64,000 bases of DNA, taken from the sequence record MW598459; one strand, given 5' to 3'. Position 1 is the first letter of the stretch. Each line of letters begins with the position of its first letter. Positions 1-64,000 of the stretch are shown in pieces. This stretch comes from Escherichia phage vB_EcoM_RZ. The notes below the pieces were generated by a model. The model saw only the letters and a list, made by a program, of their open reading frames with translations. It was not told where the DNA came from and did not search any database. A program made the position numbers and the translations under genes.

Positions 1-2
1 CT

Positions 3-941
<939 letters not shown>

Positions 942-970
942 AAGTAAAGCAAACTATTAGAGGACTCAAA

Positions 971-2950
971 ATGGCTTTATTATCTCCGGGCATTGAGCTC
1001 AAAGAAACAACGGTCCAAAGCACTGTTGTTCGTAACGCGACGGGTCGTGCGGCGCTGGTTGGTAAATTCCAGTGGGGCCCAGCTTTCCAGGTAACTCAGA
1101 TTACAAACGAAGTTGAACTTGTTGATTTGTTTGGTGGTCCGAATAATGAAACAGCAGATTACTTTATGAGTGGGATGAACTTCCTGCAATATGGTAATGA
1201 CCTCCGTACTGTACGTGTTGTTAACCGTGACGAAGCTAAAAACGCATCCCCGATTGCTGGCAATATTGAAACTACCATTGTAACTGCTGGTACAAACTAT
1301 GCTGTCGGTGATGTTATTCAGGTTAAACACAACCAGACTGTTGTTGAACCAGCTGGCCGTGTGACCAAGGTCGATGTTGATGGTAAAATTCTGGCAATCT
1401 TTATTCCTACCAATAAGATTATTGCATTTGCTAAAACTATTAATCAGTATCCTAATTTGGGCAGTGCATGGACTGCAGAAGTTACGACCACTTCTTCCGG
1501 TGTATCTGGTACCATCACTGTCGGGAAAATTGTTACCGATTCTGGCATTCTGTTGACTGAAGCAGAAAACAGTGAAGAAGCAATTACTTCTCTGGAATTC
1601 CAGGCATCATTGGCAAAATATGCAATGCCGGGTGTTGTTGCTCTTTATCCTGGTGAAATTGGTTCGACTCTTGAAGTTGAAATCGTATCCAAAGCTGAAT
1701 TTGAAAAAGGCGCAACTGCAAATCTGGATATTTTCCCCGGTGGTGGTTCCCGCGCTTCTATAGCTCGTGCAGTGTTTAACTATGGTCCTCAGACCGAAAA
1801 CCAATATGCAATTATCGTTCGCCGCGATGGTGCAATCGTCGAAAACGTTGTTTTGTCTACTAAGCAGGGCGAAAAAGATGTTTATGGTAATAACATTTAC
1901 CTGGATGACTACTTTGCAAAAGGTACTTCCAACTACATCTATGCAACATCTCGCAACTGGCCTGTAGGCTTCAGTGGTATCATCAATCTGTCTGGTGGTA
2001 TTTCTGCAAACGATAAGATTACCGCTGGTGATTTGATGCAAGGTTGGGACCTGTTCGCTGACCGTGAAGCTCTGCATATCAACCTGCTTATCGCTGGTGC
2101 TTGTGCTGGTGAAGGTGATGCGACCGCTTCCACTGTTCAGAAGCACGTAGTTTCTATTGCTGACGAACGTCAGGATTGCTTGGCATTCATTTCCCCGCCG
2201 AAAGGTCTGTTGGTTAACGTTCCTCTGACCCGTGCAGTGGATAACCTGATTGACTGGCGTACAGGTGCTGGTGCATTTGATACTGATAACATGAATATCA
2301 GCACGACTTATGCAGCGATTGATGGCAACTATAAATATCAGTATGATAAATATAACGACGTTAACCGTTGGGTTCCTCTGGCAGCTGATATGGCTGGACT
2401 GTGTGCTCGTACTGATGATGTTTCTCAGCCTTGGATGTCTCCGGCAGGTTATAATCGTGGTCAGATTCTGAACGTTCTGAAATTGGCTGTTGAACCACGT
2501 CAGACCCAACGTGACCGCATGTATCAGGAAGCTATCAACCCGGTTGTTGGTTTCGCAGGTGGTGATGGTTTTGTTCTGTATGGTGATAAGACTGCAACTA
2601 AAGTTCCATCTCCGATGGACCATATCAACGTTCGCCGTCTTACGAATATGCTGAAGAAAAATATCGGTGACGCATCCAAATATAAACTGTTTGAGCTTAA
2701 CGATAACTTCACTCGTGCATCATTCCGTATGGAAACTTCTCAATACTTGGATGGTATTCGTGCGCTCGGTGGCATTTATGAAGGTCGTGTGGTTTGTGAT
2801 ACTACTAACAACACCCCGGCGGTTATTGACCGAAATGAGTTTGTTGCTAGCATTTATTATAAACCTGCCCGCAGTATTAACTATATACAGCTTAATTTCG
2901 TTGCCACTAGCACTGGTGCTGATTTCGATGAGCTGATTGGGCCACAATAA
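971..2950 (+). CDS. 18: Tail sheath protein gp18
   Basis: 659 aa, same length as T4 gp18; N-terminus MALLSPGIELKETTVQS matches T4 gp18; position after gene 17. Confidence 0.95.
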   Translation: MALLSPGIELKETTVQSTVVRNATGRAALVGKFQWGPAFQVTQITNEVELVDLFGGPNNETADYFMSGMNFLQYGNDLRTVRVVNRDEAKNASPIAGNIETTIVTAGTNYAVGDVIQVKHNQTVVEPAGRVTKVDVDGKILAIFIPTNKIIAFAKTINQYPNLGSAWTAEVTTTSSGVSGTITVGKIVTDSGILLTEAENSEEAITSLEFQASLAKYAMPGVVALYPGEIGSTLEVEIVSKAEFEKGATANLDIFPGGGSRASIARAVFNYGPQTENQYAIIVRRDGAIVENVVLSTKQGEKDVYGNNIYLDDYFAKGTSNYIYATSRNWPVGFSGIINLSGGISANDKITAGDLMQGWDLFADREALHINLLIAGACAGEGDATASTVQKHVVSIADERQDCLAFISPPKGLLVNVPLTRAVDNLIDWRTGAGAFDTDNMNISTTYAAIDGNYKYQYDKYNDVNRWVPLAADMAGLCARTDDVSQPWMSPAGYNRGQILNVLKLAVEPRQTQRDRMYQEAINPVVGFAGGDGFVLYGDKTATKVPSPMDHINVRRLTNMLKKNIGDASKYKLFELNDNFTRASFRMETSQYLDGIRALGGIYEGRVVCDTTNNTPAVIDRNEFVASIYYKPARSINYIQLNFVATSTGADFDELIGPQ

Positions 2951-2992
2951 GACTTTACTTCTGATTTAACTTGGGTTATAATGCGCGTATAA

Positions 2993-3000
2993 TATAAATA
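2993..3000 (+). promoter_or_regulatory. T4-type late promoter TATAAATA upstream of the HNH gene
   Basis: Exact TATAAATA 18 nt upstream of the GTG start at 3018. Confidence 0.5.
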
Positions 3001-3017
3001 CGCGCAAGGATTTACAA

Positions 3018-3623
3018 GTGATTATTTCTAAATTTGTTGAAGTTAAAATACGAAATCATGCAAAATGGTGGAGTGAATACTTAGGTAAAACTCTAACATA
3101 CCATGATGTAATTTCTGTTCCAGTTGAACAAATGCCAGATAATAGTAATAAAAAGATTGAGTGTTCCTGTGATGAATGTGGGGTACATTTTGAGCGCGGC
3201 ATTCAGCTGCTTCGTCGTGTTGATAAACATTTATGTAAAGCATGTTCAAGAAAAGATATTGGACAAAAGAATGTTATTGCGCAAGGTGGTGTACCAAGAC
3301 CATGGCAACGCGGTGAAAAACATCATAGCTGGAAGGGTAATAAGCGCGAATTCTATTTGTATGCTCAACGCGTTCATGCATTGACAAGAGCAAAACATCT
3401 AAAGAATATTTGGTCAACATGGGAAAATGCAGATAAGATAGGAAAATGTGGAGAAGATGGTGCATATCAACTTGACCACAAAGTTTCTATTGCATATGGA
3501 TTTTATAATCACATACCAGAGACTGTTATCGCTTCGCTCAACAATTTAGAAATAGTCACTTGGGAATCTAATAGGTCCAAAGGAAAATCAAATAGTATTG
3601 ACTTATGGGATATATTATCCTGA
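3018..3623 (+). CDS. Free-standing HNH homing endonuclease (GTG start) inserted between genes 18 and 19
   Basis: 201 aa ORF; N-terminal CxxC...CxxC zinc-finger-like motif (ECSCDECG...LCKACS); GEKHHSWKG motif; C-terminal HNH-like motif (QLDHKVSIAYGFYNHIPETVIASLNNLEIVTWESNRSKG); AAGGA ribosome-binding site before the GTG; T4 has no gene at this position. Confidence 0.7.
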   Translation: MIISKFVEVKIRNHAKWWSEYLGKTLTYHDVISVPVEQMPDNSNKKIECSCDECGVHFERGIQLLRRVDKHLCKACSRKDIGQKNVIAQGGVPRPWQRGEKHHSWKGNKREFYLYAQRVHALTRAKHLKNIWSTWENADKIGKCGEDGAYQLDHKVSIAYGFYNHIPETVIASLNNLEIVTWESNRSKGKSNSIDLWDILS

Positions 3624-3647
3624 CAGTAAATGTAATTAAGCAGTAAA

Positions 3648-3700
3648 CCGTAGAACCATTATACAATGCTATAAATAAAAGCATATCATCGGTTCTACGG
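3648..3700. repeat. Inverted repeat with 10 bp arms (CCGTAGAACC / GGTTCTACGG) enclosing a 33 nt loop that carries promoter-like elements
   Basis: Arms at 3648-3657 and 3691-3700 are perfect reverse complements; the loop contains TATAAATA on the plus strand (3670-3677) and TATAAT plus a TGCTTTT box on the minus strand. Confidence 0.55.
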
Positions 3701-3758
3701 ACTCCTCAGAGCTCCTCCAGCGACCTAAATACATTTATTGATGAATCATATTACCTAG

Positions 3759-3766
3759 TATAAATA
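3759..3766 (+). promoter_or_regulatory. T4-type late promoter TATAAATA upstream of gene 19
   Basis: Exact TATAAATA about 50 nt upstream of the gp19 ATG at 3819. Confidence 0.6.
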
Positions 3767-3818
3767 CATGCATCAGGGACGCGTTCGCGCGACCTGTGTC
3801 TATAAAGAGGATTCCTTA

Positions 3819-4310
3819 ATGGAGTTGACCGATATCACACGCGCTTTCGAATCCGGCGACTTTGCTCGCCCTAACCTGTTCGAAGTCGAAATCCCATTCC
3901 TGGGTAAAAACTTTGCTTTCCATTGTAAAGCAGCCCCGATGCCTGCTGGCATTGTAGAAAAAGTTCCTGTTGGTTACATGAACCGTAAAATCAACGTTGC
4001 GGGCGACCGTACATTTGATGACTGGACTATTACGATTTATAACGACGATGCTCATAAAGTTCGTCAAGCAATTGTTGATTGGCAAAATCTGTGTCACGGT
4101 ATGACTAACGAAATCACCGGTGCAGCTCCTGCTGATTATAAGAAAACCGCTACTGTCCGCCAGTTCCATCGTGATGGCAAGACCGTTACGAAAGAAGTTG
4201 TTATTACCGGCATGTGGCCAACCAACGTTGGGGAAGTCCAGATGGATTGGGACTCCAATAACGAAATTGAAACGTTCGAAGCGACGTTCGCAATTGACTG
4301 GTGGGAATAA
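3819..4310 (+). CDS. 19: Tail tube protein gp19
   Basis: Translation from the internal ATG (MELTDITRAFESGDFARPNLFEVEIPF...) matches T4 gp19; AAAGAGGA ribosome-binding site 8 nt upstream; the upstream in-frame ATG at 3768 lies inside the promoter region. Confidence 0.9.
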   Translation: MELTDITRAFESGDFARPNLFEVEIPFLGKNFAFHCKAAPMPAGIVEKVPVGYMNRKINVAGDRTFDDWTITIYNDDAHKVRQAIVDWQNLCHGMTNEITGAAPADYKKTATVRQFHRDGKTVTKEVVITGMWPTNVGEVQMDWDSNNEIETFEATFAIDWWE

Positions 4311-4311
4311 G

Positions 4312-4319
4312 TATAAATA
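4312..4319 (+). promoter_or_regulatory. T4-type late promoter TATAAATA upstream of gene 20
   Basis: Exact TATAAATA immediately after the gp19 stop. Confidence 0.55.
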
Positions 4320-4327
4320 AAGTTATT

Positions 4328-4345
4328 ATGAGGCTTCGGCCTCAT
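4328..4345 (+). other. Stem-loop (ATGAGGC-UUCG-GCCUCAT) between genes 19 and 20
   Basis: 7 bp stem with UUCG tetraloop; not followed by a T-run, so more likely an RNA stabiliser or attenuator than a strong terminator. Confidence 0.45.
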
Positions 4346-4367
4346 TTCCCAAACTTCGGAGACTCTA

Positions 4368-5942
4368 ATGGCAGGTTTTAATACAATACTAAATTTTCTT
4401 AAGCCTTGGGCTAAAGAAGATGAACAAGAATATAAGCAACAAGAAAAAAATAATTTAGAGTCAATGACCGGGCCGAAGTTTGATGATGGGGCTCGCGAAA
4501 TTGAGTCACAAGAACAAAACGTCCCGTATAATGCATTGATGCAACAGATGTTCGGGAGCAATGAACCTGAAGTAAAAAATACCAGGGAATTAATTGACAC
4601 CTACCGCAACTTACTAAATAATTATGAAGTTGATAACGCAGTGCAAGAAATTGTGTCTGATGCTATCGTTTTTGAAGACGGTAAAGATGTTGTAGCTCTT
4701 AACCTTGATGCTACCGAATTTAGTCAGAAAATTAAAGACCGAATCCTCGAAGAATTTTCGGAAGTCAATAACCTCCTTAATTTCGAGCGCAAAGGTTCTG
4801 ACCACTTTAAACGTTGGTATGTGGATTCTCGAATTTTCTTCCACAAAATTATCAACCCATCAAAACTTAAAGATGGAGTTCAAGAACTTCGTCGCCTTGA
4901 CCCAAGACAAATCCAGTTCATCCGTGAAATCGTTACACGCATGGAAAACGGTACAAAAATTGTCGACGGTTACAGAGAATATTTTGTATACGATACTGGC
5001 CATGAAAGTTATTGTGCCGATGGTCGTATATATGAAGCAGGTACTAAAATAAAAATTCCTCGTGCGGCGATTGTATATGCGCATTCTGGATTACTTGATT
5101 GCTGCGGCAAGAATATCATCGGATACTTGCAACGAGCAATTAAACCTGCAAACCAATTAAAACTATTAGAAGATGCTTTAGTCATTTATCGTATAACTCG
5201 TGCTCCAGACCGCCGAGTCTTTTATATCGATACCGGGAATATGCCGTCCCGTAAAGCAGCAGCACACATGCAACATATTATGAACACGATGAAAAACCGT
5301 GTCGTATATGATGCAACTACGGGTAAAATCAAAAACCAACAGCACAACATGTCAATGACGGAAGACTATTGGTTGCAACGTCGTGATGGTAAAGCAGTCA
5401 CTGAAGTTGATACACTCCCGGGTGCACAAGGCATGTCGGATATGGACGATGTTCGCTGGTTTAAGAACAACCTATATCAGGCTCTCCGAATTCCATTATC
5501 TCGTATCCCTAATGACCAAAACAGTGGTGTTATGTTTGATGCGGGCGCGACAATTACTCGCGATGAATTGAATTTCTCTAAATGGATTCGACAGCTACAG
5601 AATAAATTTGAAGAAGTTTTCCTCGACCCACTTAAAACCAACCTTATCCTGAAAAAAATTATTTCAGAAGAGGAATGGGAAAAGGAACTAAATAATATTA
5701 AAGTTACGTTCAACCGTGATAGCTATTTCACTGAAATGAAAGATGCAGAAATCATGGAACGCAGAATCAATATGCTAACGATGGCTGAACCGTTTATCGG
5801 TAAATATATTTCGCATCAAACGGCTATGAAGGATTTCCTCCAGATGTCTGATGAAGAAATTAATCAAGAAGCTAAGCAAATTGAATTGGAGTCCAAAGAG
5901 GCTCGTTTCCAAAACCCTGAAGAAGAAGAAGAGGATTTCTAA
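4368..5942 (+). CDS. 20: Portal vertex protein gp20
   Basis: 524 aa, same length as T4 gp20, with extensive identity (e.g. ...[34 protein letters not shown]...); GGAG ribosome-binding site. Confidence 0.95.
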
Positions 5943-6202
5943 TGGATGATTTATTTGAAGCCATTAAATCAAACGACCTCGTAGCCGTTCGCAAATATTT
6001 TGCTGAAAACATTGGCCCAGTATGCGGTAGTTTGATTGAAGAACGTAAGATTGAAATTGCACGTTCCATCATGATTGAAGGCGAAGAGCCTAAAGATGAT
6101 GAAGATGAAGACAAGGACGACGGTAAAGCAGAAAAGAAAGACAAAAAAGAATCTGATGACGCTGACGAAGGCGACGATGATGAAGATGAGGACGATGAAT
6201 AA
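5942..6202 (+). CDS. 67: Prohead core protein gp67
   Basis: 86 aa with acidic D/E-rich C-terminus; TAATG overlap with gp20; T4 gene order 20-67-68-21. Confidence 0.8.
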
Positions 6203-6630
6203 TGTTTATTATCCCTGATGATTACGAATTAACTCTTGAAAACATCGAAAGTGTTTCCGAAGAAGCTCAGGGACAATTTGATTCATTATCTGAAGCCTTA
6301 GAAAAAGACGATATAAATATTATTGTAGAAAACATGTTTGCAGCCGGTGAATACGAAAAAGCAACGGTTATCGGCGCTCTGAATGAAGGTGTTCAGCTTA
6401 ACGAATTTATCGTTAAACATGTATCGTCTCGCGGTGAGTTAACCCGCACAAAAGACCGAGCTACTCGTAAGCGTAATGCTTTCCAAACAACTGGTCTTTC
6501 TAAAGCTAAACGTCGTCAAATTGCCCGTCTGGCTACTAAAACGAAAAGAGCAAACCCATCTACGCAAATCAGAGCAGAGCGCAAGCGCAAAAAAGCTCGA
6601 GCTAAGCGTAAAGCATTCGGACTTGATTAA
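6202..6630 (+). CDS. 68: Prohead core protein gp68
   Basis: 142 aa with basic C-terminal tail; position between 67 and 21 as in T4. Confidence 0.75.
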
Positions 6631-7268
6631 TGGAACAGAAACCAGAGTTACTAATCGAACACTGGGGTCAACCGGGCGAAATTAAAGATGGTGTACCGAT
6701 GTTGGAATCTCATGATGGTTCCAGCAGCGGTTTAAAGCCAGGACTTTATATTGAAGGTATTTTCCTACAAGCTGAAGTTGTTAACCGTAATAAACGACTT
6801 TATCCTAAACATATTTTGGAAAAAGCCGTTGCGGACTATATCGCCGAACAGGTTGAAACCAAGCAGTCTCTTGGAGAATTAAACCATCCACCTCGTGCAA
6901 ACGTTGACCCTATGCAGGCGGCAATTATTATCGAGGAAATGTGGTGGAAAGGGAATGATGTATATGGCCGCGCTCGTATTATCGAAGGCGACCATGGCCC
7001 AGGTGATAAACTTGCTGCGAATATAAGAGCAGGTTGGATTCCTGGTGTATCTAGTCGTGGACTTGGTTCCCTGACTAAATCAGCAAAAGGTTATAGCATC
7101 GTTAATGAAGGTTTTAAATTGACGGTTGGAGTAGACGCAGTATGGGGGCCAAGTGCTCCGGACGCTTGGGTCAAACCAAAGCAGATTACAGAATCACAAA
7201 CGGCTGTTGCCGATACCAGTGCCGATGACGCCTTTATGGCTCTCGCAGAGGCTTTAAAGGCGTTATAA
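6630..7268 (+). CDS. 21: Prohead core scaffold protease gp21
   Basis: 212 aa, same length as T4 gp21; near-identical core (GQPGEI.DGVPMLESHDG...ELNHPPRANVDPMQAAIIIE.MWWKGNDVYGRAR). Confidence 0.95.
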   Translation: MEQKPELLIEHWGQPGEIKDGVPMLESHDGSSSGLKPGLYIEGIFLQAEVVNRNKRLYPKHILEKAVADYIAEQVETKQSLGELNHPPRANVDPMQAAIIIEEMWWKGNDVYGRARIIEGDHGPGDKLAANIRAGWIPGVSSRGLGSLTKSAKGYSIVNEGFKLTVGVDAVWGPSAPDAWVKPKQITESQTAVADTSADDAFMALAEALKAL

Positions 7269-7271
7269 ATA
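7264..7271 (+). promoter_or_regulatory. T4-type late promoter TATAAATA upstream of gene 22
   Basis: Exact TATAAATA right after the gp21 stop. Confidence 0.55.
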
Positions 7272-7300
7272 AATGTATATCTTAACAACAGGACTACAAA

Positions 7301-8119
7301 ATGCTTAAAGAACAACTCATTGCCGAAGCTCAGAATATCGATGCTTCCGTTGCTCTCGATAGTATTTTCGAATCAGTTAATTTGTCCCCGGAAGCGAAAG
7401 CTACCTTCGGCACTGTATTCGAAGCTACCGTCAAGCAACACGCCATCAAACTGGCAGAATCTCACATTCACGCCATCGCTGAAAAAGCTGAAGAAGAAGT
7501 CGAAAAGAATAAAGAAGAATCCGACGAAAAAGCAGAGAAAAAACTGAAAGAATCTGCAGCTAAATTCCTGGACCACGTTGCTAAAGAATGGCTTGCTGAA
7601 AATAAACTGGCTGTCGACCGTGGCATTAAAGCTGACCTGTTCGAATCCATGTTCACCGGCATGAAAGAACTGTTCGTTGAGCACAACGTTGTTGTTCCGG
7701 AAGAATCTGTCGATGTTGTCGCAGAAATGCAGGAAGAACTGGCTGAACAGAAAGAAGAAACCGCTAGCCTGTTCGAAGAAGTTTCTAAGCGTGATGCTTA
7801 TATCAATTATGTCCAACGTGAAGTTGCGTTGACTGAAGCAACTAAAGACCTGACTGAATCTCAGAAAGAAAAAGTTGGTTCTCTGGTAGAAGGCATGGAA
7901 TACTCTGATGCATTCGGTACCAAAATTGGCGCTATCGTTGAAATGGTTAAAGGACAGGTAGAACCCACCGACAAACCAATCACCGAAGCCGCTATAAATA
8001 AAAATGTAGACGATGCTGCGGCACTGAATTACATTTCAGAAGCAGTTGAAGAAAAAGGCGCCAAGCCTACCCTGTCCTTCGCGGACTTGTCTGCTCTCGC
8101 AGCATCACGAATTTCTTAA
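7301..8119 (+). CDS. 22: Prohead scaffolding core protein gp22
   Basis: 272 aa, acidic and coiled-coil-like (E/K/A-rich); position between 21 and 23. Confidence 0.85.
   Translation: MLKEQLIAEAQNIDASVALDSIFESVNLSPEAKATFGTVFEATVKQHAIKLAESHIHAIAEKAEEEVEKNKEESDEKAEKKLKESAAKFLDHVAKEWLAENKLAVDRGIKADLFESMFTGMKELFVEHNVVVPEESVDVVAEMQEELAEQKEETASLFEEVSKRDAYINYVQREVALTEATKDLTESQKEKVGSLVEGMEYSDAFGTKIGAIVEMVKGQVEPTDKPITEAAINKNVDDAAALNYISEAVEEKGAKPTLSFADLSALAASRIS
7993..8000 (+). promoter_or_regulatory. T4-type late promoter TATAAATA inside the 3' end of gene 22, upstream of gene 23
   Basis: Exact TATAAATA about 140 nt upstream of the gp23 ATG; T4 likewise has a gene 23 late promoter within gene 22. Confidence 0.55.
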
Positions 8120-8140
8120 TTTAATAAGGTTATACAACAC

Positions 8141-9700
8141 ATGAAAAAGAATGCATTAGTTCAAAAATGGTCCGCTCTGCTGGAAAACGAAGCTCTTCCG
8201 GAAATCGTTGGTGCTTCTAAACAAGCTATCATCGCTAAAATCTTTGAAAACCAGGAACAAGATATTCTGACCGCTCCTGAATACCGTGACGAAAAAATCT
8301 CCGAAGCATTTGGTTCTTTCCTGACCGAAGCTGAAATCGGTGGTGACCATGGTTATGATGCTACCAATATTGCTGCTGGCCAGACCTCTGGTGCAGTAAC
8401 TCAGATTGGGCCGGCAGTTATGGGTATGGTTCGTCGTGCTATCCCGCATCTGATTGCGTTTGATATTTGTGGCGTACAGCCTCTGAACAACCCGACTGGC
8501 CAGGTATTTGCACTGCGTGCAGTATACGGTAAAGACCCTGTCGCTGCTGGTGCTAAAGAAGCTTTCCATCCGATGTATGCTCCGAACGCTATGTTCTCTG
8601 GTCAGGGCGCTGCTCAGACTTTTGAAGCACTGGCTGCAAGCAAAGTTCTGGAAGTTGGTAAAATTTATTCTCACTTCTTCGAAGCAACCGGTTCTGCACA
8701 CTTCCAGGCTGTTGAAGCTGTAACTGTTGATGCTGCTGCTACCGATGCTGCTAAACTTGACGCTGCTGTTACCGCTCTGGTTGAAGCTGGTCAGCTGGCT
8801 GAACTGGCTGAAGGTATGGCTACCTCCATCGCCGAACTGCAAGAAGGTTTTAACGGTTCCCAGGATAACCCGTGGAACGAAATGGGCTTCCGCATCGACA
8901 AACAAGTTATCGAAGCTAAATCCCGTCAGCTGAAAGCAAGCTACTCCATCGAACTGGCACAGGACCTCCGCGCTGTTCACGGTATGGATGCTGATGCCGA
9001 ATTGAGTGGTATTCTGGCTACCGAAATTATGCTGGAAATCAACCGCGAAGTTATCGATTGGATTAACTACTCCGCACAGGTTGGTAAATCTGGTATGACC
9101 AACACCGTTGGCGCTAAAGCTGGTGTGTTTGACTTCCAGGACCCGATTGATATCCGTGGTGCTCGTTGGGCTGGTGAAAGCTTCAAAGCTTTACTGTTCC
9201 AGATTGATAAAGAAGCCGCTGAAATCGCTCGTCAGACCGGTCGTGGTGCAGGTAACTTCATCATCGCTTCCCGTAACGTAGTTAACGTGCTGGCTGCTGT
9301 TGATACTTCTGTTAGTTATGCTGCTCAGGGTCTGGGTAAAGGTTTCAACGTTGACACCACTAAAGCTGTGTTCGCTGGTGTACTTGGTGGTAAATACCGC
9401 GTATACATCGACCAGTATGCTCGTGCAGATTACTTCACCATCGGTTACAAAGGCGCTAACGAAATGGATGCTGGTATCTACTACGCACCATATGTTGCAC
9501 TGACCCCGCTGCGTGGTTCTGACCCGAAAAACTTCCAGCCGGTTATGGGCTTCAAAACCCGTTACGGTATCGGTATCAACCCGTTTGCTGACCCTGCTGC
9601 TCAGGCTCCGACCAAGCGCATTCAGAACGGCATGCCGGACATCGTTAACAGCCTTGGCTTGAACGGTTACTTCCGCCGCGTATATGTTAAAGGAATTTAA
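8141..9700 (+). CDS. 23: Major capsid protein gp23
   Basis: 519 aa (T4 gp23 is 521 aa); strong match to remembered T4 gp23 throughout. Confidence 0.97.
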   Translation: MKKNALVQKWSALLENEALPEIVGASKQAIIAKIFENQEQDILTAPEYRDEKISEAFGSFLTEAEIGGDHGYDATNIAAGQTSGAVTQIGPAVMGMVRRAIPHLIAFDICGVQPLNNPTGQVFALRAVYGKDPVAAGAKEAFHPMYAPNAMFSGQGAAQTFEALAASKVLEVGKIYSHFFEATGSAHFQAVEAVTVDAAATDAAKLDAAVTALVEAGQLAELAEGMATSIAELQEGFNGSQDNPWNEMGFRIDKQVIEAKSRQLKASYSIELAQDLRAVHGMDADAELSGILATEIMLEINREVIDWINYSAQVGKSGMTNTVGAKAGVFDFQDPIDIRGARWAGESFKALLFQIDKEAAEIARQTGRGAGNFIIASRNVVNVLAAVDTSVSYAAQGLGKGFNVDTTKAVFAGVLGGKYRVYIDQYARADYFTIGYKGANEMDAGIYYAPYVALTPLRGSDPKNFQPVMGFKTRYGIGINPFADPAAQAPTKRIQNGMPDIVNSLGLNGYFRRVYVKGI

Positions 9701-9720
9701 TCCTAGATTAAATTAAATAG

Positions 9721-9751
9721 AAAGGGACCCTTGAGGTCCCTTTCTTGTTTT
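9721..9751. terminator. Bidirectional intrinsic terminator (GGGACC-loop-GGTCCC flanked by A- and T-runs)
   Basis: 6 bp GC stem at 9724-9729 / 9735-9740, followed by TTTCTTGTTTT; A-run upstream allows function on the minus strand too. Confidence 0.7.
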
Positions 9752-10032
9752 CATACCATACCATTTAAATGAACTTCTACCCGGCGCTTGATAAGGTCTC
9801 TGAAGTTAACATTGTTTTCTTGAAGTTTCAACCAGTTACCATTTTTATCTTTAGTGTGAGTAGAATAATTACCATTCCACCAGAAATCAGTGTCATATGC
9901 TAAGTTTTCATATTTTTTAACTAGTTTGTTCAGAGCATTACCATTAACACCATTTGGGTATTTGTTGACCAAGGCAATAACTTCAATTTCCAGATTTTTA
10001 AAGGTGTTCAGAAGGAAAGTTGCTTTGTTCAT
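9751..10032 (-). CDS. Hypothetical early protein (93 aa) embedded between genes 23 and 24
   Basis: Minus-strand ORF with its own early promoter and conserved leader (CTGGAG...ATG); T4 carries segD at this position instead. Confidence 0.5.
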   Translation of the reverse strand: MNKATFLLNTFKNLEIEVIALVNKYPNGVNGNALNKLVKKYENLAYDTDFWWNGNYSTHTKDKNGNWLKLQENNVNFRDLIKRRVEVHLNGMV

Positions 10033-10073
10033 TTTTAAACTCCAGGTTTTGTTTGTTAACTCAGTATGGAATC

Positions 10074-10103
10074 ATTATGTCTTATCTTAATCTGGTTGTA
10101 AAC
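10074..10103 (-). promoter_or_regulatory. Early-type promoter (GTTTACA -35, CATAAT -10) with conserved leader
   Basis: Minus strand reads GTTTACA, then a 17-18 nt spacer, then CATAAT; followed by the ACTGAGTTA(A/C)CA leader and CTGGAG ribosome-binding site shared with cassettes at 31988 and 48868. Confidence 0.55.
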
Positions 10104-10109
10104 AACTTT

Positions 10110-10117
10110 TATAAATA
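10110..10117 (+). promoter_or_regulatory. T4-type late promoter TATAAATA upstream of gene 24
   Basis: Exact TATAAATA about 25 nt upstream of the gp24 ATG. Confidence 0.55.
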
Positions 10118-10142
10118 AAGTATATCACAAAAGGAAATAGCA

Positions 10143-11423
10143 ATGGCTAAAATTAACGAACTCTTAAAAGAGTCGACCACGACCACAAGTTCTTCGATTG
10201 GTCGACCGAATCTAGTAGCTTTAACCAGAGCTACGACTAAACTGATTTACACCGATTTAGTAGCACAACAGCGCACATCCCAGCCACTGGCGGCATTATA
10301 CGGTCTTAAATACCTGACTCAGCAAGATGAATTATCTTTCCAGACTGGTGCAACCTATTCCGGTGCAGTATCAGCAAAAGACCGTGCGACCATTCCGGTT
10401 TTTGTTGCTGGCACAGTTTATGCTAAAGACGATTTGTTCCAGTTTGAAAATGTAGTTTATAAAGCGCTGGTAGCAACTCCATTTGCTGGAGCAACGGGCG
10501 ATGAGTATGACCAGCTTCAAGAAGCGATGGTTAAATTGACCATCCGTATTATGTCCGAAGCTGCAATCACCGAACGTTTTGAAGGACCACAGGAAGTCGA
10601 AATTGCCGAAGCTAAATTTTTGGTTAACAAATGGAATGCTCCGGTTAAATCTCGTAAGCTGAAAAGCACTGTTACAGTGGAACTGGCCCAGGACCTGGAA
10701 GCAAATGGTTTTGACGCTCCAAACTTCCTGGAAGACCTGTTAGCTACCGAAATGGCTGATGAAATTAACAAAGATATCCTGCAATCCCTGGTAACAGTTT
10801 CCAAGCGTTATAAAGTTGCTGGGCTCTGTGATGATGGCCTGATTGACCTGTCTTATACTAACTCTCCGGAAGCTTCACGCAAGTTGTACGAAATCATGTG
10901 TGAGATGGTCTCCCATATTCAGCGGGCAACTTCTTACACCGCAACATACGTTGTTGCTTCTACGCGTGTAGCTGCAGTTTTGGCTGGTTCTGGTTGGTTG
11001 AAGCATCGTCCACAAGATGAGAAATATCTCTCCGATAATGCGTATGGTTTCTTGGATAATGGTCTACCGCTTTATTGCGATACGAACACTCCATTTGATT
11101 ATGTGACTGTTGGTGTTAAAGAAGATTTCGGTGGGAAAGAGATGGTGGGTTCACTGTTTTATGCACCTTATACCGAAGGTCTTGACCTGGAAGACCCTGA
11201 ACATGTTGGTTCGTTCAAAGTTGTCGTTGACCCAGAAAGTTTGCAGCCGTCTATTGCATTAATGGTTCGTTATGCGTTAGCAGCTAACCCTTATACAGTG
11301 ACTGCTGATGATAAACAAGCTCGTATTATTGATGCAACAAATATGGATTTGATGGCAGGACGTTCAGATATGTCTGTACTGCTTGGTGTGAAACTTCCTA
11401 AAGTTCTGACTGAAATAAATTAA
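10143..11423 (+). CDS. 24: Capsid vertex protein gp24
   Basis: 426 aa (T4 gp24 is 427 aa); gp23-like paralogue at the expected position. Confidence 0.93.
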   Translation: MAKINELLKESTTTTSSSIGRPNLVALTRATTKLIYTDLVAQQRTSQPLAALYGLKYLTQQDELSFQTGATYSGAVSAKDRATIPVFVAGTVYAKDDLFQFENVVYKALVATPFAGATGDEYDQLQEAMVKLTIRIMSEAAITERFEGPQEVEIAEAKFLVNKWNAPVKSRKLKSTVTVELAQDLEANGFDAPNFLEDLLATEMADEINKDILQSLVTVSKRYKVAGLCDDGLIDLSYTNSPEASRKLYEIMCEMVSHIQRATSYTATYVVASTRVAAVLAGSGWLKHRPQDEKYLSDNAYGFLDNGLPLYCDTNTPFDYVTVGVKEDFGGKEMVGSLFYAPYTEGLDLEDPEHVGSFKVVVDPESLQPSIALMVRYALAANPYTVTADDKQARIIDATNMDLMAGRSDMSVLLGVKLPKVLTEIN

Positions 11424-11455
11424 AAAGGGACCTTCGGGTCCCTTTATTTTTATTC
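11422..11455. terminator. Bidirectional intrinsic terminator (GGGACC-UUCG-GGUCCC)
   Basis: GC stem with UUCG tetraloop, A-run before and TTTATTTTTATT after; sits between convergent genes 24 and rnlB. Confidence 0.75.
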
Positions 11456-12457
11456 ACTAACTAATGCAATCCAAACATGTCTTAATGTTTCTCTTACATT
11501 TGCGATGAGTTGCTTTTTAACTTCAACAGGATTTTCCGTCAGGGACAATTCAAGACCTTCGCGCCCCGCTTCTTCCAGAATATCTTGGACTGTTAACCCC
11601 ATTACTTTTCCAAAATCCTTCGGTGTTACTTCCCCAATTTTACTGATAACATTGTTGATACGGTTAACAGTCACATAATCAGTGAAATTCCACAGTAAAT
11701 CCATATCATTTTGGCTCAGAACCACTGCAGCCTTAATAGGCTTATCAGACTTTTTCTTTTCACTGAATTTAGAGTTCTTACATTTAATCGCTACACGCTC
11801 GCCGTTAGGTAACCATGCAGGAACATCAGGTTTTAATACAAATCCTTCAGCAGTGAATACTTTACCTTCCACCTTTGCATCAAAATCAGTGGTATTTGCT
11901 GTAGTCAAACCTGCGTTATCCACTGTAAAATTGTAATCAGGGACAACAGAATCCAGGTCATTAGGGAGCTTAATTAATTCTTCAAAACTACCTGTAGCCA
12001 GGCGCGGCGCAACCTTAAACTTATGGATAATACAGAATGCTTCCATCAGGGTGTCAGTCAGGACGGATTCAAAACCATCTTCTTTAGTAACGCGGATATC
12101 AAATACATAAAAATCTTTATCACCGTAATCCACATTCTTCTGGATACCTGCCCCGGCAAACTCACCATAAATCTGGTATGCCTGGTAATTAATATCCTGC
12201 AAAAGTTTCTGCACAGATTTAATAGAATCTGCATAGTTCTTTAATACAATTTCATAACCATAGAAATCTTCTGCAGGCAGGATAGGTCCAGTGCGTTTCG
12301 CACATGTTACATTGTCTTGTTCAATGATTAATGAAAAGTTGGTACCATGAATCTTCTCGCGAGCTACCCATTCACCGCTGGTGAAGCCTTGCAGGCGAAT
12401 CTTTTCAATGAACTTGTTGTTATAGTGATTTTCAAGGCTGTTGTATTTCTTAAACAT
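11450..12457 (-). CDS. rnlB: RNA ligase 2 (RnlB)
   Basis: 335 aa; near-identical to remembered T4 Rnl2 (MFKKY.SLENHYN.KFIEK...[25 protein letters not shown]...); contains the ligase KxHG lysine motif. Confidence 0.92.
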
Positions 12458-12555
12458 AATCTCTCACTTTTGATGTTATAAATATCATTATAAATTAGAC
12501 CCACTATACTTTCTTTCTCTGAAAGGAATTAATAGTCGCAAAGGGGTCTAGAACC

Positions 12556-12584
12556 ATTATACCACAATTTTATTTGAAGCAAAA
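12556..12584 (-). promoter_or_regulatory. Middle promoter with MotA box (TGCTTCA, 13 nt spacer, TATAAT) upstream of rnlB
   Basis: Minus strand reads ttTGCTTCAaataaaattgtggTATAATgg. Confidence 0.55.
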
Positions 12585-12587
12585 AGG

Positions 12588-12851
12588 TCAGAATTTTACA
12601 TACAGCATTGGCTTGGCTTCTTGCCAATCATAATTCCAGGTAAATGATGTAAATTTTTCTGCTCGCAGAAATTCAGATATCTTTGCGCGGTTTCCTTCTT
12701 CATACTCTTTTTCAGAAACTGCCATATTAACAGCATCTTTGCCATTTTCAGCGGCGGCAATAGCCACTTTGCGGAATATAGCAATAAAGTCATTTGCAAC
12801 TTTATCTTGTGACTCTTTGGCCATTTGACGTAGTTCTTCTGCGAATGTCAT
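12588..12851 (-). CDS. Hypothetical protein (87 aa), T4 24.2/24.3 position
   Basis: ORF in the gap between rnlB and hoc; ATGA-type overlap with the upstream gene. Confidence 0.5.
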   Translation of the reverse strand: MTFAEELRQMAKESQDKVANDFIAIFRKVAIAAAENGKDAVNMAVSEKEYEEGNRAKISEFLRAEKFTSFTWNYDWQEAKPMLYVKF

Positions 12852-13051
12852 TTCTTCACCTTTTTGTTATTCAAACGTTTACGATAAACAATCTTTTCTT
12901 TCGCTTTAAATTTAGCTTTAGCTTGTTCTACATCAACCCAGGCCTTTGCCATCTCTTTAGCAGTCCCGCCTAATACCTTGGCAATTTCAATAAATGTCAT
13001 ACCAGATTCATGCAGAAAATGTACTTTAACCTTATCCATAATGATTCTCAT
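12848..13051 (-). CDS. Hypothetical small protein (67 aa) with a possible helix-turn-helix
   Basis: Segment SGMTFIEIAKVLGGTAKEMAKAW resembles a helix-turn-helix; basic C-terminus. Confidence 0.45.
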   Translation of the reverse strand: MRIIMDKVKVHFLHESGMTFIEIAKVLGGTAKEMAKAWVDVEQAKAKFKAKEKIVYRKRLNNKKVKK

Positions 13052-13140
13052 GTTGAGTTAGTGAAGCTATCTTAACATGGAATTTTTAACTTGTAAACAG
13101 GGTTTTTATGCCAGGCAACGTTTGTACAGTACCATAAAAA

Positions 13141-13166
13141 CAAAGGGACCCGAAGGTCCCTTTTTA
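13141..13166. terminator. Bidirectional intrinsic terminator (GGGACC-CGAA-GGTCCC)
   Basis: GC stem with tetraloop, A-run upstream and T-run downstream, immediately after the hoc stop on the minus strand. Confidence 0.7.
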
Positions 13167-13167
13167 A

Positions 13168-14016
13168 TTAATAAACGTAATCGTATATAATACCAGCTTC
13201 TAAAGCGGTGCGATGAATAATTCGACCATTACGAGATTCTTGTACATCAACCTCTGGATAGTCGGTAATCATTTTTTGAAGGGTATATCGGTGCAAATAA
13301 TACGGGCTATCTGGAGCATCAGTTTTCCAGTCTTGCCCAGCAAGAGTCATTTTCTGAATTTCGTCCATAACCCACCAACCACACCAGATATAAGCTGAAT
13401 TACGAACTGGCAGCGGATGAACGTAAGGTAGTTCGCCCTCTGGTTCAGGAGCTACTTTAGCCGTGACTGTTACATTACCAGTTTTTGTAACGGTTACAGG
13501 GTTATAATCAGTAGCAGATACAACAACAGAAACTTCAATTACCTGGGAACCTTCGGTGCTTGTATCGATTGCTAGAGTATCCGTGGTGTCAACTACAGGA
13601 GAACCGTCTTTCTTCCATGAATAGGCAAAAGTAGCACCAGCAGGCGCGCCAACTACATCTGCTTTAAATGAAGCTAGGGTGTCTTCCGGAACATTAATCG
13701 AAGCTGGAGTTAATGTCACAGAAACACCAGACATTGTTTTATTCTGGATAGTTAAAGTTGTTTCGGCTTCAGCTGTTTCTGGTTCGCCGTCCGCTGGTGT
13801 AGTTGTTGCAACAACTTTAATAGTCTTACTGTCTGCTGGACCAACAGCAACATAATCCATTGCAGCAGTCACAGAAGATTGAGGAACGCCATCAACGGTC
13901 CAGACAAATGATTCGGTACCTTCAGCTGCAGCACCGGAACCGGTCGCAGTGAAATTGGTTGTTGCTCCAATAACGGCCGTAGCCGTCAAAGGAGCAATAG
14001 TTACGGTATAAGCCAT
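13168..14016 (-). CDS. hoc: Hoc outer capsid protein (shorter than T4 Hoc)
   Basis: 282 aa; C-terminal capsid-binding region matches T4 Hoc (YNPVTVTKTGNVTVTAKVAPEPEGELPYVHPLP...SAYIWCGWWVMDEIQKMT...); fewer Ig-like repeats than the 376 aa T4 protein. Confidence 0.85.
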   Translation of the reverse strand: MAYTVTIAPLTATAVIGATTNFTATGSGAAAEGTESFVWTVDGVPQSSVTAAMDYVAVGPADSKTIKVVATTTPADGEPETAEAETTLTIQNKTMSGVSVTLTPASINVPEDTLASFKADVVGAPAGATFAYSWKKDGSPVVDTTDTLAIDTSTEGSQVIEVSVVVSATDYNPVTVTKTGNVTVTAKVAPEPEGELPYVHPLPVRNSAYIWCGWWVMDEIQKMTLAGQDWKTDAPDSPYYLHRYTLQKMITDYPEVDVQESRNGRIIHRTALEAGIIYDYVY

Positions 14017-14025
14017 AATAAACCC

Positions 14026-14691
14026 TTATTTTAAAGTGACAAAAGATGAGTTACGAGTTTCTCGTACTAGAACAGACCCATTACGATTGATGTAATAAAT
14101 CAAACTGAATAGAGTTTGGTGTGCGGTGGGATGTGGGAAAGCAGTTGGACGTTCTTTCCAATCTGGAGTCTCGGCAATCCACTGATAAATCCACCATGGA
14201 ACAGTGCAGAATCCAGGGTTCTTACCAATAAGCATTAAATTCGGGCTAAAGTTTTTTGGCAGAGCAAATACGGGTTTTTCAGATTCGATAACCTTAGCAA
14301 CAGCAGCTTCGAACCTTTCTTCGACAAAAGGAATATCTTCTTCAACCACAACAACTGGTTCTTCGATTTCAACAACTTCAACCTTTGCTTCGGTTGGAGC
14401 ATCAAATAAGAGTTTAGCTTCTTCTTTAGCTGACTCATCGCCATCAAATTTAGCACCTGACAATTCATCATCGGCATCGATAAGGTCAGTGATGCTCAGG
14501 CCTTCATTATCATCAGGCATAGGCATGTCAGCAAATGCTTTAAGTCCTGCTTCCAGGTCAGCCAACATATTATCAAAGGTTTTTGTTTTCTTAACATCAA
14601 CACCAAGTGATGCTGCATATTCGGCTAATTTTTCTTTGGCTTCTTTTTTCTCGAGGACACGAATTTCCTCAATGTAGTTCTTGTCAATCAT
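14026..14691 (-). CDS. inh: Putative Inh (inhibitor of prohead protease)
   Basis: 221 aa acidic protein at the T4 inh position between hoc and uvsW; assignment by synteny and size rather than by motif. Confidence 0.55.
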   Translation of the reverse strand: MIDKNYIEEIRVLEKKEAKEKLAEYAASLGVDVKKTKTFDNMLADLEAGLKAFADMPMPDDNEGLSITDLIDADDELSGAKFDGDESAKEEAKLLFDAPTEAKVEVVEIEEPVVVVEEDIPFVEERFEAAVAKVIESEKPVFALPKNFSPNLMLIGKNPGFCTVPWWIYQWIAETPDWKERPTAFPHPTAHQTLFSLIYYINRNGSVLVRETRNSSFVTLK

Positions 14692-14709
14692 GATGAACCT
14701 CGGTTAGTG

Positions 14710-14717
14710 TATAAATA
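14710..14717 (+). promoter_or_regulatory. T4-type late promoter TATAAATA upstream of uvsW
   Basis: Exact TATAAATA about 30 nt upstream of the uvsW ATG at 14746. Confidence 0.5.
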
Positions 14718-14745
14718 TAGATATATTTATTACCTTGGAATCATC

Positions 14746-16245
14746 ATGGATATTAAAATCAACTTTCTAAATTTTAGTCACGTGCATGTTGAATGTGAAG
14801 ATGGAATCTTCTACGAACTCCGTGATTACTTCAGCTTCGAAGCTGAAAACTATCGCTTCAATCCAAAGTTCAAGCAGGGAGTTTGGGACGGACGAATCCG
14901 CCTCCTGGATTACAACCGTAAATTACCATACGGTTTGGTTAATCAAATTAAAAAGTTCGCTGACCAGTTTGGCTATTCATTCTGGATTGACCCACAAATC
15001 ACCGAGAAAGAAGAAATCTCTCGCGAAGAATTCAACAAATGGGTCGAGTCAAAAGAAATCTATTCAGGCAATACCAAGATAACGCCCCATTGGTATCAAT
15101 CTGACGCCGTATATGATGGTCTGGTCAACAGAAGAAAGATTCTGAACTTACCTACGTCTGCAGGTAAAAGCCTCATCCAGGCGCTTCTGGCGCGATATTA
15201 TCTCGAGAACTATGAAGGCAAGGTGCTTATCCTTGTTCCTACAACTGCGCTTGTTGACCAGATGATTAATGACTTTGTTGATTATCGGCTTTTCCCTCGT
15301 GCAGCTTGTCTGGGTATTCGTTCTGGGACTAAACGCGATTCTGATGCGATGATTTATGTATCGACTTATCAGACGGCTGTAAAACAACCTAAAGAATGGT
15401 TTGAACAGTTTGGCCAGTTTATGAATGACGAATGCCACATGGCTACAGGTAAATCGATTTCGACGGTTATCGAAGGCCTTACGAATTGCATGTTTAAATT
15501 TGGTCTGTCAGGTTCACTCCGTGATGGCAAAGCCAACCTTATGCAATATATGGGTCTGTTTGGTGATATCTTTAAACCAGTATCAACATCTAAATTAATG
15601 GAAGATGGCCAGGTTACTGACCTTAAAATAAATAGTATTTTCCTTCGTTACCCTGATGAATTCACCGTTAAAATGAAAGGTAAAACTTATCAGGATGAAA
15701 TCAAGGTAATTACAAAAGCTACACGCAGAAATAAATGGGTAACAAACCTTGCCCTCAAGCTTTCTAAAAAAGATGAAAACGTCTTTTTGATGTTTAAGAA
15801 TATCGAGCACGGTAAATCGATGTTTGAAATGATTAAGGAAGCTGGTCATGAAAAAGTGTATTATGTTTCTGGGGAAGTCGATACCGAAACTCGTAATGCT
15901 CTGAAGGTCATGGCAGAGAATGGAAAGGGAATTATTGTTGTAGCTTCATATGGTGTATTCTCGACGGGGATTTCCGTTAAAAACCTCCATCATATTATTT
16001 TCGCTCACCCAGTCAAGTCAAAGGTAATTGTACTCCAGACAATTGGTCGTGTGCTTCGAAAACATGAATCCAAATCGACCGCAAACGTGTGGGACATTGT
16101 GGATGATATGGGGGTCAAACCCAAATCAGCAAACGCTAAAAAGAAATATGTTCATATTAACTTTGCGCTTAAACATGCACTAGAACGTATTCAGCGGTAT
16201 GCAGACGAAAAATTCAATTATGTAATTAAACAGGTGGAAATATAA
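14746..16245 (+). CDS. uvsW: UvsW DNA/RNA helicase
   Basis: Translation from the ATG at 14746 (MDIKINFLNFSHVHVECEDG...) matches the T4 UvsW N-terminus; helicase motifs present (LNLPTSAGKS Walker A, DECH box); the GTG at 14707 in the ORF track lies inside the promoter. Confidence 0.92.
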   Translation: MDIKINFLNFSHVHVECEDGIFYELRDYFSFEAENYRFNPKFKQGVWDGRIRLLDYNRKLPYGLVNQIKKFADQFGYSFWIDPQITEKEEISREEFNKWVESKEIYSGNTKITPHWYQSDAVYDGLVNRRKILNLPTSAGKSLIQALLARYYLENYEGKVLILVPTTALVDQMINDFVDYRLFPRAACLGIRSGTKRDSDAMIYVSTYQTAVKQPKEWFEQFGQFMNDECHMATGKSISTVIEGLTNCMFKFGLSGSLRDGKANLMQYMGLFGDIFKPVSTSKLMEDGQVTDLKINSIFLRYPDEFTVKMKGKTYQDEIKVITKATRRNKWVTNLALKLSKKDENVFLMFKNIEHGKSMFEMIKEAGHEKVYYVSGEVDTETRNALKVMAENGKGIIVVASYGVFSTGISVKNLHHIIFAHPVKSKVIVLQTIGRVLRKHESKSTANVWDIVDDMGVKPKSANAKKKYVHINFALKHALERIQRYADEKFNYVIKQVEI

Positions 16246-16472
16246 TGAAATCCTTCGAAGAAATTATGTACGAAGCATCAATTGAAGGCTTTATGGCTAA
16301 GATTGGTTCCTGTCAGACCATGGACGGTCTGAAGGAGTTGGAAGGCTATTATAAGAAACGCAGCAAAGAAGCTGAACTGAAAGATTCCGATGATATCAGT
16401 GTTCGCGATGCTCTTGCCGGTAAACGCGCCGAGCTTGAGGATATGGACGACGAAGAAGACGAAGATTTCTAA
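16245..16472 (+). CDS. uvsW.1: UvsW.1 small acidic protein
   Basis: 75 aa; overlaps the uvsW stop (ATAATG); acidic C-terminus (DMDDEEDEDF); T4 has a 76 aa UvsW.1 here. Confidence 0.75.
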   Translation: MKSFEEIMYEASIEGFMAKIGSCQTMDGLKELEGYYKKRSKEAELKDSDDISVRDALAGKRAELEDMDDEEDEDF

Positions 16473-16529
16473 ATAAAAAGGCCCCAACCAAAAGGAAGGG
16501 GCAAAACCAAAAATGGTTAACAACACTAG

Positions 16530-16697
16530 CTAAATTAAAAGTTGGGTCTCGTTCAGTTGCTCTTCTGTATTTTCCGTAACTGGCAAACTCTGAACATAAT
16601 TATAACAGGCGCCCGGATGCACCGGACCTTGGTCTGTATCCACAACCAATGCAGAATCGATTGGAGTTTTACAGACAACACAAATCTTATCTGACAT
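16530..16697 (-). CDS. Small Cys-containing protein (55 aa), uvsY.-2 position; possible zinc ribbon
   Basis: Below the 60 aa ORF-track cutoff; hand-translated MSDKICVVCKTPIDSALVVDTDQGPVHPGACYNYVQSLPVTENTEEQLNETQLLI; strong GAGGAG ribosome-binding site; CxxC...HxxxC spacing. Confidence 0.55.
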   Translation of the reverse strand: MSDKICVVCKTPIDSALVVDTDQGPVHPGACYNYVQSLPVTENTEEQLNETQLLI

Positions 16698-16725
16698 GAT
16701 TGTCTCCTCAGTTAAACTTACATAT

Positions 16726-16836
16726 CTATTTAGTGCTCTTCATAATAGCAGCACGAGCTTTCATCTCATTAACAATTTCGGTTATTCGGTTTGCAGAGAT
16801 AACCATCTCGTCGAGAATCTTACTAATATTTTTCAT
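16726..16836 (-). CDS. Candidate micro-ORF (36 aa) directly after uvsY.-1
   Basis: Hand-translated MKNISKILDEMVISANRITEIVNEMKARAAIMKSTK; the ATG abuts the upstream stop (TAAATG) with AAGGAA ribosome-binding site 8 nt upstream. Confidence 0.3.
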   Translation of the reverse strand: MKNISKILDEMVISANRITEIVNEMKARAAIMKSTK

Positions 16837-17070
16837 TTAATTTTCCTTAAAGTATCTCATACCGGTATCTATTCCCATATTGTGAGAATAGAACGCATCA
16901 TCGATGTATCCTGCAAATTTACCTTTAACATAGATAACATCTTCACCACAAGGGTGGTCAGCGCAGATACGAATATCTGCACGATTCAATTTCCATTCCT
17001 TCATCATATACTTAATTTCTTCTTCGAACTCTTCGTCTTGGTTAAACGCATCGTCGATAGAATATCGCAT
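16837..17070 (-). CDS. Hypothetical protein (77 aa), uvsY.-1 position
   Basis: ORF directly downstream of uvsY with 1 nt start/stop overlap; Cys/His-containing. Confidence 0.55.
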   Translation of the reverse strand: MRYSIDDAFNQDEEFEEEIKYMMKEWKLNRADIRICADHPCGEDVIYVKGKFAGYIDDAFYSHNMGIDTGMRYFKEN

Positions 17071-17504
17071 TACTTGCCCGCCTCAAATTGTCTTATTTCT
17101 AACATATGTTTAAGTGCGAAACTTCGTGACTTAACACCATCTAATGCAGCGCTACAGAAGTCCTGGAGCAGTGTCCAATACTGAATTGACGTATCAATCT
17201 TCAGTACGCTTGAATCTGCGGCCATGACTGTTTTCAATTCTGACTTCTCGTACACATCCATGCATACTTCTTCCCCTGGGTCACCCCTTCCTGTATAATG
17301 GTCTAGTCGTTTTTTCAGTGCAGTTTTCTTCTGAATCTCAAGACGCATTATTTCTTTCTTGCAGTTGGTATACAATCTCAACCATTTGCTATGCAACAAA
17401 ACGTTGTTTTGTGTTTCATATTGAAGTTGTGTACCATCAATTTTTAAATCTGCATCTAACTCATCCTGAAAGACTTCTAACTTATATTCAATCTCTGTTT
17501 TCAT
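17070..17504 (-). CDS. uvsY: UvsY recombination mediator
   Basis: Translation from the ATG at 17504 matches T4 UvsY (…LQYE..NNV.L.SKWL……RGD…DVYEKSE.KTV..AD..VLK.DTS.QYW..L.DFCS.ALD..KSR.FA.KH…FEAGK); the upstream ATG at 17534 sits inside the promoter -10. Confidence 0.85.
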   Translation of the reverse strand: MKTEIEYKLEVFQDELDADLKIDGTQLQYETQNNVLLHSKWLRLYTNCKKEIMRLEIQKKTALKKRLDHYTGRGDPGEEVCMDVYEKSELKTVMAADSSVLKIDTSIQYWTLLQDFCSAALDGVKSRSFALKHMLEIRQFEAGK

Positions 17505-17532
17505 AATGTATCCAATGTAAGGGTCTAGAACC

Positions 17533-17560
17533 ATTATACAGCCATAAAATTAAAGCATTA
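17533..17560 (-). promoter_or_regulatory. Middle promoter with MotA box (TGCTTTA, 12 nt spacer, TATAAT) upstream of uvsY
   Basis: Minus strand reads aaTGCTTTAattttatggctgTATAATgg; T4 uvsY is likewise transcribed from a middle promoter. Confidence 0.6.
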
Positions 17561-17947
17561 ACCGTTTTGACTTAGCTGAATCCTGATTTGTTCGAGGGTA
17601 TCAGGGTCATCAACAATGCTGAACTGAACTGTTACGATAATGGAGTTATCATCATACATAGGGACAACTGCCACCTGTAGATTGCTTATCCTTGGTTCGA
17701 AGTTCCGCACCGCGGAGACGATGTTGCGTTTAATGGTATCTGTGATTAATGGAGTGATATTCTCGAAAAGCTGATTACTTATATCACATCCAAATTCAGG
17801 CATAAAAGGCCTTGACCCTTTTCTTGTGGTGATTATTCCCAAAAGACTGTTCTTAACAGACCTTGCACCAGTTACTTTAGCAACGTCTTTATCCCAACTT
17901 GTAGATAAGTCGGGAGACACATCGCTATACATTTTGTTTATATTCAT
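17558..17947 (-). CDS. 25: Baseplate wedge protein gp25
   Basis: 129 aa; strong match to T4 gp25 (SLLGIITTRKGSRPF.PEFGCD.S.QLFEN.TPL). Confidence 0.9.
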   Translation of the reverse strand: MNINKMYSDVSPDLSTSWDKDVAKVTGARSVKNSLLGIITTRKGSRPFMPEFGCDISNQLFENITPLITDTIKRNIVSAVRNFEPRISNLQVAVVPMYDDNSIIVTVQFSIVDDPDTLEQIRIQLSQNG

Positions 17948-18604
17948 TTACATAAACTTAAAGAATTCTTTAAGCCCCTTAATTACATGGACAGAATGTG
18001 CTCCGCACTCGCAAGAGATAGGAATAGCCATTTGGACCTGTGGCTTGAGAAGTTCTTCTGTTAGTGCATTTATATCATCGAGGGTAATTGCATTGTACAG
18101 GTCCTCGATTTCAGCTTCATTTAAGTCATCAACAACGATGCGCTCACCGCCTTCCGTGATAATATATTCGATACAACAAGCAATCATTTTTCCTTTATCA
18201 CCATCTTCAAACAGTCCAGGATAACGGAATTTAATTTTAAACGCCCCGAAATCACGAATAACTTCAGACTCATCCACGATGCTTGCGCGACTTATAGTCA
18301 CAGGAATATCTTGTTCCTTTCCGCACTCACATACCCATGTATGCTCGACGTTAACAGCTCCGAGACTATTTGCCCAGAGATTAATAAGAAGCAGCTCGGC
18401 TTCCTGTTTGTTTAACCCTTTAGCATCAGTGCATTTATTAAGCAGTTCAATTATTGCAGGTTCCATACGCTTTTCTAATTTTGCCTGAAGCAAATCTTTG
18501 TATTCGCGCAAGGTAAAAGCCCTACAATTTATAGTTTTATTTTTAATTTGGACAATAAATTCATAAGTCATAATTTGCTCCTTTACTGTATTTATAAATA
18601 TCAA
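17948..18604 (-). CDS. 26: Baseplate hub protein gp26
   Basis: 218 aa ORF immediately upstream of gene 25 on the same strand, divergent from gene 51 as in T4. Confidence 0.8.
   Translation of the reverse strand: MIFINTVKEQIMTYEFIVQIKNKTINCRAFTLREYKDLLQAKLEKRMEPAIIELLNKCTDAKGLNKQEAELLLINLWANSLGAVNVEHTWVCECGKEQDIPVTISRASIVDESEVIRDFGAFKIKFRYPGLFEDGDKGKMIACCIEYIITEGGERIVVDDLNEAEIEDLYNAITLDDINALTEELLKPQVQMAIPISCECGAHSVHVIKGLKEFFKFM
18589..18600. promoter_or_regulatory. Palindromic bidirectional late promoter (TATTTATAAATA) between divergent genes 26 and 51
   Basis: The 12-mer is its own reverse complement and contains TATAAATA on both strands (plus 18593-18600, minus 18589-18596). Confidence 0.55.
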
Positions 18605-18624
18605 TAAAGATAAAAGGGGATTCT

Positions 18625-19377
18625 ATGGCCAATATCGTAAGATGTGAAATGCCAGACGGAGTTCATCGTTTCAAACCGTTTACAGTCGCTGATTACCGTG
18701 ATTTACTGCTTGTGCGAAACGACATGAACAACAAACCCGTCGAAGAACAAAAACAATTATTAGACGAACTGTTGGAAGATTATTTTGGAGAGTATCCAAA
18801 AGCATGGAGGCCTTACATATTTCTGAAGGTATTCACTTCCTCTATCGGTAAGACAAAAGTCCCGGTAGCGTTTGAATGTCAAAAATGTAAAAAGACAAAG
18901 CAGACTTTGTTTAACCTGAATCAGGGTCCATTAGTAAATCCAACGATGGAAACCGCCGGGATAAAAATACAATTTAAGTTCCCTGAAGTGGAATATAAAG
19001 ATAAGTCAGAGCTTGTCTTGAATACCATCCAGACTGTCGAAGACTCGGAACAAAAATACAATTGGGAAGACCTTCCTGAAGAAACAAAGATGCAGGTTAT
19101 CGATGCAATTGATATAGAGAGCCTCGAAGCACTCCTTAAGAAAATGCATTCGGTTTATATTCCATTTACATATGGCTGTTGTGAAAAGCACAAAACCGAA
19201 TACACTGACCTGCTTGACGTCTTTAAGCTTATCCTTAACCCGGATGAAGTCTTTGTATTTTATCAAATTAACCACTTGCTGGTAAAGAATCAATATTCGC
19301 TGGATAGCATCATGCATATGATTCCTATTGAACGAGGTATTGCTTTATCACTAGTTGAGAAGGACTTGAAAAAATGA
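18625..19377 (+). CDS. 51: Baseplate hub assembly catalyst gp51
   Basis: 250 aa (T4 gp51 is 249 aa); Cys-rich; position and orientation match T4. Confidence 0.8.
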
Positions 19378-20543
19378 CAGTTAAATCTATGCAGCGCGAA
19401 GGCTTTCCTAATATCAGCATCCGCCTTTACGAAGATTATGATGCATGGCTTGAGCACCGTTTTGTGGAACTAGCTGCTACCTTTACAACGTTAACCATGC
19501 GCGATTCCCTTTACGGAAGAAATGAAGGTCTCTTGCAATTCTATGATACGAAAAACCTACATACAAAAATGAATGGTGAACAGGTTATTCAGATTTCCGT
19601 TAAGAATGCCAACTCTGACCGAACCCAATCTAGAATATATGGAAGTAAACACTTTGCCGTTTCCGTGGATTCAAAGGGTGATAACATAATTACAATTCAG
19701 TTGGCTCCTATTCACGAAATTGAAGACTTGAAATTTAGTCGTATGTTTTACCCGAGCGTACAGGAAACATTAGTCGAAATGGCCGGGGTAATTTATCAAG
19801 ATAGACCATTACTTTCCCCACCAATAAACGGCATAAACGTTTATGCTCCTAACGTTCCATGGTGTGATTCGATGCACCAATATATGGAATTCATAAGGGA
19901 AGTTGGCCTGTCGGTAGAAACTGATAAATTTGTTTTTGTATGGGAAGATATTGATGGGATAAGTATCCAGGATTATGAATGGTTAACATCACAAGAGCCA
20001 ATTAATTTTGTGGTGGGGGAACCTCGATTGGTTGGGCAATTTGTACAAAACCTGACTACTCCTTTAGCCTTCGATTTTGAATGGTTAACAAAGGCAAACC
20101 AACACACAAGAAAACCATACGAAAACGCAACTGTGTATGCGCATTCATTCCTTGATAAGAACGCAACCAGAATAACTTTTGGGGAAGGACAAAACAGTAT
20201 TCTGGTATCTCGTTCCGGTGGCTATGCAGATTACACATACCGAAATGGTTTCGAGGAAGCACAACGATTGATAACTATGTCACAATACGACGGTTACGCG
20301 CATTGCAAAACATACGGGAACTTTGAACTGACCCCGGGTGATAAGATAAATTTCTTTGACCCTAAGAACCAATTCAAATATGATTTTTACGTAGACGAAG
20401 TTATTCATGAAGTGAGTAACAATACATCAATTACAAACCTCTATATGTTTACCAATGGTAAGCCTATCGAAGTTGAAGAACCACCGAAGGTTAAAAATGA
20501 ACTTAAAACTGATTCTGCCGACGAAGAAAATACAGCTGGGTGA
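19374..20543 (+). CDS. 27: Baseplate hub protein gp27
   Basis: 389 aa (T4 gp27 is 391 aa); ATGA overlap with gene 51. Confidence 0.88.
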
Positions 20544-21015
20544 TAAAGAGATTCATGTTCCTAAGCTTGGTCTCAAGCATCACAATCTGATTAAAAACGA
20601 ACCTAACCCATACGCTGCATTAAGAAAGATTATGCAATCGATATTCCCTAATCTTACAGCAGCCGAATCCGACTTTGTATCTTTACATCTCCTGGAATTC
20701 AATGGTAAGCTAAAAGACAAACGCGAGATTAATGGATTTACATATAAGCTGGATGATGTTTATATCTGTCAGCGCCTTGAATTTTCTTATCAAGGGAAGA
20801 CATTTAAATTCCGCTCCAATAAACCGTATGAAGAATTCGGACCAGTTGACAATCTCCTGGAGACCCTTTATCTCGGGGAAGATGTTCCAGACTTTCTGGA
20901 TATGCCTGCTTTTGTTGCTAAGTGGGCAGACGATATCACAAGCACATTAGCAATCCCGGGCCCGAATGGTCCTGTTAAGGGGTTACTGAAAATAATGGAA
21001 CTCCTAAATGAATAA
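20497..21015 (+). CDS. 28: Baseplate hub distal subunit gp28
   Basis: Start taken at the ATG at 20497 (GAAGG ribosome-binding site), giving 172 aa (T4 gp28 is 177 aa); the upstream in-frame ATG at 20455 is an alternative start. Confidence 0.75.
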
Positions 21016-22753
21016 GAACTCCGAACAAACGAGCTTCAGACGCGGTGGACCGAATAAAAAGCTTATTGAAGAATTAGCACCACAAAGGAGGGCGGAAGCC
21101 CTCTCTGCCGAACAGAATGACGAACTATCGAATCTGAATACAACTCTTACAAATACTCAGGCCGCAACCGAACTTGTGTCGGAAGCTATTGAGGATAAGG
21201 GTAATCAGATTATCGAGAATATCCAAACCAATAATGGAGTCCTCCAGGATATCAGTGCTGGGGTCGAACTGACGGCCGAAGCCACCGAGAAGACTCAACA
21301 AGGGATTAAAAACCTCACGGATATTCTCTCGGATAAACTCGACAAACTCAGTGCAATGATAAGCGGTAAACTAGGCGTCACGTCTCCTGTGGCTGGTTCT
21401 GAAAGCCTTAAACCTGTGGAGGATGCATTACCAGAGCCTGAAGAGAATAAGCCCACGGCGAGCGTTCCAGAGCTCATACCGCCAGAAGAACAAAAGCCAG
21501 ACGCAGACTTCATTCCAGAACCAGAACAGCCAAAAACCGATGCAGAAGGTAAAGAGACTAATACCTGGTCACTTGGTGATAAGCTTGATACCCTTTCGAA
21601 GATAACCGAAAAAGGATTTAAGGCATCGGTTTCTGTTGCTGACCGAATCTCCGGGATGCTGTTCAAATATACAATTACGGCAGCAGCCGAAGCAGCCAAG
21701 CTTATTGGTGGATTATTGTTGTTGGTATTCGGTATCGATGCGATACGAGTTTACTTCCAATATTTCATGAAGCAATTCGAAAAAGGATGGGCCGAATTTA
21801 ATGACAAGTTCAAAGAATGGGGACCGTTACTCGAAGGACTAATGACTTGGGCTAAGAATGCTGAAGCGATGTTTAGTGAAAGGAACTGGTTGGGATTAGC
21901 TGAAGCTATTATCCGTGGGATGGTTAACTTAACGAAGAACATGGCTCAACTTCTTATGCTTGGGATTTCGAAACTGATTTCAGCTATCTTAAACAAAATC
22001 CCTGGGATGGGTGATTTAGCAGATAATGTGGAAGCCTCGGCTTTGATGTCTTATCAGCAAAATACAGGGGCAACTCTGGATGATGAAGACCAAACCAAGA
22101 TAGCAAAATATCATGACAAACGTTCGGCCGAAGCAATGGAAGCTGCAGAGAAGATGAATAAGAAGTATAAGGATAAACCTGAACTAATTAATCAAGCCGA
22201 AAAATATGGTAACCTTACCAAGGAACAAGCTGACCAGCTTCGCGCGGGTGGTATTGACACAAGCTTCAGAGACCTTCCAGAAGAAGAACGTCTGGACTAT
22301 TTCAAGAAGCGTGACAAAGCGCAGGCTGATATTATTCGTTTGACCCAAACTGCTGACAACCTAATGAAGCCAGATGCGACCGATAAAAAGAATGCGCTGG
22401 AAATGAGAGCTAACATTGAAAAACAATTAGCTGACCCTGCTATGGCAAAAGGTGGAGCTCCGAAAGACTTGAATATACGTGCTCTCCTGGAAAAACTTGA
22501 TAAGTCTCTTGAGAAGTTCAAAGATGAACCGAAGGTTAAACCGCCAGACATTAAGACTTCTCCGGATGCGCAACAAGCCGCGAAGGTTGATGAAGGCATG
22601 AAGGCCAAAGAAAATAAATACAAGGATGCACCGGCCCAGGCCCAAATTAACACAGTCAATAATATTCAGAAGACTTCCAGGACGCAATACAATATGCCTC
22701 CCCAAAGTTCAACCCCTGCCCCTGGCATGAGACAGGCTACGAGAATTAACTAA
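21008..22753 (+). CDS. 29: Baseplate hub and tail length determinator gp29
   Basis: 581 aa (T4 gp29 is 590 aa); position between 28 and 48. Confidence 0.85.
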   Translation: MNKNSEQTSFRRGGPNKKLIEELAPQRRAEALSAEQNDELSNLNTTLTNTQAATELVSEAIEDKGNQIIENIQTNNGVLQDISAGVELTAEATEKTQQGIKNLTDILSDKLDKLSAMISGKLGVTSPVAGSESLKPVEDALPEPEENKPTASVPELIPPEEQKPDADFIPEPEQPKTDAEGKETNTWSLGDKLDTLSKITEKGFKASVSVADRISGMLFKYTITAAAEAAKLIGGLLLLVFGIDAIRVYFQYFMKQFEKGWAEFNDKFKEWGPLLEGLMTWAKNAEAMFSERNWLGLAEAIIRGMVNLTKNMAQLLMLGISKLISAILNKIPGMGDLADNVEASALMSYQQNTGATLDDEDQTKIAKYHDKRSAEAMEAAEKMNKKYKDKPELINQAEKYGNLTKEQADQLRAGGIDTSFRDLPEEERLDYFKKRDKAQADIIRLTQTADNLMKPDATDKKNALEMRANIEKQLADPAMAKGGAPKDLNIRALLEKLDKSLEKFKDEPKVKPPDIKTSPDAQQAAKVDEGMKAKENKYKDAPAQAQINTVNNIQKTSRTQYNMPPQSSTPAPGMRQATRIN

Positions 22754-22761
22754 GGAATAAC

Positions 22762-23856
22762 ATGAAAGTAAAAGAACTCGATATTGATATTGCGGGTTTG
22801 TTTAACGGAGGTTCTAAGACCTCTGCGGGGCAGTCAAAAGCTGCCCCGACTCAAGCTACTATTGTGGCGCAATATCCAGCAGAACGAGCTTCCGGTAATG
22901 ATTCTTCAGATGATATGCGAGTTAATGACCTTTATAAAAATGGTCTGTTATTCACGGCATACAATTTCAGTTCAAGAACATCTCCGGAATTACGCTCAGA
23001 TAGGTCAAGCCAATTGACTTCATTAAAGAACGTTTCAAATGGTGCTTCATTTAACCCGGTTAAAAGTTTAACATCTTTTGCTAAATCGAAATTAACCGGC
23101 GCAGGCTCAACGGGTAAAAGTTTTGATTCAAACGCTGTTGCAAATATCCTATTGCCTCGTTCGAAGTCTGATGTAGAATCCGTGTCGCATCGATTCAATG
23201 ATGTTGGTGAATCTCTTATTACGAAAGGGGGCGGCTCAGCCACCGGTATTCTTAGTAACATCGCATCGACTGCAGTTTTTGGCGCACTCGAATCAGTTAC
23301 AAACGGTGTAATGGCCGACCACGGTGAACAGATTTATACAACCGCACGAAGCATGTATGCTGGCCCGGATAACAGGACAAAAGTTTATACCTGGGAAATG
23401 ACTCCACGTTCGGCCCAGGACTTAATCCAGATAGTGAAGATATACGAGATTTTTAACTATTACTCCTATGGGGAAACAGGTAAAAGTTCGTTTGCTTCCG
23501 AGTTGAAAGATAAAATCGACACATGGTATAAATCTACCTTCAAAAAAGAAGCAATTGATAACTTTGATGGTAAGTTACTCGGTGAAGAGATAACAAGCTT
23601 CCTAACGAACGTTCTGGTGGTCTCTAACCCTACTATCTGGTATATCCGCAACTTCGGTGATACAAGCTCGTACGATGGTCGTGGGGAGCTATTTGGGCCA
23701 TGTCAGATTCAGAGCATAAGATTTGATAAATCTCCGGATGGTCATTTCGGCGGATTAGCTATTGCTCCTAACCTGCCATCGACTTTTGTACTTGAAATCA
23801 CTTTCCGTGAAATCATTACGCTTAACCGTGGCTCGTTATATGCGGAGGGTTTCTAA
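22762..23856 (+). CDS. 48: Baseplate tail tube cap gp48
   Basis: 364 aa, same length as T4 gp48; synteny. Confidence 0.85.
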   Translation: MKVKELDIDIAGLFNGGSKTSAGQSKAAPTQATIVAQYPAERASGNDSSDDMRVNDLYKNGLLFTAYNFSSRTSPELRSDRSSQLTSLKNVSNGASFNPVKSLTSFAKSKLTGAGSTGKSFDSNAVANILLPRSKSDVESVSHRFNDVGESLITKGGGSATGILSNIASTAVFGALESVTNGVMADHGEQIYTTARSMYAGPDNRTKVYTWEMTPRSAQDLIQIVKIYEIFNYYSYGETGKSSFASELKDKIDTWYKSTFKKEAIDNFDGKLLGEEITSFLTNVLVVSNPTIWYIRNFGDTSSYDGRGELFGPCQIQSIRFDKSPDGHFGGLAIAPNLPSTFVLEITFREIITLNRGSLYAEGF

Positions 23857-24815
23857 TGTTTACTTTACAAGAATTCCAAACGCAGGCGATTAATATCGAC
23901 TTACAAAGGAATAACCTTTTTAGTGTGGTCTTCGCGACCACACCTTCCTCCAAATCTCAGAATCTTCTGGACCAGTTTGGTGGCGCATTATTCAGCAACC
24001 TTCCTGTTAACTCAGATTGGTTTGGTTTAACGCAAGGCGACTTAACTCAAGGGATAACAACTCTTGTTACTGCTGGGACACAAAAGCTTATTCGCAAATC
24101 AGGGATAAGCAAATATCTTATCGGGGCAATGAGTAACCGTGTTGTGCAATCATTATTGGGGGAATTCGAGGTTGGTACTTACCTGCTTGATTTCTTTAAT
24201 ATGGCCTATCCAACGGCTGGTCTATTGGTCCACTCTGTTAAGCTTCCGGATAACACGTTGAACTACGAAATGGACCTCAACCATAACGCACCAAATATCA
24301 AGATAACAGGAAGAGAATATTCTCCATTGGTATTGAGCTTTAGAATGGATTCAGAGGCAGGGAACTACAGAGCATTTAACGATTGGGTCAACTCTGTACA
24401 GGACCCAGTTACCCAGCTAAGGGCTTTGCCTGAAGACGTTGAAGCTGATATTCAGGTTAACCTTCACTCACGAAATGGTTTGCCCCATACGGTTGTTATG
24501 TTAACTGGTTGTGTTCCTGTAAGTGTATCAGCGCCTGAATTGAGTTATGAAGGGGATAATCAGATAGCTACATTTGATGTGACTTTTGCTTATCGCGTTA
24601 TGTCAACTGGTGCGGTGGGAAGAGCTGCTGCATTGGAATGGTTAGAAGATAAGGTTATTAAGGGTGTATCCGGTATTAGTTCAGATAACAACTTGAACGC
24701 AGAAGTTGCCAAATTGAGCCGCTTGTCTGGTGCCCAATCTGGATTAACAAGTCTGTACAATACGTTCACTGGTTCTGGGAGAACAGTCTCTGGTGGAAGT
24801 CAACGTATATTATAA
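23856..24815 (+). CDS. 54: Baseplate tail tube initiator gp54
   Basis: 319 aa (T4 gp54 is 320 aa); gp19-like tube-fold protein; synteny. Confidence 0.85.
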   Translation: MFTLQEFQTQAINIDLQRNNLFSVVFATTPSSKSQNLLDQFGGALFSNLPVNSDWFGLTQGDLTQGITTLVTAGTQKLIRKSGISKYLIGAMSNRVVQSLLGEFEVGTYLLDFFNMAYPTAGLLVHSVKLPDNTLNYEMDLNHNAPNIKITGREYSPLVLSFRMDSEAGNYRAFNDWVNSVQDPVTQLRALPEDVEADIQVNLHSRNGLPHTVVMLTGCVPVSVSAPELSYEGDNQIATFDVTFAYRVMSTGAVGRAAALEWLEDKVIKGVSGISSDNNLNAEVAKLSRLSGAQSGLTSLYNTFTGSGRTVSGGSQRIL

Positions 24816-24848
24816 AAAGAAAGGGACCCGAAGGTCCCTTTTTATTTG
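24816..24848. terminator. Bidirectional intrinsic terminator (GGGACC-CGAA-GGTCCC)
   Basis: GC stem with tetraloop flanked by A- and T-runs between convergent gene 54 and the alt.-1-like gene. Confidence 0.75.
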
Positions 24849-25132
24849 CGGAATGAAATGAAACCTGCTGCAGTCATTACAGCTTCTTTCTTAGCAAAGA
24901 CTGTAATTGCAATTGGTGCTTCAGATTCAAGTTGTCCAGTTACTACACCATTAAAAATATTTTCTGTTTGTTCAGAATTTACAAAGTTTTCAACAGGGCG
25001 AAGGTCAAACTTCTTATCTTCACCAAATACACGGCGCAATTCATTACCCACCGCGCTGTCAAACTCTTCTGAAGCCGGGATAACATTCTCAACTACCAGT
25101 TCCTGACCATTAAAGCGAAAAGATGATTTCAT
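24842..25132 (-). CDS. Hypothetical protein (96 aa), alt.-1 position
   Basis: Start taken at the ATG at 25132 preceded by GAGGAAAACAAA; the longer ORF-track start at 25165 falls inside the promoter -10. Confidence 0.5.
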   Translation of the reverse strand: MKSSFRFNGQELVVENVIPASEEFDSAVGNELRRVFGEDKKFDLRPVENFVNSEQTENIFNGVVTGQLESEAPIAITVFAKKEAVMTAAGFISFRK

Positions 25133-25163
25133 TTTGTTTTCCTCATGTGCAATTGATATGAAC

Positions 25164-25193
25164 ATTGTATCGCACTTCCTTGTGCTTGTAAAC
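25164..25193 (-). promoter_or_regulatory. Early-type promoter (GTTTACA, 17 nt spacer, TACAAT) with conserved CATGAGGAAAACAAA-ATG leader
   Basis: Minus strand reads GTTTACAagcacaaggaagtgcgaTACAAT; the same leader precedes the gene at 35663. Confidence 0.55.
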
Positions 25194-25195
25194 CC

Positions 25196-27256
25196 CTACG
25201 AAAGGAATTTAGGAGGAATAGCTTCCAAATTAATACAACTAGCAAGAATACCAAGACCTTGATTGACTTTCTTCGTTACCCCAGAGGATGCAAACGATGC
25301 AAAGTCAACAGATTCTACTGGCTCTTCTGTTTCCTCGCCCTGATAAACGACAAGCTCACCAGTTTCCATCAACACATCACCATCATAGATAACTGCATTT
25401 TCATCCAGTTGGTCCGTAGTCTGGATATCAGCTTCCAGCATTTTGACGTTCGCGTTTCCTTGATACGAAGCATCAGTAATTTTGGTAATCTTAACTACAG
25501 TCCCACGAGGAAGAATAACTTCCTGCTCGGACGGGTTGCTTGACAATTCCCCAGGAACAATTACGTTAATTAAGTCCGCCCCAGAAATTTTCCAACCAAC
25601 ATGCATCATTACGTGGTCGCGGCGTGCATCCGGCATATCTGGTAAAACAATTTCGTCATCAGCCTGGAAAGATGTCCCATCACGATAGTCCTGATGAACT
25701 GCAGCCATAGCAACGTTCGCCACCCAGCCACCAAAGATAATCGGTTTAAACGACGTTGATACATAGTTCCTGAAATAAAATAATTTAGATTTCTTAATTT
25801 TATCAAATGTAGGAACGTTTAAATATTGACCACGCCAAAGAGTTGTATTAGGCGGCAACTTATGTCCAATTTCAAAGGCCGAATCCAATTCCTTAATTGT
25901 TTCGACAACTCTGTCTAGATTTAGGAATTCAGCTTCTTCTTCATAATATTTGCCCATCAAATAATTATTAATATCGACATAGTTTGCTCCACAATAATCT
26001 GCAATTGCTTCTCGCTGACCATAATGGAAACGGTTGTCAGTATACCCTGCTGTGAAATTAAGAGTATTTTCTGATGCTTCTTCGGCAAAGTCTTTAACTG
26101 CAACACGAATGGCGCTTGTGTATTCTTTTTCCCAGAGCGAGGCTGCATAAGTGGCTGCATCCAGGTTAGGAGGAGCATCATTCATTTTTCTTTCGATAAA
26201 TGCGGCTTTGCGAAGGTTAAGAATCTCTGCACATGATTCGGCAAAAATCTGCATCTGCTTCATACTGCCAACAGGAGCACGTTTAAGTTCACGATGCATA
26301 CGGTTAAAAATTGGGTCAGAGTCTTCAACACGAATTTCTTCTTTCCAAACACCATTTGCTCGCATAGCCTCATCTGCTGCGCGCATACGAGCCATAGTAT
26401 TCGTTTCGGAAGGTCGAACAAAAATTTCCAGTTCTTCATAATCATCGATAAGTTCTGCCGTAGCCGGTCGACTAAACTTAGCAGCTTCTGCATCAATTTC
26501 GTCCCAACCGTCTGGTACGGAATCACTTGGAGCGTACTGGGCTTGCGCAATAGCTCGGCGACTGATTTTAGTTTTCTGGGCAACAGCAGCATCGGTCTTT
26601 TTGTTTGCTGCGTCAATCAGAACTTCGGCTGCGATTTCTTGTTTGGAGACTTGTGCGCCTGTATCTTTATTAGTGAATACATCGCCGACTTTAGTTTCAA
26701 CTTTTTGATATTTCTCAGGGACCGGTGGCATACCATCAACCGAAAGCAGGTCAACACCCTTTTTGTACATAATTACATAAGCGTTCTTTTTACCGAGGCC
26801 AGAAGCATTCGGAAGAACATGATAACGCCCGCTGGTTTTCATTTGAATCAGTCGATTCATAATACGAATAACAGCTTGGTCTTGTCCTTTCATCTTTTTG
26901 GATGGGAAACGGAACAAGACTACATCAGGTTTGCCTAGTTTAATGCTTTCCCAGACTGTAACAAAAATCAGGTTAATTGCATCAAGAGGTTTTTCACCTA
27001 GACCACCCTTCAGAGGAACAGCATGGCCATGTGAAGTCCCGGAGAGCAGGAATACCTCGGCAATTGCATCACCGCGTTTATACTGTTTAACTGTTTCTTT
27101 GCCCGTGAATTGCATCAAACGTGCCATAAGAGAATTGGTCCCAGGAACACCGAATTGCCAAACCTGTGGGACCTTGTATTTTGGATTCATATTAATGACA
27201 GGATAACCGAAGGCTTCGATATATTTGTCAAAGAGTTCATTTAATTGTTCAGACAT
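25196..27256 (-). CDS. alt: Alt ADP-ribosyltransferase
   Basis: 686 aa (T4 Alt is 682 aa); C-terminal ADP-ribosyltransferase signature (YVSTSF... SEQEVILPRG, i.e. STS and ExE motifs); position matches T4. Confidence 0.85.
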   Translation of the reverse strand: MSEQLNELFDKYIEAFGYPVINMNPKYKVPQVWQFGVPGTNSLMARLMQFTGKETVKQYKRGDAIAEVFLLSGTSHGHAVPLKGGLGEKPLDAINLIFVTVWESIKLGKPDVVLFRFPSKKMKGQDQAVIRIMNRLIQMKTSGRYHVLPNASGLGKKNAYVIMYKKGVDLLSVDGMPPVPEKYQKVETKVGDVFTNKDTGAQVSKQEIAAEVLIDAANKKTDAAVAQKTKISRRAIAQAQYAPSDSVPDGWDEIDAEAAKFSRPATAELIDDYEELEIFVRPSETNTMARMRAADEAMRANGVWKEEIRVEDSDPIFNRMHRELKRAPVGSMKQMQIFAESCAEILNLRKAAFIERKMNDAPPNLDAATYAASLWEKEYTSAIRVAVKDFAEEASENTLNFTAGYTDNRFHYGQREAIADYCGANYVDINNYLMGKYYEEEAEFLNLDRVVETIKELDSAFEIGHKLPPNTTLWRGQYLNVPTFDKIKKSKLFYFRNYVSTSFKPIIFGGWVANVAMAAVHQDYRDGTSFQADDEIVLPDMPDARRDHVMMHVGWKISGADLINVIVPGELSSNPSEQEVILPRGTVVKITKITDASYQGNANVKMLEADIQTTDQLDENAVIYDGDVLMETGELVVYQGEETEEPVESVDFASFASSGVTKKVNQGLGILASCINLEAIPPKFLS

Positions 27257-27282
27257 AATAGGTTCCTTATAAAATATGATGT

Positions 27283-27290
27283 ATTTATAC
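27283..27290 (-). promoter_or_regulatory. T4-type late promoter TATAAATA upstream of alt
   Basis: Exact TATAAATA on the minus strand about 25 nt upstream of the alt ATG; Alt is a packaged late protein in T4. Confidence 0.5.
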
Positions 27291-27291
27291 T

Positions 27292-27320
27292 AAAAAAGGG
27301 CCGAAGCCCTTTTGTTATTT
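27292..27320 (-). terminator. Intrinsic terminator (GGGC-CGAA-GCCC plus T-run) after DNA ligase
   Basis: GC stem with tetraloop followed on the minus strand by TTTTTTAG. Confidence 0.65.
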
Positions 27321-28853
27321 TAACCCGGTCTTTGACCAGTCGCCAAATACATCTTCGAATGTGTCTGCATGGTCTTTATCGAAACGGAACCCTTTGATAA
27401 TCGGCAGGAACAATGCAACCGTATTATCTTTACGAGTTTCGGAAGTCAACCAACCATTACATTCACAGTCAGCAATCATTCCAACCAATTCACCTTTACG
27501 AGCTTTAACCATTAAGGCTTCACGGTCCATTTCATGACGCTCATCAATCGGAATAGAAACCCATTTTTTGGTTTTCTTATCTTTAACTTGAGTTGTGTCT
27601 TTAAAACCAGAACCACAGTTATTTCTAATCTTACCACAAGAAGAACGAAGCACAACACCGCCAATCTTATTCGGGTCTTTATCGTGCTCGTAATATTCAA
27701 TGATTTCCATTGCAATGTCAATTACTTCTTTGAACTTATACAGGTTCTTTGAGCGCTTGTTTTCCCAAATCGATGCCATGTTCTTAAGGATAATACCTTC
27801 AAGACCTTCATCCACATATTTCTTATAGATAACCTTCGCTTCATCGAGATTGTTAACAACATGGTTTTCAATCAGAATCATGCGGTCGAAACCATGTAGC
27901 ACCACGTTATCTGCAATCATCTTTTCCAGAACAGCAAAACGCACATCATATTTCAACGGATTGAGAATCTTAACATCAGAATAGACTTCAATCAGTGGAA
28001 CATAATCCCAAACCTGGAATTTCATGCAAGAAGCTTCTGTTGCAGAAATAGTTCCTTTCAATGATTTGTTTGCCAGACCATTTGAAAAGGTTCTTGATTC
28101 CGCAGTTTCTTGTACAGGGGCAATCTCATCTGAATCGTCAAAAAGGAAGCCCAAACCGTCATTCTGGGGAGCTATTTTCTGTTCATGATATACTAACTCA
28201 CCGTCAATCAAAACGCCCTCAGGATGTCTCTCACGCGCTTCACGGGTAGCTTCAATCAATTCCTTTTTAAGGAGGTCAAGCTTGAGGTATTCGTTGCCAG
28301 CTCGGGATAACAATCGAACATCATCCAACTCATCGCCACGAACTTCTGCAAAACACCGAGCGCCGTCGGCTTTCAATTGCGCAAAGGCCGGGAACTTAAT
28401 GTTCTTGGCAATACCAGCTTCATCATAGGAAGAAGCGAGCATCTGCGGTTGTTCAGGAATTAAACCTTTCCAAACCTTATTTGCAATTGATACGGATGCC
28501 CCGCATTCCAGGTCACGCATCATCACACGGCGAAGAACTTCAACATCTGCTTTTTTACCATCAGCAATATAGCCAGATAATTCCTCGATTGCAGCATTAC
28601 CTGTTAATTTACGAGAGGCTAATGTAAATTCGATAAAGTCAAGCATATCATCAATATTCAACATGCCAAAGCTTTGAGACGTTGTACCAGGTTTAGGCCA
28701 TTTCTTAATATAGAACTGGATGCCTTTGGAATATGTCAAACGATACACACGTTTGAGGGTTTCATTGTCAGAATACGATTCCAGAATAGCTTGTTTCTCT
28801 TTAGTGGAATCGGTTGCAGCAATTTCATTTAAAATATCTAAAATCATAATCAC
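27315..28853 (-). CDS. 30: ATP-dependent DNA ligase gp30
   Basis: 512 aa; extensive identity to remembered T4 DNA ligase including the adenylation motif KADGAR. Confidence 0.95.
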   Translation of the reverse strand: MIMILDILNEIAATDSTKEKQAILESYSDNETLKRVYRLTYSKGIQFYIKKWPKPGTTSQSFGMLNIDDMLDFIEFTLASRKLTGNAAIEELSGYIADGKKADVEVLRRVMMRDLECGASVSIANKVWKGLIPEQPQMLASSYDEAGIAKNIKFPAFAQLKADGARCFAEVRGDELDDVRLLSRAGNEYLKLDLLKKELIEATREARERHPEGVLIDGELVYHEQKIAPQNDGLGFLFDDSDEIAPVQETAESRTFSNGLANKSLKGTISATEASCMKFQVWDYVPLIEVYSDVKILNPLKYDVRFAVLEKMIADNVVLHGFDRMILIENHVVNNLDEAKVIYKKYVDEGLEGIILKNMASIWENKRSKNLYKFKEVIDIAMEIIEYYEHDKDPNKIGGVVLRSSCGKIRNNCGSGFKDTTQVKDKKTKKWVSIPIDERHEMDREALMVKARKGELVGMIADCECNGWLTSETRKDNTVALFLPIIKGFRFDKDHADTFEDVFGDWSKTGLK

Positions 28854-28856
28854 CTC

Positions 28857-29138
28857 TTAGTCGTTGGCTCTATTATATGCCACATCTTCCAAAAGCAAAT
28901 CCAGGCGTTTGTGATAAGTGAACACAAATTTAGTCGACCCATCCGGTTTCATTTTAGTCATGAAGTGAACATAGATAAATCCTTGCTCAACGCATTCACG
29001 CCAAACGGGGTTATCTTTAGCCGGATTAATATCAAACGAGTAATTATGATTCACATGACGAATAAACTGGTTAACATGACCGTAATCCATCGTGGTAGTT
29101 GGACCACGGTCAGAAATAGTATGAACGACAAACATCAA
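28857..29138 (-). CDS. Hypothetical protein (93 aa), 30.1 position
   Basis: ORF with ATGA overlap to the upstream gene. Confidence 0.5.
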   Translation of the reverse strand: MMFVVHTISDRGPTTTMDYGHVNQFIRHVNHNYSFDINPAKDNPVWRECVEQGFIYVHFMTKMKPDGSTKFVFTYHKRLDLLLEDVAYNRAND

Positions 29139-29959
29139 TTACCCCCTTGGCCACCGGTCGGTTGATTGTACCAGTATTCAATACCAGTACCTACACGCTG
29201 GCCATATTGATATGGATATGCTGGATTATATCCAGGAGTCCACGGTTGACCAGGCTGCCAGCCTTGCTGCATTTGTTGTTGAAGGCGTCGAGTTTCACGA
29301 AACAGCTCTTCCAGTTTACGGAGTTCATCTGGAGTGAATTCTGGTTTGACCGGTTCATCTTTGTGTTTCAGTTTAAGCTGTCCAGCAACATCGTCCCAAT
29401 TAAAAACTTTGGAAGCTGTTTTAGGAATAGCATCACGTTCGCCGCGGGCCATCCAATAAACCGGAACCTCAAGAATTTCACTCGCATGGTCGCAATGGTG
29501 TGCAAGGTCATCAATATAACAAATGACATTATATTTGTTTTTTGCCTTCTGAAACAAATCCTCTTTAGAGGCTGTATGACCACACATCATCACTTCTTTA
29601 AACGCTCCAGGGAACAAAGCATTCAGGTTAAATTGACGATTCAAGCGTGCGTCAATGGAATCACCCAGGGCTGTAACAGCCACAAAATCATATTGCTCTT
29701 TGAGGTTATTAATAACCCTTAATGCATCCGCATAAGGAGACAAATAGCGAATAAAGTCTGAACAGTTATATTTTTCAATTAACTGCGCGCCTAACTCTTC
29801 ATCACAATTGAAAAGTTTACCAGGGGTCACAAATTTTTCATCCTGAATCATCTTAAGGATATGTTCCAGGGGTAAATTATATTTTTGGGCGAAATAAGGT
29901 AAGCCAGACTGCCATGACAAACATACGCCATCAATATCTGTTAAAATAACGGGTTTCAT
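29135..29959 (-). CDS. HAD-like hydrolase-fold protein with Q/P/Y/G-rich C-terminal tail
   Basis: 274 aa; N-terminal LTDIDGV (HAD motif I, DxDG), later VTALG and YIDDL motifs; last ~50 residues are low complexity (QQQMQQGWQPGQPWTPGYNPAYPYQYGQ...GGQGGN). Confidence 0.5.
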   Translation of the reverse strand: MKPVILTDIDGVCLSWQSGLPYFAQKYNLPLEHILKMIQDEKFVTPGKLFNCDEELGAQLIEKYNCSDFIRYLSPYADALRVINNLKEQYDFVAVTALGDSIDARLNRQFNLNALFPGAFKEVMMCGHTASKEDLFQKAKNKYNVICYIDDLAHHCDHASEILEVPVYWMARGERDAIPKTASKVFNWDDVAGQLKLKHKDEPVKPEFTPDELRKLEELFRETRRLQQQMQQGWQPGQPWTPGYNPAYPYQYGQRVGTGIEYWYNQPTGGQGGN

Positions 29960-30423
29960 AATGCATCTCTCAATTGGTTAAGTATGTCAATAAATTCTTG
30001 TTCAGTCAATATTGTATCATGAACAGTAAGGTGGCTCGCCATCGAATGCTTTAAAACTTTGCCTTTTGTAGCTTGTAATGCGTCGCGGAATCCTTTGTTT
30101 TGGAGCGCTGCTTCAAAATATGCATTTGTATACAACTCTTTCCATGCTGCAGAGTATCTTGAAAAGGGAATTCCAAGCCAGAAAAGCGTCCCACGGTCCG
30201 CAGCTCTTGCATAAGCTCTTCCACTTTGCTGGGCGGCCAATCCGGACATCCCAAATATACGTTTTTGTTGTTCATGATTTCTCACCTTGCACCCTTGTAG
30301 GAAACCTTCGAGACCTCCAAACTGGATACCCTCCATAACAAAAGGCCATTTGGCAAAGTTACTTAATGCACATGATGGCCACGGGAAATTGCTTCTTATT
30401 TCTAACTCAGACATCTTTGACAC
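29956..30423 (-). CDS. NADAR/YbiA-like domain protein
   Basis: 155 aa; LSNFAKWPF...G..F...E....Q..K pattern resembles the N-terminal motif of E. coli YbiA (FSNFAAWPI...EHYFQAQKF), plus similar downstream helices. Confidence 0.55.
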   Translation of the reverse strand: MSKMSELEIRSNFPWPSCALSNFAKWPFVMEGIQFGGLEGFLQGCKVRNHEQQKRIFGMSGLAAQQSGRAYARAADRGTLFWLGIPFSRYSAAWKELYTNAYFEAALQNKGFRDALQATKGKVLKHSMASHLTVHDTILTEQEFIDILNQLRDAL

Positions 30424-30619
30424 TGATAATATCTACATCAGCCCAATGACCATAACCAGGTAGACGGTCTTTAATAGATAATCCGCCGTCAGATTTCAGC
30501 ATTTTAATTGTTTTAGTATATGGTTCAATATTTCGGGCCCATGGACTTACGTCAGTCACGCGATAAGTAACTTCAACCATTTCTGTTCCCAAAATTTTCT
30601 GAATCAGTTTCTTAAACAC
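30407..30619 (-). CDS. Hypothetical protein (70 aa)
   Basis: Tightly packed early-region ORF on the coding strand. Confidence 0.45.
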   Translation of the reverse strand: MFKKLIQKILGTEMVEVTYRVTDVSPWARNIEPYTKTIKMLKSDGGLSIKDRLPGYGHWADVDIISVKDV

Positions 30620-30620
30620 A

Positions 30621-30815
30621 TTATCCTCGCTTTAAACATTTGATTACAGACAACTCACCACCCATGCGAACGTCTTCAGTTCCATCAACCCACAAGACTG
30701 CATATGCTTCTTTAATTTGGGTATTGCCTAATTTAAACGCAGGCAGGACCTTTGAAATCATTCCAGGAATACCCACACCTTTTAACTGAACAGTTTGTGA
30801 TAAGAATAATTTCAT
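30621..30815 (-). CDS. Hypothetical protein (64 aa)
   Basis: Tightly packed early-region ORF on the coding strand. Confidence 0.45.
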   Translation of the reverse strand: MKLFLSQTVQLKGVGIPGMISKVLPAFKLGNTQIKEAYAVLWVDGTEDVRMGGELSVIKCLKRG

Positions 30816-31102
30816 TAGAACCTCATCTGGAAACCGTGTGATTTAACATTACCGCCATTAATATCAGATGAATTAATTTCACGTGCTGCAATTGGGGCAA
30901 TATCAATGTCGCGTCTAAGCTTGGTGATTGCCAGAGTATCGCGTCCATTAACAGTCCGGAATTCTAGTGGGCAAACTACATCAACATAGTTCTTAATGGA
31001 ATCACGTGTTGGTTCACACCCAGCAGGAACATTAGGGCCTTTTTTAGAGAAAACAACTTCACAGAAATTTTTACGTGTATCAAAGTAAGTAGTCATAAAC
31101 AT
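30815..31102 (-). CDS. Hypothetical protein (95 aa)
   Basis: ORF with 1 nt stop/start overlap to the downstream gene. Confidence 0.5.
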   Translation of the reverse strand: MFMTTYFDTRKNFCEVVFSKKGPNVPAGCEPTRDSIKNYVDVVCPLEFRTVNGRDTLAITKLRRDIDIAPIAAREINSSDINGGNVKSHGFQMRF

Positions 31103-31140
31103 AGTATTTTACTCAAGGGGGCTTTCGCCCCCATTTAAGA

Positions 31141-31506
31141 TTAGATATCAAATTCATTAAGAACTACATCAAAGATTGCTTCCAGGTGTTCAGGTTTTGC
31201 TTTGTTGCTCAGGATATGACGAATCCAAGTTTTAACCAGAAGCTTGCGATTAACACCATTCCAGCAAGGATGAGTCCCTAAATCACGCTCACGGAAATCA
31301 TCATCTAATGCGATTTTGAATACCGAACCTTCCATCGTGATTGAAAGAGTGATACCATTTTCAAATCGCATATAAACGTAGTTAGGAGTCATATACTGTT
31401 CAATTTCACACACTGAACCGTTTTGATGTTTCCACAAGCAAATAACTTCAGAAGAACCTGGGATGCAGTTAGAAACATATTTGCGTTCAAAGTTGATGTA
31501 GTTCAT
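31141..31506 (-). CDS. Hypothetical protein (121 aa)
   Basis: ORF preceded by the conserved CTGGAGAATAAA-ATG leader. Confidence 0.5.
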   Translation of the reverse strand: MNYINFERKYVSNCIPGSSEVICLWKHQNGSVCEIEQYMTPNYVYMRFENGITLSITMEGSVFKIALDDDFRERDLGTHPCWNGVNRKLLVKTWIRHILSNKAKPEHLEAIFDVVLNEFDI

Positions 31507-31577
31507 TTTATTCTCCAGTTGTTTTCATTTGTTGGTACAGGTCTATAATATCATAACCTGTACCAAAGTAAACTGTT

Positions 31578-31946
31578 TTATGCGACTTTAATCCAATTAT
31601 CTAAATTTAATTCACCCTTAGCTTTCATTTTTTCAATCAGAAGGTCTGCAGTGGTGCGACCATTTTGATACCATGTAACATCTTCAGAATAACCAGTTTC
31701 TTCATCTTCATAGGTCTTACAACGAATCTTACCAATAATCAAAGTTTTCAGTTCGTAGGTATCACCAGTAAAAAAGTTTGTTACCATAATTTTCCAAGAG
31801 AAGTCATCAGAAGGACCTTCTGGAGTCATGCAACCTACAAATTCAAACTGCTCTTTATACAAGTGCCATTGCATCTCTTTAGTTTCGATTGCTTTGTAGC
31901 CGTCGTGGTCTTTACCTTTGATGTATGAGTTAAGATTGATTTTCAT
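31578..31946 (-). CDS. Hypothetical protein (122 aa)
   Basis: ORF preceded by the shared promoter-leader cassette. Confidence 0.5.
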   Translation of the reverse strand: MKINLNSYIKGKDHDGYKAIETKEMQWHLYKEQFEFVGCMTPEGPSDDFSWKIMVTNFFTGDTYELKTLIIGKIRCKTYEDEETGYSEDVTWYQNGRTTADLLIEKMKAKGELNLDNWIKVA

Positions 31947-31987
31947 TTTATGCTCCAGTGTTTTATTGTGTAACTCAGTATGAAATC

Positions 31988-32017
31988 ATTATGCACTGGA
32001 CCAACCCTGTTGTAAAC
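31988..32017 (-). promoter_or_regulatory. Early-type promoter (GTTTACA, 17 nt spacer, CATAAT) with conserved leader
   Basis: Near-identical to the cassettes at 10074-10103 and 48868-48897, including the CATACTGAGTTACACAA leader. Confidence 0.55.
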
Positions 32018-32029
32018 CCCTTTATGGAA

Positions 32030-32057
32030 AATAAAAAAGGGACTCCGAAGAGTCCCT
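32030..32057 (-). terminator. Intrinsic terminator (GGGACTC-CGAA-GAGTCCC plus T-run)
   Basis: 7 bp GC stem with tetraloop followed on the minus strand by TTTTTTATTTT; directly after the 53 aa gene. Confidence 0.7.
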
Positions 32058-32061
32058 GAAC

Positions 32062-32223
32062 TTATGCTTTCGGCTTACCAAAGCAAGCTGCATCGGCGCG
32101 CAATACCGCACGAGCACGAGCCTGAAGTTTATCAGTCACCTGATTGATTCGCTTGTTGGACGCACGCTTGTAACCAGCGCGTTTGGAGGAGCCATCAACA
32201 ACTTTAACTTCTTTCTTAGCCAT
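32062..32223 (-). CDS. Small highly basic protein (53 aa)
   Basis: Below the ORF-track cutoff; hand-translated MAKKEVKVVDGSSKRAGYKRASNKRINQVTDKLQARARAVLRADAACFGKPKA; flanked by a strong terminator. Confidence 0.5.
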   Translation of the reverse strand: MAKKEVKVVDGSSKRAGYKRASNKRINQVTDKLQARARAVLRADAACFGKPKA

Positions 32224-32621
32224 ATTAAATTCTCTTTAAAATAGAATGCAGGACTTATTGGCATTGCCTGCGCAAGCCCTCGAAGGGAACATTAGGTTTC
32301 GGATATTTAACGACAGGATAACCATAAACCTCGTCATCATACCTTATAGCTCTTATCTGTTGCACACCGTTAGCTTAAAGGTTCCGGGTTCGATTTCTCG
32401 AGGATAAGATATATACTGATGGATATATAGGCCTTGAGGCGTACTCCCGATTGGCCATCACCTCGGGGTAGCATGCACTTGCCGCTATAAGAATAACATT
32501 CAAGAGGTACACCGTAAAACTGCCGGGGTCTTAAAACTATAATGATTCGCAAATCATTAATCAGACGGTTCGACGGCTCCTCGATTTTCTAGCCGCACTA
32601 AGGTAGCGAATCACCTACAGC
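32224..32621. other. GC-rich ORF-free island (~400 bp), candidate structured non-coding RNA or decayed insertion
   Basis: No ORF of 60 aa or more with a credible start on either strand; a 100 nt stretch (32431-32530) counts 54% GC against an AT-rich genome; contains local hairpins (TAATGATT-CGCA-AATCATTA at 32539-32558; CCCT-CGA-AGGG near 32277-32287). Confidence 0.4.
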
Positions 32622-32876
32622 TTACTTCAGGGTTACGACAAAATGGCGAACAGCTTTACGGGCAGCAGATGCCAGCGGCTTAGCAAATTTCAGTTCATCT
32701 TTTGCTTCGAGCACTGCGCGAAGGTCGGTTTGAACCGGGTTAAGATGTTTGAAATACTGCAGAATTTCCAGTGCTTCGGCTTCAACATCAATAGATGCGC
32801 CGTAGTTTTCGTGACCGTTATTCCATGCAGTGCGTTGCAGTTCGAGAGCGTGTTGTAATTGTTTGTTTAAAGACAT
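32622..32876 (-). CDS. rIII: Putative rIII lysis-inhibition accessory protein
   Basis: 84 aa from the ATG at 32876 with GAGG ribosome-binding site; position immediately downstream of gene 31 as in T4; the TTG start at 32945 in the ORF track is less likely. Confidence 0.6.
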   Translation of the reverse strand: MSLNKQLQHALELQRTAWNNGHENYGASIDVEAEALEILQYFKHLNPVQTDLRAVLEAKDELKFAKPLASAARKAVRHFVVTLK

Positions 32877-33030
32877 TTTAGAAGCCTCAATATGAAGTGA
32901 ATATTTGGTGGACACGTTCTTCTGAATTTCACTTCCTTTCGGCAAGTCTCTCAGTTGTAGTCCACCGTTTAGGATTGGCTAACCCCATACACCAGCAAAG
33001 CTCTGTATGACATCAACCAATCCATATTAT

Positions 33031-33038
33031 TATTTATA
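33031..33038 (-). promoter_or_regulatory. T4-type late promoter TATAAATA upstream of rIII
   Basis: Exact TATAAATA on the minus strand between gene 31 and rIII. Confidence 0.45.
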
Positions 33039-33047
33039 ACGCTAATT

Positions 33048-33395
33048 TTACTTATAAAGACAAGGAACAGCTTTATAATGACAAGTCACAAATTTCTGCT
33101 TAACTTCTTTAGCCTGCTTAAGTCCCAGTGCAACCAGAGGATGTGGAACGTTTGCAATCTTGCCAACCGGAAGAGGAGTCAAATCACCTACTTCGCAGAA
33201 TCCTTCAGGAACATCCGGACCAACCGAAAATACTTCACACATCTCCGGGATTTCACCCTGATGGAGTTTTCCGATAACGATACCTGATGCCGTAGTTTCT
33301 TCATCACCAGCTTGCTTTGGCTCAGAAACCAAAATAATATATTCACCTACTGCTTTAATTGGTAATTCCATATTTAATCCATGTTGTTTGGTCAT
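33048..33395 (-). CDS. 31: Co-chaperonin gp31 (GroES-like)
   Basis: 115 aa; near-identical to T4 gp31 (LPI.AVGEY.ILVSEP.QAGDEE.T.SG...[20 protein letters not shown]...[30 protein letters not shown]). Confidence 0.92.
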
Positions 33396-33426
33396 GTATT
33401 AATAATAGCATGCATTGTTTGAAGCA

Positions 33427-33726
33427 TTAAAGGACGAGCAGAGTCTCGGTCTGCAGTCCATTCACGGAAATCAATTTATTGAAACAGAATGAACGCCATT
33501 CATTAAGCTTGGTATCAAATACCCGGATATAGCTAACTGGTTCTTTATTGGCTTCTGGTCCAGGGGCCTGGATTTCTTTATACGGTAGCAGGTCCAGGTC
33601 GCGAGTACAAGTCATACGACGGATGCTACCATCTGCTTTTTCAAACAGAACTTCGTGAAAACCAACAGACAAAATAGTCTTGACTTTTTCACGGAGACGA
33701 ATTGTTTCTTGTTCAGTTAAAATCAT
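33427..33726 (-). CDS. Hypothetical protein (99 aa), 31.1 position
   Basis: ORF between cd and gene 31. Confidence 0.5.
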   Translation of the reverse strand: MILTEQETIRLREKVKTILSVGFHEVLFEKADGSIRRMTCTRDLDLLPYKEIQAPGPEANKEPVSYIRVFDTKLNEWRSFCFNKLISVNGLQTETLLVL

Positions 33727-33728
33727 AA

Positions 33729-33962
33729 TTATTCCAGAATAGTTTTGATAGTGGTTGCATTACGCTCTTTTAGAGCTCTTAATAGGCTATGGCAATTATC
33801 AAGAATAGGCACCGTTTTATATTTCATTTCGGGGCGAACCCACTCGGATTTATAGTACGATTTCCAACGAGAGAAAAAGTATTTTTTATATTCTACTGAA
33901 TAGGCTACCAGGTTTTCACCTTTTGAGTTCAGACCTGAAAACTTAACTAGACGAAATTTCAT
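33729..33962 (-). CDS. Hypothetical protein (77 aa), 31.2 position
   Basis: ORF immediately downstream of cd with overlapping stop/start. Confidence 0.5.
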   Translation of the reverse strand: MKFRLVKFSGLNSKGENLVAYSVEYKKYFFSRWKSYYKSEWVRPEMKYKTVPILDNCHSLLRALKERNATTIKTILE

Positions 33963-34543
33963 TATTCACCACAAAATTCGTTAATGTTTTCCCAGTTCAA
34001 TTTGTCTAGACTACGCTTAGGCACATTGAACACCTCAATTCCCGCGTTCTTCAGGATATCATCCCAACCAGGAATATTCTTATCATACGTTTCACAGTAA
34101 ACCAATTTCTTGATTCCTGATTGAGAAATTGCCTTTGCACAATCAGGACAAGGAGAAAGCGTCACATACATAGTAGCGCCTTCAATTGACGAACCCATTC
34201 TGGCTGCGAACAGAATCGCATTAAGCTCAGCATGAATTTCGTTGTTCTTTGACCATGCAGAATGTTCTTCGCGATGAGCTTTCGCCAATACAAAACGGTC
34301 AACCTGACTGAATCTCACGCATTCTGGCTTATGACCAGGGATGAGAACAGGTTTAGGTTTATTCAGTAACCAACCTTGCTCTTCCGCATGCTCGCAACAG
34401 TTAACCCCACCTGCAGGGGAACCATTATACCCTGTAGAAATAATGCGGCCATTCTTTTCAATAACAGCTCCCACTTTCCAGGAGCAACATTTGGATTCTT
34501 GAGATACAAGGTATGCGATTTGCAGAACAGTAGTTGGTTTCAT
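33962..34543 (-). CDS. cd: dCMP deaminase
   Basis: 193 aa, same length as T4 Cd; zinc-binding deaminase motifs HAE (CEHAEEQ) and PCxxC (SPCPDCAK). Confidence 0.92.
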   Translation of the reverse strand: MKPTTVLQIAYLVSQESKCCSWKVGAVIEKNGRIISTGYNGSPAGGVNCCEHAEEQGWLLNKPKPVLIPGHKPECVRFSQVDRFVLAKAHREEHSAWSKNNEIHAELNAILFAARMGSSIEGATMYVTLSPCPDCAKAISQSGIKKLVYCETYDKNIPGWDDILKNAGIEVFNVPKRSLDKLNWENINEFCGE

Positions 34544-34879
34544 TTACATCACCACGAGATAATTGGTTTTAATAGTTTCAACACGATATAATTCATGTCG
34601 CAATTTAGTAATGCTCTTAACATGTGTTGTAATTATACTATCACCGTCGCTGAAGCGTTTTTTCTTATCGCCAAAAATCACCCCAAACATTCGCTCACCA
34701 ATTTCTACAGGAGCTTCTGTGATAACAACCGCATCATAATTACTTGGGTGAATACTTTTAAACAGAGCATCATTCACAAGCGTTACTTTGATAAATGCAG
34801 CTGTCTCCGGGTCCAACTTACGATGGTCACCCAAATCATTTTTAAGTGCTTCCTGAAAAATATCCATTAAATTCATCAT
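34544..34879 (-). CDS. Hypothetical protein (111 aa)
   Basis: ORF in the cd-pseT interval. Confidence 0.5.
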   Translation of the reverse strand: MMNLMDIFQEALKNDLGDHRKLDPETAAFIKVTLVNDALFKSIHPSNYDAVVITEAPVEIGERMFGVIFGDKKKRFSDGDSIITTHVKSITKLRHELYRVETIKTNYLVVM

Positions 34880-35121
34880 TGAATATACACTCGCTGCGCT
34901 TCAACCAGACCGTCAGAACCCAATTTCAGTTGGGTCAACTGGTCACCACCTTTTAGAGTAATTTTCGGATTAATGACAATCATAAAACTGCGTGCAGATT
35001 CCTGAATAACTTGCAAAGTCGCAGCAGGGAATCGCTGTGATACGCGGTTAATCATCTCTTGAGCAAATGCCTTCACTTTTTCGTGGAACTCTTCAACAGT
35101 AATTGGGGTTTCGCTAAGCAT
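34876..35121 (-). CDS. Hypothetical protein (81 aa)
   Basis: ORF in the cd-pseT interval with ATGA overlap. Confidence 0.5.
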   Translation of the reverse strand: MLSETPITVEEFHEKVKAFAQEMINRVSQRFPAATLQVIQESARSFMIVINPKITLKGGDQLTQLKLGSDGLVEAQRVYIQ

Positions 35122-35663
35122 CAGATTGTCTCCTGTTTTACTTGTTTAACGATAGAAGCTTTTGTGATATCACCTTTGATAATATAACAATCTTCTGCAG
35201 TACCGCGGTTTAACAGGCGCTCTGCTTCGTCTTCCGCATATTCTTTTGACACATGACGAGAGTTAATCTCAATCTTGCCATTTTTAACCACAAGCAATTT
35301 CCAAACTGATGCAAGTTTTACTGGCACAGGTTCAACTTCTGGCTTAACACCAACTTCTGCCTGGATGAAATAATCAAATTCATCAGACAATGGACCAGCA
35401 GAAACAAACATTGCCCCATGATGCCTGTTCTGTGTGCCAGATATTTTTGGCAAATCCACAAAATCATTTTCATCAATCAAACGAATCTCACAAACTTTTT
35501 TACCGCCGCTGATGTCATCGGATAAAATCTTAACTTCAAACGGAGTCATACCGATGTATCCAGCAATTTGGTAATTGGCTGCCCAGCCTCCGGCAATAAA
35601 CTGTTTTTTGGCATTTTCAGATACAAATTTGTAAAACTTACCTTCTTCAAAGAAATCGCTCAT
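35121..35663 (-). CDS. Hypothetical protein (180 aa), member of a three-gene paralogue family
   Basis: N-terminus EGKFYKFVSENAKKQFIAGGW resembles the genes at 49160-49528 and 49878-50240; GAGGA ribosome-binding site. Confidence 0.55.
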   Translation of the reverse strand: MSDFFEEGKFYKFVSENAKKQFIAGGWAANYQIAGYIGMTPFEVKILSDDISGGKKVCEIRLIDENDFVDLPKISGTQNRHHGAMFVSAGPLSDEFDYFIQAEVGVKPEVEPVPVKLASVWKLLVVKNGKIEINSRHVSKEYAEDEAERLLNRGTAEDCYIIKGDITKASIVKQVKQETI

Positions 35664-35692
35664 TTTGTTTTCCTCATGTGTTGATGAAATTC

Positions 35693-35721
35693 ATTATACA
35701 CCATCCATGGTGAAAGTAAAC
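35693..35721 (-). promoter_or_regulatory. Early-type promoter (GTTTAC, 17 nt spacer, TATAAT)
   Basis: Minus strand reads GTTTACtttcaccatggatggtgTATAAT, followed by the CATGAGGAAAACAAA-ATG leader. Confidence 0.6.
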
Positions 35722-35723
35722 AC

Positions 35724-36002
35724 TTAAATTGCTTCGACAACTACCGTTTGTTTCTGGAAGTCCATTTTGCATGAAATAGCCAAAATATGGTTATCAATTT
35801 TAAATGGAACAATTGCAAATGCTGCACCAGGCGTGAGTTGAACAGTGATTGCATCAACTGCATCCGGGAACATGATTTCCAGAATAGCAGACAAACGACC
35901 GTGCACTTTTAGTTCAGTCGACACGTCGACGCTTTCGTATAGATAATCAGATACAATCTGACTAAAAAGTACTTTAACAATTTCAGAATATGTAGGAAAC
36001 AT
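35724..36002 (-). CDS. Hypothetical protein (92 aa)
   Basis: ORF downstream of a MotA-box middle promoter. Confidence 0.5.
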   Translation of the reverse strand: MFPTYSEIVKVLFSQIVSDYLYESVDVSTELKVHGRLSAILEIMFPDAVDAITVQLTPGAAFAIVPFKIDNHILAISCKMDFQKQTVVVEAI

Positions 36003-36048
36003 TTCTTTTCTCGCTTAGTTATTGGGGTATCCAAAGGACCTAGACCCC

Positions 36049-36076
36049 ATTATACCATAAAATTTTTAAAGCGTTA
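36049..36076 (-). promoter_or_regulatory. Middle-type promoter (CGCTTTA box, 12 nt spacer, TATAAT)
   Basis: Minus strand reads cGCTTTAaaaattttatggTATAATgg; one mismatch to the MotA-box core TGCTT. Confidence 0.45.
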
Positions 36077-36289
36077 ATGGACGGTATGCACCTTGACATT
36101 AACGATAAATCGGTCAATGACTTCAGTCAGCGGAACGAATTCAACATAATATTCGCCCTTGTACCGTTCGTTGATGTCATTACGCAGTGCAGCCAGGTTA
36201 TTGATAAGAGCAGGAGACATATTCTGACCTACCAGTTTCTGAAGCTCTTTATAAGCTTCTTCTTCAACTTCATGGTGTTTGTTATACAT
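36074..36289 (-). CDS. Hypothetical protein (71 aa; the alternative upstream ATG at 36358 would give 94 aa)
   Basis: The ATG at 36289 has a GGAAG ribosome-binding site and overlaps the upstream stop by 8 nt; the longer version would overlap the upstream gene by 77 nt. Confidence 0.4.
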   Translation of the reverse strand: MYNKHHEVEEEAYKELQKLVGQNMSPALINNLAALRNDINERYKGEYYVEFVPLTEVIDRFIVNVKVHTVH

Positions 36290-36479
36290 AATGTTCTTCC
36301 AAGAAGGCCAAGAGTTCTGGAGCGGATTTAAAGATACCGCCATCGACCTTGTCTTCATCTTTATAGTCCATTACATCCAGGCCAATACGTCCATCAGTTA
36401 AAGGCCATACGCTGAAAAAGTATTCGTAACGTTTTTCAATCTCTTCGATTGTGCGAAAAATTTTTTCAATGTTATTCAT
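36282..36479 (-). CDS. Hypothetical protein (65 aa)
   Basis: ORF in the pseT upstream cluster. Confidence 0.45.
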   Translation of the reverse strand: MNNIEKIFRTIEEIEKRYEYFFSVWPLTDGRIGLDVMDYKDEDKVDGGIFKSAPELLAFLEEHYV

Positions 36480-36671
36480 AAGTTTTCCATGGTAATTGGA
36501 TTCGAGTTTGTTTTACAGTAAGCTCGACCTCGGGATTCAATTTTTTCAATCGGAGACATTCTTCCCAGGCGTCTGATTCGTTACTGAACGTATAGAAACG
36601 GCCGTCAATAACTACAATCTTTTTCTGATTGGTAATATTAACAATGGCCCAGGTATCGCAATAATAGCCCA

Positions 36672-36672
<1 letters not shown>
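36472..36672 (-). CDS. Hypothetical protein (66 aa)
   Basis: ORF immediately downstream of pseT with 1 nt overlap. Confidence 0.45.
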
Positions 36673-37890
<1,218 letters not shown>

Positions 37891-37894
<4 letters not shown>

Positions 37895-38373
37895 ACACCA
37901 AGCTCCTTATAAAGTTCTTCGCGGCAAGTTTTAAGGATTTTACCAGTTTCATAAGCTGCACTTTCAGAAACATCACCAAGTGCAGCGGCAGATTGCATTT
38001 GACCATGGCGTTTAGCTGCATATTCAAAACTTTTTACTAGCTCACGAATACGTTCTTTTTCATTGTACTCTTCAATGAATTCAGGGTATTCCCAAACTGG
38101 GCGCATCATACGATACCACTGTTGGATGGTAATATAATTACTTCCATCCAGATTAATAATTTGCGAAGGCTTAATAGCGCCCGGAGCATAAAAAGTTACC
38201 TGTCTTACTACATCAATACCGTCCACCATAGCCCAAGCAAAATCGAAAGTTGCCTTCTTTTCAATTGGTGTACTTGCACAGGACCCTAATTTTAAGAGCT
38301 TTTGTAATGCAGGGGATTTAACACCTGAAATGTATTCAGGCTTAGCCACAAAACTGTTATCACGTAATGTCAT
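37891..38373 (-). CDS. Hypothetical protein (160 aa), pseT.1 position
   Basis: Start taken at the ATG at 38373 with strong GAGGA ribosome-binding site; the longer ORF-track version begins with TTG inside the promoter region. Confidence 0.5.
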
Positions 38374-38409
38374 AATATTTTCCTCAAATATTTTATAATC
38401 CGTGGGAGC

Positions 38410-38439
38410 ATTATACTCTGCTCCCATAAGTTTGTACAC
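38410..38439 (-). promoter_or_regulatory. Early-type promoter (GTGTACA, 17 nt spacer, TATAAT) with the -10 in a hairpin loop
   Basis: Minus strand reads GTGTACAaacttatgggagcagagTATAATgctccc; GGGAGCA / TGCTCCC inverted repeat flanks the -10. Confidence 0.5.
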
Positions 38440-38542
38440 TACTTTCCAAAAAGACCTTGGACACATAAAGTGGCCGCAATTCCAAAACAAAAACAGAATG
38501 CACCAAATCTAACAATATCCCAACCAAGGCTACAGGTCTCAA

Positions 38543-38833
38543 TCATTTACAACGTTCCTCTTTTAGTTCAGAACGATAATAACATAACATACCTTTTTGG
38601 TCATGTACATATCTTTTTACATCATTCATCCAAATCCTGAATTCTTGCGATGCTTCAAAAGGCATACCAACCCAGGCTTGACCCTCAATTACCTTAACTT
38701 CCCATTGCTGTTTGTAATCAGCCAATGCAACAGGCCAATTAGGATGAACTTGGATTGTGGGCTCCACAACGGGCTTCTGGGCACATGAAACGAGTCCAAT
38801 AGCCAAACATACTGCCATGATAGATTTCATCAT
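38543..38833 (-). CDS. Outer-membrane spanin (o-spanin lipoprotein), pseT.2 position
   Basis: 96 aa; N-terminal signal peptide with lipobox-like LVSC (MMKSIMAVCLAIGLVSCAQ); lies downstream of an i-spanin-like gene, as for T4 pseT.3/pseT.2. Confidence 0.65.
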   Translation of the reverse strand: MMKSIMAVCLAIGLVSCAQKPVVEPTIQVHPNWPVALADYKQQWEVKVIEGQAWVGMPFEASQEFRIWMNDVKRYVHDQKGMLCYYRSELKEERCK

Positions 38834-39183
38834 TTGGTGAGCTCCTGAAAGTCCTGGGCGAACTTATCAAAAGACTGATTAATCTGTTTTTCAACTAATT
38901 TAGGCTTCGCAGCCACAACCTTAGTACGTTTTGCATCTGCACGAAGTTTATCATTTTCCTTCTGTAGGTGTTCAACATATTCCTGACGCTGTTGGTCAAG
39001 GAGATTAATTTGATTAACCTGGTCTTTTATTGATTGCAGATTTTTCGCATTATCTTCTGCGACTTTGGTGACTTCCGCCACCGCTGTCTTGAGATTATCC
39101 ACTTTTGCTTTTAGATAGAAACCACTACCAGCAGTTACTACCAGGGCGAGCATAAGCCCTGCAGTGAGATTACTTATTTGCAT
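38830..39183 (-). CDS. Inner-membrane spanin (i-spanin), pseT.3 position
   Basis: 117 aa; N-terminal transmembrane helix (LTAGLMLALVVTAGSGFYL) followed by a coiled-coil-like K/E/Q-rich region; ATGA overlap with the o-spanin gene. Confidence 0.65.
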   Translation of the reverse strand: MQISNLTAGLMLALVVTAGSGFYLKAKVDNLKTAVAEVTKVAEDNAKNLQSIKDQVNQINLLDQQRQEYVEHLQKENDKLRADAKRTKVVAAKPKLVEKQINQSFDKFAQDFQELTK

Positions 39184-39677
39184 AACTTGATGATTACCTC
39201 AACAATATCATCCTGGGATAAACCATTCAGGAGGATGTGATTTGTACTGTCAGATGCTGAAATGCGGAACTGATTACCAACTTCATCCGCCATATCATCC
39301 TGGGTTAACACTGGGTGTTTAATTCCCAGGCGGTGTTGAAGTGTCAGGGGTTCAACCACAACATAACAAACACATCCATTGATATGCACATTAGGTTGGG
39401 TCTGATTGATGAACACTTCTGCATCATATTTAACCAAATGGTTCTTTAAGAAGTCAACCATTTCAGGAACAGATTCATGCAGTGCTTCTTTCCGCTCTTC
39501 TGATTTTTTATCGCGATATTCTTTTTGTTTCGCCTTCAACTTTTTGTTAGAGGCGAGTTTTTTCCGCAGGTCAGTCATAAGACCAATTTTCTTGGTCCCT
39601 TTATAGACATAAATTCCGTCATGACGGTCACCATATTCATTGACAATCATTTCATTTGAAATCAGTTGCATATCCAT
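39174..39677 (-). CDS. alc: Putative Alc (inhibitor of host transcription on cytosine-containing DNA)
   Basis: 167 aa from the ATG at 39677 (GAGGA ribosome-binding site), same length as T4 Alc; position between pseT.3 and gene 63 as in T4; assignment by size and synteny. Confidence 0.6.
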   Translation of the reverse strand: MDMQLISNEMIVNEYGDRHDGIYVYKGTKKIGLMTDLRKKLASNKKLKAKQKEYRDKKSEERKEALHESVPEMVDFLKNHLVKYDAEVFINQTQPNVHINGCVCYVVVEPLTLQHRLGIKHPVLTQDDMADEVGNQFRISASDSTNHILLNGLSQDDIVEVIIKLCK

Positions 39678-39924
39678 AATATTTTCCTCATTAGTAGCGG
39701 TTATAACCCCGGGGACCAAAAGAGTTGGCACCCAGGCGCTCATCTTTCTTTTTGGCTCTTGCTCTAAACCCGGAATCACCTGTTTGAGCTTTCAGTTCTT
39801 TTAACAATTTGGCCTTTAGGTCAGTAATGAAACCAATCCGGCGGTCTCCCTTATAGACATAGATTCCATCATTTCTGTCACCATATGCCTTTGTAACTCT
39901 GTCATTTGTAATTAAGTTTAACAT
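39569..39924. repeat. Direct repeat (~105 bp, period 250 bp) duplicating the alc 5' coding region
   Basis: Copy 1 at 39569-39677 and copy 2 at 39819-39924 share blocks such as GGTCAGT.AT.A.ACCAAT and CCTTATAGACATA.ATTCC.TCAT...GTCACCATAT; the encoded peptides share ...YGDR.DGIYVYKG...IG..TDL.AKL.K.LKA. Confidence 0.6.
39691..39924 (-). CDS. Hypothetical protein (77 aa) paralogous to the Alc N-terminus
   Basis: Start at the ATG at 39924 downstream of an early promoter; MLNLITNDRVTKAYGDRNDGIYVYKGDRRIGFITDLKAKLLKELKAQ aligns with Alc residues 1-50. Confidence 0.5.
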   Translation of the reverse strand: MLNLITNDRVTKAYGDRNDGIYVYKGDRRIGFITDLKAKLLKELKAQTGDSGFRARAKKKDERLGANSFGPRGYNRY

Positions 39925-39955
39925 GTTTTGGTCCTCATCAGTAGTTGATGGAACC

Positions 39956-39985
39956 ATTATGTATAGAAAGAAGGGGCTTGTACAC
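39956..39985 (-). promoter_or_regulatory. Early-type promoter (GTGTACA, 17 nt spacer, CATAAT) with the -35 in a hairpin loop
   Basis: Minus strand reads aaggGGTGTACAAGcccctt...CATAAT; AAGGGG / CCCCTT stem at 39971-39990; conserved GGTTCCATCAACTACTGATGAGGA leader follows. Confidence 0.5.
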
Positions 39986-39994
39986 CCCTTTTTA

Positions 39995-41131
39995 TTATTC
40001 AGGAAGGATTACTTCCGCCTGGTAGTCTAACGGAATGTAAAGTTTATGATTTTTAAGGAAAACTTTATTGATTTGAGCAATCGTTTGTTCAGTTTCCTGT
40101 GGGCGTTGATAGGTGTTCATTAATACGGAGAACAATCCCGGATATGGTTTACATAACTCTTGACCTTTAATCGCAAACTCGCGACGGTCTTTTCCTGCTA
40201 ACTGTTTTTGTGCATCAAGCAACAGTCCAAGAGTGTTGGACAGATAATCCAGATGTGTTGCAGTAAAGGCAGTAACTTTTTCACGAGCATAAGTATCGCC
40301 AGTAAACATGGCAATAACATCATCCGCGCCGCCAGCAACAACAACTTCAAACAGTCGCTCATTATTATTAATGGAGTCTTTAGTATGATGCAGAGCACAA
40401 TACCATTCTGTTTTCATCTTGAACTTCTGACCGTTAGCCATCTCATAGACGAAGCCTTCAATCTCTTTCATACCGCGAACATTCTCAATGGTTGCCGGGT
40501 CATATGCTTCAACCAGGAAAGGACGAAGCGCTGCATCTTTGAACAGCTCCTGATAAGGAATATATTCACCAGTTTCATTATGACGAACGTTCAGTAAAAT
40601 CAGGTCACGTTCCTGGTAAGGCAAAACAATGCGGTTGGTCGGTGCAACATATTCCATGTTGCATGTATAACCAGCTTCAGTGATTTCAGTCACACGAGCC
40701 CTGAATGCACTGCGATGTTCTTGTTTAAACACCTGCAAGGATTCAGCTGCTTGGGAGCTTTTGATTGACCCTTTGGATTTAAAGGCGATATTGGTCTGGT
40801 CCATATAAGTGGAAACCAAACTACCATCAGCTTTTGCAGTAACCAGGACAACTTCATCAAGGTTAAGGTCCATGGTCATTGGATTCTCACCCAGATTAAA
40901 GAATTTTTCCATAGGACGAGCAGCAATGCGAACTGGACCATTGTCATCCATTTCAAACATAATGCCACGGCACTCCAGCGCATCATCAAGAAGCCAATCA
41001 CTATAGGAAGCATAGTTATAGCTAAAGATGCGGAACTTAGTTTCAAATGGAGAAACAAAATCCGTATAGAAAAACTTACCTTTATCGGATTCGGCACAAA
41101 GCTTCATTAAGTTATCATATAATTCAATCAT
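39995..41131 (-). CDS. rnlA: RNA ligase 1 (RnlA, gene 63)
   Basis: 378 aa (T4 Rnl1 is 374 aa); strong match (YRIFSYNYASYSDWLL.DALECRGIMFEMD...VRIA.RPMEKFFNL.ENP.TM...DGSLVSTY). Confidence 0.92.
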   Translation of the reverse strand: MIELYDNLMKLCAESDKGKFFYTDFVSPFETKFRIFSYNYASYSDWLLDDALECRGIMFEMDDNGPVRIAARPMEKFFNLGENPMTMDLNLDEVVLVTAKADGSLVSTYMDQTNIAFKSKGSIKSSQAAESLQVFKQEHRSAFRARVTEITEAGYTCNMEYVAPTNRIVLPYQERDLILLNVRHNETGEYIPYQELFKDAALRPFLVEAYDPATIENVRGMKEIEGFVYEMANGQKFKMKTEWYCALHHTKDSINNNERLFEVVVAGGADDVIAMFTGDTYAREKVTAFTATHLDYLSNTLGLLLDAQKQLAGKDRREFAIKGQELCKPYPGLFSVLMNTYQRPQETEQTIAQINKVFLKNHKLYIPLDYQAEVILPE

Positions 41132-41544
41132 TTCTTCACCTTATGTTGGTAATTCCACGGGGGATTAAAAAGCTTGATGAACATCGGCTCTTCCAGAGAC
41201 ATCGTTTCGACTGACATTGTGCCAAGTTCATTGGTCATTGACAGATTGAAACATTGTCGTGCATAGAATACCACCTTTTTGCCTTCTTGTAAAGCTTCAT
41301 GTATCATCCGGGATTTGTTTGAATCACTCGTCTGTTCGATTCGGTTAATTGCAGTCCGGTAATAGTTGATACGCTTCTTAAGGTTGTTCGTCTTACCAAT
41401 ATACACTAGTTCATCATCAACTGAAATAGCATAGATAACATTTTTCTTGTTTGCGAGAGTAAGGATAGGGATTTTATCATCGACTAACTCTAACTCCGCG
41501 TATTTTATAAAACTGTATTCGTCAGCGATTTGTTTCATAGACAA
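41128..41544 (-). CDS. denA: Endonuclease II (DenA), GIY-YIG family
   Basis: 138 aa (T4 EndoII is 136 aa); near-identical (EYSFIKY.ELEL...NVIYAI...DELVYIGKT.NL.KRINYYRTAINR...FYARQCFNLSMTNELGTM...FIKLFNPPWN.QHK). Confidence 0.9.
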   Translation of the reverse strand: MSMKQIADEYSFIKYAELELVDDKIPILTLANKKNVIYAISVDDELVYIGKTNNLKKRINYYRTAINRIEQTSDSNKSRMIHEALQEGKKVVFYARQCFNLSMTNELGTMSVETMSLEEPMFIKLFNPPWNYQHKVKK

Positions 41545-41566
41545 AAAGGGCCGAAGCCCTTTCCTT
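41541..41566 (-). terminator. Intrinsic terminator (GGGC-CGAA-GCCC plus T-run) after nrdB
   Basis: GC stem with tetraloop followed on the minus strand by TTTTTGT. Confidence 0.6.
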
Positions 41567-42743
41567 ATAGATATTTACGGAAACCAGCAAGAACGTTCTC
41601 ATCGACGTCATTGTCAATCTGGGCTACCAGGTAAGCAGACAACTCAACTTCTTGTGGTGCTGATTGCACATTATCAGAGTTAAGATATTCGCGAATCCAT
41701 GGAATCGGGTGCTTAGTAGATTCTAACACGATTTCACACGGGAGACCGCATTGCTTCATACGAGAAACCGTCAGGTAATCGATGAACCGGTTAAGAATCT
41801 CGACGCTCAGCCCAGGGAGTCCACCATCTTTAAACAGATGCACGGCCCATTCTTTTTCCTGGCGATTAACTTCCATGAAAATGGCTGCGGCTTCTGCTTC
41901 ACATTCGTGAGCGATTTTAACCCATTCGTCACCGTCAACACCAGTCTGCAGCTGACGAAGAATATATTGGGTCCCCTTAAGGTGGAGCTGTTCATCACGG
42001 GCGATGAACTTCATTATCTTCGCATTGCCTTCCATGATTTCCATGTTCTTATGGAAGTTGAAAGTGCAAGCAAAAGATACATAAAAACGAATAGCTTCCA
42101 GGGCATTAATGACATGCAGACAGAGATAAAGAGACTTCATCAATGCTCGTTTGGCGATAGCTTCTTGTTTGATAGCTCGTTCCAAACGTTCGTCCGCTTC
42201 GGGAGTTTCTTTGGCCAGTTCAACAAAAGCAATCTGGTTTTGCCATTGACGAGTTTTATTCAGAACATCATCATAGTAATGGCCAATGGATTCTGCACGC
42301 TTCATGATTGCATCATCTAACAGGATTTCGTCGAATACCTTCGCCGGGTCCGTATAGAGATTTCGCATGATGTGCGTATAAGAACGAGAGTGAATTGTCT
42401 CGCTGAATGTCCAGGTCTGAATCCATGTATCAAGACTTGGGTCAGAAACTAATGCGGCTAATGCTGCAGCTGGAGCACGACCCTGGATACTATCCAGAAG
42501 TGATTGGTATTTCAGGTTGTTGGTAAAAATATTTTGTTGATGTTCAGGAAGCTTATTAAATTGAGCTCCGTCCATCATCAGGTTTACTTCCTCTGGACGC
42601 CAGAAGAATGATAATTGCTTTTCTGTTAATTCTTCGAAAACTTTATGACGCTGGATATCATAACGGGCAATCCCCAATCCTGAACCGAAGAACATTGGCT
42701 CGGCTAAAACATCCACCGGAGTGGTATTAAAAACTGTACTCAT
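41565..42743 (-). CDS. nrdB: Ribonucleotide reductase beta (small) subunit NrdB, intron-less
   Basis: 392 aa continuous ORF (T4 NrdB is 388 aa after splicing); di-iron class Ia features; T4 nrdB carries a group I intron, absent here. Confidence 0.93.
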   Translation of the reverse strand: MSTVFNTTPVDVLAEPMFFGSGLGIARYDIQRHKVFEELTEKQLSFFWRPEEVNLMMDGAQFNKLPEHQQNIFTNNLKYQSLLDSIQGRAPAAALAALVSDPSLDTWIQTWTFSETIHSRSYTHIMRNLYTDPAKVFDEILLDDAIMKRAESIGHYYDDVLNKTRQWQNQIAFVELAKETPEADERLERAIKQEAIAKRALMKSLYLCLHVINALEAIRFYVSFACTFNFHKNMEIMEGNAKIMKFIARDEQLHLKGTQYILRQLQTGVDGDEWVKIAHECEAEAAAIFMEVNRQEKEWAVHLFKDGGLPGLSVEILNRFIDYLTVSRMKQCGLPCEIVLESTKHPIPWIREYLNSDNVQSAPQEVELSAYLVAQIDNDVDENVLAGFRKYL

Positions 42744-43468
42744 TTATTAACCTTTATCCTTCCTCTGACCCATCCATCGGGGATAATTTCAGAGGATTCA
42801 ATTAATTTATTTGTAAACCCGTCATTAATACAGATTTTACCACGGGCACCTTTATATTGTCGTGGAGTTATTTTATCAAATGTGGGTTGAAGCGAATATG
42901 ACCATCTAAATCCATAGGCATATTGAAATTTTCCACTCGCACAATACTTGATGTTTGATGCGTTTCCATTTACGGACCGAGCTGCTTCTTGCAATGACCT
43001 AAATTTTTCAACAAATTCACCATCAAGAGTAAATTGATAAATTTCTGTAGATGGAACAGCTAACTTATTCTTTTCACTTACAATTTGCTTAGATTCTTCA
43101 CTGTGATGCTTACCCAACATACCACGGGGATGTGGGTTATTTTTCCAGTGTTCCTTAAAGAATTCAGAATTTGCTTTGGCAAATAGCTTTCGATGGAAAC
43201 TATACAAGTTATTATTAATACGATTTCCAGCTTTATCCGTTGCCATTAAAGTTAGGGCCGAGACCAATCCAAAATGACCGGGATTTATTTTGCATAAAAG
43301 CAAATGAGCAATAAAATGTTCTCGAGCTGTTAACTCGACAAGGTTTGTTCTTTCATCAGTACCGCCCATACATCTTGGGATAATATGATGAATCTCTTTA
43401 TATTCGGTTAAAGGTTCCCGGGTTTTACCCCGGGATATTAAATTATTATAAATGTTTTGATAATTCAT
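42740..43468 (-). CDS. mobE: Free-standing HNH homing endonuclease between nrdA and nrdB (MobE-like)
   Basis: 242 aa; HNH motif EIHHIIPRCMGGTDERTNLVELTAREHFIAH; same intergenic position as T4 mobE; TAATG overlap with nrdA and ATGA overlap with nrdB. Confidence 0.8.
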   Translation of the reverse strand: MNYQNIYNNLISRGKTREPLTEYKEIHHIIPRCMGGTDERTNLVELTAREHFIAHLLLCKINPGHFGLVSALTLMATDKAGNRINNNLYSFHRKLFAKANSEFFKEHWKNNPHPRGMLGKHHSEESKQIVSEKNKLAVPSTEIYQFTLDGEFVEKFRSLQEAARSVNGNASNIKYCASGKFQYAYGFRWSYSLQPTFDKITPRQYKGARGKICINDGFTNKLIESSEIIPDGWVRGRIKVNK

Positions 43469-45723
43469 TACAGTTTACATGCCGAGCAATCATCAGCTTT
43501 TGGCATTTCCAATTCATAATCGTCAGTTCCCGAGCCATCACGAGTATTGTGATAGTAAAAATTCTTGATTCCGTAGTACCAACCATACATCAAGTCGTCA
43601 AGCATAACTGACATCGGAACTTTTCCTTTCGGATAATTCTGCGGGTCATAATATGTGTTTGCTGATGCTGACTGACAAATCCATTTCAACATAATCGCAA
43701 CTTGGGTCAGATAAGGTTTGTTACCTTGCTTAGCTAACACCCATGCGTAATCGTACAATCCTTTATTGTGCTCAATATTGGGCACGACTTGATTAAAGGA
43801 ACCCTCTTTTGACTCTTTAATAGAGACTGGTCCACGCGGAGGTTCGATACCGTTTGTACTGTTAGAAACTTGGGAAGATGACTCACAAGGCATAAGTGCT
43901 GATAATGTGCTATTACGGATGCCATGTTCAACCAGGTCTTCCCGCAACTGCGCCCAGTCACAAACGTAGTTTGGAGCTGCGATTTGGTCAATCTTTTTAT
44001 TGTACCAGTCGATAGGTAATTCGCCTCGAGCCCAACGAGTGTCTGAATAATATTCGCAAGGTCCTTTTTCTTTGGCGAGCTTGATTGATGCTCGGATAAG
44101 GCCATATTGTAATCTCTCGAACAGTTCATGTGTTAAATCGTTTGCATCAGCATAGGAAGCGAAATTGCTTGCCAACCATGCAGCATAGTTAGTAACCCCA
44201 ACACCCAGGTTGCGCCGTTTTTTGGCTTTCAGAGCTTCTTTAACCGGATAACCCTGGTAGTCCAACAGATTATCAAGAGCACGAACTTGTACTTCGGCCA
44301 GCTCGTTAATTTTATCTTGGTCCTGCCAGTCAAAACTATCCAGAACAAATGCAGACAATGTGCACAATCCGATTTCAGCATCTTCGCTGTTCACATCAGT
44401 AGTCGGGATTGCAATTTCGCAGCAAAGGTTTGATTGACGAATCGGAGCCTTATCACGGATGAACGGAGTGTAGTCATTCACGTTATCGACGAACTGCGGA
44501 TAAACCCTGGCTGTACCGGAACGTTCGGTCATGAATAATTCAAATACATCTTTTGCTTTGATGCGTTTCTTACGAACCGTCGGGTCTTTTTCTAAAGCTT
44601 CATATAACTCGCGGAATTTATCTGGGTTATCAAAATATGAATAATACAATTCCCCGCCAGCTTCGTGTGGACTAAACAGGGTGATGTAATCATTCTTAGC
44701 CAGTCGTTCCATCATCAGGTTATTCAGCTGGACACCATAGTCCATATGTCTGATGCGGTTTTCTTCAACGCCCTTGTTGTTCTTCAGAACGAGTAAATTT
44801 TCAACTTCCAAATGCCAAATAGGATAATAAGCAGTAGCAGCGCCGCCACGGATTCCACCTTGTGAACATGATTTAACAGCTGTTTGGAAATGTTTCCAGA
44901 ACGGAATAACACCAGTATGCTTGACTTCGCCCATACCGATTTTAGAACCTTCAGCACGAATCATGCCAACGTTGATACCGATACCTGCACGCTTACTGAT
45001 ATATTCGATGATTGAATTAGCAGTTTTATTAATTGACTTCAGGGAGTCCGCCGCTTCGATAACCACACATGAACTGAACTGCCTGGTAGGTGTTCTGGCG
45101 CCCGCCATGATAGGTGTGGGCAACGAAACCTGTCGGGTGGATACTGCATCATAAAAACGGCAAACGTGCTTCAGACGGTCCGTTGGTTCATCCTGGTGCA
45201 GTGCCATGCCAATGGCCATGATAGCGAACTGTGGAGTCTCATAGATTTTCCCAGTGGTTTTATCTTTAACCAGGTATTTCTCTTTAAGCTGCATTGCGCC
45301 TGCATAAGTCAGGTCAAAATCGCGTTCGTGCTTAATACGAGATTCCAGGTAAGTAATCTCTTCAGCGGAATAGCTTGACAACAGCTCCGGGTCATATTTA
45401 CCTTCATTAACACAATAAGAAATCTGGTCAATAAAAGAACGTGGCTCAAATTGTCCATAAACATCTTTACGCAGAGCAAACATCGTAGCCTTCGCTGCAA
45501 CGTATTGGTAATCTGGTTCTTCAACCGAGATAAGCCCAGCAGATACTTTGATGATAACCGTCTGAATATCGCGAGTAGTCATACCATCGCGCAGATGTGG
45601 TTTAATTGTTTCGTATAATTCGTATGGGTCGATATTAGTTCCTTCACATGACCAGGAAAGAACTTTAATAATTTTTTGGCCATCAAAATCTTGAGATACA
45701 CCACTACTTTTTTGTACTTGCAT
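43468..45723 (-). CDS. nrdA: Ribonucleotide reductase alpha (large) subunit NrdA
   Basis: 751 aa (T4 NrdA is 754 aa); N-terminal ATP-cone-like region and active-site cysteine context (NLCCEI). Confidence 0.95.
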   Translation of the reverse strand: MQVQKSSGVSQDFDGQKIIKVLSWSCEGTNIDPYELYETIKPHLRDGMTTRDIQTVIIKVSAGLISVEEPDYQYVAAKATMFALRKDVYGQFEPRSFIDQISYCVNEGKYDPELLSSYSAEEITYLESRIKHERDFDLTYAGAMQLKEKYLVKDKTTGKIYETPQFAIMAIGMALHQDEPTDRLKHVCRFYDAVSTRQVSLPTPIMAGARTPTRQFSSCVVIEAADSLKSINKTANSIIEYISKRAGIGINVGMIRAEGSKIGMGEVKHTGVIPFWKHFQTAVKSCSQGGIRGGAATAYYPIWHLEVENLLVLKNNKGVEENRIRHMDYGVQLNNLMMERLAKNDYITLFSPHEAGGELYYSYFDNPDKFRELYEALEKDPTVRKKRIKAKDVFELFMTERSGTARVYPQFVDNVNDYTPFIRDKAPIRQSNLCCEIAIPTTDVNSEDAEIGLCTLSAFVLDSFDWQDQDKINELAEVQVRALDNLLDYQGYPVKEALKAKKRRNLGVGVTNYAAWLASNFASYADANDLTHELFERLQYGLIRASIKLAKEKGPCEYYSDTRWARGELPIDWYNKKIDQIAAPNYVCDWAQLREDLVEHGIRNSTLSALMPCESSSQVSNSTNGIEPPRGPVSIKESKEGSFNQVVPNIEHNKGLYDYAWVLAKQGNKPYLTQVAIMLKWICQSASANTYYDPQNYPKGKVPMSVMLDDLMYGWYYGIKNFYYHNTRDGSGTDDYELEMPKADDCSACKL

Positions 45724-45756
45724 GTTTTCCTCTATAGTTCAAAAGGGTTGGGAACC

Positions 45757-46002
45757 TTAAATTGTCTCTGGTAGTTCCGAAGTCATTTCATCATTATATT
45801 CTTCTTCTGACTGGACAGTGATGTCAAAATATGACTGGACGTCACCGGCTGAATCATGACAGTAGACACGTTCATGTCTTTTGGCCAGAAATTTGATTCC
45901 GTCAATAGTGATATAAGAATTTGGGGCAGGTAAATCCTGTTCGGTAAATTGTGGCATTTCAAAAATGACTTCGCCTGACTGGCGTTTAAATCGTAAATTC
46001 AT
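45757..46002 (-). CDS. Hypothetical protein (81 aa)
   Basis: ORF in the td-nrdA interval. Confidence 0.5.
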   Translation of the reverse strand: MNLRFKRQSGEVIFEMPQFTEQDLPAPNSYITIDGIKFLAKRHERVYCHDSAGDVQSYFDITVQSEEEYNDEMTSELPETI

Positions 46003-46061
46003 AATTTCCTCTCATTAAATTTTAAATAATTATATCACGGTGTCCTGGAGCGGAATCGTAT

Positions 46062-46361
46062 TTATGTACCCAAATCCTCGAGCGAAAAGGTGTCTTTGAA
46101 AAGTTTGTTAACGACCAGAGCGATAATATCACCATGACATGACTTCGGTTTGCATGTGCAGGCTAATCGCATTCCGCGGAGAGTTTCAAGGTGTTCTCTT
46201 TTGATTTCACCCGATTTAATCTTTGCTATGAAATATTCTTTAAAGTTTTTTATGTTTTCTTCTCGGGTACCATCTTTATATGGGTTTCCCCACATGGTAC
46301 CCCGTTGAATATTCACATCAAAGTCGGATTGATATTTGTTAACAACCCGACAGGCTTTCAT
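46062..46361 (-). CDS. Hypothetical protein (99 aa), possibly DUF4326-like
   Basis: Motifs GNPYK...R and L.CTCKPKSCHGDII recalled as typical of a phage family found near nrd genes; recollection only, not searched. Confidence 0.45.
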   Translation of the reverse strand: MKACRVVNKYQSDFDVNIQRGTMWGNPYKDGTREENIKNFKEYFIAKIKSGEIKREHLETLRGMRLACTCKPKSCHGDIIALVVNKLFKDTFSLEDLGT

Positions 46362-46423
46362 AATAGGAAGTTAAGCCCGACCATTACGGCCAGAAATAAA
46401 ATACCGGCAATTTGAATTTTCAT
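46358..46423 (-). CDS. Candidate hydrophobic micro-protein (21 aa), translationally coupled on both sides
   Basis: Hand-translated MKIQIAGILFLAVMVGLNFLL; its ATG overlaps the upstream stop (TAATG) and its TGA overlaps the downstream ATG (ATGA). Confidence 0.35.
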   Translation of the reverse strand: MKIQIAGILFLAVMVGLNFLL

Positions 46424-46619
46424 TATACCTCGACAATAAACCAGATAGACCGATTGAAATCATCATATTCATACGATTTAATCACACGCATAACATAAAG
46501 TTCTTTGTTCTGGACAAAAATCGTTGTTTTCTCTTTAGGCAGTTCATCGAGACTTATGTTCATTTTTTCAAACAGCACCTCATTGGTGCCGTATCTATTG
46601 TTTACTATACGAATATTCA

Positions 46620-46620
<1 letters not shown>
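46423..46620 (-). CDS. Hypothetical protein (65 aa)
   Basis: ORF immediately downstream of td with 1 nt overlap. Confidence 0.45.
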
Positions 46621-48395
<1,775 letters not shown>

Positions 48396-48396
<1 letters not shown>

Positions 48397-48587
48397 TATA
48401 TTTTCCTCAAATATTTTTTAACCATATAATATTGAAATTCAAACATTTTGGAATCAATTACCCAAATCTGACGTTTAGGACACTCATTCAAACGCACCGC
48501 GGAACATCCAGAGGAAAGGAATGAATACTGTTCCTTTTCTGTTTCAGAAAGACATGTTCTTAAAAAGCGGAAAAATAAATCATGCAT
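48396..48587 (-). CDS. Hypothetical small protein (63 aa)
   Basis: Start taken at the ATG at 48587, overlapping the stop of the upstream 82 aa gene by 8 nt; the 139 aa ORF-track version would run out of frame across that gene. Confidence 0.35.
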
Positions 48588-48828
48588 TTTTATTTGCCTT
48601 AACGACTTTCCAGTCAGCTTTAAATTGGTCAACATCAGAGTGGTGAATCCAGAAACCAGATGAGCTACCATCTTCATAAAGAGGACAACCATCACACTCA
48701 TCTTTCCAACCCATTGCACACAAAGTTTCTTCAGCTTTTTCCAGAGCTTCTGGATTGTTACCCTGGATTGTGAAATACCATTTACCTTTAACTTCTGAAT
48801 CTTTGATGCTCTCACGTTGTAATTTCAT
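48580..48828 (-). CDS. Hypothetical protein (82 aa)
   Basis: Preceded by the shared early promoter-leader cassette with CTGGAGAATAAA-ATG; Cys-containing (CAMGW...ECDGC). Confidence 0.5.
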   Translation of the reverse strand: MKLQRESIKDSEVKGKWYFTIQGNNPEALEKAEETLCAMGWKDECDGCPLYEDGSSSGFWIHHSDVDQFKADWKVVKANKNA

Positions 48829-48867
48829 TTTATTCTCCAGTTTTGTTGTGTAACTCAGTATGGGACC

Positions 48868-48897
48868 ATTATGTCATAGCCCCATTTGGTTGTACAC
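48868..48897 (-). promoter_or_regulatory. Early-type promoter (GTGTACA, 17 nt spacer, CATAAT) with conserved leader
   Basis: Near-identical to the cassettes at 10074 and 31988 through the ribosome-binding site. Confidence 0.55.
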
Positions 48898-48903
48898 TAC
48901 TTT

Positions 48904-49170
48904 TTAAATTTTATCAAGCCATTTTCCAAGTTTAGTCATTTCCTTGGTGGCCTTTTCCATACTTCTGAACTTAATTAATAAAGGATGAACATCCATACCC
49001 ATCACCAGATTGGTTGCAAGACTGTGCTCACCAACAAGCCATAATGAGTATGTTTGAACATCCAGACCATAATTTCTGTCTTTATGAACTCGTACACCCA
49101 TTACTTCAAACTGTTCGCTTGCTTTTTCTACTGCATCCAGGAAATCATCTTTAGTCATGTTAGACCCCAA
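48904..49170 (-). CDS. Hypothetical protein (88 aa)
   Basis: ORF in the frd-32 interval. Confidence 0.5.
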   Translation of the reverse strand: MGSNMTKDDFLDAVEKASEQFEVMGVRVHKDRNYGLDVQTYSLWLVGEHSLATNLVMGMDVHPLLIKFRSMEKATKEMTKLGKWLDKI

Positions 49171-49528
49171 AAGTTGCTTTAATCAGTGCAATGACTTCTG
49201 CTGCATTTTTGTGATTGACTTGCACATGAATGGTTTGGGTATCAACATCAGGAGCATCACCATCAACTTCCAGGAAGTGACGGAATTCCCATTCACCAAG
49301 TTCAAAGTACTCATCAGAATCACCCATACTATTCAGGATGGTGCCATCTTTCATTTCAACTTTTTCAACAAAATAATCGCCATCAATAAAGCACATGTCC
49401 AGGACTTTGAAGGAACTACCATGTTGTTCCATCAACTTAATCATACGCGAATTGTCATCAGGACTACCAGCGATGAATTGTTTTTTGGCAGCAGGGTCTA
49501 ATACGTAAAATTTACCAGTTTCCATCAT
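49160..49528 (-). CDS. Hypothetical protein (122 aa), paralogue family member
   Basis: Shares GKFY...KKQFIAG and D(S/D)(D/E)YFEL(G/S)E(W/E)EF blocks with the genes at 49878-50240 and 35121-35663. Confidence 0.55.
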   Translation of the reverse strand: MMETGKFYVLDPAAKKQFIAGSPDDNSRMIKLMEQHGSSFKVLDMCFIDGDYFVEKVEMKDGTILNSMGDSDEYFELGEWEFRHFLEVDGDAPDVDTQTIHVQVNHKNAAEVIALIKATFGV

Positions 49529-49587
49529 TTTAATTTCCTCATATTCAATTGAGGGAACATATTATCATGTTCCAGTTGGTTTGTATA

Positions 49588-49815
49588 CTAAGCTTGAATC
49601 AAGCCCATATAAAATTCAGCATCTTCCGGGTGCATCCCTTCGCAATATTCATTTTGCATAAAGCGGGTAAGGTCTTTGAGAGGACCTTGAACTTCAATTT
49701 GAATACTAAAGAATTGGGTATCTTTAATGTAAGTCATACACAAAGAAGGATACCGATTACGAATAACTTCGTAAGTGTATTCAAAATCAACGATATCAAT
49801 ATTAACCTTGGCCAT
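49588..49815 (-). CDS. Hypothetical protein (75 aa)
   Basis: ORF preceded by a GAGGAAAATAAA-ATG leader. Confidence 0.5.
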
Positions 49816-49877
49816 TTTATTTTCCTCATGTAGTTGATGGGTCTATAATAACATAATCATAGACCCGTTGTAAACTG

Positions 49878-50240
49878 CTATTTGAAAGCTTTTTGTAGAA
49901 GTTCAATGATTTGGTCGACGTTATTAGCATCTACAACACAATTAATAGAAACCGCCCCCGAAGGTGTTTTTGTATAATTGGAGTATTCACGGAAGCAATA
50001 AAACTCTTCTTCGCTAAGTTCAAAATAATCATCACCCATGCCATCATCATTATAGATTGCACCATTAGCACAAATGATTTCGGTTACATAATCATAGCCG
50101 TCTGCACTTGATATTGATTTAACTTCAAACCAACCGCCATTTTCTTGGATGATGTCGACCATACTAGCATTCGATGAACTAATATCAATGAAAGATTTAA
50201 TACGATGTGGATTGAACTCATATTTTTTGCCGATTTCCAT
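49878..50240 (-). CDS. Hypothetical protein (120 aa), paralogue family member
   Basis: Paralogue of the gene at 49160-49528 (GKKYEFNP...; DDGMGDDYFELSEEEF). Confidence 0.55.
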   Translation of the reverse strand: MEIGKKYEFNPHRIKSFIDISSSNASMVDIIQENGGWFEVKSISSADGYDYVTEIICANGAIYNDDGMGDDYFELSEEEFYCFREYSNYTKTPSGAVSINCVVDANNVDQIIELLQKAFK

Positions 50241-50278
50241 TTTTATTTCCTCAGTTGTTATCAGTAGTTGATGGAATC

Positions 50279-50308
50279 ATTATGCCTTAGCTCAAAGGAC
50301 TTGTACAC
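50279..50308 (-). promoter_or_regulatory. Early-type promoter (GTGTACA, 17 nt spacer, CATAAT)
   Basis: Minus strand reads GTGTACAagtcctttgagctaaggCATAAT, followed by the CCATCAACTACTGATAACAACTGAGGA leader. Confidence 0.5.
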
Positions 50309-50320
50309 TACTTTTTGAAA

Positions 50321-50347
50321 ATAAAAAGGGGACCCGAAGGTCCCCTT
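50321..50347 (-). terminator. Intrinsic terminator (GGGGACC-CGAA-GGTCCCC plus T-run) after gene 32
   Basis: 7 bp GC stem with tetraloop followed on the minus strand by TTTTTATTTTC; the gene 32 stop is at 50351. Confidence 0.75.
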
Positions 50348-50350
50348 ATA

Positions 50351-51262
50351 TTAAAGGCCAGCCAGCAGGTCATCAAGACCATCATCGGAAGGCTCTGGAG
50401 TGCTTGGGGCAGTCGCAGTGCGTTCAGACTTAGCAGGTTTGCTGGAAGTGAAGTCTTCCATATCTTTATCGAAATCGTCCAGGTCAGCACCCAGTTTATC
50501 GGCTTGTGCAGCAGCTTTAGAAGCAGCGCCACCGAGAGCAGCTGTGCCCATTACTTTAGAGAATTTCTTCTGATTCTCTTCAAGAGATTTAAATACCAGC
50601 AATTCATTCAGGTCAGACATGTCGTCCCAAAGTTTTTTCTGGAATGCTTCATCATTGATACCGGCGATTTCAGACTGGTTCATGAATTTGGAATCATCGT
50701 AGTTTTTATAACCGGAAACCAGTTTAGATTTCAGTACGAAGTTTGCACCATCAAACGGACAAGTTACATCAACAGCTTCTTCGCCCATGTCAACATCAAC
50801 TTCAACCATCTGGTTGATTTTGTCCATGATTTTCTTACCAAAGCGATATTTGAATACTTGGCCTTCGTTAGACGGAACAGCAGGGTCTTTAATGACCAGG
50901 ATGTTAGCCCAGTAAGAAGTATTACGCTTCAGTTTACGATATTCAGATTCGTTTGTATTGTACAGGTCATTCTTATTCATGTACGCACACACAGGGCAGT
51001 TTTCATAATCGCCGTGAGTAGAAGTACAGTTTTCAATATACCATTGACCAGCATTTTTAAAGCCGTGGTTAACGAGCTTGATGAATGGAGATGGATTTTC
51101 TTCATTCTTAGAAGGCAGGAAACGAATAACCGCAGAGCCGACGCCATCAGTATCTTTCAGTTTCCATTCTTTTTTATCGTCAGAAGAGAAACCAGCGCCA
51201 CCTTTCAGAGCGTTAAGGGAAGCAGCCAGGTCAGCAGGGTTTTTACGTTTAAACATAGACAT
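50351..51262 (-). CDS. 32: Single-stranded DNA-binding protein gp32
   Basis: 303 aa (T4 gp32 is 301 aa); strong match (VIRFLPSKN...HGFK..G.WYIE.C.STHGDY..PV.C.Y..KNDLYNT...[34 protein letters not shown]); acidic C-terminus. Confidence 0.95.
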
Positions 51263-51311
51263 ATGATTTTCCTTAGATTATTTGATTTTTAGCAGTTGTT
51301 TTGATTACGTA

Positions 51312-51950
51312 TTAATTATACTTCAAAGTGATTGAAGCGATAAACTTTTGAAATTCAGAATCAAGATGGGGATTCCATCCTAATTTGAATTTATTTATAA
51401 TGGAAATACCGGTCGTGTGTGTACACGGTAAACCAGTTTCTCTTGCCATAATAACTGGACCAAGTCTGGAAGTTCTATGCGGTCCTATATACCAGTCATA
51501 ATATATTCCAGCATTTAACCAAACTAAATGAGCACCTTTAGCTATTGTATTAGGATGTTCCCAAGGCAATAAACCTTTAAGGTGAGAATTTAATTTCATA
51601 TTTATTTTATGTGATTCTGATTTTGGTTTACCTTTTAATGAAGACTTAAAGGTTCCACGAGCACTCGCCTTATTGAAAAACAATGGCGATTTAACCACAT
51701 TATAGTGTTGATGGTAAAACTCTTCTTCTGACAACACATCGTCACACACATGCAGAATTTTAACGGTTGGTTTTTCAGACAATGCCTCAATAAAACGAGA
51801 TTGTTTGCATGAAGACCAGTATTCTTTATTATGTGAATCAATTATAACACCATTTTCAAAAGCACAATTATGCTTTGACCCAATGTAAAAATAAGGAGGC
51901 GTTTTATTTTTCAGACGAGTTTCAAATGTAAACCAATATACAACATTCAA
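51312..51950 (-). CDS. GIY-YIG homing endonuclease-like protein (Seg-like), TTG start
   Basis: 212 aa; N-terminal VVYWFTFETRLKNKTPPYFYIGSKHN resembles a GIY-(10-11 aa)-YIG motif; no in-frame ATG upstream of the motif, so a TTG start overlapping the gp59 stop (TTGA) is required; T4 has segG at this position. Confidence 0.6.
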   Translation of the reverse strand: MNVVYWFTFETRLKNKTPPYFYIGSKHNCAFENGVIIDSHNKEYWSSCKQSRFIEALSEKPTVKILHVCDDVLSEEEFYHQHYNVVKSPLFFNKASARGTFKSSLKGKPKSESHKINMKLNSHLKGLLPWEHPNTIAKGAHLVWLNAGIYYDWYIGPHRTSRLGPVIMARETGLPCTHTTGISIINKFKLGWNPHLDSEFQKFIASITLKYN

Positions 51951-52600
51951 AACTTACACCCTTTAACAGTCTCGATGAACAATTTACGGGCTTCAAGAGA
52001 ATCGATATTTAAGATTTTCTTATAAGCATTTAGTTTAGTTGAATACTTTTCCCAAACCAAGTCGTTAGTCTGTTCATCATGTTGGTCTATTATACCTAAA
52101 AATGAATCAAGCAAACAAAACGTTTCAAATGAAATAACATTCGATTGGAGAAGTTTGAAAATATAACTTGTATTCACTTTAGTATTATACTCGAAAATCT
52201 CTTGGAGCGATTTGACTTCGACTTTCTTACTGAAGTAATAGATGTTCTTTATATCATCTTCGTATACTTGTCTAATTCTTTTAAGTCGGCCAATGTATTC
52301 TCTATAAAATATCAGAGCATCGGCATCACTTATATCGCCTATCCATGCATCCTGGTTCGCAACCAGGTTTGACATGAATATTAACGTTAATTCTTTAAGA
52401 GTGTACTTATCGCTAAGCTTTTCGAAAAAATACTTATCGCGACGTTTTTGATAAGCACTATCGGAGATTCGCATGGTCCAGTTATATTTGATAATATCAT
52501 AACGACCCGAAAAATGCTGTTTGATGGATAAGTACAGTTGGTATACTGATTTACCATTTATATATCGGTTGTTATTTGGAGGCATGCGAATCGTAATCAT
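51947..52600 (-). CDS. 59: Helicase loader gp59
   Basis: 217 aa, same length as T4 gp59; near-identical (DGKSVY.LYL.IKQH..G.YD.IKYNW.MR.SD.AYQKRRDKYFF.KLS.KY.LKEL.LIF.SNLVANQDAWIGDISDADAL.FYREYIGRLK). Confidence 0.93.
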   Translation of the reverse strand: MITIRMPPNNNRYINGKSVYQLYLSIKQHFSGRYDIIKYNWTMRISDSAYQKRRDKYFFEKLSDKYTLKELTLIFMSNLVANQDAWIGDISDADALIFYREYIGRLKRIRQVYEDDIKNIYYFSKKVEVKSLQEIFEYNTKVNTSYIFKLLQSNVISFETFCLLDSFLGIIDQHDEQTNDLVWEKYSTKLNAYKKILNIDSLEARKLFIETVKGCKF

Positions 52601-52917
52601 AACAAAAAGTCCAGCGTATTAGTTTTCTGTGTACGAGACATACTCGGGCGAAGCAAGTTATCATCATATGCTTCATTCATAATCTTATCGACGATTCCCG
52701 CAGGGATATATCGCGCAAAATTACCTTCAGGAATTCCACGTTCTTCCAACCAGGCAGTCGCAGCTTCCAGATAAGACATTTCAGTTGTCTCGACCATGGC
52801 TTCAATATCAAGCCCGTTTTGCTGCTTACTAATCGCCCCGGAAGGCGATTCAGTTTTCTGTGTATCAAAATTAACTAAAGAGGACATCATAGAGCTCCAC
52901 AGCTTCGGTTTTTTCAT
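52597..52917 (-). CDS. 33: Late transcription accessory protein gp33
   Basis: C-terminus ...RYIP.G...KI.NEAY.DNL.RP......K...LDFL matches remembered T4 gp33; start is ambiguous (ATG at 52917 gives 106 aa; ATG at 52890 with GGAG ribosome-binding site gives 97 aa). Confidence 0.7.
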   Translation of the reverse strand: MKKPKLWSSMMSSLVNFDTQKTESPSGAISKQQNGLDIEAMVETTEMSYLEAATAWLEERGIPEGNFARYIPAGIVDKIMNEAYDDNLLRPSMSRTQKTNTLDFLL

Positions 52918-53140
52918 CTTCAAAACGCTCACGAGTGCCTTTATGATACAGGCCGAGCTGTGTATTGAACATCTTACCGTCAACGCCTAATTCGGTTTTT
53001 GCCTTGTCTTTAAGGTCTTTAATTTCGTCTGCATATGCTTCCATTTTTAATTTGGTATCGGAAGCAGCTTTAATCAGCTTGGCTAGTTCAGCACCATGAG
53101 TATCAGGACAAAATTCAACTTTCACTTTTTTCTCTTTCAT
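52871..53140 (-). CDS. dsbA: dsDNA-binding late transcription enhancer DsbA
   Basis: 89 aa, same length as T4 DsbA; position between rnh and gene 33. Confidence 0.75.
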   Translation of the reverse strand: MKEKKVKVEFCPDTHGAELAKLIKAASDTKLKMEAYADEIKDLKDKAKTELGVDGKMFNTQLGLYHKGTRERFEDEKTEAVELYDVLFS

Positions 53141-53148
53141 AATATACC

Positions 53149-54093
53149 TTAATAAAATTCAGCAATATTTGCAGTTAGTTTAGACAGACCAGACTTAACA
53201 AAGTAAGGATAAACTTTACTTTTGGCTGGGATAACGTAGTTATTATATCGTTCTAATATTGAAGCGGATATTTCCGTTGGGATAAAGTCCATATCAATCA
53301 ACAATTGGTTTTCACAGAATCTATTATATTGCTCTTCTGTTAAAAGCGTTTTCAAAACGTCATGGTCGTAATAGTTGAGTGCAATTTGTTCAAGCTCAGC
53401 TGCACGGGTTGGCGGAGTACGTTCACCTTCTTCATGAGTGTAATAAAAATCACCACGAACCTTGATGCTCGACACGTTATCTTTTTTGTCGCCTTTAACA
53501 ACCTTTGTCACGCAATCCATAAGGGCATCGCCTGATTTAGTTTTGACATATTTTTTCTGCATCGGGGACCATTGTTTCACCCCAGGGAATTTATGCAACT
53601 GGGTAAAGTCACCATCCGAAGAAACAACCATAACCGGATGTCCGAGACTGGTGAGCAACTTCGTTAATACTGCAATATGGTCGTCTGCCTCGACTTTATC
53701 AATATTCATCACGATGTAAGGCATGTATTTTTCCATTTCATCGATGATGATGTGCATGGCAGCATGTAGACCTTCCCAATCGAATTGAGACTCTTCACGA
53801 GCCTTTGCACGGTTTTTCTTATAATAATAAGATTTAGTCCGGCGCCAATAGCCATTCTTCGAGTTATCAACACAAATAATTGGAATTGTATAACCAAGCT
53901 TTTTGAACTGTACGATATTTTTTCGGATAGAGTTCAGAACCAAGTGTCTGGTCATTGCAGTTGTTACTTTCGGAAAGCCTGCGTCTTTGCCGAATTCCTG
54001 AAAGGCTGCAGCCATGATGAGCTGACTAAAATCGAGTAACTGAAAACCTTCTTTTTGACGGTCTTCTTCAGGGAGTAAAAAATCTAAATTCAT
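53149..54093 (-). CDS. rnh: RNase H (5'-3' exonuclease / flap endonuclease)
   Basis: 314 aa (T4 RNase H is 305 aa); strong match (GYW.RR...YYYKKNR.KAREES..DWEG...MPYIVM.IDK.EADDHIAVL...SSDGDFTQLHK.P.VKQWSPM.KK). Confidence 0.92.
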   Translation of the reverse strand: MNLDFLLPEEDRQKEGFQLLDFSQLIMAAAFQEFGKDAGFPKVTTAMTRHLVLNSIRKNIVQFKKLGYTIPIICVDNSKNGYWRRTKSYYYKKNRAKAREESQFDWEGLHAAMHIIIDEMEKYMPYIVMNIDKVEADDHIAVLTKLLTSLGHPVMVVSSDGDFTQLHKFPGVKQWSPMQKKYVKTKSGDALMDCVTKVVKGDKKDNVSSIKVRGDFYYTHEEGERTPPTRAAELEQIALNYYDHDVLKTLLTEEQYNRFCENQLLIDMDFIPTEISASILERYNNYVIPAKSKVYPYFVKSGLSKLTANIAEFY

Positions 54094-54124
54094 ATGAACC
54101 TCTGTTCAATTAGTTGACTCGATT

Positions 54125-54151
54125 ATATTAGCATAAAATTTTTAAAGCAAT
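54125..54151 (-). promoter_or_regulatory. Middle promoter with MotA box (TGCTTTA, 12 nt spacer, TAATAT) upstream of rnh
   Basis: Minus strand reads tTGCTTTAaaaattttatgcTAATAT. Confidence 0.5.
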
Positions 54152-54158
54152 ATAAATA
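54151..54158 (+). promoter_or_regulatory. T4-type late promoter TATAAATA upstream of gene 34
   Basis: Exact TATAAATA about 30 nt upstream of the gp34 ATG; the divergent rnh middle promoter shares the same intergenic region. Confidence 0.6.
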
Positions 54159-54188
54159 CACATATACCAATCAATAAGGATAAAGCAC

Positions 54189-57100
54189 ATGGCCGATATT
54201 TTAAAACCAGCATTCAGAGCAACATCCGGTCTCGATGCTGCTGGTGAGAAAGTCATTAATGTCGCAAAAGCTGATTACTCAGTTTTATCAGACGGCGTTA
54301 ACGTAGGTTTCTTTATAGAAGAAAACACAATTCAACAATATGATGCGACGCGCGGATACAAAAAGAACTTTGCGGTTATTAATGATAACCGTATTTGGGT
54401 TGCTCAACGTGATATTCCGGCACCAGCTGGAGCATTTACCCCTCAGTATTGGTTAGCAACTCGTACTGACCCTAAATGGGAAACTGTTGCATCTCCAACT
54501 CGTCAGCTTAGCTCCGGGGAATTTATCGCAGTCGACTCAGCTGCAAGCTTTACCACATTTACATTGCCTCCGAACCCGACTGATGGTGATACCATCGTTA
54601 TTAAAGATATCGGCGGTAATACCGGTTATAATGAAATTAAAGTTCAATCGAGCAATGTGCCTGGTCAAGGTAACCAAAAGATTGTTCGCTTTGGTAATCA
54701 GTATTCAGAAGTTTTAATTACCAAACCATTCTCTTATAACATGCTTATCTTTTCAAACCGCTTATGGCAATTTTGGGAAGCAGGTAACGAAGAACGTGGT
54801 ATCAGAGTAGAACCGTCGACCGGACGTTTCCATGCACAAGCTGGCGACTTTATTATGCGTCGTTATACAACTGGTGCACCGATTACTTTCATTCTTCCTA
54901 AGTATGCAAACCAGGGTGATATTGTCAAATCTGTTGATATCGATGGTATGGGACCAACGTTCCACCTGATGGTTGAAACCTTTGACACTAGTTCCAGTCT
55001 TGATAAAGCTGGTCAGCATCAAATGGAATTCCGTACCACAGGTGATGGTTTCTTCGTTTATGATGCTGCCGAAAAACTCTGGCATGTTTGGGACGGTGAT
55101 TTTAAAACTCGTCTGCGCGTTATTCGTGACAGCGTTAAACTTTTACCAAACGAAAGCGTCATTGTATTTGGCGAAGATAACTCAACTCCGGCAACGATTA
55201 ATATCGATTTACCGACTGATGTTTTACAAGGTGACATTGTTAAAATTGCATTGAACTATCTCCGTAAATCGCAGACTGTTAATATAAGAGCTGCTGTTGG
55301 CGATAAGATTGCATCTGACATTAAATTGCTGCAATTCCCTAAACGTTCCGAGTATCCACCAGATACAACTTGGGTGTTGGTTGATTCATTGACCTTTAAT
55401 GGCAACATCAGTTATACTCCGGTTATTGAATTATCATATGCAGAAGATACAGTGTCTGGAACAAGTTATTGGGTTGTCGCTCAGAACGTCCCGACTGTCG
55501 AACGAGTTGACTCATTAAATGATTCCACGCGCGCACGTCTTGGTGTTATTGCTCTGGCAAACCAGACTCAGGCAAACGTTGACCATGAAAATAACCCAGA
55601 GAAAGAACTTGCAATTACCCCTCAGACTTTGGCCAACCGTGTTGCTAAAGAGAACCAACGAGGTATTGCCAGAATCGCAACGACTGCTCAAGTAAATCAG
55701 AACAGCGATTTTGCATTTGTTGATGATGTAATTATTTCTCCGAAAAAACTCAATGAACGTACGGCAACAGAAACGAGACGTGGGCTCGCAGAACTCGCCA
55801 CACAGCAAGAAACCGATGCAGGTGTAGATGATACCACAATTATCACTCCGAAGAAACTACAAGCGCGCCAGGGCTCAGAATCGCTATCTGGTATTGTAAC
55901 TTACGTTTCAACAACCGGTGCAACTCCTGCTGCTTCGCGTGAATTAAATGGTACAAACGTTTATAATAAAAATACGGTTAATCTGGTTGTTTCTCCGAAA
56001 GCTCTTGACCAGTACAAAGCTACTTACACCCAACAAGGTGCGGTTATTCTTGCGGTTGAAAGTGAAGTAATTGCTGGTACTTCTCAATCTGGATGGGCAA
56101 ACGCAGTCGTTACTCCAGAAATGTTACATCGCAAAACTGCTCTTGATTCCCGTATCGGTTTAATCGAGATTGCAACTCAAGTGGAAACAGATGCAGGAAC
56201 CGATTATACCAGAGCTGTGACTCCTAAAACGTTAAATGACCGTAAAGCATCAGAAACGTTAACCGGCATAGCCGAGATTGCTACGCAATCAGAATTTGAT
56301 ACTGGAACTGATGATACTCGTATCTCAACTCCATTAAAAATTAAAAATAGATTTAATAATACTGCTCGTACTTCTGTTAATGCATTAAGTGGTTTAGTAG
56401 AAACAGGGACGCTCTGGGACCATTATAGCCTGAATATTCTTGAAGCAAATGAGACTCAGCGTGGTACAGCAAGATTAGCAACTCAGGGTGAAGTCAATAC
56501 CGGCACTGACGATAAAACAATCGTTACTCCGCTTAAATTGATGTCGAAAAAAGCCACTGAAAATGCCGAAGGTATTGTTCGCATCGCGACAAACGCAGAA
56601 GCAACAGCAGGCACATCAAAAGTCTTGGCCATCAGTCCGTCAGCGCTGAAATATATTGCACAAACGGAAACAACCTGGGAAGCATCTGAAACCCTACGTG
56701 GATTTGTTCGTTTATCTTCTGGTACAGCTACTTCGGCTGCAACTACAACGACTGGTGCAGGATTTACATATGCAAATGGTGTGTATACTCCGGACCCAAG
56801 TAAACTGGTTAGCTATTCAAAATCTGGTTATGCAGTTTCACCTTACGAATTAAACCGCGTATTGCAAAACTTCTTACCGATAAATGCGATGGCTGTTAAT
56901 GCTGAAAAACTGGATAACCTTGATTCGACCCAGTTTATTCGTCGTGATATTGCTCAGACTGTTGAAGGTGTGTTAACTCTTACTAAACAGACAAATATAT
57001 CTGCTCCGGTTGTATCGACGAGCACTGCAGTGTTTACTGATGTAACGGCTGGCACTTCGACGTTCGGAACTGTGAACGTTGTTAACGGAACTAACAAGTG

Positions 57101-58145
57101 GAAAATCACCGCTCCTTCCACCGGAACGACAATGACTATTGGCGATACGACTAACGTATTGACATTAAACACCGCCTCGGGTAATGCTGCTGTACTGAAC
57201 AACCTTAGCGCCGGAAATGATGTTCAAGCCAAAAATAATTACGTTCTAAATGGTCGTACTATCGCAACCACAACGGGTGAAGCTTCTGGTGCAACTCTGG
57301 CTCTGGGTGATAACTCGCAGAATTTAGTGCTTAAAACTCTTGATGCTGGTAATATCATAGCAAATGGTGGCGGTGCATTTAAAGTCCTGACCGAGAAAAA
57401 CGCTGTTGAGATTGTAGATAGAAACTTTGTTAACCAAGGCGGTGATACAATGTCTGGTGTGCTCCATGTGAATGCTCCGGTCCGTGTATTCGGTACGAAA
57501 CCAAGTCTTATCGCACAAGCTCCGACTGCAGATACTGTTGGCTTCTGGTCTGTCGATATCAATGATGAACCGACTTATAGTCAGTTCCCTGGTTATTGGA
57601 CAATGAAGTTAAAACGTCAGGTAAACATTGATACAGTTCAAACTAAACCTGCTGGGGTAACTGATGAAGTTTGGAATGCTTCTGGTTGGTTAACTGAAAA
57701 TGGAACTTTCGCCTCGCCTGTTATTCGTTATCGTAATGACGATGGTACACTCGGTGATGAAGTATTAGGTAGCTCTGGCCAAAAACTGCGCGGAACCTGG
57801 TTTGACTATTCGGTTCGTGATAAACAAATTAAATATCCTGGTACATTAACTCAGTTTGGTAATACGCTGGATTCATGCTATCAAGATTGGGTTTGTTATC
57901 CAACTGGATTGAACGGTGGTACTATTCGTTATACTCGTACATGGCAGAAAAATAAATCTGCATGGACGACTTTCGCAATGGTTTACACCGCGGATAACCC
58001 TCCGTCTGCAGAGGATGTTGGTGCATTACCGGCCGACAACACAACAATGGGGAACTTAACCATTCTCGATTGGTTGCGTATCGGTAACGTGCGCATCATC
58101 CCAGACCCGACCACTAAATCCGTTAAGTTTGAATGGGTTGAATAA
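54189..58145 (+). CDS. 34: Long tail fibre proximal subunit gp34
   Basis: 1318 aa (T4 gp34 is 1289 aa); repetitive beta-rich fibre sequence; position after rnh. Confidence 0.9.
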   Translation: MADILKPAFRATSGLDAAGEKVINVAKADYSVLSDGVNVGFFIEENTIQQYDATRGYKKNFAVINDNRIWVAQRDIPAPAGAFTPQYWLATRTDPKWETVASPTRQLSSGEFIAVDSAASFTTFTLPPNPTDGDTIVIKDIGGNTGYNEIKVQSSNVPGQGNQKIVRFGNQYSEVLITKPFSYNMLIFSNRLWQFWEAGNEERGIRVEPSTGRFHAQAGDFIMRRYTTGAPITFILPKYANQGDIVKSVDIDGMGPTFHLMVETFDTSSSLDKAGQHQMEFRTTGDGFFVYDAAEKLWHVWDGDFKTRLRVIRDSVKLLPNESVIVFGEDNSTPATINIDLPTDVLQGDIVKIALNYLRKSQTVNIRAAVGDKIASDIKLLQFPKRSEYPPDTTWVLVDSLTFNGNISYTPVIELSYAEDTVSGTSYWVVAQNVPTVERVDSLNDSTRARLGVIALANQTQANVDHENNPEKELAITPQTLANRVAKENQRGIARIATTAQVNQNSDFAFVDDVIISPKKLNERTATETRRGLAELATQQETDAGVDDTTIITPKKLQARQGSESLSGIVTYVSTTGATPAASRELNGTNVYNKNTVNLVVSPKALDQYKATYTQQGAVILAVESEVIAGTSQSGWANAVVTPEMLHRKTALDSRIGLIEIATQVETDAGTDYTRAVTPKTLNDRKASETLTGIAEIATQSEFDTGTDDTRISTPLKIKNRFNNTARTSVNALSGLVETGTLWDHYSLNILEANETQRGTARLATQGEVNTGTDDKTIVTPLKLMSKKATENAEGIVRIATNAEATAGTSKVLAISPSALKYIAQTETTWEASETLRGFVRLSSGTATSAATTTTGAGFTYANGVYTPDPSKLVSYSKSGYAVSPYELNRVLQNFLPINAMAVNAEKLDNLDSTQFIRRDIAQTVEGVLTLTKQTNISAPVVSTSTAVFTDVTAGTSTFGTVNVVNGTNKWKITAPSTGTTMTIGDTTNVLTLNTASGNAAVLNNLSAGNDVQAKNNYVLNGRTIATTTGEASGATLALGDNSQNLVLKTLDAGNIIANGGGAFKVLTEKNAVEIVDRNFVNQGGDTMSGVLHVNAPVRVFGTKPSLIAQAPTADTVGFWSVDINDEPTYSQFPGYWTMKLKRQVNIDTVQTKPAGVTDEVWNASGWLTENGTFASPVIRYRNDDGTLGDEVLGSSGQKLRGTWFDYSVRDKQIKYPGTLTQFGNTLDSCYQDWVCYPTGLNGGTIRYTRTWQKNKSAWTTFAMVYTADNPPSAEDVGALPADNTTMGNLTILDWLRIGNVRIIPDPTTKSVKFEWVE

Positions 58146-58153
58146 GAGGTAAT

Positions 58154-59284
58154 ATGGAAAAATTTATGGCAGAGTTTGGACAAGGATACGTCCAAACGCC
58201 AGTTATATCAGAAAATAATGCCGTTAAATTTAAAATGAGTATAGCAGGGAGCTGTACTCTTTCCACGGTGAAATCGTATATCAAATTTCAGGATGAACAA
58301 ATCGGACCAACTACTTTTGGCAATGGTTTGACTCTATTAGAAATTGATACAACTACGAATAAAATTGTTAACACGAAAAACTATTCATTGACCAGCACAC
58401 ACGATGTAATCAGTCAGGCATTAATCACCTTTGTGGAATCTGTTCCAGCTGGAAGATTGATTGCTTTTATTTCTTCTGGGAAATTAAATGCTTCACAGAC
58501 ATTAATTGACTGGTTTCGTAAATGCGGTTCAAGAGCATTCCCCGAGAAATGGTTGATTGATAAAGTTGATACATCGTACTCGGCTTTTTACATAACCGGC
58601 CGGAACGTAATTGTTTCGGAGCATGTTAAGTATAATGACGGAATGTTAGTTGAGGATGTTTCAACTCCGCTTGAAGTCATTTATGATACCTTTAGTGATA
58701 TAGGAGCAACAGGCTATCCTGTGCGCATAACGGAAGACGAGAGCACGTATTCATCAACAGGTGATGGAACATCAACCGCGATTAGAAGGTTCCCCACAGA
58801 GGACCTAGTGACTCCTATGAGCACATATAACCTTTTACCTTTGGATGTGCTTTACCTGAAGTTTCAGATGTCATTTGACGCTGAACTGAAAGCCGCCGGG
58901 ACTGTAAGGACTTCGGTTCGATTCTTTAAAAGTCCTAGCACTTCTCCAATATCAAATACAAACATCGATATTGCAGCGAACGTTCCAGCTGGTGCATGGG
59001 CAAGTTTCGAAAGATATGTCGAGATTCCAGCGGGAGCCGATGGCTTTACAGTAGTAACATCAAGGACTGTAGCTGTGGGAACTGGGTCAATACGTAATAT
59101 TGTTATTGGTGAGATAACCAGAGGTGACTCGGCATTCAAACCAGCTGAATTTGGTGTCAACGGCATAAGGATGTCATATGCAAACGATGCAACAAATACA
59201 GGCAATACAATTGTAACATTACCAGATGCACAAGCTCCGAGAGCCGGCAAGATATACGCAGCCGAACTACGAGAAAAACAATAG
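58154..59284 (+). CDS. 35: Long tail fibre hinge connector gp35
   Basis: 376 aa (T4 gp35 is 372 aa); synteny 34-35-36-37. Confidence 0.85.
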   Translation: MEKFMAEFGQGYVQTPVISENNAVKFKMSIAGSCTLSTVKSYIKFQDEQIGPTTFGNGLTLLEIDTTTNKIVNTKNYSLTSTHDVISQALITFVESVPAGRLIAFISSGKLNASQTLIDWFRKCGSRAFPEKWLIDKVDTSYSAFYITGRNVIVSEHVKYNDGMLVEDVSTPLEVIYDTFSDIGATGYPVRITEDESTYSSTGDGTSTAIRRFPTEDLVTPMSTYNLLPLDVLYLKFQMSFDAELKAAGTVRTSVRFFKSPSTSPISNTNIDIAANVPAGAWASFERYVEIPAGADGFTVVTSRTVAVGTGSIRNIVIGEITRGDSAFKPAEFGVNGIRMSYANDATNTGNTIVTLPDAQAPRAGKIYAAELREKQ

Positions 59285-59306
59285 GACTCTTCGGAGTCCT
59301 TTTTTC
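59284..59306 (+). terminator. Intrinsic terminator (GGACTC-UUCG-GAGUCC plus T-run) after gene 35
   Basis: 6 bp stem with UUCG tetraloop followed by TTTTTT. Confidence 0.7.
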
Positions 59307-59308
59307 GT

Positions 59309-59316
59309 TATAAATA
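59309..59316 (+). promoter_or_regulatory. T4-type late promoter TATAAATA upstream of gene 36
   Basis: Exact TATAAATA directly after the terminator and about 35 nt upstream of the gp36 ATG. Confidence 0.6.
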
Positions 59317-59351
59317 CAAAATATCATATGCCGGTTGAAGAGGACTTATAA

Positions 59352-59999
59352 ATGGCAGATTTAAAACTAGGCTCAACAGCTGGAGGTTCGGTCCTCTGGC
59401 ACCAGGGTAATTTCCCATTAACACCAGTCAGTAATGACTTATATTTCAAAACTTATAAAATTTATTCCGAATATAACAAGCCACAAGCAGTCGATAACGA
59501 TTTCGTTTCTAAAGCTCTTGGCGGTAATTATAAAGCAAACGTATATTTCGAACAAGGCCTGACATTTAACGATTCAAATGGTTACGGGATTAAGTTGGGA
59601 GCGAGAACAGGTGGTGCACCATTTACTGCATCTTTCCGTATTAAAGGGCCGTTTGGATTTGAGACTGAAACGGGAACACCATTCGTTATTTTTGACCCTG
59701 ACACTACGACGGGAGTAAAACGTCTTATTGTTATGGGTGATACGTTAGCTCGACAGATTTATGATGAAACAGGGCGTGTATTTTCTCCAGGGAATACTCC
59801 GTCAAAAGCTCAAGTTGGTCTTGGTAATGTAACTAACCAGCAACAGGTGGAACTAAATAATAGTACATTGCAAACAATGACAGGTAACTTGTCAGCACCT
59901 AATTTCTTCTCTAGGAACCCAGCATCAGACCCGGCTCACGTGCCCCGTTTTGACCAAATCGTTCTTAAAGACTCCGTACAAGATTTTGGATATTATTAA
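59352..59999 (+). CDS. 36: Long tail fibre distal connector gp36
   Basis: 215 aa (T4 gp36 is 221 aa); synteny. Confidence 0.85.
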   Translation: MADLKLGSTAGGSVLWHQGNFPLTPVSNDLYFKTYKIYSEYNKPQAVDNDFVSKALGGNYKANVYFEQGLTFNDSNGYGIKLGARTGGAPFTASFRIKGPFGFETETGTPFVIFDPDTTTGVKRLIVMGDTLARQIYDETGRVFSPGNTPSKAQVGLGNVTNQQQVELNNSTLQTMTGNLSAPNFFSRNPASDPAHVPRFDQIVLKDSVQDFGYY

Positions 60000-60007
60000 G
60001 AGGCATT

Positions 60008-63000
60008 ATGGCTACTTTAAAACAAATACAATTTAAAAGAAGTAAGGTTGCCGGCGTTCGTCCGGCGCCAACAGTTCTTGCTGAAGGTGAACTGGCTATC
60101 AACCTGAAAGACCGCTTACTTTTTACTAAAGATGACACCGGCGCCATCATCGACCTTGGCTTTGCTAAAGGTGGTAATATTGACGGTAACGTTATTCATA
60201 AAGGAAATTACAATCAAACCGGCGCCTATACTATAGCCGGAGATATTTCACAAACGTCTGGACATTTTACTACTACTGGTAATATAACAGCAAATGGTGA
60301 TATTACTGCAAAAGCCCGTTTAATGACAGATAACGGTGAAGTTCTTGTACGAGGTACAGGAACCACTCATGTTCGATTCCAGGATTTGGCTGATGCTCGC
60401 GAAAGAGGTATAATTTATTCTCAAAACCGTACTGGGGATACCAAGCAAATCTTGAACGTTCGTGTCCAGGATTATACTAATTCAACATCTAATATTTTTG
60501 CATTCAACGGTGACGGTTTATTTTATGCTCCATCTATTTCCGGTGGAACATCAATAAAATCTCCGGTAATTTATACTAATACCGTTGATACCGGTAATAA
60601 ATCAGCTCTTGATTATGATATATCTTCATTGGCAAATAATAATCCTGCAAGTTCAAGTGCAACATCTATTAACTATCTTAGAATAAGTAGACATGCTGTC
60701 GATGGAATTAGGTATCGTGAACTTAATAATGTAAATGGTATTTCATGGCATTCTATTTCTACAGCCGGAACAGCTAAGTATCTTTGGTCATTTAATGCAG
60801 ATGGAGATGTCAAAACATCAAATTCTCTTTCCGTTGGCCTACCTGGGGATAGCTCAGGATACTCAACATTAGGTCCGTCTGCTATCGCACTTGGCGACAA
60901 TAACACAGGTTTGAAATGGAGACAAGACGGCCAGTTCCATATAGTTAATAATGGAGCTTATACTTTACTTACAACTCCGACTGAAGTTACAAGCCTTAAA
61001 CAGTTAGTTGCGGGTTATTCAACCAACGGTTCTGATTTAATTCTCCCTACAGCCCAAAACTATCCATTAGTTATTGTTAATACTACTAATGATAAAAACG
61101 GCTTCGGTGACGGTCAAACTCTTTTAGGATATCACCAAAGCGGCAAATATCACCATTATTTTCGTGGCAAAGGTGTAACAAACGTTAACACCGATGGTGG
61201 GTTGTTGGTTACTCCTGGTAACGTTGAAGTCCGTGGTGGTTCGGTTAATATTGATGGTCTCAGTAATGCTTCGACAGTGCTTTTTAAAGGAAATACAACA
61301 GGAAGTAGTTCAGTTGATAATATAGAGCTCAAAGTTTGGGGTGACACTTTTAATACGGTAGATGGTTCTCGTAAAAACGTAATGGAAACATCTGATGCTA
61401 CCGGCTGGATGCATTATATTCAACGAACTACAGCAGGTAAAGTCGAATCCTATTTAAATGGTACCATGAATGTAATTGAAGGATTGACTGTCAATCAAGA
61501 TACATCCTTAAAACGCAATCTGTATGTTTCCAATGAAATTAAAGTTCGCGCTGCTAGTGGTCTTCGTATTTGGAACGATAAGTACGGTGTTATTTTTCGA
61601 AATTCGGAAGACCAGCTGCATATTATCCCGACCAATGTTAATGCCGGCGAAAGTGGCGGATTAGGCCCATTACGCCCATTAAGTATTACGTTAGACACTG
61701 GTCAAGTTAAAATCCCTAATTTAGCGGCTGACCAAGTTTCTTTTATTGCTAACAGCGTATTAGAATTCCCTGCTGGTAATGGTGCATCTTATGCCAACCA
61801 GAATACGACTAAAGCTCCGTTGTATCAAACACTTGGTGCAGCAACCCAAGCATTCTATCCAATTACCAAGCAGAAAAATACAGTTTCTAATGTAACTATT
61901 ACTCAAGGTATGGACCGCGCTACAAGCGAATACCGAATTGTTGCTCAAGGCGATTTGCTTGGTGATGGTGATGCTACAGGATTAAAATATTGGCGCTTTA
62001 CCAAAGAAGGTAACTTCATGGCTCAGAACCGCTTATATGCCGGTACAGCTTATATGAATACCGATGGTAATATTGCAGGTTCTATTTGGAAAAAGTATAG
62101 CGGTGCTACTAACCTTGATGCAGCAGTGAATACTCGTGTCGGTAAAAGTGGTGACACAATGACCGGGCGTTTAACTCTTAATGCAAACTCGGATGCTATT
62201 GTTATTAACAGTGCTGCAACCGAATCTGGTTATATGAAAGGACAAAAAGCTGGTATTGATAACTGGTATGTAGGTAACGGCGGTGCCGATAATGCTGTAT
62301 CAATTTATAGTTTTCAAACTAATTCAGGCGTAAATATTAATGCAGACGGCGATATTGCTTTAAACCCACAAGGTTCAGCCACTTTTAATTTTAATAGGGA
62401 CCGTCTTTTTATTAATGGCTCTGTCTGGGCATCCCACCAGGCTGGCGATTGGGGAAACCAATGGAAGCAAGAAGCACCGGTATTTGTTGATTTTGGTAAT
62501 GTTGGTAATGATAGTTATTATCCGATTATCAAAGGAAAATCTGGTATTACTAACGAAGGATTCATATCAGGTGTAGATTTCGGTATGCGTCGTATCACTA
62601 ATAACTGGGCGCAAGGTATTATTCGTGTAGGTAACCAGGAAAACGGTTCTGACCCACAAGCTATCTATGAATTCCACCACAATGGAGTTCTGTATGTTCC
62701 TAACATGGTTAAAACTGGAGCAAGATTATCAGCTGGTGGTGGTGACCCTGTATGGACCGGTCCGTGTCTTGTTATTGGTGATAATGATACAGGATTAGTT
62801 CATGGTGGTGACGGCCGAATCAATATGGTTGCAAATGGTGCACATATTGCATCTTGGTCTAGCTCTTACCATATCCATGAAGGTCTTTGGGATACTCATG
62901 GTGCTTTGTGGACTGAAACAGGAAGAGCTATTATTTCTTTTGGTCATTTAGTCCAACAAAGTGATGCCTATTCTACATATGTTCGAGATGTTTATGTCCG

Positions 63001-63337
63001 TTCTGATATTCGTGTTAAAAAAGACCTTGTTAAATTTGAAAATGCTTCTCAGAAGCTTTCTAAAATTAACGGTTACACTTATATGCAGAAACGTGGCCTG
63101 GATGAAGAAGGTAATCAGAAATGGGAACCTAACGCTGGTTTAATTGCTCAAGAAGTTCAATCTATTTTACCTGAATTGGTTGAAGGCGACCCTGATGGCG
63201 AAGCTTTACTTCGTTTGAACTATAACGGTGTAATTGGTTTAAATACAGCTGCAATCAATGAGCATACTGCAGAAATTGCAGAACTTAAGTCAGAGATTGA
63301 AGAACTTAAAGCATTAATTAAATCATTGTTAAAATAA
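60008..63337 (+). CDS. 37: Long tail fibre distal subunit gp37 with a C-terminal intramolecular-chaperone-like domain
   Basis: 1109 aa; N-terminal part gp37-like; the last ~120 aa contain an SDIRVKKDL motif followed by a coiled-coil ([22 protein letters not shown]), resembling auto-cleaving chaperone domains of other phage fibres. Confidence 0.88.
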
Positions 63338-63342
63338 TAAGA

Positions 63343-63358
63343 GGGGCTTCGGCCCCTT
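63343..63358 (+). other. Stem-loop (GGGGC-UUCG-GCCCC) between genes 37 and 38
   Basis: GC stem with UUCG tetraloop, no clear T-run; overlaps the GGAGG ribosome-binding site of gene 38. Confidence 0.4.
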
Positions 63359-63368
63359 GGAGGTTTAT

Positions 63369-64000
63369 ATGGCAGTTCAAGGACCGTGGGTAGGGTGGTC
63401 TGCAGTAGTTAATACTGGACAAAATTGGATGGGCGGCGCCGCCCAGCGATTGAGAATGGGTATTCCGTTTTGGATGAGTAATATGAACGGTCGGTCTGTT
63501 GAAGTAATTCACACACTTGGAGCAGACCATAACTTTAATGGGCAATGGTTTAGGGACCGCTGTTTTGAAGCAGGTGCTGCCCCTATTGTGTTTAATATCA
63601 CAGGTGATTTAGTATCTTATACTAAAGATGTTCCATTGTTCTTTATGTATGGTGATACTCCTAATGAATATGTTACTTTGAATATTCATGGTGGGGTTCA
63701 TATGTGGGGACGTGGTGGTAATGGTGGGACCCGTGTTTGGATAGCAGGTACAAATGGTGGTGATGTAATTCAAAACGACATTGGAGGCAGACTCCGTATC
63801 TGGAACTATGGCGTTATAGCTTCAGGTGGTGGCGGTGGTGCCGGATGTGCTTCAAATAACTCTTGGCTTGCAGCTGGTACTGCCGGTGGCGGCGGCGGTA
63901 GACCATATGGATTAGGTGGTGCTAATGGTGCCGTAAACCCAGGTGGCAACGCTAGTTATACAGGCCCTGGTGGCGGCGGTAGCTTTGGCGGTCAGTGGGG
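63369..64000 (+). CDS. 38: T2-type gp38 receptor-recognising adhesin with glycine-rich motifs (3' end outside the window)
   Basis: Open frame from the ATG at 63369 to the window edge; N-terminus matches remembered T2-type gp38 (...[59 protein letters not shown]); poly-Gly stretches (GGGGGAG, GGGGG) follow. Confidence 0.8.

Follow-up and report, generated by a model that had tools for sequence, protein, structure and literature searches.

The end of the 64,000-nt window (the whole stretch of Escherichia phage vB_EcoM_RZ DNA, record MW598459, that was analysed) very probably encodes, as judged from its sequence, a long-tail-fibre distal tip module of the T2/S16 type, belonging to a T-even coliphage that resembles Gaprivervirus. 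This reading embraces both a gp37 that would cleave off its own chaperone and a gp38 that would act as the receptor-binding cap, with cleavage, capping, and receptor binding each argued by analogy with relatives. Domain membership, motif conservation, gene order, and a mosaic pattern are supported directly. Such a tip module is already known and forms part of textbook T-even phage biology; its architecture, cleavage mechanism, and loop-swapping logic have been published for close relatives, to which the present sequences are 76-96% identical. The window is 93-96% identical in DNA to the Gaprivervirus-like coliphages MN01, UPEC07, and TH22/44. The region to which an earlier note on this DNA drew attention, 62900-64000, spans the chaperone domain and the part of gp38 that lies in the window, and gp37 itself starts at 60008.

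The gp37 C-terminus

Gene 37 and the features of its 3' end are as follows.

60008..63337, + strand: gene 37, long tail fibre distal subunit precursor, 1109 aa (open reading frame; 94% identical to MN01 gp37)
62987..63001, + strand: DVYVR, aa 994-998, predicted last residues of mature gp37 and putative gp38 docking face (alignment)
63002..63334, + strand: predicted intramolecular chaperone and self-cleaving domain (Peptidase_S74), aa 999-1109 (Pfam; 6f45_A, E=1.3e-34)
63002-63004, + strand: Ser999 (SDIRVK motif)
63017-63019, + strand: Lys1004 (SDIRVK motif)
63239..63334, + strand: C-terminal amphipathic helix with heptad repeat (heptad count; helix in single-sequence model)

Pfam families matched by gp37 comprise Peptidase_S74, Gp34_trimer, and, weakly, gp37_trimer. 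The Peptidase_S74 match (PF13884) covers aa 999-1058 and profile positions 1-57 of 58, scoring 46.4 bits (E=5e-12) against a curated cut-off of 22 bits, and the SDIRVKKDL motif that had been picked out from the letters alone falls inside it (aa 999-1007, nt 63002-63028). The chaperone domain as a whole occupies the extreme C-terminus of the protein, aa 999-1109 of 1109, and ends in a helix. At its start, within SDIRVK, a serine and a lysine stand five residues apart (S999 and K1004), a pair that we take to be the catalytic dyad of the Peptidase_S74 domain, as in endosialidase and MYRF. The S, D, and K of SDxxxK do not vary among eight diverse phage fibres or in AR1, RB69, T6, and Kha5h, a sample drawn across Tevenvirinae, Proteus, Vibrio, and T5-like phages (S31, D32, and K36 in the numbering of alignments A1 and A3), and SDIRVK aligns with SDRRIK of S16, ADLRAK of MYRF, and SDERHK of GA-1. 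The deposited MYRF chain carries alanine at the serine position.

The domain has homologues in 1443 phage records. When a profile built from eight phage C-termini was searched against the PDB, it matched S16 gp37, the MYRF self-cleaving domain (1e-12), and 8jov (2e-7), together with the neck-appendage chaperone domain of phage GA-1 (3gud, E=0.007), whose chain starts at SD. The earlier note had suggested comparing the gp37 C-terminus with the chaperone domains of endosialidases and T5 fibres; in this profile search the GA-1 domain was recovered, the T5 L-shaped fibre was marginal (E=0.07), and the endosialidase structure (endoNF) was not recovered. The more general proposal, that gp37 ends in an intramolecular chaperone of the type seen in endosialidases and in Peptidase_S74, is borne out by the Pfam match, by the profile matches to S16 gp37, MYRF, and GA-1, and by the invariant S-D-x3-K. 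A terminal coiled-coil had been proposed as well, and the last 32 residues do carry a heptad repeat, with I, L, V, or M at seven of nine a/d positions in the best register and scores of 0-5 of 9 or 10 positions in the remaining registers. A single-sequence AlphaFold2 model of aa 969-1109 is poor (mean pLDDT 48), and the one stretch that it predicts as a helix with pLDDT 82-90 is this C-terminal one.

Predicted maturation of gp37

In S16, gp37 is described as cleaving itself at the aligned motif DLNVS^SDRRIKK, releasing 113 aa and exposing the docking face for gp38 (PMC7917993, citing Dunne 2018), and for T2 and T6 the gp37 C-terminus is given as proteolytically cleaved (PMC3157838, listing Drexler 1986 on T2). 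By analogy, the cut in the present protein is predicted at DVYVR^SDIRVKK, with 111 aa released. DVYVR aligns with DLNVS of S16 and with DVYIR of T6, Kha5h, and the fPS phages (alignments; PMC7917993), and the S16 structure suggests that it may be where gp38 docks. The sequence of events would then be as follows. gp37 would be made as a precursor of 1109 aa, of which aa 999-1109 would aid the folding and register of the three gp37 chains; after trimer formation the Ser999/Lys1004 dyad would cut between Arg998 and Ser999, and the chaperone would depart. The new C-terminus (...DVYVR) would present a hydrophobic face, into which the N-terminal domain of gp38 would plug by means of its conserved tryptophans, and gp38 would stay on the virion as the receptor-binding cap.

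Gene 38 and its attachment domain

Gene 38 lies directly downstream of gene 37 (stop at 63337, start at 63369), and the order g37-g38-holin is common to MN01, AR1, T6, RB69, and Kha5h.

63369..64000, + strand: gene 38, T2-type tail-fibre adhesin, 5' 632 nt, 210 of ~260 codons (Pfam, PDB, MN01)
63369..63485, + strand: gp38 N-terminal attachment domain, aa 1-39, with W7, W20, and W35 (Pfam, alignment)

The reading frame runs off the end of the window, so that the final ~50 residues, among them the remaining motifs and the conserved C-terminus, lie beyond 64000. Its translation matches the Pfam families GP38 (PF05268; 214.9 bits, E=1.6e-63, profile positions 1-167 of 218) and Gp38_N (PF21721; 73.4 bits, E=1.4e-20), each with a cut-off of 25 bits, as well as the solved adhesins 9v85 (E=1.8e-70; identical in sequence to AR1 gp38) and 6f45_D of S16 (E=9.4e-42), and it is 95% identical to the 260-aa gp38 of MN01. 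Like that of Peptidase_S74, these family scores lie well outside the range of chance matches. Glycine makes up 24% of the 210 residues in the window and 36% of aa 110-210. The family matches, the matches to solved adhesins, and the alignment thus uphold the view that the gene after gp37 is a glycine-rich T2-type gp38 rather than a T4-type chaperone. W7, W20, and W35 recur unchanged in all six phages compared; the role ascribed to these tryptophans in attachment comes from the S16 structure as reported in PMC7917993.

Glycine-rich motifs and variable segments

Four glycine-rich motifs and three variable segments fall within the 210 residues of gp38 encoded in the window.

63708..63728, + strand: glycine-rich motif GRGGNGG, aa 114-120, first of the specificity domain (G114, R115, G116, G117, N118, and G119 invariant)
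63729..63755, + strand: variable segment TRVWIAGTN, aa 121-129 (unconserved columns, alignment A2)
63825..63848, + strand: glycine-rich motif GGGGGAGC, aa 153-160 (G153-G157 invariant)
63849..63884, + strand: variable segment, aa 161-172 (alignment)
63885..63923, + strand: glycine-rich motif, aa 173-185 (G173-G177, R178, P179, G181, and G184 invariant)
63924..63962, + strand: variable segment, aa 186-198 (alignment)
63963..63980, + strand: glycine-rich motif GPGGGG, aa 199-204 (composition runs, alignment)

The full-length gp38 of MN01 carries the complete set of motifs and the TIYGSWL end. That variable segments sit between conserved glycine-rich motifs, as had been anticipated, is evident in the alignment and agrees with the published model, in which gp38 has this arrangement and the variable segments set host range (PMC3157838). 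Of the 244 phage records that match, 60 were sampled; the point at which DNA homology stops is in most cases gp38 aa 102-109 or a position within the three glycine-motif stretches. The glycine motifs, conserved in DNA, may double as crossover points for the exchange of loops between phages. The variable loops, borne on these motifs, would recognise an outer-membrane protein, and it is proposed that they therefore set host range.

Alternative readings

The C-terminal domain of gp37 could in principle be a degenerate, chaperone-like remnant that stays uncleaved on the fibre, and the model of its fold is a poor one (pLDDT 48). Yet the Ser-Lys dyad and every other invariant position of the domain are intact, and were the domain to stay uncleaved, it would sit on the face that PMC7917993 describes as the gp38 docking site of S16. 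The domain is moreover 95-96% identical in AR1 and RB69, and 176 phage records have it at 95% identity or more, a degree of conservation that points to strong selection; the remnant is accordingly rated very unlikely.

A different objection concerns gp38, which might be only an assembly chaperone in the style of T4, absent from the virion, with the tip of gp37 binding the receptor. Several database records do label homologues 'distal long tail fiber assembly catalyst', a name that derives from T4, and the N-terminal ~40 residues form a separate Pfam domain, Gp38_N. Against this stand the match of gp38 to the GP38 adhesin family (E=1.6e-63), its similarity to solved adhesins of the S16 and AR1 types, a note in the RB69 record that gives gp38 as the adhesin within the T2 subfamily, and the fact that gp37 finishes in a removable chaperone domain rather than a receptor-binding tip, all of which leaves the T4-style role extremely improbable. 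Nor is there appreciable likelihood that the downstream protein is one of the gp38 variants of EcS1, Roth20, and Pm5461, which combine the same N-terminal plug with another, non-glycine C-terminal domain. In other Straboviridae these variants come after gp37 genes that carry a chaperone, and they have the N-terminus MAVxGPxVGSS...TG..W in common with the present protein, but they contain 8-14% glycine and are 166-175 aa long, whereas the 210 residues in the window already hold four glycine-rich motifs and match GP38; this candidate was rejected. The reading retained is that of a self-cleaving gp37 capped by a glycine-rich adhesin.

Regulatory elements around genes 36-38

Three candidate elements flank or separate the genes.

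59309..59316, + strand: T4-type late promoter motif TATAAATA, upstream of gene 36 (motif scan)
63341..63358, + strand: hairpin with a C(UUCG)G tetraloop, lying after the g37 stop and before the g38 ribosome-binding site (fold)
63359..63363, + strand: Shine-Dalgarno sequence GGAGG of gene 38 (sequence; 5 nt before the ATG at 63369)

The promoter motif TATAAATA has 20 matches in the window against 4 expected. The match at 59309 lies 36 nt before the gp36 start (59352), and the scan found none between g37 and g38; the motif at 59309 is likely the start of a g36-g37-g38 late transcript, the three genes then forming an operon. The hairpin has a stem of seven pairs in a -14.1 kcal/mol fold of 63330-63375 and is kept in MN01, Kha5h, EcS1, and Roth20, in Kha5h with changes on both sides; its energy is unexceptional relative to shuffled sequences (z=-1.66). 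It was considered as a terminator and rejected, as it has no T run on the + strand and the terminator scan flags the opposite strand only.

Comparison with known fibre tips

The S16 gp37-gp38 tip (PDB 6F45), whose gp37 is the nearest solved relative of the chaperone domain, resembles the present one in its self-cleaving C-terminal chaperone (cleavage being predicted here) and in a gp38 that joins an N-terminal tryptophan plug to a polyglycine-rich specificity domain, and the alignments to S16 reach E=1.3e-34 for gp37, including VSSDRRIKKD of S16, and E=9.4e-42 for gp38. S16 belongs to another genus, however, and differs in its gp37 upstream of the last few residues and in its variable segments; since the latter differ, the receptor may differ too. 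Salmonella OmpC is named as the S16 receptor in the title of Marti 2013, listed in PMC7917993.

The T2/T6 type (Drexler 1986; Trojet et al. 2011, PMC3157838) likewise has a C-terminally cleaved gp37, as is predicted here, capped by a gp38 of ~260 aa in which glycine-rich motifs alternate with hypervariable segments, and the same g37-g38-t order. The chaperone domain of T6 and Kha5h is of a different subtype, 30-34% identical, but the site DVY[IV]R|SD.R.K is the same, and gp38 is 63% identical to that of T6 and 44% identical to that of Kha5h. Far closer are the AR1/PP01-type phages and RB69, in which the gp37 tip and chaperone are 95-96% identical and gp38 is 76% (AR1) and 83% (RB69) identical, although their variable segments after the first two glycine motifs are different. 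These phages are placed in other genera (Tequatrovirus, Mosigvirus), and the tip cassette is therefore common across genera.

Domains of the endosialidase type (GA-1 3GUD, the T5 fibre, MYRF) share the position at the fibre C-terminus, the Ser-x4-Lys start, and the helical end, and the chaperone domain shows 42.7% identity to the C-terminal fibre end of an Epseptimavirus, a T5-like phage. Where they differ is that removal of the domain here would, by analogy with S16, uncover a docking site for a separate adhesin; to our knowledge endosialidases and T5 have no separate capping adhesin. With T4 the window shares the placement of these genes in the late tail-fibre cluster g34-g35-g36-g37-g38. 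T4 gp38 serves as a chaperone and is not part of the virion; its N-terminus is related to that of T2-type gp38. The T4 type is marked by a gp37 that has no removable chaperone domain and by a short gp38 free of glycine-rich motifs. Family and composition set the present genes apart from it: gp37 ends in Peptidase_S74, the chaperone domain, and gp38 is a glycine-rich member of the adhesin family (Pfam), whereas T4 gp37 carries its own receptor-binding tip (PMC3157838). No sequence feature in the window contradicts a tip of the T2/S16 type.

Receptor and host range

AR1 and PP01 use OmpC. Among solved gp38 structures the closest, 9v85, is of the AR1 type, and its variable segments differ from those in the window; therefore, no receptor is assigned. 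By default one of the usual porins is to be expected. In the searched phage collection, only MN01 and TH44, and with them TH40 and JS98, have the same combination of variable segments over the whole in-window stretch, the last two matching gp38 at ~85% DNA identity. All four are uncharacterised phages. Because the combination is confined to these few, gp38 may conceivably recognise a receptor other than those of T-even gp38 proteins (OmpC, OmpF, OmpA, Tsx, FadL), although this is considered unlikely. More broadly, the tip module decides which bacteria the phage adsorbs to, and it is thus the part to work on when host range is to be predicted or re-engineered, for example through exchange of gp38 loops.

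The long-tail-fibre gene cluster

Genes for a T-even long tail fibre, all on the + strand, are clustered in the final 10 kb of the window:

54189-58145, + strand, gp34 (1318 aa)
58154-59284, + strand, gp35 (376 aa)
59352-59999, + strand, gp36 (215 aa)
60008-63337, + strand, gp37, the distal subunit (1109 aa)
63369 to beyond 64000, + strand, gp38 (210 codons inside the window)

The T4-type late-promoter motif TATAAATA lies directly upstream of gp34 (54151-54158) and gp36 (59309-59316), and a motif scan of the window found none between gp37 and gp38. The window has 20 copies against about 4 expected; the majority are on the + strand in its first 15 kb. From 62400 to 64000 the DNA is 93.4% identical over its full length to Escherichia phage MN01 (Gaprivervirus), and MN01, UPEC07, TH22/44/55 and similar phages share 95-96% identity with a 20-kb mid-window stretch; the window therefore comes from a phage closely related to coliphages sequenced before. 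The order of gene 37 (with its chaperone domain), gene 38 and holin gene t recurs in MN01, Kha5h (K3-like), AR1, T6 and RB69.

Elsewhere in the cluster, aa 57-128 of the hinge protein gp35 (58322-58537) match Pfam ILEI (PF15711) at 29.1 bits, barely over the cut-off of 27, which we take to be the published 'GG domain' common to phage gp35 and FAM3/POMGnT1 proteins. In mid-gp37, aa 452-560 (61361-61687) score 30.7 bits (cut-off 27, E=5e-7) for Pfam Gp34_trimer, the domain through which the proximal fibre subunit trimerises, and one domain type is thus common to the proximal and distal half-fibres.

A chaperone-family domain at the gp37 C-terminus

By sequence, the gp37 C-terminus clearly belongs to the endosialidase-type chaperone family. 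SDIRVKKDL (aa 999-1007, nt 63002-63028) begins a match to Pfam Peptidase_S74, 'chaperone of endosialidase', over aa 999-1058 (46.4 bits, gathering score 22, E=5e-12), and the final 32 residues carry a heptad repeat with I/L/V/M at 7 of 9 a/d positions in the best register; the other registers have 0-5 of 9 or 10. Among solved structures, the last 130 residues best match gp37 of Salmonella phage S16 (6f45_A, E=1.3e-34), in an alignment that takes in S16 VSSDRRIKKD and extends to the terminal helix, with weaker matches to the tail fibre of another phage (8jov) and to 7dc3, the part of myelin regulatory factor that cleaves itself. By tblastn, the 111-residue domain is found in 1443 phage records and is at least 95% identical in 176; among the matches are fibres of T5-like Demerecviridae (42.7% identity, E=5e-19), T1-like phages, and Vibrio and Synechococcus myoviruses. 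The same gp37 tip and chaperone recur in AR1 (Tequatrovirus) and RB69 (Mosigvirus), whose proteins are 95-96% identical to those here; T6 and Kha5h have another chaperone subtype (30-34% identity) with the same junction, DVY[IV]R then SD.R.K.

In an alignment of C-termini from eight phages (the window, MN01, Kha5h, T5-like OSY-STA, EcS1, Klebsiella Roth20, Proteus Pm5461 and Vibrio CZ01), SDxxxK keeps its S, D and K in all eight, and G, Y, G, A, Q and LPE beyond it are likewise invariant. A profile built from this alignment was searched against the PDB.

PDB matches of the eight-phage C-terminus profile
6f45_A, S16 gp37, E=3.7e-36
7dc3_A, MYRF self-cleaving domain, E=1e-12
8jov_1, putative tail fibre protein, E=2e-7
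3gud_A, phage GA-1 neck-appendage chaperone domain, chain starting SDERHK, E=0.007
8hqz_d, T5 L-shaped fibre, E=0.07

In this comparison, which the earlier note called for, membership of the endosialidase-type family is clear. T5 proper is linked weakly by direct sequence similarity, and no endosialidase chain was among the profile's PDB matches.

The gp38 adhesin and its mosaic structure

Glycine makes up 24% of the gp38 reading frame and 36% of aa 110-210, with runs that include GPGGGG. The protein matches two Pfam families, Gp38_N (E=1.4e-20) and GP38, 'phage tail fibre adhesin' (E=1.6e-63). Its 210 residues align with 9v85 (E=1.8e-70), a solved GFP fusion carrying a gp38 identical to that of AR1, and with S16 gp38 (6f45_D, E=9.4e-42). 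Compared with full-length relatives, they are 95% identical to MN01, 83% to RB69, 76% to AR1, 63% to T6 and 44% to Kha5h gp38. Across these six phages W7, W20 and W35 are invariant, as are the glycine motifs GRGGNG, GGGGG, GGGGGRP.G..G and PG, and the intervening aa 121-129, 161-172 and 186-198 vary in sequence and length. In the S16 protein, according to PMC7917993, conserved N-terminal tryptophans are prongs entering gp37 pockets. The motif pattern agrees with the glycine-rich motifs flanking hypervariable receptor-binding loops described in PMC7917993 and PMC3157838. Across all 210 gp38 residues, the variable segments match uncharacterised phages only. The earlier note, which had proposed a chaperone-like gp37 C-terminus with a terminal coiled-coil, a T2-type gp38 after it and variable loops between glycine motifs, was right on all three counts, with a receptor role for the loops probable by analogy.

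The ends of DNA homology support modular exchange in gp38. In 60 of the 244 phage records matching 63002-64000, homology ran to the window end in 3 (TH44 at 95% identity; TH40 and JS98 at about 85%), stopped right ahead of the first glycine motif, at gp38 aa 102-109, in about 25, and stopped inside the first three glycine-motif stretches (63708-63728, 63825-63848, 63885-63923) in 30; the other 2 were a record end and a weak match. End-points are approximate and the sampled records mutually related, so the pattern is supportive, not statistical. At a finer scale, 11 of 210 positions differ from MN01, 9 of them in the N-terminal 40 residues, and the attachment domain is AR1-like at aa 11-20 and RB69-like at aa 21-33, which suggests a mosaic N-terminal domain. 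The nine differences cluster in the attachment domain at aa 4-40 (63378-63488). The gp37 tip that would receive gp38 is 97-99% identical to MN01.

An intergenic hairpin

After the gp37 stop codon and ahead of the gp38 Shine-Dalgarno lies a C(UUCG)G tetraloop hairpin, GAGGGGC-UUCG-GCCCCUU (63341-63358), also present in MN01, Kha5h, EcS1 and Roth20; the Kha5h stem has both-sided changes, G-C to A-T and A-T to G-C. With no T run behind it on the + strand, it resembles an element of mRNA stability or processing more than a terminator. Such hairpins are reported from T4 intercistronic regions (Tuerk 1988).

Proposed assembly and function of the fibre tip

According to PMC7917993, which cites Dunne et al. 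2018, S16 gp37 ends in a 113-residue intramolecular chaperone that cleaves itself off at DLNVS^SDRRIKK, and the authors predict an equivalent cut in their T2-like Yersinia phages, DVYIR^SDGRLKI. PMC3157838 (Trojet et al.) reports proteolytic cleavage at the gp37 C-terminus in T2 and T6, and its references include Drexler, Riede and Henning 1986, on T2 gp37 processing. The Ser-Lys dyad of the domain is intact here, and alignment predicts a cut at DVYVR(998)^S(999)DIRVKK, releasing 111 residues. By comparison with S16, T2 and T6, the domain would assist trimer folding and then cut itself from gp37 between R998 and S999, the newly exposed end would dock gp38, and gp38 would stay on the virion, where its variable loops may bind an outer-membrane protein.

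In some other Straboviridae (EcS1, Roth20 and Pm5461), a chaperone-bearing gp37 is followed by a gp38-like protein of 166-175 aa with the same MAVxGP.VGSS...TG N-terminus as in the window, without a polyglycine domain and with 8-14% glycine:

EcS1 locus L004, 1868-3029, two such genes in tandem
Roth20 locus L005, 1843-2370
Pm5461 locus L006, 1775-2290

The window's gp38 is clearly of the polyglycine kind, and together with gp37 it has the published, standard architecture of T2-type tail-fibre tips. What these gp38 proteins conserve is the N-terminal plug; the specificity domain can be exchanged.
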